From Bugula neritina (lineage: Eukaryota > Animalia > Bryozoa): a stretch of 64,000 bases of DNA. The position numbers and the translations under genes are program-made. The notes below the pieces were generated by a model. It worked only from the letters and a program-made list of their open reading frames with translations, had not been told where the DNA came from and made no database searches. Within the stretch, counting starts at the first letter, position 1. Every line of letters begins with the position of its first letter. The DNA lies in NCBI GenBank assembly GCA_964035545.1, contig OZ037768.1, forward strand, positions 1,954,741 through 2,018,740. Reading direction: 5' to 3'. Shown piece by piece: positions 1 to 64,000 of the stretch.

Positions 1-194
1 ATGGTTTATTATTCATATATATTTTATGTTGTAAACTAAATAACAATAGACATGCAGTAGTACATATAACTTCTATAATATAACTTCTAAATGCAAAAGT
101 TGGTAATAGTGGCATAGATATAAGAAATTATACAGAATTATGAAAAATATAGTTAAAACATAGAACATAAATTAATTAGTATGGATAGAGAGGG

Positions 195-375
195 TATGAA
201 TTAAGTATGAATAAAGGGTAGATAATGTACAGATAGAAAATTACAGGCAAAGTATAGATAGAGTATAAATGGAAAATAGATGAAGTATAGATGGAGTATA
301 GATGGAGTAGGATAGGTAAAGTATAGATAAAGTATAGATAGAGTATAGAAGGAGTGTAAAAGGAGTATAGATACA
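195..375. repeat. Purine-rich low-complexity tract (degenerate GAGTATAGATA-like units)
   Basis: Repeated agtatagata/gagtatag words; explains the spurious Y/L/I-rich ORF 176..391. Confidence 0.7.
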
Positions 376-894
376 TAGTCAACATAACCAAGTCCTAACC
401 AACTATGGAGTAGTACAATGCAAGGAGATAAGACAAACTAATCAATATTTTGCTTCTCAAATATTCTAAATCAAAGCTGCCAGACATTAATTAATATTGT
501 GCTTGTTTAACAAACTATAATTATTTCTTGAGTAACACAAGTGATGCAGCTGTTAGATGGCAGAGGAGCTAAACTTTTGCTATCAGCCAACGTGTGGAGA
601 GCTTGTGTTGAAAATTTTCTAACATTTATAGGAAGTTTAGCTTGCCTTGTTGTTCCTAAATTGCCTAGTTATGCTGTTATACAGTATTATAGCAATGTGA
701 GACTTTTATAAATATAATACTCCTATGTTATTTCTCTGTAGCTTCTCCATTTAGACTATGGTTTATACTAAGTATTGCAGAATGCTAACTAAACTCTTAC
801 ACTTGGTTTGTTGACAACTTCTAAAGCATAATTTTATTTTCCAAATTTATACGATTTTCAAGCATTGGGCAAGTTTTAATACATGTCAGGGAAA

Positions 895-970
895 AATAGT
901 AGTAGAAAAGAGGGTAGTAGGAAAGAGGGTATAGTAGAAAAGAGGGTAGTAGAAAAGAGGGTTGTAGGAA
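895..970. repeat. Short tandem repeat, about 15-bp unit GTAGTAGAAAAGAGG
   Basis: About 4-5 imperfect copies visible. Confidence 0.75.
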
Positions 971-2124
971 GGAAGACAGATTGTTAGCAGGTAACACTTC
1001 TTCAAGATAGTAACTACATTCTACACTGTTCCAGCTGCGGCTATGTTGAAGCTTTATCCAGCTGACTAGCTATATAGCCAAGCTTTTGGAAAAGCCTGCC
1101 TACAACAGGGTAAATTCTTGCAGATATAAGATATGTATGTTTCTATAGTCTACACTGTATTTCTCAACTGTTAGGTGACATATATAGCTAGTTGAAGATA
1201 TTTATATCATGTCCTTTCTGTCCAGCTGCTCTGCAGCTAGTCATACATATTGATTTGAACCACTGTATTATTTTTAACTACAGAAAATGTTTATTTTTGA
1301 GCTACTTCTGTTTGTGTGACAAGGTGAGTAACATTATTTGTAATTGCAGTACAATTATGACACATTCAGTTTGTTCTAATAATTGGTGCCGTGATTAGTA
1401 TGATTTTTACTACCTATACTTGTAATATTTGTATTAAAATATGGCCACTCACATACAGGAAATCGTAGAAGTATCTAAAATATATTACAGATATAAAGCA
1501 TAGCCTTGCATCAACAAGGAGGCAGTAACACCTGGCAGTGTGTGATGAAGCAGTTGTAAGAACTCCCTGGGATGAAACTTCGTATCCTCTGAACTAAAAC
1601 TGTAAGTTCAATGTTTGTATCTCTCAAAGATATCTTTGAGGGTCAAGGTCATATACTCAGATGTGTACAGTATTATATAACTTGAATATTTTATTCAGTA
1701 CTTTCATAATGTAGCCTATATCAGCTCACAATGTTGGCACATATTTCTGCATTATGGAGTTGTCTGCCTTATTGCATCAGTTCGTTCTGATTAATTTAAA
1801 AGGAAGATAACTCTACTAAGAAAAACTGCAATATGACTCATCTCTAGTTAAGGTAATACTATTATAATGTACAATAATATATAGCTGTGAATATCTGCCA
1901 CAGATATAAAACATTTTTTAACAAACAGAAACTTGGAAATTTTGCTCAGTAGACATGTGACCTACAAACTATTGACCTGCTACAGGCAGCAAGTGGATCT
2001 AAACGCAGTATTTGTGTTCTGAAAATTAGTCACCATCATCTCAAATTTCTAAGCTTACATGTAAAGATTGATGGACTATAAAACAAAGCACAGAATGAGA
2101 CACTGAACTTCTAACTTCTAGGAA

Positions 2125-2277
2125 TGGAGTAGGTAGGGGTGGAGTAGGTAGGAGTGGAGTAGGTAGGAGTGGAGTAGGTAGGGGTGGAGTAGGTAGGAGT
2201 GGAGTAGGTAGGGGTGGAGTAGGTAGGAGTGGAGTAGGTAGGAGTGGAGTATAGGTAGGGGTGGAGTAGGTAGGGGG
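2125..2277. repeat. G-rich minisatellite, 15-bp unit GGAGTAGGTAGG(A/G)GT
   Basis: About 10 copies; produces the PTPLL/PTPPL repeat in ORF 2041..2394. Confidence 0.9.
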
Positions 2278-4219
2278 CAGGAAGAGCGGGTAAATCAGAC
2301 AGGTATATGAGAACAGGTGCAAGTGAAATAAGGTGAATTTATTATATTCACTAGGCTTGGATACTAAGAAAATTTTATAGTTTGACCTGCACACAATAGC
2401 TGTAGTTTAAACATAGAGTTGTCTTCTCTTACATATTTCAACAGTGCAGCTCTAAACTACACACATATAATTGTATTATACGCAGTAAACGGTATAAGCG
2501 TTTAATCTTTGCTTTATTTATGAAGCAGGTTAAAATTTTCATACTTATAAACTTGCTAATGGTAAAATCATTAAATTGCAGGGAATTTATCCCAACATGT
2601 GTAAAAGTTTAGACTTGCTTAGAAAAGCTTATAATTACAATAGTAGCAGTATAATTTTTACCCAAAGAGTGTATATAATATATAGCTGTGGTATCCATGA
2701 CTCAGGGTACACTGCAACATTAGGCTATTCCAGTTTTTCAGTTTAACACAAACTTCCTACTTGCATTTAAGGAAAATTCTAGACAAGCTATTAGCAGTCT
2801 ATTTCCAACAATAATGACTACCAAACCACGTAAAGCATCTAAATAAAAACCAGTGGCAAGGTTATACGTGTGTAATTAGGTTTGGATGCAATTACAGGCA
2901 GCATTATTGATGAGTGACTTTGCTGCCGCTGCTGTTTGCAGCCGTAAAAGTATATGACTTGTACAACTGATGTCAATGACATGTCGAGACTGACAAAAAA
3001 TATGCTGCCTTGGAAATGCTGGCCTGGAAAAATAAAAGAATGTATGGGATATGAATTCATGCAGCAGCAGCAATGTGTGCAAGAGAGAGTGAAAATAATT
3101 AGAACTGTTTGATCTTAATATCCTAGAATTATGAAGCTAATTATTAAATGATTAACTCCACTATCTGAGCCATATGAATAGATTATGAGCAACATGGACA
3201 AGCATGCTACACTACATAACCAGTGTTCTGTGTTTACTGGGTGCTTCTGCCCCCCCCCCCCCTAAATCTTTATGAGCAGGTTGAGTGAAAACATTTAGTG
3301 TACAATACCACACATTGCATATGACTCTTATTCATTACAACTGCTTGAAAAAATTTACTTCTTTTTAATAAATGTAGAGGAAATAATGTTTAAAAAGTTT
3401 AAAATGCAACCATTGCTTTTTAAAAAAAGAGTTTTAGCAAAACAATGGTAGTTATTTAGGGTGGGGTGTGAAACCAGCCTCTAGAAATGACAGTTGAGAA
3501 TTTAAGCACGCTGTTACAGCTACTTTCTTACACACAGCTATTTTGTTACAAGCTAAAAGCTTTGTGAAACTAACAGCTTTTACTTCTGATAAAGTGCATA
3601 GAGTTAGCTAAAATAGCTCTCAGCTGTTGTTATTGATTAGGAAATGTGGATTAATTGATTATTAAAAACGTTTTTCAGATAATTATCAATTATGCAAGAC
3701 AGGAGTTCAAGCTTAATTTTACTATTTTCATGATTGAGGAGTAGCCTAAATGTTGAATCACCATCTACTGGCTATATACAGTCATTAGAGAATAAATTAA
3801 CTTAAAAACCAACTTTATATCCAATTTTTAAAAGGTTTTCAGCATTTTTTATATAAAAAATTGAGTTTTACTCATATTACTTGACAGCTGGTATGATATG
3901 TACATTCTAAAAATATACTATTCTATGCTATGCTAAATAATAAGTAAACAGTTCTACAAAAATATTTTTCTGATAAGATAGAGTTTATTATTCCGAGGTC
4001 AACTCAGTTAACCTCAAACTTTCTAGAGTAACATAGAACTGCTGATAGGCAAAAAATCTTGAAAAATAAAAAGTTTGGCCTTACTTTTTAAATACTCAAG
4101 TTCTGTTGATTTATTACATAAGAATTAGCAACTTTTGAAGTAAAAATGTACTCAAAACATGTTCAGTTAACTCGATAAAGTACAACTGCATACACAAATT
4201 ATAAATGACTCTAGGAGTA

Positions 4220-5644
4220 TTAGTTTTTGGGACAGATTAAACTAATAGTTTTGGAATTAGACTGCCTGACAGTACTGGCTGAAGCAGAGAGCTCATGGTT
4301 ATAATAGTTAGCAAAGTTTGACACAACTACAGGCACCAGAAGAGCAATAGTAATGACTCCTGACACAACACATACTGAACCTACAAGTTTCCCTAGGATT
4401 CCTTTAGGTGTCACATCACCGTAACCCACAGTACACATGGTTATTATAGTCAGCCAAAATCCATCTGGTATGCTGCCAATATTCTGTGATCCTGTGTCAA
4501 ACATGTCAGCGTAATAGATTGCTGCCGAGAAGAAGATGACGGCTATTCCGAGGAACAGACCAAATAAGTACAACTCCTGGAGGCTCTTCTTGATGGTCAG
4601 TCCAAGAATCTGCATGCCTCTCGAATGCTTCGTGAGTTTAAATATCCTGAAAGCCCGGAAGAGCCGGAGAACCCGTAAGAACACCACTGATGTGCTGGAG
4701 CGCTTAGTATCATCACAGCTGCCAGAAATATACACGACTCCAATGATAATGTAGAAAGGTAGTATAGCACCAATGTCAAATAAATTCATCCAGGATCTTA
4801 CGTATTGCTGGTAGGAAGGCGTTGAGCAGACTCGTAGTATGAGCTCCACGGTGAACCAAATAGCGCACACACACTCAATGATGAAGAATAAACTCGTTAC
4901 ATTTAGAGTCTCTAGTGGTTGTTGAACTCCGTCATCGTATACCAGCGTGGAGTTGTCCACCACACACATCTCCCTTGCATATTTAGGAACGGACTCTAAG
5001 CAGAAATTGACGATTGAGAGCAAGATTATAAAAAGTGACAGAATTCCGGCTATGTTTGCTGCTGACGAACTGCTGGGATATTCCAGGAGTAGCCACAGCT
5101 CTCGCTGCCATTTGTATTTCGGCAGCAGCACGTCATCTTCTGGGATGAAACCGTTTCTGACTTTAAATTCCTTGAGCACTTCCTGACCGAGCTGATAGAA
5201 GTCGAGTTCTCTCAGGAATACATCCTCAGGGATGTCGTCTGGTCGGTATAGAATTCCTCCACTTTGGTAATAATACAGGACCGCACCAAATGTAGGCGCG
5301 TGCTGATTGATATAATAGACTCGTTTGTCAGCGTCCCAGTAGAGACGTCGTTTCACAGGGTTACCGAGCAGAGTGTTGGGGTACCTGTTGAGCGTCCCTA
5401 ACTGTGTCTCAAACATGTGACCACTCACACTAATGTGCAGTCGTTTGCATTGTCCGTTGGCACAATTGTGTTGTAGTTTAGACTTTCCTGGAACCAGATC
5501 AACTTCCTGTTCGTACTTACAGCTGTCCTGAGGCAGAGCTGAAATATCCAAGTCATGAGGTTCGTACCGGTTGGGTAGGTTGGAGATTGTGTACTCAGGC
5601 TCAAACGTAGGTGAGCCGAGAGTGCCCACATTAGCAAAGTGCAT
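4220..5644 (-). CDS. Intronless Shaker/Kv1-family voltage-gated K+ channel subunit, divergent (474 aa)
   Basis: T1 domain (FETQLGTL..YPNTLLG..LYYYQSGG), S1 EYPSSS, S4 LRVLRLFRAFRIFKLTKHSRG, filter TVGYGD, S6 ..VVSNF. In-frame stop (TGA 5657-5659) just upstream of the ATG. Confidence 0.95.
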   Translation of the reverse strand: MHFANVGTLGSPTFEPEYTISNLPNRYEPHDLDISALPQDSCKYEQEVDLVPGKSKLQHNCANGQCKRLHISVSGHMFETQLGTLNRYPNTLLGNPVKRRLYWDADKRVYYINQHAPTFGAVLYYYQSGGILYRPDDIPEDVFLRELDFYQLGQEVLKEFKVRNGFIPEDDVLLPKYKWQRELWLLLEYPSSSSAANIAGILSLFIILLSIVNFCLESVPKYAREMCVVDNSTLVYDDGVQQPLETLNVTSLFFIIECVCAIWFTVELILRVCSTPSYQQYVRSWMNLFDIGAILPFYIIIGVVYISGSCDDTKRSSTSVVFLRVLRLFRAFRIFKLTKHSRGMQILGLTIKKSLQELYLFGLFLGIAVIFFSAAIYYADMFDTGSQNIGSIPDGFWLTIITMCTVGYGDVTPKGILGKLVGSVCVVSGVITIALLVPVVVSNFANYYNHELSASASTVRQSNSKTISLICPKN

Positions 5645-6546
5645 AATGTCAAGTAGTCAGACAGACTCGCTGTTACATCTCATCAATATATTCCCTAATT
5701 GATATCAATTGTTCACAATTGGTGCTCTCACTCGCTGTGCAACATGCCTACTGCACGCTAATGCAAAGCTAACGTGTTGATGATTTTTAAAATGCACTGC
5801 AGTAAGCTAATGTGCTGTGCCTTTACACCCTCATAACACTCGCATTAGTATCAATATGAATATATAGCAACAATTATTTGAATACGTATATCTTTATCCA
5901 AAATACATTTCCTGAGAATGCTGAAAGCATAATATATGCCACTTTAGCGCCATTGAATGAGCATAGCTGCTTGATAATAGTATTGAAGAGCCTAGAAATC
6001 TCACAAATAATGATAATAAATAGAGAGTATTTGATTATCTGCCCATCAACCTCCTAAATATTATGGGAGTAGCTCATCATGTAAAGGGCTTAGCAGAGGG
6101 AAACTTTATTTTAGGGAGCCCACCTAATCAATAGATGTGCAGAGCTTTTAGAGTATAGAAAGTATATTCACTTATAATACTTGATGAAATAATGATGAAG
6201 GTTACTAGAGGTCTTCCACCATCAAGCCTTTTCTATCTCTATTTGCAATGAATATATGAAAGAGAAGAGATTATTCCAAGATATGCAGAAAGGAATGTGT
6301 CCTATAAATATACTGTGTAAAGTTAAACACCTTTCTTAGACACTTTCTACATGTGAAATGATTATATGGTTTTTTGCAGAATTCAAAGCATTGCTAGCTA
6401 AAATTAACTGGTCTCAAGTTTTCTGGTAATTAGATGGAAGAATATTGTGAGAGTGATATATATTCTTGTTTTTCTATGTTGTTTCAAGAAATTATATTTG
6501 CTATTTCAAATGGTACTTTACTGTTACTTGTAGAAGGTGTACAGTG

Positions 6547-9500
6547 TTACAATCCTTTCACACTCCATGGTGAAACAAATTCACGGTAACTTGAAGGTAA
6601 GATATGATGGAGTCTGGTTAACAAGTATAATGACTCACTTGGATAGAAATACTGGTCAGCATGTTTCTACTTAGCCTACCATACATTTAGCTATGAATAT
6701 CTCACAATACAACGATTATCTTATTGTTTAGCCTTGATTTTCATAAATTCCAACATCATCAAATACTTGGCCCTAATTTACTATTTGAACATAAACATGG
6801 GCTACTGGCCTTACAAAATATTTATATCAAAAATAATTTAATTTTATCACACCAATAGAGCTCATGCAAAGGGATTTGAACAGATTTAGTAGTGAAATTG
6901 CAAAGTGTTACAAGACACTTTATGTACATGAATACCACAGTTATATTTGATGTATACTTGGGCTTGTTCATCGTATAATTGGATATAAATTAGCAACAAA
7001 AATGTGCACAAAAATATGTAATAAACTAAACTACATGAATTAATATGAGATTTGAGCATAGAAATTGCATAAGATATGAAATACAAAATAAACAAGTAAA
7101 AGTTTACAAAAGTAAAAGTTATTTCGCAAGACATGTCCGCCATTGTTCTACAATACTAAATACTATAGTTTGGTATTAATATCAGTGATAGTGAAGACAT
7201 TTACTGGAGACATCAATGCTTTCTGCATTGTCCTCTAGATATTAGGTCCTCGGTGCATTGCCAATTCCTAGCACTGTCTTATTACTCCCCATTCCGTATT
7301 TTCCAACTAAAAACAGTGTTTAGACAATTAAACATCATATTTAAAATATATGCGAAAATGTTACACAATGCATTAAACAGAGAATTCCTTATCGAAAAGG
7401 AAATGACTCTATCAAGGAAAACCAACCAGCAGTAGTATAAACTACTACATCCGCGAAATGATAGAAATGTCCGAGCCTCAGCTTGCAGTAAGAACCATAA
7501 ACCATTTTTACACATGAGAAAAAAACTACACATTGCATCTTAGTTCAGCATTTTATTAATTTATTTTCAAGAATTAAAATTTGAGCAACACGACTCTCAC
7601 AGATTGAGTGCAAGGAGTTAAGCTAGGTGTATAACTGATAGAAATAATAGAGCAGTGCAGGAGGAAGGGTTGAAAGTTGCTCCATCACCACGGTAACCAC
7701 TCATCAAGGATACATGCCTGGTTGTTTATAATCAAAGTGAACAACTGTTCTATATACTGTACAAGAGAAGCAAGTATACAGGTAAAGTGTGTGCAATGAG
7801 AGTGTGTGAAGTACAACTATAATGCAGTACAACTGTACAAGTATCTACTACATTGTCTATGTGCCATGATTCACGAGTCTACAAAATGGTGGGCGGAGTT
7901 ACCTGTCATCCAGGCCTTTCACTATGGCATCTTATAACAAATAAAATTAGTTGATACACACAAGTAGCTACTAGCATTTAGCTCTAAGTACATGATTACA
8001 CAAGTTCAACACTAGAAAAGTGGCAATTGTCTTCTTTATGTTTGGAGAGAGACAACTTCTATCAGACTAAAAATTCTATTTAACTACGGATAAAATAACA
8101 TTACAATGTTAACAGAACTAATTGCATATTTTTAAAAATGCTAAAGACAATAAGTAAAGAAAGGACAAACCTTGAGCAATAGGCAAGTACCAGGAGTCAA
8201 CCACTCCTTAAATCTGTATTATAATTTAATAACATTTGCTATTTGAAATGACACTTTCCACTGGTAAGCAGTTGGCACATGGTATGTATCAAGTAAGACA
8301 ATGTAGACAATGTAATAAGGGCAGAAAACTCACATGGAGTGGGTTTGGGTCGATCAATCAGCCAATACTGAAAGCCCTCCCTCGCTCTCTGGTTATAGCT
8401 GGACCTGAGGGAATCCCTGTACTGTTTGACAGACTTGGGTCTTGTGTGGTGATAACTCCCAGGCTTTACTGTGTAGTTTCTGCTCATAACTGCCTCAAAG
8501 TGGTCGACTGTCGGGGATAAATATACATGTAAGAATCAGTAATATAATATAAGCATATTATATATGAGCTGATACAAGCATTATATATATATGGTATAAT
8601 ATAAACATATAATAAGTAATATAACCACATAGAATATGATATAATGTAAACATATAACATAATATAACCATAGCATTGCAGTGACATGGAAAGCCAGTGA
8701 GTGATAACACAACACGATAAGAAATCTCACCTGTAGCTGGAAGAGCTGACTTCACCCTCTCAGTGGCCTAAAAAAAGTTTGAAATGTTAGGCTTACATGA
8801 CAAAGTATTCATAAGCAAGAAATGTGTATTTTACCTTTTGAACCCAGAGTCAGTAAACACTAATACCAATTCATTCATTAAGAATAATTCCTGGAGTATT
8901 TTCTCAGCTATTGAGCAAAACAGTTTGGTCCCAGAATAAACAGCAAAAAATGTAGTGAATGGATTCAACAAAATACAGAATACAGCATGTTCACATACAC
9001 AGACACAAATTTAGACAACATAGATATTCAGTAGACACACAACACATTATATATTCACCACTTTCTATACACCGAGTAGAGAAACATACCCGTATCTTCA
9101 TCTTGGTCCAGTGGTCTGTGGGACCAGCTGCATTCCTCACTGCATCGTATCGGGACCAGAAAGTCATCCTACAAACAAAGGAAGGAGACATCAAAGGCAC
9201 CGCCAGTGATTTCTAGAAGTAGTTAAGTCAACGCAACACTGGGAACAGGGAGTAGAATGAATAGCAGTGAGGCAGCACCTGGTATAATTAGCAGTAATTG
9301 TGTTTGTTAGGTCAGCAAATTATTCCAACTTACTTGGTGACTTAATAGAGCAGTTTGTGTAACTATTAATAGAGTGACAATTAGGAGGGTTATTGGAGAT
9401 ACTGTTGTCCATAAGAAGATACAATTAGATACAATATAATGATATAATATAATACAATAAAATGAATACTATTGATGGGCATTAGCTATGCATGACAATG

Positions 9501-10669
9501 GTGATAGACAATCCAATAGTAAACACCCAATCAATATTGGACATGACTACTGTAGATAGGCAGCGTAAACATCATATATTATAGTGTCCTTATAATTCTG
9601 GATTTCAGGAAATTAGTTACAGAAAAAACTTAACAATTTAATAAGAATTCTCACACTTGAGTCAACTGCACTAAAACTACAGTACTGATCCCAGAAGAGA
9701 TGGAGATTGTACTGACTAACACTAGACTTGTTTATATGTAAATATAGAACATGTATAGACTAACACTAGACTAGTTTAGATGTAAATATAGAACATGTAT
9801 AGACTAACACTAGACTAGTTTAGATGTAAATATAGAACATGTATAGGCTAAAACTAAGCAGGTTTAGATGCAAATATAGAGCATGTATAGACTAACACTA
9901 ACCTAGTTTAGATGTAAATATAGAACATGTATAGACTAACACTAGACTAGTTTAGATGTAAATATAGAACATGTATAGACTAACACTAACCTAGTTTAGA
10001 TGTAAATATAGAACATGTATAGACTAACACTAGACTAGTTTAGATGTAAATATAGAACATGTATAGACTAACACTAGACTAGTTTAGATGTAAATATAGA
10101 GCATGTATAGACTAACACTAAGCAGGTTTAGATGCAAATATAGAGCATGTATAGACTAACACTAACCTGCACAGCTTATGCAAATAAAGTAACCAGGTAT
10201 GACTGAGCTGGTAGCTGCTAATGAATAATGAATTAATTCAGTCGGCATATCGGCAGCACTTGGCATTATGCAAATTTCAATTCACAACTTGAAAGCATTC
10301 TTTCACACGGATGACATAGTTTAGTGTGTATTTAAGAGATGAATAAACTCAAGGATATTAGCCACTTGAAATGGTAGGTTATTGGCATTAGGCACTGCAT
10401 CAACATCAAAGTAATCTGTGCAGAACAAGTGCATATTAACATTACTCAGTTGAGAGCTGCCATACTTATTAATTAGGAATTCAGTGCTGTGGGTTCAACC
10501 ACCCCATTACAATAGTTTAACTGACCATTGAGTTCTACAGGCTATGGTGTGTCAGAAACCAGGCTTACAGAAATGTATAAACTTACTCAGTTTTCTTAGC
10601 TTCAAAGCCAGGTCCTATATCCGGTTTGCGGGTCATAGTAGATGGGTCATCTAACTCGTGGCCAGTCAT
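6547..10669 (-). CDS. Six-exon gene for an uncharacterised 155-aa soluble protein (candidate ciliary/sperm protein)
   Basis: Exons 10669-10587, 9168-9090, 8767-8731, 8507-8334, 7930-7903, 6613-6547; all GT-AG with matching phases; 468 nt open: MTGHELDDPSTMTRKPDIGPGFEAKKTEMTFWSRYDAVRNAAGPTDHWTKMKIRATERVKSALPATVDHFEAVMSRNYTVKPGSYHHTRPKSVKQYRDSLRSSYNQRAREGFQYWLIDRPKPTPYAIVKGLDDRLHHILPSSYREFVSPWSVKGL*. The last exon is the least certain. Confidence 0.75.
9713..10168. repeat. 44-bp minisatellite (AGACTAACACTAGACTAGTTTAGATGTAAATATAGAACATGTAT), about 10 copies, in intron 1 of the 155-aa gene
   Basis: Unit starts at 9757, 9801 etc., period 44. Confidence 0.95.
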
Positions 10670-10794
10670 TTTTGTGTCTCAAGATATCAGTCTTAAAGTA
10701 CGTCTATTTTCTAGTCAACTCAGTAGGTAATTAAACTCATAAACGGCAACCCATTTGTAAAATAATGGAATATACACAGAGAGGTTGTATACTG

Positions 10795-10807
10795 GTTGCC
10801 TAGCGAT
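10795..10807. promoter_or_regulatory. RFX X-box-like element GTTGCCTAGCGAT
   Basis: 11/13 match to the X-box variant GTTGCCTAGCAAC, about 125 bp upstream of ATG 10669; GGCAAC half-site at 10745-10750. Confidence 0.6.
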
Positions 10808-11396
10808 GAGAGCTAAACTATACCAAATCAATATTTAATGTCATGTCAAATGAGTGTAAATGCAAGGGTATTGGAGATGAATATTGCAACATAATAACTC
10901 AGCAAACACTGATGTAGATACACGAGAGTATAAATAATATTTACTCATATACATCAATACTATTAGAAATAAAGAGGGTTTCTCTATGACATTGAAGGTG
11001 AAAATGGAGATTTTTGAGACCCCTGGATGGGAAATTTTGTTGATAAAATGTACACAGTCATAGGCAAAACATTATTGAAAAGATAAAATTGAAGAGTAAA
11101 AAAAGAAAAAAAAAACTCCCTTAACATGGAACACATAAAACACTTCCACAAAACTAAAATCTTCTATGTAAAAGATTAAAAAGTTTTGCACTAGAATATA
11201 TACGAGATTTAAAGTTTTACCCTCGACTGAATGGCAAACATATTCTCAGTTTTCTGCTGCTACTTCTTCAGTAATTGACACAAAACTTACAATAGAAACT
11301 AGAAGTACATGGCAACACCAATAAACAGATGTCAGGGCGTGAAATATTAGCTTAGTTATAGATGAGCACCAACCGAGAAATTTCTAGAAGAGAGGA

Positions 11397-11398
<2 letters not shown>

Positions 11399-11432
<34 letters not shown>
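11399..11432. repeat. (AT)17 microsatellite
   Basis: Perfect dinucleotide run. Confidence 0.95.
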
Positions 11433-11435
<3 letters not shown>

Positions 11436-14400
11436 CTTAATGATGCTGAAAAACCTGTTAACACCAGAAATGTTAAAATAATGACCTATACAAAAAGCTA
11501 GTTTTACTCGGTTGGATAACTTTAGATTTCATATTTACTCAGTTTTCTACCTTTTCAGTGTACCCTTACTGCTTGCTATTATCCCAGTAAACAATAAACA
11601 TAAAAATTAAGTTAGCTTAGCACGTAGTAGATTTCCAGTAGCAAAGCTAGGTGGGATGTAGCTAAATTAAACAGACAACTGTATGCTAACTTGTTTAAAC
11701 AATATTTGAAAAAAAATGTTGAAATATGGCTGATGATGTGAAAGCCAACTGTTGAGAAATGTCTTTATTCACTTTTACCTTTTTGTATCCAAGCAAAGAG
11801 GCTTTTAATTTGATTATATTTCTTTCATTTATGTTGGCTGGATACCCATAAGTACAGAGCTACATTGCTTATGAGACTTAGAAAAAAAAGTAATTACTTC
11901 AGTGATATATCAACGTTTCGTAAAAAATATACCATTTCAGTTCCAAAGCCTGTAAATGCCTATACCCTTTTGGTACAAATATTCTGAATATTGGAAGTCA
12001 GAGAAATTAAAGCTTCTAACGGCACATCCATTAGAATGACTGGGTGTGAAAGGTCAGTGGCAGGATATGGTTAGGATATGGTGTATGTAGTCCATGTTGC
12101 TGCTCTGTTCCTCCTTGAAACAGGGCAGAAGAGCCGACAAAGAACAAAAGACAATTTCTCTTTAGATGAAATTCCCAATAATCCTGAACTTGCTGTTAAC
12201 AGCAGTTTCTCTTTTATGAAAATGCTTCAACATATAGACCTGTTGAACTCTTGACACCCACCCCAACACCATCATATATGACTAAAAATGACGCATCCTA
12301 AAAACCTTCTTCCCGTTACACAATTCTTCTCTGTGTTACATATTTGATCTACGAAGTAGTAACAATTTTTTTTATTGTAAGATGCTTGGTTGTTTAGTAA
12401 TTACTTTTGTATTTCTGTTTCCCACAAACAACACATTATGCTTACTGTAAAGTTAGCACATGAAATAACACTATTATCTTAATAGAAATATTATATATTC
12501 ATATTGTTAAGCATCTAAAATTGTAGGTTTTAGTTGAACATGTGATTGAATATCGTACAACTTCCATGAATAACTCTCCCTTTTTTCAACCTACTGTAAT
12601 TGCACACGTGAACCTACTTTCCCAGTTTCTTACAGCAGTTGGAATCAATATCAATAAATTCATTTACCAACACCAGTACAACTCATAGGTAACTAATGGC
12701 GATGCTACAGTTGATATGCTGCGGAGCTAGGCATAAATGAAGAAAAATTAACAGTGAGAATGAGCTAGGAACTAGAAATTGCATTGTACAAACACTTTAT
12801 AACTGCTACTTTACAATAGCTGAATGCGAAATTCAAACAAAAAAACTACTAATGGAGAAGCTTTTGCTCTCGAAGTTGAATTTTATGCTTAGTCGAAAAA
12901 TTTAAATCTTTACTCATTAGAGTCAAAACTCAAAAAAATCAGAAATAGTCCAAAAAGTTGAACATAAAAAGAAAGTTAAAGTCACTTACAAAACTCATAC
13001 AACGTCAAAGCATCACCAATAAACCTTTTTAGTGAATTAAGACATGGATATTATGTAGGAGTTGAAAGACAAAGGGAATAGCCACCAGAGAAATGTGTGG
13101 CTGCAAGAAAACATAATGGTAGGCCATTATTACCGACACCAAGACAAAACAACCAAAAGTATAATTTCAGAACCCATTTTTATTGGCATTTCATGCTATC
13201 TCTGTAGAAGGCCCAGAAACTGAAAGATAACAGAGAGTTATAGCACATGGTGATAAAAACAAAGAGTTTTAAAAGATCTGGGTGCTTTCAAAGTGAAGTA
13301 CCGATTATTTTGCCAACAAACCCCAACTTAATACTAAGACATTTAAACCTAACAAGAAGTTAGAGTTGGTACAAGTTAGAAATGGGAGGAGGGTTAATTG
13401 AGCTACAAGAACTTAGGAACATGAGTAATCACACATGTCGGTTATGGCTTCAAAACAAAATGCTAAAGTATCATCGTCAGTATAAACTTGAAAAAAAAAA
13501 AAAAAAATTCCAAATGTCAAAAAAAATATTACTTACCAAAGATCTTTCGGTTTTTGCAGAAAAGCTCATAAAATTGCACTGCCTTTTATACCAGCTAACA
13601 GCATACTTAAAAACCAGAAGTGGTTATAAACATACAACAGTTCTATTTCGTTACAAAACAAAAATTGATTCAACATGATGCAACAAAATTTTAATTCATT
13701 CTCATTACTTGTATTGCTACTGAGGAGAACATGGTGAAAAACAATGTTCAAGTTTTATTGATGCGAGAAGAATACACCTTATCACCAACATGACACATTT
13801 TCAGCTTTGCAAATAACACCTGATGCAAGTGTCCAAGAGTCCCCAATATTTCTCATTTTCCTTCAACTCAAAGAAAATAGCTACCTTGCTAAAATAGCAA
13901 TTGCTGTACCTTTGGTGATTAGTGTGCTTTCATTTGAGTATGTGTTGCTATATCAAGTATTGTCAGCTAGAAAAAAACGTTTCAATAAGTTTATATGTGT
14001 GACATATAAGAAATAAATTGGTACCTTCAGCACCAGGAAAAAGAATTTAAAGACAATATTATTATTATTATTATAAACCTGCTAGGTTTTAAAAGAGCCA
14101 ACATATGAAGCCAACAACTTCCTTAGCAAAAGAAAACAGCTTTTAATAAATTTAGTATTAGAACATACAACTGCAACTCTCAGATTTTTTTTTCAAGCAT
14201 GTTTGAAAAAAAATATTTGAGAAAGTAATAAAGGTCTTTCAGTAAGTAAAGATAATTTCAATATTACTCAAGCAGTGATCAAGTGACACTTGATTTGTAG
14301 AATTTGAGGTTTGCAGCATTGCAATAAATGAGCTATATAAAGTTTCATACTATTTTAAAATAAATGCAGGCAGTAATATAATTTTGTTCAGGGATTTGAA

Positions 14401-14920
14401 TCAAGGCTAAGAGATTTCACTGCAATGCTTGTTTCGGGGATGAAAATAGGATAGGCTTTGATGGGGAGGGGAAATAAGACCATACACTTTCCAATTATAC
14501 AACAAAGAACTAGTATTGATAGCCAAAATCTTTGTGTTTTTGGCTTTTTTCACTCAGCTGTGCTGGCAACACACCACCTTTAAAGTAGAAATCCCGGCCT
14601 AGAATATGCCCTTTACTAGTCCATTACTAGAACTCTTTTTTTACTAGTCCTTTAACAAATCTGTATATATGGGTAGCCCCAGAAATGAATGGTGCAATAC
14701 CAACTTATTGGTTTATAACTCATAAAAAAAGACGAAATGCTAATTAAAAGAATACAATAAATAAAAAAATGCCACCTGGAATTGCATTTTACCCAAAGCT
14801 GGCAACAAAGCTTGAAGATAAAAAAAGAAACATAGTGCTAAAAATTCTCAACAAAAGACAAATAGCAAAAGTTGTGTCATTAATTATAGAATAAAAACTA
14901 TGGGCAACACACGACAATGG

Positions 14921-15090
14921 AAAGTATATTCAGTAGAATCATTGTTGAGTTTAAGGTGGGAGAGTATATTTAGTAGAATCATTGTTGAGTTTAAGGTGGG
15001 AGAGTATATTTAGTAGAATCATTGTTGAGTTTAAGGTGGGAGAGCATATTTAGTAGAATCATTGTTGAGTTTAAGGTGGGAGAGTATATT
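14921..15090. repeat. 40-bp tandem repeat, about 4.25 copies, just upstream of the MS4A-like ATG
   Basis: Unit AGAGTATATTTAGTAGAATCATTGTTGAGTTTAAGGTGGG at 14921, 14961, 15001, 15041. Confidence 0.95.
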
Positions 15091-15102
15091 GAAAAGTCTA
15101 TA

Positions 15103-16432
15103 ATGGAGGAGTCAGTAGTGTTTGAGTATGACACGAGCGAGGTTGGCTTCAGGAAATACCAGTTTTTAGGATGTCTGCAAAGCCTGATAGGTATGAAGGC
15201 GCTTGCTTAGAATATGATTGTACTTGTAATAAAGTGTAAACTGACAAAAATGACAGATAAGTCTAAGTAAATTAAGATGTGTTGTAAATGCAAGCAAGAA
15301 AAGGCAGCCTTATTACAACTTAACATAGAGCTTATTTAAAGCATTTACTGGTTGTCTTTGGAAACACATTTTAGCCTGTCTTGGGAATTAAATTTGCAAT
15401 AATAATGTAGATTACTTGTACAGTTGAGCACATGTGTTCTTAGCATACAATTTTTTGTTTACTGCATCTTCACATGAATTAAGACTGGAGATTAGTGGCT
15501 AGCTGCGTCCAGTAAACTTAATGGTGGCTAATATCCGAATTCTGATGGTGCAATGCGTGTTCTCGGGCATGCCACGTACCATCTCAGTTTGTAACCAGTT
15601 CACCTGTGAAGAACTATTCTTGGTCTTCCCTATTTGCCTCCTTCTACGTGAGCACAACACGGTAACTGGTTGCAGTCAAACTGAGATTGATACATGGAGA
15701 CCTGCTTGACACAGATTATGCTATATATACATTTGAATAATTTTAGGCATCTCCTTGATAGCAATCAGCATCTGTTACCTCGCCAAAGCCGGGGCTCTAC
15801 CACATTTCCAAGAGAACTTTGCACCATCCATAACCCTTATATTTCTGGCAATGGCTTGTGGGGTGGTCATGTTGGTGCAAATACTGTTTGCTTTCCGAGT
15901 GAGAAAAAAAGCGCAGAATCTGTCTAGATTTGTGAGTACAACATAAAACACTAAGATGTGGTTCAACATGCTGCAAAGAGATGTTACAAAAATATATTGT
16001 TGGTCATTTTGTATTTTTAAATTGAAACTTTGCCATTCTAATGTTCTGGCTGCAATAGGTGGCAATTGCAGATCTACATCTACTTTCTGCAGGCATGCTT
16101 ATTTCTGGGAGCAAACATTTTGAACTTCTTGTTTTGTGCGGCGATAATTCCAACAACACTGGCACTAATTCAGGTATGTGAAAAATAATAAGAAATAAGA
16201 AAAGTAAGACTAGCACCAGCTTCCCATATGTACTGATGATTGTGTAAATTTGTAGACGTACAGTGATCAAGAAGAAAGCCAACATTGGACAAAATTGCTC
16301 ATAGCCACAATTCTTATAATAGGAAGCAGTGAAATAAGCATCTCACTATTCACGATAGTGTTACTCCTGTGCCGATTCCCACCACGTGTGGGAACAATCA
16401 TGGAGCACTGGAGTGATCTCATCATGTTTTAA
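15103..16432 (+). CDS. MS4A/CD20-like four-transmembrane protein (176 aa, 4 exons)
   Basis: Exons 15103-15190, 15747-15931, 16093-16173, 16256-16432 with consistent phases. TM1 FLGCLQSLIG matches the CD20-family LGxxQxxxG motif; four hydrophobic segments; Glu in TM4 (IIGSSEISISLFTI). Confidence 0.8.
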
Positions 16433-16624
16433 AATAGCTCCATACACTTTATTGTGCATAAAAACAGTTGGTAGCTGGTAAATATGAAAAAAAACAGCAA
16501 AGCCCTTTTACCAAAGTAAGACTAAATGTTGATGGACTGTACTAGAATAATCGTTCTCACTCATAAGCCTGCCAATCCCGCAGTCCAAATAGCATGAACC
16601 TATTCAGCCCGAAAGAAGTTTATT

Positions 16625-19600
16625 CTAGACGGAAGCTACCTGCGACTCCTGGTGCCCTTCACCTTCAGAGTCGTCTTCTTCCAGCAGGTCGTTGTCTAGA
16701 TCCAGTGGATCGTTTTCAAAGCAGTCTTCTGTCTGAACGCTGGCCGCGTCCACGCCTGAAATATGCACCAGACTGGTGAAAACTCTATACACAATACTTC
16801 ATCTTCTAGTGAAGAGAAAATTAAGAAGTTGATCACGTCTATAGTGAAAGTCTAGTGACTGAAAATTATATGAAGTTGGCTTTTATGTGAAATATTCTCA
16901 ATTAAAATGACATTGCTGGATGTGCTTTCAGACAAAAATTATAATGAAATAGTAAATTGGTGTTTCATACATATTGTGGCATTTAATTTTGTAATTTGGT
17001 TCATTTTACTTACCTTGATTAACAACCAGACCATTTTCATCCATCTGAAAAATTGAATATACCAAATATATTCAGATGCATAAACATAGACCAGATGTAC
17101 TTGTGCCCCCCCCCCCTTACCCCTACTCTGACTATTTATTCTATTTACATGTCAGCACACTTGCGTCATCATAAGAGCAAAGCCGTTTTATCTCCATTAG
17201 AGGAAGATACTACCAAAATAACAGAAGTTAAAAATATTTTTCCATAACTCAATTACTTTGAACTATCAGGATATGCAAACAGTGAATAGCTCTAGAAGTA
17301 AAGCAATAAATATTACCCTATTTCAGTTTTAACTAACATTTTAGTTGCAATTAACATGCCCGAAAACAAACTGACAGCATGAAAAATATAATATTAAATC
17401 TTATAGTAGACCAAAGTTCCCATTATAATAAAAAACGCAACTTACTTCTGTAGCTTCTTTACAAATTGTAAGATTATGAAATTTCTCCACATGTTGAATA
17501 AGTTGCCACGGAGTGACATATTGCTTCAAACAAATTGCACATGCTATGACTTCTGGTATGCTTTCTTCTGAAATATGCATATGAATAGACATCATCCAAC
17601 CCATTCCGCCACTTTATACAACTAGCTCAAATCTTAATTTGATTCGAGTAAATTATTGTTTTAATAAATTTTATTGTTAAATGGTATATAATATTATACT
17701 GAATAATTTACATTCAAAGGATGTTCAAGACCTGTTTGTATTAAAAACTTGACTAGAGAATCATAGAGTTCATAGGTTACATCAAGAGAAGGTAAACAGA
17801 TGGCATGTACGATAATAACATCCACAATCACCGGCTTTCCATGGACCGATCTCAGATCGATCTTAGCGAGATCGATCCATGGAAAGACGCCAAAGATCGA
17901 TCTGAGAAGTAGAAAAAGACTACAATGTTGTCTGCTAATAAAAATGATAACTTATTTATAATTACTAAGCAAAGTATTAAATAATTATGATAGCCACCTT
18001 TTCAGATGCCAAAACTTTGACTTTCAGTACGATGATTAAGAAAACTCAATTATATGCAGTAGAAGGTAAAAGAAAATGGGAGAATTTAAATTGAATTTAA
18101 ATGACTATTAAAACTTAGTTTCATTAGCTATTTTCTTTGTAATTTTAAGCCTAACAGTCCTGTAAGTTTATTAATAATCTGCAAGACAGCCATTAATTTT
18201 ATATAAGCTGTCAAGCTAAAAAAAAGTAAAACTAATTATTTTTAATTGGCCAAATTACTATACACTGAAAGCTTTGCTGCGTATAGTTTATAGCTGGGAT
18301 TAAATTTTAGACTACCACCATCTTGTTTTCAACAGTAGTAGCTTTAATCACTCAAATAGGTGAACAAATTATACTTTTGAAGTATCCTTCACTTAAGAGG
18401 AGGCAACTTCGCTAGATTGATCTGACACTCTCATGGAAAAACGATCGATCTGAGCACATTTTTTAGATCGATCTCGCTGAGATCGATACATGGAAAGCCC
18501 GTGAATGTCTGCTGCGTTGTTTGAATTATATACATGGTTGCAGATTGGCACTACTCTGGGACATTAGTTAGCATACAAGATTTCACACAAAGCAACTTAC
18601 CAAGTTCTAAAAAAATTCAGACTATTTTCTTGTTGAAAAATTACACAAAATCGTGCAAATAATAAGTCAATCTAAAACCGAACACTCCTTTATAAGCACC
18701 TGAAAGAGACTAGGGGGACACCTTACCCTGGCATCGGCAATTCACTTGAGATCTACATGGAGTTCTTTTATGGTCTATTAGAGTCTCTAGACTGTTGAAT
18801 ACTCCATGACAGCTTCCACATACAAGAATGTCTTTTATTGTCTCTGAGAAGTAAAGAGCACAGCTATTGGAGGACTGCGTTTAAAGAGCATAGCTATTGG
18901 AGGACTGTGTGTAAAGAGCACAGCTATTGGAGGACTGTGTGTAAAGAGCATAGCTATTGGAGGACGGTGTGTAAAGAGCACAGCTATTGGAGGACAAAAA
19001 ACTAGAATTAGATTAAAATATTTTTCAACAACTTTGACATGAAATATCACCCAGCTAGGAATATCCACATATACACGATCTATCCTAAATCCTCAGCTAA
19101 CAATCATGAAGTTAACAAAAAACTGAAAAACGCTAAATAATATCTAGTGTTATTGCTAAAATTTAGAGCAAGTTTTTGAAAGAAGAGACTTTTGAGGTGG
19201 CAGTTTTAATAATCAGTTACTAGTGACTTTAGAGAGACTTTTCTATAGAATTCTAAAGAGCTTACCTGTGTCAGACTTAGACTTCTTAGCCCTACAAGTA
19301 TAAAGGTGAAAATACATGACCCCCTGACCAGCCAAACAATTAGTCTCAAAACCGGCTCTTGATTTACAAGACAATAAAATCTGAGTTGTAAAGAGATATT
19401 CAGGCAGTATTCCAGGTAATGCCTCATAGAAATTAAGAGAGAGCAACAAATATTATACTAGCCAGCAGAGTACAGTAAGTCACTCACTGTGGAGGAGATG
19501 AAGCTCGAGCACCACTAAACGGCCGCTTTTTGAACAGCGGTTCAGGGTTTATAGGTACAATTTTCTGAACAGGTGCAACAACTTGGTCGGAAGACATAAG

Positions 19601-20682
19601 GGGTCTGATAGGAGTGGCATTAGAAGAACCCTTGAATTCGGCCAGTCTCACTTCTATCGTATGATAAAACAAACAGAAAAAGGAACTAGTAAACGTTTTG
19701 CAGGTTATTTATAAAGACAGAGAATTCATCTACTATAATTAAACTAAAACTTTGCCACTTCTAATCAGTCAAACAAGATGATACAAAACAATGCATGGAA
19801 GTACAATATGAGTAAATAAACTTGTAAACATAAAGTTGTAGACTGCCTTAGAATATCAAATCCTTTAAATATTAATATATAATCTGTAAATGCATTTTAA
19901 TATTTCAATTAATGCAAAATTATTGTGCATTTAGTTTATGTTTCTGACTGGGTTTTTGCCAACAAGAGACAAAATTCTGTGAGATGTCAAAAAAGCTTTG
20001 ACTTTAAAATAAGGCATTTCTTACTGAAAATCATTATAACTGCGAAAAGTAAACATAATTTTAATGTTAATTTATTTACTGTAATTATATTATTACAATG
20101 TCAAAGGATAACTTAGAGAAACTGTAATATGAATTGTTCTTACCAAGAGCATAGCCGTGATACTTTCTCCCATTAACAGCCTCTACGGCGTTATGCGCAC
20201 TGTCAACATCTACGAATTGAATAAATGCGAAGCAGCAACCGCCTTTTGGAGATTTGCATGTAAGATTAGAAATGGCAGTGATGGTGCCATAATGTTGAAA
20301 GAGATTGTAGAGATCCTTGCGGTACACTTTATAACGGTCAAGGTTGCCAACAAATATTCGACTGGCTTTAGTTGCCGGATCTTTTGTTTCGGAGGAAAGC
20401 TTATCTAGCAGCTTACTCTCAGCTGTTGACGGCGCGTGTTGCACAAAGTGAGGGTTTCTCTTTCTTGAACCCCTTCTGCCATTCCCTATTTGTATGTAAA
20501 CAAAGTGAATAGATGCAGATGAAATGACAAAAGACACGTTGAACATGCGATTTCTTTTATAAATTAGATCAACACAGACAGCTCACAATGAGATAGCAGT
20601 GATAGCAATTTAAAAACTATTTATTACCTTGGCCAGAGTTGTTTCTTGGTGGAACATTACTGTATTGATTGAATTGCATCAT
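16625..20682 (-). CDS. Protein with RRM (hnRNP C/RALY/NCOA5-type), CCHC and C2H2 BCL11-like zinc fingers and an acidic tail (329 aa, 8 coding exons)
   Basis: Exons 20682-20628, 20485-20144, 19653-19488, 19291-19266, 18843-18727, 17567-17446, 17044-17014, 16755-16625; all GT-AG; 990 nt open. RRM TKDPATKASRIFVGNL..FAFIQF; fingers DILVCGSCHGVFNSLETLIDHKRTPC and CAICLKQYVTPWQLIQHVEKFHNLTI; AATAAA immediately after the TAG. Confidence 0.85.
17829..18503 (+). mobile_element. Non-autonomous DNA transposon (MITE family A, copy 1) in intron 5 of the RRM-ZnF gene
   Basis: TIRs CACCGGCTTTCCATG / CATGGAAAGCCCGTG; AAT on both flanks (3-bp TSD); subterminal GATCGATC arrays; second copy at 33771-34546. Confidence 0.92.
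18851..18995. repeat. 30-bp minisatellite, about 4.8 copies, abutting the exon-5 acceptor of the RRM-ZnF gene
   Basis: Unit GTAAAGAGCA(C/T)AGCTATTGGAGGACTGTGT at 18851, 18881, 18911, 18941, 18971. Confidence 0.95.
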
Positions 20683-21856
20683 AACTAAAACAAAAACTGT
20701 ACATTATAGCAAGAGTTTCATTGTACTTAAAATATTAATGGTAGCTGATATGACATAACAAATTGTTTAACAACTTTATGAAGTGCTTCCTATCAAGCTA
20801 TAAACTAGCATAAATAAAATGTGTTAAAGAAATCCACTTTATACACATAGCTTTGTAATCATAACTTCTTGATCAAAACCAATTAAGTTAAATATTACAG
20901 TATTATTTTAAAACTGTTACAACTAAAACCGAGTAAAAAATTTATTGACTTGCAAGACATACTAGGAACACTTTGAAAAAGTTAGCAGACTTTGAAACTT
21001 CCAGATTACATTGTTGCATACAATTTCATTTTAGAAATTTTAATAAATCTAATATTGAATGGATTGAAAACTTATTTAATAATCAGAAAGAACCTAACAA
21101 AAGTTGGCGACAACCTTAGACATAAAGCCAATTGCTCTTGGAGATGAAACTTTTTCAAAACATTATAACCTTGAAATTAATTACCTTGAAAGGCAATCAA
21201 TTTCAAGGTAAAACTTAGCAAAAGCATTAAATGAATGTTTTTGTTTTCCTAATGGATTACAAGATACACCCATCAAGAAATATTAGTATATTAATAATAT
21301 AATTAAAACAAATTAAAAAAACTCAAATAACATTCAATAATCTCAAATTTCTTATGATGGGTATTATTACAACATGATGATGATCAAAAATGAGATAACA
21401 TGAAATAAGTATACTTATAGTTATAGTGATTAACTAATAGTATATTAGTAATACTATTAGTTTTAGTATTACAATCTAATTTTATACTAATAGTAATACT
21501 AAAACTAAGAGAAAATCGAATAATAAATAACTATAAATATAAAACCTATTTATTGTTAAAAATAAATAATATTTAATATGGTCCCAAAAAATGTAAAATC
21601 AAATCATAATGACGATGTAGATCATATTTTAATTCATTATTAAAACATTAAATCAATTATTCATAATGATAATAATATCAATATGACAACTATAATAATA
21701 TTTATTATCACTTCATAACTGATATTATCAATATAATTCAATATAAATATTGGGATGGATTTTGGAGTTGCCTTTTTCTTTTATATTATATTTAGCCTTA
21801 GCGTGATGATGTATTATTTAACTTTTTTTGGTCTCTTTTCTTTTTGTGCACTGCAA

Positions 21857-21947
21857 ACCGATCTTTGCCCGAAGTATAGCATGTCACAGGCGTAAGAATC
21901 GGAACTCTGACATGTCCGACATGACTGATTTTCGGCCGAAGATCGGT
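21857..21947. repeat. Imperfect inverted repeat / hairpin in a CpG-containing, promoter-like island
   Basis: ACCGATCTTTGCCCGAA (21857-21873) pairs with TTCGGCCGAAGATCGGT (21931-21947), 15/17; inner CATGTCA/TGACATG pair. Confidence 0.7.
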
Positions 21948-22439
21948 AGAATATTCTGGAAGCCGGACAAACGTCCAATTTCCAGAGTGTATAAGAAGAT
22001 GAGCTCGCAGTGTAGTCAGTCTACAGCTAGAGCTCGCCGGACAAAAAACCTACCTACCATGGATACTTCTACATTCAATAAAGATTATCATACACCTTAC
22101 AAGATACTCTCTACTGCTTTATTAAATCATAAGGAGTTATGTTCTCCACTAAATTATTTCCAAATCTATCAAATTACTACAATATTATATTTATAGTTAT
22201 AATAATTTAGATTATGATAATTGGCATTAGTATTGGTCAATAGCTTAACTTCTCAATCACGAACACTGTAGCGGTAACACTATGACTAACGGTCACTTCA
22301 AGAGTATGCGACCAAGTAGTAGTACTCACTAAGTCTAAGAAAAAGTCTAATGATTTGTGATTATCATTATGATATTGATAAACATAATGATAATCATAAT
22401 ATTAATATCAAAATTAAAATAATTATATTATTATTTGAT

Positions 22440-23110
22440 AATCATAATGAATAAAATTAAATGATAGCTAATAGCTATAGTAAATCCAAGACTCATGGCT
22501 ATAGAGTTAGACATTAGAGTTTAGACTTTAGACATAGTCACAGACTCATAGTGATACTAATAACTAATAGTTATTACTGACGTCAATAGCCAATACTAAT
22601 AGTAATACTAAATCTAATACTAATAGCATTGTAATAGTACTCATACTGACACTCATAGTCATACTGATGGTCATGGTGAGCGACACTCACACAGATTCAG
22701 AATAAGAATCAGAATGTGATATTCATACTCATAGTGATAGTCATACTCACTATCAGTAACGCCTGTAATACTAATAGTAATAGTAGTAATACTAATAGTA
22801 ATACTAATACTTAATACTGATAGTAAACAGTCTAAATCAGTAAATGCAATACTAATTAGTAATTAATAGTAATACTAATTTACTTACTAATACTAATAGT
22901 AATACTAATACTAATAGTAATACTAATACTAATAGTAATGCTAACAGTAATAGTAATACTAATAGTGAAATACTCATAGTAATACGACAGTGATAGTCAC
23001 ACGCATAGTGATAGTCATACGGAGTTTAATGACAATGAATCAATCATTGAACCACATTGTGATTGTCATTGTGATTGAGACTCACTCTGACTCTCACTCT
23101 GACTGAGTTT
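22440..23110. repeat. Degenerate 6-bp-periodic low-complexity tract (ATAGTN/ATACTN)
   Basis: e.g. catactcatagtgatagtcatactcac, taatactaatagtaatactaat; related tracts occur at other gene 5' ends. Confidence 0.8.
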
Positions 23111-24469
23111 GACTGATCAGAACTAGACCACGAAAAAGGACAAAACAAAAGTGCATAAACAAAAAATATATATACTAATATTATATAAGAAGCAAAGTAA
23201 CAAAACTGCTAATGTAATTACATACACAACACAAAATTAAAACACATATCATTGAGTTTGACATTATTAATATTATAATAATAGTTTAATGAGCACGCTG
23301 GTGGCTAATAGTAATTTGCCCCAAGGCTTACTAATCGAATTAAAAGTCCCAATACCGTACAAGATCTGTATCATTCACCCGATAGGTTTCAAGACGGAGA
23401 CTAGTGTAATAAATTATTGAGCAGACAACTCACTTTAATCCATAAAAAGAATCTGTTAATTTCAATTTTTTAAAAGTAGGTCTCTTTAGAAATGAGTAAT
23501 TTGTCTATATTTTGCTTTTAAAAATTCATCACACACGAATAAAACGTTGAAAAAATATCTAATACAAGCATCAGAGTGCATATGTATTATCATTGTGCAT
23601 GTATGGTAAATATAGTGCTGCAGAATAGTAGATTTTTCTAATTCAAGCATGCTGCACACTTGTGGCATATTTTTATATTTTATAATCATTTAGACTTAAG
23701 TTAGTTGTGAAAAAAATTATTATTACAAAATGTTCCCAAAAAACGCATTTAAAAAGTAGCAAAAAACACTTTGGCTGCATTACATATAAAATAAATGATT
23801 ACAAATGTTAAATCCATAATTTAATAATAATAGTAAATCGTACTCACATAAAATTTCAGCTTCAAAGTTGAGAATTTCATATTTTCACTCAAATAAAATA
23901 AACAGATGCAATGGTTACTATGCACATGTATTAACAAAACCAAAACTTCTAAACAAATTAAAAACTTACATTTGTAAAAGAAAACTTTCGTTTTATGAAA
24001 ACGTATGAACATAAAAGTTTAATAAAAGTGGAAGACAACATCAAGTTCCATCAGAGGTAAAAATAGGTTCTTTGAATGTTATATTACAGTGACAGCATGA
24101 TTGACATCATGAATGGCCATGTTCAAAAATAATTATGAAGAATTTTAACAAAATGGCATTTAATATGAATATTTTTTTCCTGAACACAAATCACACGCAA
24201 AAACTGAAATACTAACACAGCAAATTGAAGGAAAAATCAACAGGCAAAAACTTTGGTTAGTAAATAAGAATATATTTGAAGAGCACCACACGAAATATAA
24301 CGAATAAATGCATGGTTACCCACTGATTGAATGAATATAGAATATCTATGTGTTTGATTAGTGCACAGATATATAGGAATGATATGACAGACAGGTAAAT
24401 AAACAGTATGATTGGCCGCGGGCAGCAGATACGTGCAACCAGAGCTGTAAGAAAGATGGCCGACTATAG

Positions 24470-27400
24470 TCAGTCAACCTTGTTCTCGGTGGCAATGGTT
24501 GGCGTGCGGAAGAAGTCAGATTTGAGCAGACGGTAGAGCAAGATTATGTTCATAAGGGTTATAATAGCGAGTCCGACGCTGCCGAGAGTGTAGGCAGGCA
24601 GCGGTATCTCTTTCTTGTTCTGGAACAGCCAGTTGGTCATCCAGGCAAAGGTAATCATACGGAATGTTATATATGAGCCTGTAAATACAGAGATTACATA
24701 CTCTATAGCATACTATACTCTATAGCATACCATAATCTATAGCGTACCATACTCTATAGCGTACTATACTCTATAGCGTACTATACTCTATAGCATACCA
24801 TACTCTATAGCGTACTGTACTTTATAGCGCACTATACTCTATAGCATACTATACTCTATAGCATACTATACTCTATAGCATGTCATAATCTATAGCGTAC
24901 TAAACTCACCTATGTTGGCTAAGCTGTTGAATCTGTATATACTGGAAGATTTATCAACTTGACATATTAGCATGAGCTGTCTGGTGTGAAGGAATACAGA
25001 GTTGACTTCCACCACTAGAGCCACAACTGCGTAACCTACGTAGAGTCTCAGCAGAACAGCTGTACCAAAGCATAGCATAATCTGCAAGGCACACATTCAC
25101 ATCCAATAGACTACAACAGCAGAGTTATCTCCCCAATATAGAGGAAACTAATTGCATTCGTCTGCCAGATAATGCTGAGTCAGCATTAGGAATCCCGCTC
25201 TGCTAAACTGCTGGTACTTTACATACCAACTTTCAAATTTGTGTTCAAAATTCAGCAGTTCTCGATGAGGGAGATAACTCCATACTGTAATCTGCGTTTA
25301 AGAGTTGTGTATAAACATTCTCAGGTATGTTACATAGAATTGTCTCCCCTACTGCTCTTTTTATCACAGCAAAGTAAAGTGCATGTTGGAACAGGGAGTA
25401 ATATTCAGTTACATAGTCAGTTGATACTATGCAATGAGTATTGATAAAACCAGATTCAAAGCATTGCAGTCTATTGGGAATTATCCTAACAATGTCCTGA
25501 ACAAAAAGTTCAAGGTCATCTATCACCTTATATAACTATTGGTTATCTTACCAGCATATGACACTTGAGATTAGATATGCTATTCCCTGCCCAGTATGCA
25601 AACAGATATCATTATATAAGCATTTTTATTATTTGATACAAACTTTCACCCATTCTACCTAACTACATTACATGAATTCAGGTATTGAAGAATGCATGTG
25701 TTTTTAGCCAACTTCTGCTGGTACTGCTAACTGCAGAGGTTGAAAGAAGTATTTAGATCAAAGGTCGGGCGGCAGTTAACTGCTGAATTGGAGGAAATAT
25801 TGAGAAGACTTCAGCCTATTTTAGTCCTTATACAGGTGACACTATGCTAATCGATAACATGCTTGCAGGTAAAACCATTACCTGAGATACCAGGTTACAG
25901 GTAATAATAGAGATGTAAGGTGGTTGCTATGGTTACAAGGTATAATACACCTGTATGTGTCCAACTATTCAAGTGTGTCAGCACCACAAGGCTGTACAAC
26001 CAGATGAAACTTAGCCTACCTACCTAGTATGCTGACTAATAGATTAGTAGGGCAGCAGAGTGACCCCCCAACACTATATGTAGTCGCCTCAACTACACAT
26101 AGACCATATATACTAATTTTTAGCCTAAGGACAAGCTACGTGTAAACTATCCAAGTTACAACTTAATTCACTGGCTCCAGGTAAAAAGTTTACAGACTAT
26201 TCTAATAGCCCTAGTTCTAGTCTCTGTGGATATCTGTAGTGTGGGAAGTTGGGCCAACACCAAACCTCAAAATATTAAAGACTCAAATGTAGCACAAGTT
26301 TAGATCACTGGACCTAGCTTGGTACTTAGACTATATTAGTATTCAGAGTAGAGTAGTACTCACAGTAGAGTAGTACTCAGAGTATAGTAGTACTCAGAGT
26401 AGAGTAGTTCTCACAGTAGAGTAGTACTCACAGTAGAGTAGTACTCATAGTAGAGTAGTACTCACAGTAGAGTAGTACTCACAGTAGAGTAGTACTCAGA
26501 GTAGAGTAGTACTCAGAGTAGAGTAGTACTCACAGTATACTAGTTATACTAGTTACATAATATATTGAACTTACAACTGTATGGTGGCCAAGAAGCTCAA
26601 AGCTGTCTTTTTTTCTACGATACATAAGCATGTCCACACAGTCGTACACTACATATCCTGCAGAAGACATCAATGTATTAGCAGTCGTACACTACATATC
26701 CTGCAGAAGACATCAATGAATAAGCAGAAGGCAGTAAGCGTAGGGCCACACGGTGCATATTTTCTACTTGTGGTGCAAATTTTCAAAAATACACACAGGG
26801 GACAGGTAACAGGGGAGGAGGGTACGCTGAGTTTCTATCCAACGGATATACAGTTCTGTCTAACTGCAGAAAGACAGACAGCTACATTAGACAGCTATTA
26901 TTTTGCCATTTCTAACTGCTGACATAAAGGTATGTTTACAGGAATAGAGCACGAGTTCAACACATGACTCGGTATCCTTTCAGTGGTTTGTGTTGTTTAT
27001 CACCACAGGTCAAATGCACTGCACCTAAAGTGGCTATTGTCCCTAAACAGTGGCTGTTTGCTGTACAAACACATGTAATACAATACAAGGCAGTGGATTG
27101 CAGAAAGTCTTGTTGATAAATCTGGAATGTTGCTGTGGCACACAAATGCAGAAATCTTTCCTCCGTAGTAACTTATTTCAACTTGTAGTGATTTTATCAC
27201 CTTCAGAAATGTCAAGGTAGCGTAGTACTTCAACAAAATAACTTGTGTTACTACGCTAAGGATGCTGTGTAAAATTATAGCTACGTGTGGTGGATTGGAA
27301 TGCACATTTCAAGGTAGTAATAAATCTTCCACATGTAACTCACAGCTTACTAATTAGCACGAATTCATCAACTACAGTCACTTGCTAGCAGCATGTAACC

Positions 27401-28437
27401 TGTATTTCACTGAGAAGGTATTATTTCACATAAAACATCTCCTAGAACTCCAGCCCATCCGCCTATATGGTGATACCCTAGCTACATTGCCTTAGCAGCT
27501 GTATATACTGAGTATCATAATTATATTCAAGGTATTGGAAATGGCAAGATTTGCTCAACTAAATGCTCAACTAAATGTAAGCCGAAATGACTATTCAACT
27601 TTCATAACCTTGTTTGGCCAGGTAAATATTTGCAATCCACAAACAGGGTGTAGCCTAGCTAATTTCAATACATGCTCGCCTATGATAGAGCTCTCAAACT
27701 AGACACCAGTGAAAGAGTGGAACTCTGGTTAGTTGTCACACAGTGTTACTCACTCACAGTGGTCACAGTGAATTGCAGTGTGACTAACACCAGCTGTGTT
27801 AAAGAGTGAGTTGTGAGCTATTTTGACACCTTGAGCAAGTGCCCTGGTCTGACAGGCACCTGAAGTCAATCCAAACCAGGAGGCGTAAACTATCAGAGAT
27901 AAATTGACAGAAACTGGGTTTATTTTGACATGAGAAATAGAAAGGTTATACTGACCTAAGGAGAAGCACACTAGAGTATAGGCAGATGCATCATATACAT
28001 GTATGATATCCTGAGCTAGTCCAGGTGTGAATATCAAACTACAACACAAATCAGGTTAATGTTTAACACAATTGCATTTGAGCTCTTCTCTGCTTTAGAG
28101 GGAGAAAATGTGATAAGCTTCTGTAGATGAGTATGCACTACATTGCTCAGCAAGATGTAATACGCTGTTATGTTAATATTAACAAACTGACTGAAAGCAT
28201 TCAACCAGTATAGCCATAAGAGAACCTGTGTAGAGCCCAGACTCCTGTGATAAAAGCATGAATAAGTGATATTAGAATATTCTTGAACTTCCAGGAAGAT
28301 TTGGCCGACTTTGGAACATGTTTGGAGGTCAAGTGGCCGAGGAATGTGAAGAGGATGGTGGAGCCAAGTATGGTCGCTACAGGATATAGGGGGTGCTTGT
28401 AGGCAGCGCCAACATCAACTGAATTGTGATTATCCAT
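24470..28437 (-). CDS. TLCD1/2: TLC-domain membrane protein, TLCD1/TLCD2-like (252 aa, 5 coding exons)
   Basis: Exons 28437-28226, 28038-27956, 26657-26575, 25081-24910, 24678-24470; 759 nt open. Motifs WKFKNILISLIHA, GYVVYD..D, ELLGHH, EVNSVFLHTR, TFR, NIILLYRLLKSDF. Confidence 0.92.
24697..24902. repeat. 17-bp minisatellite (TACTATACTCTATAGCA) filling almost all of TLCD intron 4
   Basis: About 12 copies inside a 231-nt intron. Confidence 0.95.
26347..26535. repeat. 17-bp minisatellite (AGTAGAGTAGTACTCAC/G) in TLCD intron 3
   Basis: About 11 copies. Confidence 0.95.
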
Positions 28438-29123
28438 CTTCAATCTCCTAGACTCATCATAGAAACCTACGAGAATAACAGCAGTTACATTAACTGCGAG
28501 TCTGAAATTAATTCTAGACCATTAACATAGATTTTAATATAAAAATCAATATTGCTTAGGTGGAGATAGGCGTGTATCCACATTACTAAGTAGTACTAAC
28601 ATTGTATGGCAACATGCCTATTCCAATGTTATCTTATCTCTCATAGGTCAACAAAGAGTAGAAATGTGAGTGGCAGAATATTAGCCTATTCAAAGGTTAT
28701 AAAATAACTCAAATCTTCAACAAAGTCCAGCTTGCAGTACTGATTCAACACAATGATAAAATCACTAATAATAATAATACAAGATCTGTGAAAGTTTAAC
28801 CCAGTACGGCCTGACAACTGGTAGTTCAAAGAAATCAGGCTATCAGGTGTTTACATTTATGAAGGGATTTGATTATTGTCACCCACTCATTCCCTTAGCA
28901 TTGTTTTTATCTATACTGCATAAAATCTACATAAATTGGTCAGCAAATGAATAATGAATCTAAGTTAGTAGTTGCTATGATAAACACATTATAAATTTGA
29001 GTTTAGCAATAATATCTTGACTGTTTCAAATTTAATTTGAACTGTAGCCAAAATAAAGTAAAAACTAAATACAAAACATACCAGCGTGTTAAACCACTTA
29101 CAAATAATGACATATATTTGTAC

Positions 29124-29579
29124 GGTTTCATCCCACTTAGACGATTTTTTTATTTTGGTACAATATATATAGTAATATACATATATAACTGTTGCATTTA
29201 CTGCTAAACATGAAATAAGCTACCAAGCCAGCTATTTGCTTTAACCCAATACTAATTTAGCTACAGTTTATTTTATTCAGGTTTTTGGTAAGAACAGCAC
29301 TTTAGACAAATAATTTCCAATAATAGAATTTTTAATATCTTTTAATATATCACTTAATAAACATATTTGATATTTTTTCTTATTATATTTTGTCTATCTT
29401 CTACCCTTAAGTTTAAGGTTTGTGCAAGATGGCTTCTTATAGAAGCATTGTTACTGTACATGGCTTGCTGATGGCTTCTTTGCTTTCTATTATGTGCTAA
29501 ATAATAGCATAAAATACATATATTACGCTAAAATCTATAAATATCGTCTAACTGGGAATCGTCTAAGTGGGATGACACC
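29124..29579. mobile_element. MITE family B with 8-bp TSD (Merlin- or MULE-like)
   Basis: TIRs GGTTTCATCCCACTTAGACGATT / AATCGTCTAAGTGGGATGACACC (22/23); direct repeat ATTTGTAC at 29116-29123 and 29580-29587. Confidence 0.9.
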
Positions 29580-30231
29580 ATTTGTACTAGATTAAAAGTG
29601 ATTGGCTTTTTTTATGTGAGGGTAAGAGAAATTTATATTGATGGTTTATGAGCCTATGTCACCTTTCCCAGTCTAAAATAGAATGTGACAGTGCACCTGC
29701 ATAGGTACAAGTGCACTACTATAATTATCCAATCACTTGGTTTATCACATTGATAAAATAGTCTAACATTATTGCAGAACTAAATCACATTACTGGCAGA
29801 TATATAAATTATAAGTTTTGGTTTGTACAAGTCAAGTTTTGTAGAAGTTTTTTCCTTTTCATATCTTCCTCTAAATTACAAATTAGTAACTGATATTGCC
29901 AGTTAGACTCTTATCATATTCGATTAACTTTCCAACAAATTTCAGTCAGAAACTTTAAAAGTAAAACATAGTTAAAAACAGAGACAATAAATAGTTAAAT
30001 CTAACAGCTGGATTAGTTGGCTAAAGCGGACTATGTTACTGCAAGGCAATGTGTTCCATCGTCATGAGTCATCACTCAGTTAGTGACTCAGTCAGTGAGA
30101 GCAGTTCAAAGTTAGTCAGAATAGAGCTTTATTCAATAAAGCAATCTTGTTTTGGCTTAGCTAAGTTTTATTCGGATGAATTTAGGTCAATGGCTAACCA
30201 AGTCCATACACAGTCCAACCAAAAAATCCAA

Positions 30232-30287
30232 AGTCAAGTTACCCAATAACTTGAGTTAATTAACTCAAGTTATTGGGTAACTTGACT
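30232..30287. repeat. Perfect 56-bp spacerless palindrome
   Basis: AGTCAAGTTACCCAATAACTTGAGTTAA|TTAACTCAAGTTATTGGGTAACTTGACT equals its own reverse complement. Confidence 0.95.
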
Positions 30288-31240
30288 AGCTAGTCTTCAA
30301 TCAACTCAATAGATGCAATGATAACTTTGATTTAGAAATTTATATACAAAGTTACAAGACATTTAATAAACTGCTAAAAGCATGCTTAATAAGCTGTTAG
30401 TTTGAGTTCCACCTATATTGAATTCAATATATACATGTATCTGCAAACTAGATGATTGAATAATAATAATAATCATATAACTACAATAATCATTCTATAA
30501 TTTTGATTACATTGAGATTATTGTTGGTTGATGAAATAAAATTAAATGTTGTAAAAATTTATCTCAAATATTAATATCTAAATTTTACAAGTTACAACTC
30601 ATAGTTATAATCCTGGCTGTGATGACAAAGTTCACTAGTCATTTTCAAAGCACAAATACCAATGTTTTTATAACCATTTAGTGTTAGTTGTACCTCAAAT
30701 TTTAGTTTAAATAAAATGTGAAATAAAGCATAAAGCATAATCATAATGACATTGACAATCGTAACCATAATGATAATTATAATCTTAATCCATAGCCTAG
30801 GGCTTATAATAATCACTCAATCTAATCAGAATAAAAACGACAATGGGCAATGAATTTAATTTTATGGTTAAAAACTGTGACAGCATAAGATTAATGATTT
30901 AATCACTTAAACTTAGCCTAACCAAAAATCAGAGTTATCTAGTTTTACTTACTACTTCGTAAACTTAGTTTGAAACACTAACAGTAACAGTAACACCAAC
31001 AGTAACTGTGACTGTCACTTCTACTCTTAGAGTTACTCCTACTCCTAGACAGTTAGTTACACTTGACTTACACTTACTGTAAGTGTAACTGTAAGACTAA
31101 GACTAAGAGCAAGTGTGACACTAACAGTAACACTAACCGTTGGCCTTTCGCTTTTAGGTTGATTTTTAGTTTTACACTTCACTTACAGTTACACAAGTTC
31201 ACGTTGAAGTATAAACTTAAATAGAAGTGTTTCAACTTAC

Positions 31241-31440
31241 CTCGAGTTAATGTAGCACAGCTAAGCTGAGATAACTTAGAGTGTCGACTGATCAACTGTT
31301 GTTGCGGTTGGTTACCAATACACTAAAAATGGCACCAGTCTCACTCACTGCAAAACTACATGAAAACCATTCAAGCGTGGAGGTGGGGCGTACATGAAAT
31401 CAAGTGTTGCAAAACGAAAGTTGTTTCCTTACATAACCAA
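31241..31440 (-). promoter_or_regulatory. Probable non-coding first exon and promoter of the TLCD gene
   Basis: Consensus donor GAG|GTAAGT at 31241/31240; local CpG enrichment with GC-box-like GGAGGTGGGGCG; matching acceptor at 28467-28468. Confidence 0.55.
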
Positions 31441-32913
31441 AAGCATTGTTAAATGCCCTTAGTGGTTATCGGAAAACATATTTATAAATTATCCCTACAA
31501 ATAAACGCTCAATTAGCTACATTTAGACAAGACAACTCCATTACTAATAGTCAAATAAAGAAATCCCTGGTATGTTTTAAATGTTCTAGGTATGTTTCAA
31601 ATAAGATTACAAATTACAATTTTATTATTCATTAAACATTTTGTTGATATCCTCCTTTATAATTTGTTTACTGCAATATAATAATAACATTTCTGAATAA
31701 AGATATAATATTTAAATAGCATATGCTCATGGGTTTGAAAAATCATTTCGGTAATAGTATAACTAAATATTGTACAGTACCTTGTGATTTAAACAAATTA
31801 ATGTTTTGCATTATATTATGGCCATGTGCCAGCATAGCGAGCATTATGCAGTTACTTTTATTAGCTTTCCTTGAATATGCTATAGCTATAGCGCTGCCTA
31901 TCCCAAAATATGTCTCAAAGTTATATTTTGTACAAACAATTATGACCATTAAAAGTTTGCTGTTTCGTGTAGAAACACACAGTAAGCATATTTGAGAATT
32001 AAAATTATTCTAAATATCTACAGACAGTTTTGAAAGAACATCTCTAAATGCACAATCTATACACTTGATTTATACTTCAATGTATTTAATTAGTTATTGA
32101 ATTTGGCTAGTTGAGTGTTCAATTGACTAATCACATACCTTGACATACCACTCAAGTGAAAATTAGAACTAACTTAGTATTTCATCACAGTAATATCGGA
32201 TATAAAGATTATTATAAATAAAGTCACTAACGACATTTTTGGCAACTAATTTCAGACAAAAGTAAATGGAAGTAAAAATAACTCTGAACTCAGAAGTATA
32301 AAATTAAGCAATTGCAGTTTTTACAACACGAGCTGTGAATAACCCTAAATTTATACCAAACAATACATGAAACATGTTTCAAGTATTCCGTAGTTTTATT
32401 GAACTCAGCATAATATAACAACCTGAATAGATAATTAAAATATAATATATACATAATACTTAAGTATGAAGTATGTGAGGAGTTTAAGTATACACTGAAT
32501 AAGAACATGAGTAGCAATGATATAAAACATATAGAAGTAGTAAATATAATAATACAAAACGTGCATATTATTATATATCCTTTAAGCATTTCAATGTCCA
32601 AGTAGAAGCCAAGAATAAATTCATGTTGAATTATATGTTATATATAATATATTAAAATAGAACTTTCAATTCAGACCTATTGAAGCATACTATTAAGTAG
32701 TTTGTGAAAAATAATATATATAGCCTATGTGACCATACTGATATATTATTATGGCTAAGAACCTGGGTTAACAGTAAAGCTAATAGAGGGAAGCATTCAA
32801 GAGCTAGAACCCCCCCCCCCCTCCGCACTCAATTCATATACACTTTGCTAGGTTTACATACAGAGTTATTTGGTATCCTAAGTAGTATAGACTTTCCTAC
32901 AGCTACACCTGGC

Positions 32914-35900
32914 TCATAGACCTTTGTTGAAGTATACTCGCTCTGGTGGGTGTGGCCTAGCTGAGAGCTTATCTCGTAGCTCAGGTTCCAAACTGCTAGT
33001 TTTAATGGAACTCATTTGGGGAAAGAGGGCACAACAAAGGGGCGTGGCAAACACCAGGCATGTACCGACCATCAGCACCTGCAGGGGGGCATTCATCTTG
33101 GGGTACCTGCAACCAACAGGCTCGCAGTGAATATCATCTCATCAACTGAGGAGTCGATATATTAAACTTCATAACAAGCAAACATAAAATAGTGCATGAC
33201 TGAATCCACTGTCTATAATACAGCATGCAATGTATTTACATACAGCCAGCTGAAAATATAAGTTAGAACTTTTTGTTAGGCCACCATGAGCTAAAATACT
33301 GGCTGACAATCATATCTATATTTGTAGAACAGTCAGGTTTACGAATCTGAAAGTAAAAACAGAAACTCACTTGGTGAGGAAAGGCCTCTTTTCTAGTTTA
33401 GCCATAATTATTGGTGGAATAAACATTCCTGGAGCAGCCATGCCTATTCTGCTCACAACCACCTGAAGATTCAGAGTTATATTTATTACAAGTCATAGTG
33501 AACAAGAGAGTAAAACACCATACGTCCACACATACAATATACACCCGCATGTACACGTAATGTACATAATATATAGATATAGTGTACAGATAGCGCCTGC
33601 ATATACACATGTGTAATACTATCTGCTATTTTTATGAAAACTGGAAACAACCAGCAGACAGATTGTAACTACATGATGTCAAGCTTCTTCAGCTGTTGAT
33701 GAGAAATAAGAAAGTTCATAGTTCATAGTTCATAGTTCAAATGCTTAGTGTTCACTGATGTTCTTACAATCACGGGCTTTCCATGTACCGATCTCAGATC
33801 GATCTCGCTGAGATCGATCTGAGAAATGTACTCAGATCGATCGTTTTTCCATGAGAGTGTCAGATCGATCTCGAGAAGTTGCCTCCTCTTAAGTAAAAGA
33901 TACTTGAAAAGTATATTTTGTTTACCTATTTGAGTGATTAAAGCTACTACTGTTGAAAACAAGATGGTCATAGTCTAAAATTTAATCCCAGCTATAAAAT
34001 ATACGCAGCAAAGCTTTCAGGGTATGGTAATTTGGCCAATTTAAAATAATTAATTTTAATTTTTTAGCTAGACAGCTTATATAAAATTAATGGCTGTCTT
34101 GCAGATTATTAATAAACTTACAGGACTGTTAGCCTTAAAATTACAAAGAAAATAGCTAATGAAACTAAGTTTTGATAGTCATTTAAATTCAATTTAAACT
34201 CTCTCATTTTTTTGCCTTCTACTGCATATAATTGAATTTTTTTAATCATTGTGCTGACAGTCAAAGTTTTGGCATCTGAAAAGGTGGCTATCATAATTAT
34301 TTAATACTTTGCTTAGTAATTATCAATAAGTTATCATTTTTATTAGCAGACAACATTGTAGCGAGCAGTCTTTTTCTACGTCTCAGATCGATCTGGCGTC
34401 TTTCCATGGTCTTATTGACATGAGATCGATCTGAGTTCGAGCTCCACAGACCGACCAGCTCAGAACGACTGAGATCGATCTTTGCCGTCTTTCCATGGAT
34501 CGATCTCGCCGAGATCGATCTGAGATCGGTACATGGAAAGCCGGTGAATAAGTATCTGAAGCTGGTGTCGGATCTATTTACTCTAGTCAGATCTTAGCTG
34601 TGTACCTATTTCAACAGTTAACCAATCAAGAGCTTTGGATTTAATAGAGTGTAACTATTTTAACCTTTGAACTCATTGAAACCCATGTTGAATGTACTGT
34701 GCAAAGCATAACATCAACATTTTCATTTAATGTATACTAGTTTCACTTGACTAGTCACCATCTAGGATTCTACATTATACAACAGGAGTTGTCCCACCAA
34801 CAGAAGCAATTCCCCCATGAGTACACAACTCTAAGACAGACACGACCTCCATACCTGACTGATGGCACTCTGCGCTGCCTTCGAGGACTTTCCCACTTCC
34901 TCTCCTTCTGCAGTGAGCACTGGGATGCCATTGGTCAGCTCACTGCTTCTCATCATAGGAAGGTTGATTGCATTGGCGGCAGCGACAGCAGCAAACGGCA
35001 CAAATCTTCATAATATAAAAGCTATATAAAATACCCAGAATAGTAGACGTCGTGTGTTCAGATTTCTTATGTTTATAGCAACACTGGAATACTGGGATAT
35101 TTCCTGTCATTGAATATAGCAAATGCGCCTAGAAATAGCCTTGTTTCTTAACACAGGGTTCTATATCAGTAACACTCCAACAATTACCCTCTGCGTATTA
35201 TAAGGCAGAAAAGGCTAGCCAATAGTAGTAAAAACTTACAATATTTAGGAGTTATCTACTAATAGTTACAAGTGACTAAACCCCAAGTTTACATGACCCT
35301 GAGATTTTTAAAACCATTCATTAGTTTGATGTAGCGAAGTTCTACAGAGGTGCATTAATGAGGGGATCTGAAGGCACCCGTAATCATGAAACTTCTAATA
35401 CAATGCTAACAGTCACTACACACAATGACAAGTGAAATAGCACACACTGCCTTAAACACAGCTGCATCTACCCACCTTCCAACTAGAGGTGGAAATCTAG
35501 GTGCTACGACTTTATTGAGAAAGAGGGCGGTGGTTATAGCCCCCGTAGTAGCCCCACAGTACGACCAACCAAGAGTAGCTGGGCTAATAGGGTTTGGTCC
35601 ACTACGGTTTGTATAGTTTACTACAAGTTAAAGCAAATACAGAAAAGTTAAAATAATACATCATATAAATGGCAACAGAGAAGTTTATTAGTATACATAT
35701 TATGTAGTTCATCCATTTTCCTATCACAGCCCTAAACATCTTCATCAGGTGTTGTATATGCTACACTCAGGAGATTAAACAGATATTAGCTGATTCTCAG
35801 GCTAAATTTTACCTCTACTCTACTAATTTTAGCCCACGCTGTAGTGAAGCCGTTGATCATAATTACCTGCCTACCTACCACTGGGCTAAATTCTGTGAAC

Positions 35901-38122
35901 CACTGCTGACCTTAACCTTTGACCTTTACTATATGTTGACCTTAGCACGACATAGAAAAGGTCATTCTTTAACTAGATTTAGTAGCTGAAGTACAGCTAT
36001 ATTGACCACAAAATACTGCGAATGGAGGAATGCAGCAATCATTTGCAAATTACTGGAAGGCTGACAACCGCATGTCACAAATGTGACAGCAGCAGCAGCA
36101 GCAGCTGAGGCAGCACTCAGTGACTAGCAATAGAGCAGTAGTAGCTGCCTACTTGAAACAGGACTATACATTTACAGTGTTTTAGTAGCAAAAGTAAAAT
36201 ATAGACTTTACATTCCATGCTAATAATTTAGACAGAGACTTAGTCTCTACATAAAATAATGGGGTTTGCATTAAAACACTTAACTGCTCACAAACTAATC
36301 CTACTTTAAAGGTGGAGGTCAAATATGTAGAACAGCATGATATTTATACTGGAGAGGCAAACAGTGAAAAGAAATTAATGTTCTATTGTGGTCACTAATA
36401 AATTGCACTGATGCTATTGTATTAGTTACATCACCCATACTGCACCCTGGCCACTCTATTCAACATTGAATGTTGATATACAAACCAAGAGAGGAAGTAC
36501 TACACAGTATTTTACAGCTTAGAATACTGCAAGCCATAGCTAAAGGAAAACTCTGTTTTAGCTTAATAAAAATATTGCCATTTCATGGCTTTTTAAAATT
36601 TTATAAACTTCCTAAAGAAAACCTCATGAGTTATCATTGCCATTCAGTATAACAATAAACAGAACAGGTGAGAGCTCACCAAGTGCATTGAAAGACTGGT
36701 TGATCCACTGCCAGAAGACGACAGCGGGAGTTGTCTTATAGAAAGTCATCATACATCCTGTGATCACCATGTTGCATGGTACCTATCAGAATATAACGTA
36801 GAGTAATGAATATATACCTTGCATTAGGGATTTCTAGATATGTGCATTATTACATGTCAGGTTTGTACCATAGAGACACCATGATGTAGTGGAAGCTGGT
36901 GATTAAATCACTCTATTTAACAGAAACTAGTAAATGCACAAGTTTTTCTTTTCTTCCAGAAAGTTGTTCAAAAATCACTAAACCAACAACTAAGTCACAG
37001 CTCATAGAATAAAGGATGGCCACCTGATAGCAGGAGTTAACAATATGGGCCGTACACTGCCTTAGCTATGTGACGTAGCTAAGGCAGTGTCACAGTGTGT
37101 GACATAACGAAGACAGGTGAGAGTGACACACCTGGGCGGACATTCTGCCCAACAGGAACATTTTCTCGCCAGTGTCTGGGTGGTACGTTGAGTCATACAG
37201 TTGCTTAGCTCTCCACAGCTGGTCGCCAGTAATGCCCGGTAACTTCCCACCATTGCTACAATCAGGTGCTAATGTAGAATAATATTCCTTCTTATGTATG
37301 GATGTCACAAAGGTAACATCGGCCTCATTTAGAGTTGAAATTTTTCACAGCAAAAAGATTATCAGTACCATCTGTGAATCACATGTTAACACACATTAGA
37401 ATAATATTCTACACACAGTAGAATTTATATAAATAAGATCCATATGCTTGGGCACACATTTTGAGGAGTATAAAAAATAACGTCTGTGTATTCTATGAAG
37501 CAACTTTAAATATCTGTCTATTGTAAACATAATCTTACACAAACTGAAAGCACATTATATTCAAACTCATACAATATCTATAATCAGCCAAGCATATCCC
37601 TTTTCAACGTTGAACTTTCTGCTTCAAAACTTAAACACATTTGAGTTTGAAAGGTCTTCTGCCATTTAACACTTTTCAACAGTATAAATCATAATTAAAT
37701 CTACTTAATATAGTATATTATATTCTATGAAACAAGAGACAAAGTGAATGCATGTGAATGATAAATTATTATTTTCTAGACATATTTTTACAGTTTACAA
37801 AGCTGGAGTCAGATAGTGGTAAGATTTAGTCACACACAAAATTCTAGAAATAAAAAACTTTTAAGAGTTATAGAATTATGTTTTCAGTAAATTTTAAAAT
37901 GCATTGCCTATACACTCTCCCAAACACCAGGTGTAACTAATAGAACCCTCCATACCGATATTCACTGACTATGCGTTTGGATTCTTCCAGCTTCGCATTC
38001 CCGGCTAGTAGATTCAATGGATTAGTAACTATAAAGAAATGCTTAGCCCGTCCAGTATAAGTAGTCTGGTCATATCTTGGCTTCTCTATGTTAATACCCA
38101 GACTTTCTGCTGCAGACGACAT
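32914..38122 (-). CDS. SFXN1/3: Sideroflexin SFXN1/3-like, canonical copy A (324 aa, 7 exons)
   Basis: Exons 38122-37956, 37255-37132, 36782-36680, 35620-35476, 35005-34855, 33462-33371, 33106-32914; 975 nt open. Motifs [65 protein letters not shown]. Confidence 0.96.
33771..34546 (-). mobile_element. MITE family A, copy 2 (inverted relative to copy 1), in SFXN-A intron 5
   Basis: Termini CACGGGCTTTCCATG / CATGGAAAGCCGGTG; AAT on both flanks; interior is the reverse complement of 17829-18503 with about 100 bp extra subterminal sequence. Confidence 0.92.
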
Positions 38123-40234
38123 ACTCCTGTGGCGCTATTTGACCTGCAACCAGCCATGAGTATATATTACTAGGACTATATGCATGCTAAATGTAAACTT
38201 TCAACAATATAGCTTACAGATGATCTATTTGTGTAACACTGATCCACAAAGTTATACCAATGGGCCACCAAGACAACTTTATTCTCAAATAAGAAATAGA
38301 GTTGTGAAGATACCCAACTAGTTGGTGAGTTAGAAATAAAATGTATAAAAAATTTGTAATCAGCAATTTGGTTTCATTTAAATTTTTAACACAAATGGAG
38401 TGTGTCCAGTCACATATTATCAAGATGATGAGGTTGTAAATCTTGAAAGTAATTTGGTTTGAGAGCCAATAATCAGCCCGACTGTAAAACTATAAACTAA
38501 CTAGCAATGTTGTGATATGCCAAATTGAGTCTTGAGATCATTATATCTTGTAGGTACAGCTTCAATTCAACTCCAAATAATATAAATATACATGTACAAC
38601 TATATTAACAGTATGCAACTCTGTTACTAGCAAGGTTTTGGATTAAAAGTTAATCAACTACACTTATTGCAGCTGCTACCATTAAATTAACTCTGGCTCT
38701 GCTCAAGCTCTGGAGCTAAACAATAATATTTATTATTCTACGCCAACAGTCAATGAACAGGTAAGCTTATACTTATAATATTTATATTTATAATTATATA
38801 CTACATAGCTTGTAATATTTATTAAGTTATATACATATTGATATAGCCATGTTAGCTATGTTAGTGATTGCAGACTATAATGAACACATGCAGTGAAACC
38901 ATTACTCTACAATATCACGAATAATAGTCTAGAAATGTACTAGATTCAACACAAATACCAACATGAATTATGATACTGAAAAGGGTAGTCAATAGTCATA
39001 GACATTAGACATAGCATTAACTTTGATCTTCTAATGTACACGATTACCTTAACAACTTTACAGTTTACGCAGTACTCATTTAAAGTTACAGTTTCCTGCC
39101 ATCTTTTTGTTCAATATATAAATTACTTAGTATTACCAGTATGAGTACAACTATGAATATCATTATGATTATCAATATCATAGTGATAATTATACCCATA
39201 CCGATAGTCACATGGATAGTAATCATAGTGATAGTGTCACTTATACTAATGCTGAAACTCATACTCATAGTGATAGTGAGTGCGACTGATAGTGATACAA
39301 TCACAATGAGCATCACCATCACTATGAGTATGACTATTAGTAATACAGACTCAGAGAGACTATCACTATGAGTATGACAATTACGATGTGGATGACTCTC
39401 ACTCTAAGCTCATTCCTCAGTATCACTATGACTATGAGAATAAATTTAATAATTTGCAATTACTTTGATCGCCAACTTTAATGGCAGATCTTTACCGGTT
39501 ATGAAATATTAATAAAACTCAAGATATTTTTATTGTCAGAACCGTAAGTTGAAGTAAAACCTCTATACTGGTGTAATACTAATAGAGTAGTACTCTTCTA
39601 TAGCAATACTAATAGTAATAGTAATATTATTGCAGTCTGCACCTGCAGAAACACCGGGGTGCAAGGTAAGAAAACACGTAATCTAGCAGATATTTTTTGT
39701 TACAGCGCAACTTATTGGGGCTTTACGCTAATCTCCCAATATTTCGAGCTGTAATAGACAGGTTTTCAACTAGGGTCAAAAACTTATACTAAATAAAATG
39801 AATGGAAAGAATTATCCCACTATTGACATTTTTAATACAACAAGCTGCTCACAAGCTCATTATTAAATATTTATCAAGATGATAATTATAATGCACAGCT
39901 GCTGTGCTGTATTAAACTAACAAAAAACAACCACTCAATTATAAAAACATACTTTTACTAAAAATTTATATTGTAGTGCCAGTGAGTGCACTTGAATAGC
40001 AGGTGAACACAACTCACAAAGTACGCCAACTGCAAAATATCCAAACATAAAAGAAGTAATATAAAAATAAAAAACCTAAAAGCTGAGAAATAATTGCAGC
40101 AAGATGAGATTCTACAGATGAAAGCAATAATCATTGAGAAAATTTTTTCAATAAAAAAACAAATATCACGTATTATGCGAAATCTTTGGGTAAAGCATGG
40201 GCATGAAATAGTGGAATGGCAATCAGTGGTAGAT

Positions 40235-41202
40235 TTACAGTCCTTTGTTGTAATACACTACGTCAGGGGGGTTGGGCCGTGCCATAATTTTACTTCTTAG
40301 CTCGGGTTCTAAGCTAGAAACTTTCATAGAGCTCATTTGAGGGAAGAAAGCACAGCCTAAAGGCGTGGCAAATATTAGTGACGCTCCAACCAACAGAACT
40401 TGTATGGGGGCATTCATCTTTGGATATCTGAAACATACATGCAGACAGGTTGACATTCATCTAAACTTGAATAGTTAAAACCATCATTATATTATTTAAT
40501 ATAAAAACCTATAGAAATGGATGGTATTTATAAAACAAAGTGTCTACTGAATTATAATCTCATCTTTCATAAAAGTTTGTATCTTCATTCTAGTTTTACA
40601 ACTCTGAGTTGAGGAGAACAACTAGATATCAATCTGACTAATGAAAGAATGGGGTATAAATAGATGCTGTTACTAGATTAGATTAAAGCGTATGTATAGA
40701 CAATAGGATGTGTTAGCCTGAAACAGTTTTATTGTAAATTTATTTCATTTCAGACTAAGGTCAAGGTCAAGTAACCTGTCTGTCCATATGCTGTGGTCTA
40801 CTAATGAGTAGTATATTTGCCAGAATGAAAAGAAATATGCTTATGAAACACTATTCATAATGACATAACATACGTAGAAGCTACACAAACAGAGGAAAGA
40901 GCGGAGTGTATCATGTCTAGATCTCTGCTACTTACTTGGTGAGAAAAGGTCGTTTCTCTAACTTTGCCATAGCAATTGGAGGTAGAAACATGGCGCACAT
41001 GGCCATAGCTATTCGACTTACAAGCACCTGCAAACAATACAACTTGTAACCAGTCTGCTTTGTACAATCCAAATATGCTTTAGCTACTACTACTACCACC
41101 ACCATCACCACCACTATTGCTGCTACTACTCCAGCTACTTCTGCTATAGTACTGCTGCTACTGCTGCCGCTACTACTACTGCCGCTACTGCTGCCGCTAC
41201 CG

Positions 41203-41257
<55 letters not shown>

Positions 41258-43597
41258 CACCACCACCACCACCACCACCACCACCACCACCACCACCACC
41301 ACCACTACTACTGAATATATACTAAGAACATTTGGATACATGAATAAGATATAAACATCATGAAAGAGTTGTCTCATCAATACCTGACCAATGCCACTGC
41401 GCGCTGCCTTGGCAGACTTTCCTAGCTCTTCTCCGTCAGCATTTAGCACTGGAATACCGTCCTTTATGCCATCAACATTCATGAGGGGCAGGTTTATAGC
41501 ATTAGCGGCAGCAACAGCAGCTAGTGGAACAAACCTTAAGAATAAATTAATGTTGACATAACAGTGAATTCTTCACAATTATACAAACTAAGCTTGTTAT
41601 CATCAAGCCATTGATTGATTGATTGATTGATTTATGACATATCACAGACATGAAAACACGTTGCAAAATTTAGTGTAAATACTGGCTATAATGAGTATTT
41701 ATGAACAAAATTGGGAAAAAAAGCCAGAACTCTGTTGGATTATTCAAAATAAAAGATAATTTAAAGTATTTACAAGGTGTCCTAAAAAGCTATCTCTGCC
41801 CGATGCTCCTCTATATATCTTGATAGTTCGATATCTTCCAGAGGGCATTGACTCAAAAATTTGTTGATAAACTGGTCATCGTCTATTATATATTTGATGG
41901 CAAGTGCTTTAGTTAGTTTGTCATGATACTCAATACCAAGTTCAGAGCAGTCTTTGAAAATCATGTATATAAAGTATAATTCTTTAGACTGCAGTAAGTG
42001 AAGCATATAATTTTACATTTTATTTGAAACAAAAACTAGATTACACAGAGCACAATAAAACAGAAGAGAGGGTTTGAAATTTATATCCATTATAAAGTTC
42101 AGACACATGAAACTTACCGGCCAATCATAGGCGAGAACCTGGGTGCCATGAACTTGTTCAAAGATATGGCTGTTACGACAGCACCTGAGGTGGCAGCGCA
42201 GTAAGAGACAGCTAGCTTCTGTGTCTCCCCTTTATCCCCTTCACTGCTGACTCCTCCAGCCTTTTGAGTGTAATTTACTAAACAGTAGCAACACATGAAA
42301 ACATTTGCTATACCACAAGATCAGCAACGCAAAATACTTTCTAGCAATACAAGTTATGTAATTGAAGAGATCATGGGGAGATAAATCTAAAACATCCCAT
42401 AGGCATGCTGACTTTTACCTGCTGCATTGAAAGACTGGTTGATCCACTGCCAGAAGACGACAGCGGGAGTTGTCTTATAGAAAGTCAGCATACATCCTGT
42501 GATCACCATGTTGCACGGTACCTAATTAACAAAAATATCAATTGAAGTAAACATAATAAAACTGAGCTAGTTGAAATATTCAAAACTGAAAGCCATCCTG
42601 CAAATTTCTTTCAGTTGTTGTTTCCCCCAACTTATTATAAAACTAGTCCACAGTCAATATCCTTCTTGCTTAAAACACACGATTGGCAAAGTAATTTTTT
42701 ACTAACTTTTCAGTAAAAACTATAAATATTTAGTTGAAAGCTTGAGCAATGGAGATTATCAAATCAAATAAAAGAAAAGAGATTTGATTACAATACACTA
42801 AATACCTGTCCCAGTTCTACTAACCATTGCAGACATTCTGCCAAAGAAAAACATTTTTTTAGACTCAGTCCCATTGTCATGGTAAGCAGAGTCATACAAC
42901 TGTTTGGCCCTCCAGAGCTGGTCAGGTGTAAGACCAGGCAGCTCAGCCCCATTACTACAAACAGACACAAACTTTGTGTTCTGAGTTGACAGCAATTCAT
43001 AGCATATATTAGAGAAGATATAGACAATAAGTCAAGTTCTACTAAAAGCGGTTATATTAATGACGTGTCAATCTTGACTCGCAATCGTCTTCTAATTTTC
43101 AACTTTTATAACAGTTTCAGCCACACTCGCAGCATTGCTAAGTTAGTAAGTAATATTTATTTAGTAAAGCTGATAGTTTTTACTTTATTAATCATAGACC
43201 CAAGATTTGTTCTTTTTTCAATATTCTAACAGCAAGAATGTTGATTCAATTGCTTAGAAAACAAATTGTGAATTTAGAAAAATATCAAATGCAAGTTATA
43301 TTTAATGTCTAAAAATTACTATCAATATAATAATTTGACAATAGATGTTGCTTAGAATTCCCAAAACCTATACACAAGTCTACATAACAATACCACAACA
43401 AATTGTTTTTGATTTATTCAAATATACACATACCGATAACTGTTAACAATCTGCTTTGAATCTTCAAGTTGCTTTGAGCTTGCTAAAAGGTTGAGAGGAT
43501 TAGTAAGAATAGAGAAATGTTGAGCTCTTCCCCAATAAGTGCCTTGGTCATATCTTGGTTTACTAATATCTATTTTCAACCTTTCATATGCAGACAT
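40235..43597 (-). CDS. Sideroflexin SFXN1/3-like, divergent tandem copy B (330 aa, 7 exons)
   Basis: Exons 43597-43434, 42954-42825, 42521-42419, 42277-42118, 41534-41384, 41027-40936, 40427-40235; same intron positions and phases as copy A; 993 nt open; ends YYNKGL. Confidence 0.93.
41084..41311. repeat. Compound trinucleotide microsatellite (CTA/CCA/CTG)n in SFXN-B intron 5
   Basis: Directly visible; gives the poly-Val ORF 41144..41482. Confidence 0.95.
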
Positions 43598-46556
43598 ATT
43601 GCACACACTATGTAAAAAACATGTTGAAAGATACAAAAGTGTAGTGTAACAAGTCATACTATAAGAACATGCGAGTTTGACTGTTCATTATCAGAAAAAT
43701 AATGAATAAATTAGAATAAAATCAATCACTTGTTAAAACGCCCACAAGCTGTTTTTGTAGTTTAGTGGTTATTATTTTGGCTAGAGGTTACTTAATAAAT
43801 GTAAAGTTTTGTTTCATATTTTTTCAATAAAGCAGACATTTGAAAATATGCACAGTCTACATGGGACATTCTGATATTTGCATATTGCAGTATCATAAAA
43901 ATATCAACTTCACAATTAAAGCAATATTTATTTGTTTCTGTTGTGGCATAGAAATTTATAAATTCAAACATGAGTAAATTAATACTCAGGAAAAACAAAC
44001 ATAGTATTTATTAGGCTTTTTTCTATCAAAATTGTTTGCATTCTACTTGCTTGGAAATCAAAGTATGCAGTAAGCGCTCTGTAAAAAATATTAATGTGTA
44101 TTTTATAAAACAGTAAAATAAGTAACTAATTAATAGTTACACTTATAGTCATAGTAATAAAGTTTATATGGGTATAAGTATAACTGCAAATGCAGTCATT
44201 CTCACGCTGATTTTCACTGATAGCGTCATACGTGTTATGATTCACATTATGAGCATCATTTTGATTGTTTTAATGTTATTATTGACATTATGGTGATAAT
44301 TATCATTATCATTATGATCATGATGCTGATGAGTGATAAAAGGAGTTTGATCATTACATTACGAAGATTATTTATTTTATTTTATTGAATATAATTTGAA
44401 TTTAGTATACAAAATGAAAATAACATTAATAATTGTATTGATTTACTAATAGTAATTACTAGGAATAAAATTAGAATATAAAATTATATATATTTTAATT
44501 TATAATAATTTCAATTACAATTTGAATTACAATTAAATTTTTAACTTGAATTTAAATTAAAAAACATAAAACAAGCTTTTCATTTTTAGTTAACTCATGA
44601 AATAATGGATCATTAATAAAACTCGATATAAGCATCACCATGAAAAAAAAGATCTTAATTTTTTTTCAATACATTTCAATACATAATTTCTGTGATAGTA
44701 TAATTATTATCATCAGTTTCAGTTTGACAACAGTAATTTTCCCTGAAAAGGTTTTGCATGGGGATTGTTAAAAGCAGCACAACTTTAGGGGGGTCATTGA
44801 GTGCATTATTTGTCTAGACTTTAGATCTATATAGTTGTCCAGAACCTCAAACCACATCTCTAAACTCGAAGCCGATACCGCCCCAAACCACTACACTTAG
44901 TGACCATCAACTTTGTGCTGCTTCAAACAGCTTCTGTACTAGCGAAGACATTTTTATAACCCAAGTTCTTTAGCTTTCTTTAAAAGAAAAATCATAGTTT
45001 TAGTTTGGTGCGTGATAACAGATTATTTTTTTGCAAATGGTTTGCTACATTTCTACAGAGTGGTATTAAAATATATACCACACTGCATTTCTAATATGTA
45101 ACAAAGTCTTCTTCCGTTACTGCACCTCGCCAATCCTAGACGTGCGTGTCTTTTGCTTAGCCTTTGCACCTTAGGTTTATGATCTTGATAATGTAATGTG
45201 ATAATACGATAATGTGTTCAAAGTTTCGGGTGTTTGATTAGTGGTTAACTCGGCACGCCTTGCACGAATTTTTTAATGCAGTCCCAGGGCATTTACTTTA
45301 CTTATTTTAATTTTTAGTGTTGGGAAAGTTGGTCATATATAACAGATGTGAAAATTATGATTAGTTGTTTTAGTTATTGTTTAAAGTATAGTAAATGCTT
45401 GCTTCTTTGAGTTTGTTAATTAATAATTATTCATGACGATGACCTATACGTTAAGTTTATGGTATTGCTATTAGTATTACTATTAGTATTAGTATTAGTA
45501 TTACTATTAGTATTAGTATTAATTATACTTATAGTTATACTATACAGTATAACTTATAGTTATACAGTGTGAGTATAACTTATAGTTATACAATTATTAT
45601 CAATGAGCTATAGAATTAAGCTATGGTTACACTTATAGTTATACTTATAAGCTTTAACTTAACTTTAGCTTATAGTTTCTATTTCATTTTCAATTTAAGC
45701 TGTAGCTGTTGTAATACTAATAGTATTACTAGTCTCTCTCTTGCAGTCAGTCGATACGAGTATGAGTGTGACTGTTAGTGTTTCATCGATTTGGCTTGAA
45801 TTTGGTTGCAGCTCTCCACACAACACTAATTACTAGTAGTGATACAATCAACAATAACACAATCTATTTGACTCTGTGACCAAACTTACTATCATTTTGA
45901 TTTTATTTTTAGGTTTACTTATTTCTAAGGCTAGAAATACTGTTACTGTTAGAGTATCAATACCCCATTGGCCATGACCTATATTATCATTGAATTTAAT
46001 ATTGCCTATAGCCCATAATTTTGTAACTTAATCTTGTAACTATAATTAGTGAAACTAAACTAAACTTTCATTTGTTGTACTTATTCTTTATTTGGGCATT
46101 GTTAATTAGATTATGAACTTGGTTTGTAAAACCAAGTCAGTATAAGTGTTGACATTGTTTTTTATTATTAATAATCAACTACATATTCACATTTTATTGT
46201 AATTAAAGCACTTTAATTGACTTTATTAGAAAAGAATACCATATTATTAACCTTTAAAACTAGCTTCGGACATTATAGCCACCCACTTGGTAAGGAGAGT
46301 ATTGTGGAGTAGCAGTTGAACATAAAACTAAAAGTGATAATTAAGGCAATGAAATGTACTTATATTTACCATAGCTTTGAGAAACAAAGGTTTATGTTTT
46401 GATTATTTATTGAGGCTTATTATCATAGATGGTAATCTGTTTCGTAAAGTTTGTATTACATGAATTATGTGCAGAGACTGTTACTCACCAGACCAGTTTG
46501 TTACACACATTAGAATTACAGATAATATGCATGTTTTAGAGTGAGATATATTTGTC

Positions 46557-49500
46557 ATGGCTGCAAAGGCAAGAGCAGTAAATCTTTTACGAGCAGCATC
46601 AGGTGCTTCATGCCGTTGTCCAGCTCATAGCGGAGGACTACATTACCCTGTTACTTCTACACCTGTTCGCTATGCTGCCGATACCAACAACACAGATTAC
46701 GCCTTTGAAATGGCTTGTTCCAACATACGGTTTGGGGAAGGGGTGACTCAGGTATAGCAGACAGCCACTATTTAGACATAAATAATGGAGCTAACCTTTT
46801 CTTTACTTTGCATAGTTGATTTTTGTTGTCATGAGTTGTTAATGCTAAAGCATTACTTTTTTTGCAACAGGAGCAGCCTAATAGCCTGCGTCTCTTCTGA
46901 TTTTCTCCCCCCCCCCACATAATTTAATGAATTTTTAGGAGGTTGGCCAAGACTTTGCTAATATGAATGCTAAAAAAGTTGGATTGGTAACAGATAAGAA
47001 TATCAGTAAGCTTCCTGTAATTCAGACAGTTTTAGACTCTCTCGCCAAGAATAACGTAAAGTTTGACTTATTTGATGATGTCACTATTGAACCTACGGAT
47101 GTCAGCTTTAAGAAAGCTATAAACTGGGCTAAGAAAGGGGGGTACGACTCCTATTTAGCAGTGGGTGAGTTGTAAATGTTATTAAAACTTTGTCTGGACT
47201 ACTACATCTCAAACTGTGACAGTTTATGTGATACATATACAATTATGATGATGAATATAAATGTTTAAGCTACTTTAAAATGTTGTGATCAGTGGTATGA
47301 ATGCTATAAACACTTCCAACACAAAATATGTTTTGTGTTTCCACGTGAGCTAGATTTTCACTGAAAATATAAATTTATTATCAAACTTCTTTTAGTTAGT
47401 GTCTCATCAATATTGTAGGTGGGGGCTCAGTGATGGACACCTGCAAAGTTGCCAATCTCTACGCTAGTGATCCTGAGGCTGATTTCATGGACTATGTTAA
47501 TGCTCCTATAGGAAAAGGTTTGCCAGTGACAGTTACTGTTAAGCCGCTAATAGCAGTTCCCACTACGGCTGGCACTGGCAGTGAAACAACTGGTGTGGCC
47601 GTTTTTGATCTTAAAGATTTAAAGGCTAAAACAGGTAATCAAGGGCATCACTCTGCCATGTAGAAACTTGCTTAAAAGGAATACATTTTTACTTACGTTA
47701 TGTGAGATCTAATTGGGCAAAAAGATTAATAATTGTCAAATGTTTTATGCTTTAATTTAGACCAGATTCTTTAATATTTGGTATATTGTCAGGGATTGGA
47801 AGCAGGGCAATACGCCCCTTACTTGGAATAGTTGATCCATTGAATGTTATGACCATGCCAAACCGTGTTGCTGCCTACAGTGCATTTGATGTGTTTTGTC
47901 ATGCTCTGGAATCCTATACAGCATTGCCGTATAACCAACGATCTCCTAGACCCACTAACCCCAACAACAGGCCCGCATATCAGGTATGACAAGTGCCAAC
48001 ACATGCCCTTAATGCTGGTACACTCGACTGTTTCATGTCTTTTTATGAATGAAAATTACTATTGATGTTAGAGCTAAAATGGTAACACTCACAGGTATAG
48101 CCAAAAGATAGTTCCATATTTTCTTAAAATACATTAGTGGCTGTGGAGCTTAGTAACTCACCTTTCATTACATGATATGCTTCTGGAAAAGTCTCTCAGT
48201 CTCGGCAAATGTTGGAGCTGATTTTTAAATTTTTTCATAAGTTTTTTGTCATAAATTTGACGAATTTTTTCAACTGAATCTTTCCCGGTGCGTCGTTTTC
48301 ATTCAGGTGGGCAAACTGTTCATTTTACCGTCCTGATAGTCCTTCATGTAAAGAAGAATGTTTTATCTCATTAATGTCACTTGCAGGGAAGTAACCCAAT
48401 CAGTGATGTGTGGGCAAGACAAGCTCTCAGGATGTGTGGCAGTTATATGATTGATTCTATAAATAGTACCAACAACTTTGAAGCTAGAAAACAAATGTGT
48501 GCAGCTAGTGCCTTTGCAGGTATACCTGTGTAATATTTCACCTTTCATGTGTCACCTGAGCTTTTTATCTCATCCTTCTCTTCTGACACTTGGAAATTTC
48601 TAAATTTGAAGATATCAAAATATAGTAGCAATTGTGTACTCATTAGTATGTAACATTTTCATAAAATTTTAGTGGCTGCATAAGAAATTTCCTCAAGTGG
48701 CGGGATTTGAACATGTCTTCTACTGCCATCCGCTATATTCCGGAGTGCTATCTGATACACAAATTCTTTGTATCAGGCACCAAATGTATCTAACATTTAT
48801 TTAGCATACCAGCACATGGAGTTTAAATTATTCTACAGTTTGTTTGAAAAATTGTTTGCATAGATTTAAAGTTATGCAAAAAACTTGATTGTGCTCATGG
48901 CTAGAACTGGGCTTATTGTAGAAGGCAGCACTAAAATGTATCTCCTTTACATCCATTAGCTACAATTAAACATTCAAACAGCAGTGAATAGCTAGTAATG
49001 GTTGAACATTGATTGTCACCAACAGGTATTGGATTTGGCAACGCTGGTGTTCACCTGTGCCACGGCCTATCCTATGGAATCAGCGGTAACGTCCGGTCCT
49101 ATCATGCTGCCGACTATCCAACAGAGAAAGCCTTAGTACCTCACGGACTCAGTGTGGTCATCACTGCTCCCGCTGTCTTCAAATGGACAGCCCCTGCGTG
49201 CCCCGACAGACATCTGGAGGCGGCCCAGATACTTGGAAGAGACACAACCAACGACAAGCTAGCAGACGCAGGTGCAGTATAATGTGGAAGTTAGATTAGA
49301 CATTCTTTAGTATTTACTCTGAAGCTCTTATCACTTTAGTACACTGTGTTGGAGTCACCAATTGGTTCAGCATGTTGTATTTTTCAAAATAATTTCAACA
49401 CTATTGAATAATTTCCTAAACTTTGTCTTCTTATACATCTTTAGATGCACACTTGAGTATGATTTGAGTTGAAGTAAGGTCTTTACTAGTTTTATACTTG

Positions 49501-49970
49501 GCTGCACGTCAAGAGAAGACAAGTCTAAAATCTTCTGTGTGTGTTGCTGAACTGTGAAAGACAATCATATTTCTGCTTTTCCACATAACATCTAGAGTCT
49601 AAACCTTATCATGCAGTAATTCCAATAATCAGTCTTTCATGATGTGTCAAATTATTTCCCTAACAAAATCATAGCCTGTTGATTACAAGTGTATCACTTA
49701 AATCCAGCCCGATAGAATTGTGTAGGCATCATATACTACAATAACACTATGGGGTTGTTCACAGGAGACATCTTGGCTGACGTGATAAGAGATTACTGCT
49801 ACAAACTAAACATAGACGACGGCATACAAGCTCTGGGCTACACCTCTTCAGATATACCAGCTCTAGTTGAAGCCACTCTGCCACAGGAAAGAGTAACTAA
49901 ATTAGCTCCCCGGGAGAAAACCAAAGAAGATTTTGCACAAATACTAGAGAGCTCTCTTAAAATGTACTAG
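46557..49970 (+). CDS. ADHFE1: Hydroxyacid-oxoacid transhydrogenase, mitochondrial (470 aa, 7 exons)
   Basis: Exons 46557-46751, 46939-47164, 47419-47634, 47793-47983, 48387-48519, 49026-49271, 49765-49970; 1413 nt open. Motifs [73 protein letters not shown]. Confidence 0.97.
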
Positions 49971-50408
49971 TTCGGTCTCAGGTTTATAATCTTACTATTT
50001 ACAAATCACAAGTAGTTGCTAGTTACTTTAGTAGCAGTATTAAATCAATTAAGCTATTTTTAGAGTAGAACGTAGTATTTTGATAATTTTTTCTTTATTT
50101 TAACTGGTTATATATTTTATTATGCAACTTGTTTATGCTGTCTATAATAACATATAGCTGACTGTAGTTATGCATTCTTTACTCAGGTTTAATTTTATTG
50201 TGATAAATAATGGTTCTATGCAATTTAATTTATGTCAGGTCAATTTTTTATATAAATTAATTTCTTCTATAGTGTTAATTTTCTTATAAATTACCTTCTA
50301 ATGACTATTGTTCTTTATATTACATTACATAATTTGTATTAGTAAATAAAAGTAAATAGAATAATTACAACAAAAATAATGTAATCTTTAAGCACATGAA
50401 AATTCTAG

Positions 50409-53400
50409 CTACTTGCGTTTCTTCTTCAGTAATTGTCCTTCACCTTGAAAAGCTGAAAAGATTTCAGATTCGCCCTGCAAGCCGATATAACACAGTGTTA
50501 ATCAGAGATTTTATGAAAGGTTAATCAACAGACAAAAAAAAATCAAATTTTGGTTGAGAAAATTTGCAATAAAAAAGAAAGTAACCTTTGATTCGGTCTG
50601 TTTAGATCTCCCATTTCTTATAAAAGTTATCTTCCCTCTTTGGTAATCATAGTTGGGTATTCCTCTACAATGGTGAAATATGAGAGAATTTAAAACTTGA
50701 GAAAATTATTTCTTGAAATACAGGAAAATTGACTCAAAAATTGCATTATGTCCGTCTCCTTATTGTAAATAAAACTAAATACGTTTCTAAAGCAACAAAA
50801 GTAGCAGAAAAGTATAATAAAAAAAAGAATTTTGTATTAAATACTTTGTGATGATACTCAATTGATATTTCTGAGAGTGCTTTTATGAGTTTTAGTAATG
50901 AAACTAGGTAGTATATTATGTGTATAATAACTGCTTATGCCATGATATAACCTTTCGTGTTGAGATAGCGGTGAACTTGTCTCGGCAGACGTGTTTTTCT
51001 TAGCTTTACCGTCTAATCTGTTTCCCTCGCAGCCAAATGCCTGAAGTAAAGCATTAAATCTCCAACACAAAATAAATCCAGACCATCAAAAATCTAATAT
51101 ATAAAAAACTGTTGCACACGACTACAACTCAAGCGAAATACTATTACAATTACTTCTGAAGCACTGTATACATCAGGAGTTCTCACAGGGGAATTTAAAT
51201 GATACTAGTCATGGCAAGAACAGTGAGTCGTACCTTAAAACCTGTCTGTGGTATCTTAATAGACGAGAAATCTACTCCATCTTCCTCCATTGCTTCGGCT
51301 GGTTTAGAATATTCCGGCTCAACATAGCCAACAGGCGGTGCAAAGTCCACCTGTAGTACACTCACACTGTTAGTATATCAGGTGAACATCACTATGAAGG
51401 ACTGACCCAGCATAAACAGCAAATAACAAGTAAACCTCTCAGTATCCCAGCTGATAGTCTCACCTATTTTTTGTAAAATAATCACTCAACAAATATTTAA
51501 ACTTGTAACAAATTTCTTCTTTTGAAAAGTTTCAAAATATAATAAACTATAACATAGTGTTACATTACTTTGGTTATGCAGAGTGTAAAATGTGGTGTAG
51601 AAGACTAGACTGTCCATACATACTGAGTGTAAGTAGAATTCATACTGAACACACCATATGCTCTCATGCAAATACAGGCTACACCCAATACTTTCATCTC
51701 TCAACAGCGACACAAAAAACTACACAGAGTTGTCCTTCCTTAGCACAAGTCGAAACATATTTTAAAATGAGAAAATAAGCTGAAATTAAGTCTTTGCACA
51801 AAGTTGAGCAGTGGCGAAAACTATACTAGCAACTCGTACAAGGGAGAGAAGCGAATGCTCACATTCATGTCGCACTCAATGATAGATACGGCTCCGGCGG
51901 GTCGTAACTCCAGTACGTTGAACTCGTACTTCTTGTCATTGTAGTTTATAGATATGATGTCATCGATTGTGAGGCAGGCAAATGTCCTCAGAGCTCTTTC
52001 TAGCACCGCCTTCGGGTTGCTGATGTCGAGAAACTCAACTGACTGCGGCTGCATTTTCACGTATTCAGCGACTGGCAGAGAGACACTCTCCAGCTCTATG
52101 AACCCGCCTTCTTCCACTAGAAGGTTGCGCATCATCTGCAACAGTGAGAGAAGATAACTCTGCAACAGCAGCTAGTAACAGTGAGAGAAGGTAACTCTGC
52201 AACAGCAGCTAGTAACAGTGAGAGAAAATAACTCTATACAAGTTTTCACAGGTACCATGAGTAATTATTGTAAACAAGCAACGTAAAATACTACTTTTGT
52301 TTAAAATGACAAAACATGCTTATATTTTTTTGAATCAAAGTGTTTGGAAAAGAAACTGCCCATCTACCCTACCAAGCTCTACCGAGTTTAAATTCATGCC
52401 TTTATATATTGAAGAAACTCTTACCCAGTAGGGCATGTATATTCTTCCTTCATCTGCCACAAACTCCAACACCCCACAGTGTGTCGACTTGGTGGCAAAT
52501 TTATTAGTCAGTTTGAACAACATTGGATACTGTATATTTCTCTGTGCTACAAAGTATATACTACATTGAATACTGTATATTTCTCTGTATTACAAAGTAT
52601 ATACTACATTGAATACTGTATATTTCTCTGAATTACAAAGTATATACCACATTGAATACTGTATATTCTCTGCATTATAAGGTATAAACAACATTCGATA
52701 TGGTATACTTCTTTTAATATCTTACTCAGCAATACATCTGTTTAGTGTAAAATATATTTCTAATAAACAACATTTTCGAATGAAGCTTAAATACAATTTT
52801 AAAATATTTGTTCTAAAGCCAACATAAAACTCTTCAAGAAAGGTAGAAAGTCTTATAATTCAGCTATTAGCACTTTATAATTAACATAGAGGTTATGCTA
52901 AAATGATAAAATACAAGCATTAAATGTAAGCAATTATTCAACCTGATTAAATTATAGAGAAACTTGTTGTTATGTTATAATACTTACTGAGTGCATCTAA
53001 AGCTGAAGGTGGCATAATAACTGCAATGAACAAAAACAATACTTTAAAAATATCATCACACAAACTATATTTTTATTCGACTATATTTCAATAAACTTGT
53101 GCAAATAGGGACATTAGAAGATTCTATTATATAAAAAAGTTGGAAATGCTTTCTAATCATATTTTAAGAAGGCCTAATTTCACTCACTTTTTCCACCATG
53201 TTCAACATCTGGTCTGTCTTTTCCTTCCATAAAAGACACAGGGAAGCATTTGTAAGTCTTGGCAAATAAACCCGGCCTCATTGCAAACTGAAAGTTGTTA
53301 AATTTAACTCATACCAACAGTTCGTAATAAAATCATGAGCTCGACTCATTTCTCAGTGTGAAAACACTGCAATGCTGTAGAATATCTAAAGACAAACAAT

Positions 53401-53431
53401 TATTATAACTTACCATGTCTAGGAAATTCAT
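50409..53431 (-). CDS. UFD1: Ubiquitin fusion degradation protein 1, p97/VCP cofactor (298 aa, 9 exons)
   Basis: Exons 53431-53414, 53287-53188, 53020-52988, 52546-52425, 52135-51863, 51350-51234, 51040-50952, 50664-50586, 50474-50409; 897 nt open. Motifs [53 protein letters not shown] and two SHP-like boxes. Confidence 0.96.
52521..52700. repeat. 43-bp tandem repeat overlapping the UFD1 exon-4 acceptor, about 4 copies
   Basis: Unit CATTGAATACTGTATATTTCTCTGTATTACAAAGTATATACTA at 52521, 52564, 52607, 52650. Confidence 0.9.
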
Positions 53432-56400
53432 GATGTAAACAACTCGAAGTAGCTGTGGTAGCGAGTCCAATTTAAATAGCAATTCCTATAAAACAATATT
53501 TACACATTTAGAAGGGAAGAAAAGTTTTCTTTTAATAGTAAAATAATTAATCAACAATTTTATCCTAAAAGTCCAAGCCCATCACATGCTGATACTTGCT
53601 AACTTAATTATATTTATATTCTAATGTATTAATAAATTTTTTGATACTATAATTCAATCCATTTGTCATGAAAAATTGATAAGCAATAAATATAATACAA
53701 ATATTGAATCATCATTATTTATTGATGATTATTACTGTAACCACTGTAATAATAATGATGACCATTAGCATAATCACAATAACCATCCTATACAATAATG
53801 GTACTATAATCAATAATTTGAATCATGACAATACTTCTAGTTAATAATAAAACTATTATTACTAATATTGGGATTATTAAATAGATAAAGTATTTTTGGT
53901 ATTTCAACCATTAGAACTATTCACATCATTTTTATAACAATTATCTAATATTATTTCACATATAATTTAGTTTTAAGATTTAGTATCACATTTCCAAAAG
54001 CAATGTCGTCAAAATCTATTTGGTTCAAGAATTAAATTTAACCCCCAAATTCCAAAACTCAAAGTCAAATTTTGTAATAAAGCACAGACTAGTGACTGCA
54101 GTGTAATAAGTAATGTCAAACCAAATGAACATACTGATACAGTTACACAACATTTAGTTTTACTATTACAGTATTGCTGTAAATATCAATATGATTATCA
54201 TTATGAGCATCAGTCATCTCTATGGCTATTGGCTATCACCTATTAGTATGACTATGAGTATCACTATGGCTATCAGACTCAGTATGAGTATGACTATGTG
54301 AAACTGAATACGATCCCATTTTCTAACATTTATTATTATAATATGTTTTATAGTTTATCATAAAATCAAAATGAAATCACAATAGTGAATAAATATGCAG
54401 AGTCAAATGTGATTTGTATCAAATTTAAAGCAAAAGTTGTGTTCAAAATGATATTTACCTAAGGCTAATCTTGTACTTGTTAATAGTAATAAACTAAACA
54501 TTCAAAGTAGCACTGACACACCCACGGTGACACTGGCTGCAAACTAAAACTTGAACTTAAACCTAAAAGTGTACAACTACACTTTTATAAACTTTAAACT
54601 TAAAGCTTTGCCTTTTGCCTTTGGGCCTTTAGGCTTTAGCATAATAATAAATATAATGATACTGATACTGTGATAGTCATAGTGAGAGTCACTAGTGACT
54701 GTTTAGTTATACTTAATCTTATACTTATAGTTATAGTCATAGTGATAGACTTAGAGCTCGACTCTAAAAGTAAGTCTAAGTGAGTGACTGTAAGTGTAAG
54801 TCTAAACTAAAAGTCTTGCTGTAAAAGTAAAACTTAAACAGAGTAAACTAAAACTTAAACTAAAATTTGAGGCTGAGCATTTAATTTTATTATTACAAAA
54901 AAAAGACAATAACTATAAGAACAGTATTCACATCTTGTGCTTGAAACTGTTATACGCATATCGCTATTATTAGAATGTTATAAACATTGTAAATCCCAAT
55001 GAATAATAATTAAATTCAACAAATTAATATATTGATGAAATGTCAAAAAGAAATCTTAGCAAAATCCACCTTGACCTTATTTTGCGCGTTCCTATCTTTT
55101 AATACAATCGCTCTAAAAGTAGGCGGAGCTAGTTCTAAAATACTAACAAGTAGGCGGAGCTTAGTGTGTTGCAGTACGTGTAAACAATTTGAAATTGTTC
55201 GTAAATACCAGAGTTACCTAACTAGTTTACCAAAAGCTCATTGCAATACATGTCACTGTTGTTAGAGTTTTCTCAAGGTGTTTAATACTGGAGACATCTA
55301 CACTTCAAATGGAGCATATCTAAGTTATTGAAGTTATATTGCAAACTTGTGAGGTATACAGGCATTATAGGCACTTGAATGAGCATTAGAAATAAAATTA
55401 CTAGCTACTGATTGAATATTAGCAAGTACAAACAGCTCTAGTATAAACCACTATTGCATTATAATATTTTCTCTAGGTTAAATTTCCAAGCATTGCTCCA
55501 GAAACTGCAGCGACATATATCAGGTAAAATTTAACTATCAAATAACTGATCACTGACTCAATATGTATGCATCCTCTAACAGCCAATTGTCTATTAGCAA
55601 TATTTTGCTCTTAACTGCAGATTCCCACCTATGAGTGTGTCTTTGAATCTTTTAGTCTTTCTCAGTTTTGTGCTGTTTCAAGAAATTATATTATGCAACA
55701 AATAGACAAAAAAAAGGGTTCGTGCAATCACCAGTTGGTTTACAATGCCTGTGCAGATAGAAGTTCTAAACTTCATGCAAAAATTTATTTTCATAGTCAA
55801 AATGAAGAACGAATGAAATGAACAAAAGTTTGACTAGAAATTTAAGCAGATAATCTAAGAAAAATAGTAATATTATATGATTTGCATTTGTACAATAGCT
55901 ACAATAGCACAATCTTATGGAATTACATAATTTCAATGATTGCAGATTTTATATAGAAGATTAGCTCCAGTTAACATAAATTATGTTATACAAAAGAAAG
56001 ATAAGATGGCTGAAAAATGTACAAAATTATTGCAAAATATGTTTGCAAATGTCCTGAAAACCTTTTGATGCCGAAAGAAATTATAAAAATCATTTTTTAT
56101 TCAAAAATTATAATTTTATTCTAAGTCATTATTGCAAATGATCAGATAAAAGGCACAGAAATGTGCACAAAATTACAAAAATATCTTAAAACTATTTGAG
56201 ATTCAAAATATTATTGGCACCAATTAGTCTAGCGCTGCGTCTAGACTGTGTTAGATAAGGAATTGGCAGGCTATTCAGGTTCTTCCGGAGTAAAAGGTAA
56301 CTTCCTGTCAGCTGACAGGTCAGCCCTGCAACAAAGTGGTTGATTATAAAGCGTGCCTTATTCTCTAAAGTATAATGCATTATACTGGATGTATGTGCGT

Positions 56401-56993
56401 AATACAGAATAGACCAATCACAAAGTCTGTACCAAATATGACCTTGAGAGTCGAGTACAAACTAATATGACATGCAAAGGGCCTGCGAAAAAATACACAT
56501 CAATTTCTCAAGATTTATACATGTTCTCAAACAATATAGGCTAATCTTACCAAGTACAATAAAACACAATAAAAGGACATTTTACATCTACATAGAAGAT
56601 TCCAAGGTATGACAACTCTAATATGTATTGTATTGAGGTGCAAGGAGTAAATAATGTGTTTTTATAAACTGCAGGCTGTCTGCTGTGTTAATACAACCAT
56701 GCATGAAGGGTTAACTTGACTAATTTACACAATGAATGACAAATTATGAAACAAGAGCACAACTCCAATTCGTCAGCCATGAAATAGAGAAGTACAATTA
56801 ATAAATTCACAATAACATAAATATTGTACACTGAAGTTGGCAGAGCAAAGACTGCTAGCACTCATAGCTACTCACTCAGTCTAAACTCTACGTAGTTCTC
56901 ACACTCTACTACAAAATGGGAGCACAACTCTAAACCTCTAACAGCTACATGTGACTACCAAGTATATCTAACTTTACTCCATGCAAACAACCT

Positions 56994-63834
<6,841 letters not shown>

Positions 63835-64000
63835 CTACAACAGTTTTTAAATTAAAATCATCATACCAGGATTTTCACCACTTAATTGCGAATTTATTGT
63901 CAACATTCTGTTATTTGTAGCACATTATCCAACTCCAAACATAAAATGGATACAATCAATAAAATCGCACTGCATCACCTCAAACACAATTCTTCAAAAT

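What the first reader, a model, noticed from the sequence alone, without database searches (positions are those of the whole stretch)
16625..20682. RNA-binding RRM fused to the two N-terminal zinc fingers of the BCL11 transcription-factor family
Seen: eight exons splice in phase into one 329-aa ORF. It contains a basic N-terminus (GRRGSRKR), an RRM, a Pro/Ser linker with NLS-like KKRP and AKKSK, a C-x2-C-x12-H-x4-C finger (DILVCGSC..DHKRTPC), a C-x2-C-x12-H-x4-H finger (CAIC..PWQLIQHVEKFHNLTICKE) and an acidic tail. Known (from memory): TKDP..SRIFVGNL resembles hnRNP C/RALY and invertebrate NCOA5 RRMs. The second finger matches BCL11A ZnF1 (CTTC..AWFLLQHAQNTHGLRIYLE) at W, L, QH, H-x-L-x-I and E. 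The first resembles BCL11 ZnF0 and the ZFP64-type N-terminal CCHC finger; BCL11 ZnF0 is a multimerisation module rather than a DNA-binding one. Inference: an exon-shuffled RNA-binding protein that oligomerises through the ZnF0-like finger, or hetero-oligomerises with BCL11-type repressors and links them to RNA. The RRM-to-finger junction introns are mostly phase 1, compatible with shuffling. I know no named gene with this architecture, and the ORF track misses the CCHC exon entirely.
Basis: partly seen in the sequence, partly recalled or inferred. Interest (0 to 1): 0.85.

Follow-up and report, generated by a model that had tools for sequence, protein, structure and literature searches.

The report
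Bryozoan hnRNP C-like gene with fingers
The gene is real and transcribed, but it is not a new fusion: it is the bryozoan copy of an hnRNP C/RALY-like RNA-binding protein that carries the same pair of zinc fingers in insects, spiders, crustaceans, molluscs, brachiopods and priapulids.

Summary
Observation confirmed. Eight GT-AG exons on the minus strand (20682 to 16625) join into one 329-codon frame. Spliced contigs of an RNA-Seq run from a related species show the joints E1-E2, E3-E4, E4-E5 and E5-E6 at exactly the predicted bases, so the RRM linker exon and both finger exons lie in one mRNA.

Interpretation only partly right. The architecture (RRM, basic linker, C-x2-C-x12-H-x4-C finger, C2H2 finger, acidic tail) is not a local exon shuffle. 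It has a full-length orthologue in the bryozoan Watersipora. A profile search returned over 100 proteins with both fingers, from arthropods, Priapulus, Lingula and Pinctada. Databases name them 'hnRNP C', 'Raly-like' or 'C3H8.09c-like'. The orthogroup's RRM profile hits human hnRNP C and RALY at E about 1e-38.

The first finger is BCL11A-ZF0-like: that is its best solved match (E 1.7e-4), and hhalign gives 97% against this genome's own BCL11-type fingers. It fails the Pfam cut-off (20.4 against 27 bits) and has 12-residue, not 14-residue, spacing. The second finger shows no specific BCL11 ZF1 signal.

The fingers sit where vertebrate hnRNP C has its tetramerising zipper. Self-association is a reasonable guess, but it is untested; the one dimer prediction gave no verdict. 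I found no paper describing this finger module.

The parts
20628..20682 (-). Exon 1: start codon at 20682 and 18 codons (MMQFNQYSNVPPRNNSGQ); ends in phase 1
   Evidence: An RNA contig carries 60 nt of it joined to E2. It is 94% identical in the related assembly L042.
20144..20485 (-). Exon 2: RG-rich N-terminus and most of the RRM (RNP2 RIFVGN, RNP1 CFAFIQF), with an 8-residue loop insertion specific to the bryozoan-type sequences
   Evidence: Pfam RRM_1 47.9 bits. Aligned to the orthogroup. A 341-nt RNA contig matches without gaps.
19488..19653 (-). Exon 3: last RRM strand (EVRLAEF) and a Pro/Ser-rich, net-basic linker with KKRP
   Evidence: Joined to E4 and E5 in one RNA contig. Collinear with Watersipora residues 144-163.
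19266..19291 (-). Exon 4: 26-nt micro-exon, (Q)AKKSKSDT, NLS-like
   Evidence: Joints 19290/1-19488 and 18843-19266 in RNA. 100% conserved in L042.
18727..18843 (-). Exon 5: CCHC finger (C-x2-C-x12-H-x4-C) followed by the invariant C-x5-C-x-C tail
   Evidence: Aligns to the orthogroup consensus PDILICGNC..HK..C....C.C. hhalign gives 97% to BCL11-type fingers. BCL11A ZF0 is the top PDB hit. 38 of 38 residues are identical in L042.
17446..17567 (-). Exon 6: C2H2 finger (C-x2-C-x12-H-x4-H) with an invariant Trp on the helix
   Evidence: The RNA joint 17567-18727 links it to E5.
17014..17044 (-). Exon 7: MDENGLVVNQ
   Evidence: Canonical splice sites. Conserved in L042. No spliced RNA contig was shown.
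16625..16755 (-). Exon 8: acidic tail (..LDLDNDLLEEDDSEGEG..) and TAG stop
   Evidence: Matches the Watersipora C-terminus DLENDLIDEE. 86% identical in L042. An AATAAA follows the stop.

Best explanation
This is the bryozoan member of a protostome-wide orthogroup of hnRNP C/RALY-like proteins. Their standard build is one N-terminal hnRNP C-type RRM, a basic linker, a BCL11A-ZF0-like CCHC finger with an extra C-x-C, a C2H2 finger with an invariant Trp, and an acidic tail. That much is shown.

The rest is inferred. It is a nuclear pre-mRNA-binding protein. The RRM, helped by the basic linker, holds RNA; U-rich tracts are likely by analogy with hnRNP C. The two fingers are protein-contact modules, not nucleic-acid readers: their helix contact positions are acidic or hydrophobic, not basic. 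They lie between the basic region and the acidic tail, exactly where vertebrate hnRNP C has its tetramerising leucine zipper. The most likely job of the finger pair is therefore self-association or recruitment of a partner, which would multiply the RNA-binding surfaces.
For: Gene and mRNA. Purifying selection against a related species: pN/pS 0.32, with no amino-acid change in the CCHC exon.

Orthology: a full-length Watersipora subatra orthologue has the same order of parts. 109 of about 115 further profile hits carry both fingers. They include Lingula 'hnRNP C isoform X3', Pinctada, Priapulus 'C3H8.09c-like', and crustacean, spider and insect 'Raly-like' or 'hnRNP C' proteins. The window's E5 and E6 align without gaps to the module consensus. 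The Lingula protein searched back against this genome hits this gene best in the RRM, the CCHC finger and the C2H2 finger.

RRM type: the orthogroup profile hits human hnRNP C (133.9 bits) and RALY (133.6 bits); the next single RRMs score about 60-78 bits.

Fingers: hhalign gives 97.1% probability, E 6e-11, against this genome's BCL11-type CCHC fingers. The top PDB hits are BCL11A ZF0 chains 9b4p and 9bv0. The AF2 model gives two beta-beta-alpha fingers at pLDDT 83.

Contact positions -1, 2, 3 and 6, read from the sequence, are S,E,T,D in finger 1 and T,W,Q,Q in finger 2; the orthogroup consensus is acidic or hydrophobic there.

Literature: human hnRNP C is laid out RRM-BASIC-ZIPPER-ACIDIC, and the zipper makes the tetramer (PMC9943658). 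BCL11A ZF0 and ZF1 mediate multimerisation (PMC12006351; bioRxiv 10.1101/2024.12.10.627839).
Against: The window's RRM alone is divergent. Against the PDB it scores 32 bits to hnRNP C, and PABP, ZCRB1 and SRSF1 rank higher. The hnRNP C assignment therefore rests on the orthogroup, not on this sequence alone. The alignment used for the profile search (A4) also included two hnRNP C/NCOA5-like RRMs, which biases which RRM proteins were recovered; it does not bias whether they carry fingers.

No test here shows oligomerisation; the one dimer prediction gave no verdict. The fingers lack the run of five hydrophobic helix residues that PMC12006351 links to BCL11A multimerisation. RNA binding by the fingers is not excluded. 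Three of the seven splice joints were not seen in RNA.
Confidence: 0.72

Rival explanations
1. One reading: a lineage-specific exon-shuffled fusion of an RRM with the two N-terminal fingers of a BCL11-type factor. It would hetero-oligomerise with BCL11 repressors and tie them to RNA.
For: The CCHC exon is flanked by phase-1 introns. The CCHC finger is ZF0-like. The genome does hold a BCL11-like gene and three more genes with true PF25491 fingers, each followed by a C2H2 exon. BCL11A and BCL11B hetero-multimerise through ZF0 (PMC12006351).
Against: The architecture is shared by Ecdysozoa and Lophotrochozoa, so any fusion predates their split. It is not a feature of this genome. Pfam PF25491 is below cut-off in the window (20.4 bits), in Watersipora (13.1 bits) and in 30 of 39 module sequences. 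Spacing is x12, against x14 in BCL11 (PMC12006351). Other x12 CCHC fingers of this genome score higher against the module profile than the BCL11-type ones do: 33.8 and 31.5 bits against 23-26 bits. The second finger scores 11.8 bits on the BCL11-like ZF1 exon, no better than unrelated fingers.
Confidence: 0.05
2. The finger pair is a second nucleic-acid-binding unit, for RNA or single-stranded DNA. It would give bipartite recognition together with the RRM and would not be a protein-contact module.
For: An invariant solvent-exposed Trp on the helix of finger 2 could stack on bases. Several RRM proteins pair the RRM with RNA-binding fingers; the atlas neighbours include matrin-3-like and ZNF638-like architectures.
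Against: Canonical contact positions are acidic or hydrophobic in both fingers across the orthogroup (read from the alignments). The nearest specific relatives of finger 1, BCL11A ZF0 and FOG/U-shaped CCHC, are protein binders (bioRxiv 10.1101/2024.12.10.627839).
Confidence: 0.18
3. Two neighbouring genes, an RRM gene and a small finger gene, were wrongly merged.
For: The E2-E3 joint was not displayed. A public annotation of the related assembly predicts only a 190-aa RRM-containing product (P0001).
Against: One RNA contig runs E3-E4-E5 and another joins E5-E6. E3 encodes the last RRM strand, so E2-E3 must be joined for a whole RRM. The orthologues are single proteins. P0001 is mis-framed because of a 1-nt difference in E2 of that assembly.
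Confidence: 0.03

Closest known systems
Protostome 'hnRNP C / RNA-binding protein Raly-like / uncharacterized RNA-binding protein C3H8.09c-like' proteins (for example Lingula anatina hnRNP C isoform X3, P0177; Watersipora subatra uncharacterized protein, P0003)
   Same: Same order of parts: N-terminal RRM, basic linker, CCHC finger with a C-x-C tail, C2H2 finger with W-x-L-x2-H, acidic tail. All invariant residues of the module are present in the window's exons.
   Different: The bryozoan sequences are the divergent end of the family: 33-44% identity in the RRM and about 35% in the module. They have an 8-residue insertion in an RRM loop, a longer RG-rich N-terminus, and the shortest spacer between the fingers (13 residues against 18-54).
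Human hnRNP C1/C2 and RALY
   Same: Same RRM type; the orthogroup profile gives E about 1e-38. Same overall layout: RRM, then a basic region, then a central module, then an acidic tail (PMC9943658).
   Different: The vertebrate proteins have a leucine zipper that forms the tetramer, and no cysteines there (from memory). This protein has two zinc fingers at that position and no zipper.
BCL11A/BCL11B ZF0 (CCHC) and ZF1
   Same: Finger 1 shares the L-x-C-G-x-C...F...H-K-R-x2-C signature. It is an isolated, atypical finger followed by a second atypical finger. In BCL11 these two fingers multimerise (PMC12006351).
   Different: Twelve residues, not 14, lie between Cys and His. Pfam PF25491 is below cut-off. 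There is no run of five hydrophobic helix residues, no DNA-binding finger arrays and no NuRD-binding N-terminus. Finger 2 has no specific ZF1 signal in this genome.
Drosophila CG42458
   Same: Treated in the literature as the fly orthologue of hnRNP C, at 30% identity (PMC5570092). Dipteran proteins of the orthogroup with both fingers were recovered here.
   Different: The D. melanogaster sequence itself was not among the listed hits. Whether it has the fingers was not checked here. Its molecular function is unstudied beyond RNAi screens and marker use (PMC5570092, PMC6890465, PMC10632452).
FOG/U-shaped and other x12 CCHC fingers (Pfam CCHC_ZFPM2)
   Same: Same C-x2-C-x12-H-x4-C spacing. Second-best PDB class for finger 1 (1fu9, E 0.022).
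   Different: Weaker match than BCL11A ZF0. Those proteins have many fingers and no RRM.

Membership tests
Protostome hnRNP C/RALY-like RRM-CCHC-C2H2 orthogroup | Single N-terminal RRM with (D)P-x4-5-SR(I/V)(F/Y)VGN and (Y/F)AF(V/I)Q | tested here: met
   E2 aligns over its whole RRM with 12 invariant columns shared. It scores 104 bits against the A6 profile, but A6 includes E2 itself.
Protostome hnRNP C/RALY-like RRM-CCHC-C2H2 orthogroup | CCHC finger D-I-L-x-C-G-x-C..F..H-K..C followed by C-x-C | tested here: met
   E5 holds all nine invariant columns of A7. The A5 profile scores 55 bits at the E5 locus, the best in the genome; A5 includes E5 as one of 39 rows.
Protostome hnRNP C/RALY-like RRM-CCHC-C2H2 orthogroup | C2H2 finger C-x2-C-x7-W-x-L-x2-H-x4-H | tested here: met
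   E6 holds all six invariant columns of A8.
Protostome hnRNP C/RALY-like RRM-CCHC-C2H2 orthogroup | Reciprocal best match with a named member | tested here: met
   The Lingula protein P0177 searched against this genome hits the window's RRM, CCHC and C2H2 exons best (E 4e-5, 3e-3, 0.24).
hnRNP C/RALY family (vertebrate sense) | hnRNP C-type RRM | tested here: inconclusive
   The orthogroup profile hits hnRNP C and RALY at about 1e-38. The window's exon alone gives only 32 bits to hnRNP C, and other RRMs rank higher.
hnRNP C/RALY family (vertebrate sense) | Basic region plus leucine zipper (tetramerisation) | tested here: not met
   E3-E4 is Pro/Ser-rich and net basic, but it is followed by zinc fingers, not a heptad zipper (read from the sequence). 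The layout of the human protein is from PMC9943658.
hnRNP C/RALY family (vertebrate sense) | Acidic C-terminal region | tested here: met
   E8 is rich in D and E.
BCL11 family / Pfam PF25491 CCHC_BCL-11A | Score at or above the curated cut-off (27 bits) | tested here: not met
   20.4 bits, covering profile positions 1-11 only. Watersipora scores 13.1 bits. 9 of 39 module sequences match at E 0.1 or better, none above cut-off. The genome's true BCL11-like exon scores 54.8 bits.
BCL11 family / Pfam PF25491 CCHC_BCL-11A | 14 residues between the second Cys and the His | tested here: not met
   12 residues here. hhalign needs a 2-residue gap. The x14 spacing is stated in PMC12006351.
BCL11 family / Pfam PF25491 CCHC_BCL-11A | Remote homology of the CCHC finger to ZF0 | tested here: met
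   hhalign gives 97.1% probability, E 6e-11. BCL11A ZF0 chains are the top PDB hits, E 1.7e-4.
BCL11 family / Pfam PF25491 CCHC_BCL-11A | C-terminal DNA-binding C2H2 arrays (ZF2-3, ZF4-6) | tested here: not met
   The protein ends 60 residues after finger 2 with an acidic tail.
BCL11 family / Pfam PF25491 CCHC_BCL-11A | Second finger specifically ZF1-like | tested here: not met
   The A8 profile scores 11.8 bits on this genome's BCL11-like ZF1 exon, equal to unrelated fingers.

The most novel reading that the evidence does not exclude
The ZF0-like CCHC finger, its invariant C-x-C and the Trp-bearing C2H2 finger form the self-association device of invertebrate hnRNP C proteins. It would be the functional counterpart of the vertebrate leucine zipper and would share ancestry with the ZF0-ZF1 multimerisation module of BCL11. 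One of the most abundant nuclear RNA packagers would then have swapped its oligomerisation domain during animal evolution, and the module is so far missed by domain databases.
Probability: 0.22. Interest if true: 0.55.

Novelty: new member of a known kind. Interest (0 to 1): 0.33.

Why it matters
For this locus the result is mainly a correction. It looked like a one-off fusion but is the ordinary, rather divergent, bryozoan copy of a widespread gene.

The family-level picture has some value.
- Invertebrate 'hnRNP C' orthologues carry a strongly conserved two-finger module that Pfam profiles do not reach, so automatic annotation shows only an RRM.
- I found no paper that describes the module.
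- It sits where the vertebrate protein has its tetramerising zipper, and its first finger resembles the BCL11A finger now known to drive multimerisation.

This gives a concrete, cheap hypothesis for how non-vertebrate hnRNP C proteins assemble. It is also relevant to fly work that uses CG42458 as 'hnRNP C'.

Tried and rejected
- **Joined model.** The joined 329-aa model was never sent to any search or fold tool. The join was made only inside local scripts to count length, phase and stops. One search also wrote the joined coding sequence to a scratch file, which was not used again. The Watersipora orthologue P0003 stood in for the whole protein.
- **Complex prediction**, two copies of the Watersipora finger module: score 0.23 against a mark of 0.32. 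No verdict, and not evidence either way.
- **Foldseek** of the module model against the PDB: only generic two-finger proteins, E 0.018 at best.
- **PDB sequence searches with single exons**: nothing specific. BCL11A ZF0 appeared only with family profiles.
- **The search for homologous proteins** with P0003 alone and with its finger region: only P0003 itself. An alignment was needed.
- **MAFFT** repeatedly split the short exon peptides when they were aligned against full-length proteins. Those alignments were discarded.
- **ESM Atlas** gave the lead 'C3H8.09c-like, Arthropoda' but no sequences.
- **P0002 and P0005** (bryozoan-type RRM fragments) lie on contigs under 1 kb, so their fingers could not be checked. 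P0003 is not on record in the contig index.
- **RRM near the paralogous finger pair on contig C5:** none within about 10 kb downstream and 25 kb upstream.
- **Pfam on three long ORFs beside that paralogue:** nothing.
- **Earlier scan notes:** nothing relevant.
- **Literature searches** for an hnRNP C zinc-finger description: none found. This covers only the open-access library.
Full report
**1. What is in the sequence**

On the minus strand between 20682 and 16625 there are eight exons:
- E1 20682-20628
- E2 20485-20144
- E3 19653-19488
- E4 19291-19266
- E5 18843-18727
- E6 17567-17446
- E7 17044-17014
- E8 16755-16625

Every intron begins GT and ends AG. The exons join into 990 nt, which is 329 codons and one terminal stop. 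Intron phases are 1,1,2,1,1,0,1. The join was made only inside a local script, to check frame and length.

Translated exon by exon, the product has these parts in order:
- an RG-rich N-terminus
- an RRM (Pfam RRM_1, 47.9 bits) that ends in E3
- a Pro/Ser-rich, net-basic linker with KKRP and AKKSK
- a C-x2-C-x12-H-x4-C finger followed by C-x5-C-x-C (E5)
- a C-x2-C-x12-H-x4-H finger (E6)
- an acidic tail (E8)

**2. Is it transcribed as one unit?**

One public run holds the locus as DNA (X2). Another, whose library is recorded as RNA-Seq of a 'symbiont metagenome' (X1), holds only about 5% of the sampled words. Laid on the region, X1 gives contigs about 93-96% identical to the window that lie on exons only.

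X1 carries four joints with CT..AC ends on the + strand, at exactly the predicted bases:
- 20484/5 to 20627/8 (E1-E2)
- 19290/1 to 19488 (E3-E4)
- 18843 to 19266 (E4-E5)
- 17567 to 18727 (E5-E6)

None of these joints is in the DNA run. One 310-nt contig runs E3-E4-E5. So the exon that completes the RRM and carries the linker is on the same RNA as both finger exons.

The E2-E3 joint was not among the rows shown. The two contigs stop exactly at the two exon edges and neither enters the intron. For E6-E7 and E7-E8 only a low-depth unspliced contig was shown. Those joints rest on canonical sites and on conservation, as follows.

A related public assembly (GCA_010799875.2, locus L042) is 86-90% identical in DNA. 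It has all eight exons in order: E5 is 38/38 identical in protein, E4 8/8 and E6 37/40. Over E1 and E3-E8, pN/pS is 0.32. That assembly has one extra base in E2, which explains why its public gene model (P0001, 190 aa) is mis-framed and lacks the fingers. The RNA contig over E2 shows no gap.

**3. What it is**

An exhaustive HMMER search with the RRM exon found few close relatives: P0001, two short fragments, and one full-length protein, P0003 (318 aa). P0003 is an 'uncharacterized protein' of the cheilostome bryozoan Watersipora subatra. It has the same order of parts. The window's E2, E3, E5, E6 and E8 match it collinearly, at 47%, 45%, 62%, 50% and 46% identity. The window is therefore very probably from a bryozoan.

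A protein-atlas look-up of P0003 pointed to arthropod clusters named 'RNA-binding protein C3H8.09c-like'. I then ran a profile search with an alignment of P0003, the window's RRM exon and four other RRM fragments. It returned 2363 hits, of which the best 120 were listed. Of the roughly 115 new proteins, 109 have both a C-x2-C-x12-H-x4-C finger and a downstream C-x2-C-x12-H-x4-H finger.

Those proteins come from insects, crustaceans, spiders, scorpions, ticks, Priapulus, the brachiopod Lingula and the oyster Pinctada. Their sources name them 'heterogeneous nuclear ribonucleoprotein C', 'RNA-binding protein Raly(-like)' or 'uncharacterized RNA-binding protein C3H8.09c-like'.

Aligned, the module reads YSNPDILICGNCRExFxxLxxLxxHKRxYCKLRFTCKC, then a variable spacer, then LxCxxCKxxFxxxWDLMxHxQxAHxxNIYxL. 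The window's E5 and E6 fit it without internal gaps and keep every invariant residue.

The orthogroup's RRM profile hits human hnRNP C (133.9 bits) and RALY (133.6 bits), far above the next single RRMs at about 60-78 bits. The Lingula protein searched back against this genome finds this gene as the best match in all three domains. This locus is thus the bryozoan member of an old protostome hnRNP C/RALY-like orthogroup.

It is a divergent member. It has 33-44% identity in the RRM, an 8-residue loop insertion shared only with the other bryozoan-type sequences, and the shortest inter-finger spacer. On its own, the window's RRM does not rank hnRNP C first.

**4. The BCL11 question**

In favour:
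- The family's CCHC profile aligns to this genome's four true BCL11-type CCHC fingers with 97.1% hhalign probability (E 6e-11). Those four pass Pfam PF25491 at 35-57 bits.
- Its best matches among all solved structures are the two BCL11A ZF0 entries (E 1.7e-4). The FOG/U-shaped CCHC finger comes next (E 0.022).

Against:
- PF25491 scores 20.4 bits on E5, under the 27-bit cut-off, and only its first 11 positions align.
- It scores 13.1 bits in Watersipora and is sub-threshold throughout the orthogroup.
- Spacing is 12 residues here and 14 in BCL11 (PMC12006351).
- Other x12 CCHC fingers of this genome score higher against the family profile than the BCL11-type ones do.
- For finger 2, the family profile gives 11.8 bits on the BCL11-like gene's ZF1 exon, no better than unrelated fingers. 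The PDB search gives only generic C2H2 hits.

The architecture spans Ecdysozoa and Lophotrochozoa. The phase-1 introns therefore say nothing about a recent shuffle.

**5. How it probably works**

Shown: it is an expressed, selectively constrained protein with an hnRNP C-type RRM and two classical beta-beta-alpha fingers. The AF2 model of the Watersipora module has mean pLDDT 83, with the C-x-C stretch at about 55.

Inferred from established knowledge: human hnRNP C is laid out RRM-BASIC-ZIPPER-ACIDIC. The zipper, helped by the acidic region, makes the tetramer that wraps long RNA (PMC9943658). Here the order is RRM, basic linker, two fingers, acidic tail, so the fingers take the zipper's place.

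The canonical base-contact positions are S,E,T,D in finger 1 and T,W,Q,Q in finger 2, and they are acidic or hydrophobic in the family consensus. That is the pattern described for protein-binding fingers (bioRxiv 10.1101/2024.12.10.627839). BCL11A ZF0 and ZF1 are multimerisation modules (PMC12006351).

My best reading is a nuclear RNA-packaging or splicing-modulating protein whose finger pair mediates self-association or partner binding. This last step is untested. The single dimer prediction gave no verdict. The fingers lack the five-residue hydrophobic run of BCL11A ZF0 and ZF1. RNA binding by the fingers, for example through the invariant Trp, remains a live rival.

**6. Unexplained**

Two more cysteines, five and seven residues after the fourth zinc ligand, are invariant in all 35 aligned sequences from bryozoans to insects. 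They have no evident partners within the module.

**7. Novelty**

The locus is a new, divergent member of a known and already annotated kind.

In the open-access library I found no paper describing zinc fingers in invertebrate hnRNP C orthologues. The fly gene treated as hnRNP C, CG42458, is known only from RNAi screens and as a neuronal marker (PMC5570092, PMC6890465, PMC10632452). Whether it has the module was not checked here.

The family-level observation is modestly interesting. The original claim of a unique fusion is not upheld.

Noticed in passing
G000:C5:13295058-13295922 (loci L023, L034, L036), minus strand: A second copy of the finger pair elsewhere in the genome. A CCHC-like exon (..CDILICGLCLQVFSAIECLKQH..C..C.C) lies about 650 bp upstream of a C2H2 exon (..CSFCPETRNSAWKLLVHVQLSHRVILCKQ). 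They score 37.6 and 32 bits against the module profile. No hnRNP C-type RRM lies within about 25 kb upstream or 10 kb downstream. It is either an RRM-less paralogue or a partial duplicate. Its expression is unknown.
   Followed up: partly
L023:7731-9999 (G000:C5:13298230-13300498), minus strand: Three long uninterrupted ORFs (136, 444 and 188 aa) lie directly upstream of that paralogue. None has a Pfam match. In an intron-rich genome this looks like an inserted mobile or viral-type element. It was not identified.
   Followed up: partly
window 17824-18508 (intron 5): A MITE-like insert of about 685 bp with terminal inverted repeats of about 39 nt (GATCGATC-rich). Read depth in the DNA run is about 1000 times the flanks, so it is a very abundant repeat. 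It is absent from the orthologous intron of the related assembly L042.
   Followed up: partly
window 18851-18995 (intron 4, just upstream of the CCHC exon): A 30-bp tandem repeat, 4.8 copies, 93% matches. One copy ends at the acceptor of exon 5.
   Followed up: no
L042:10001-11733 (GCA_010799875.2, VXIV02000055.1): The public gene model for the orthologue in the related assembly (P0001, 190 aa) is mis-framed and lacks both fingers. A single extra base in exon 2 of that assembly, relative to the window and to the RNA contig, is the likely cause.
   Followed up: yes
G000:C4:17391299-17392030 (L007, L024) and G000:C3:14514227-14551261 (L008-L010): The genome has a BCL11-like gene: a CCHC exon at 54.8 bits on PF25491, followed by a C2H2 exon ..CYTCPKQFSAAVSMLHHAQYQH... 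It also has a cluster of three further genes with true BCL11-type CCHC fingers within 37 kb. At least one of them is followed by a C2H2 exon ending ..HCLQLCE.
   Followed up: partly
P0008 (648 aa): An NCOA5-like protein has a duplicated hnRNP C-like RRM plus a weak HGTP_anticodon match at its C-terminus. It is the next-closest RRM to the window's, at 48% identity.
   Followed up: no
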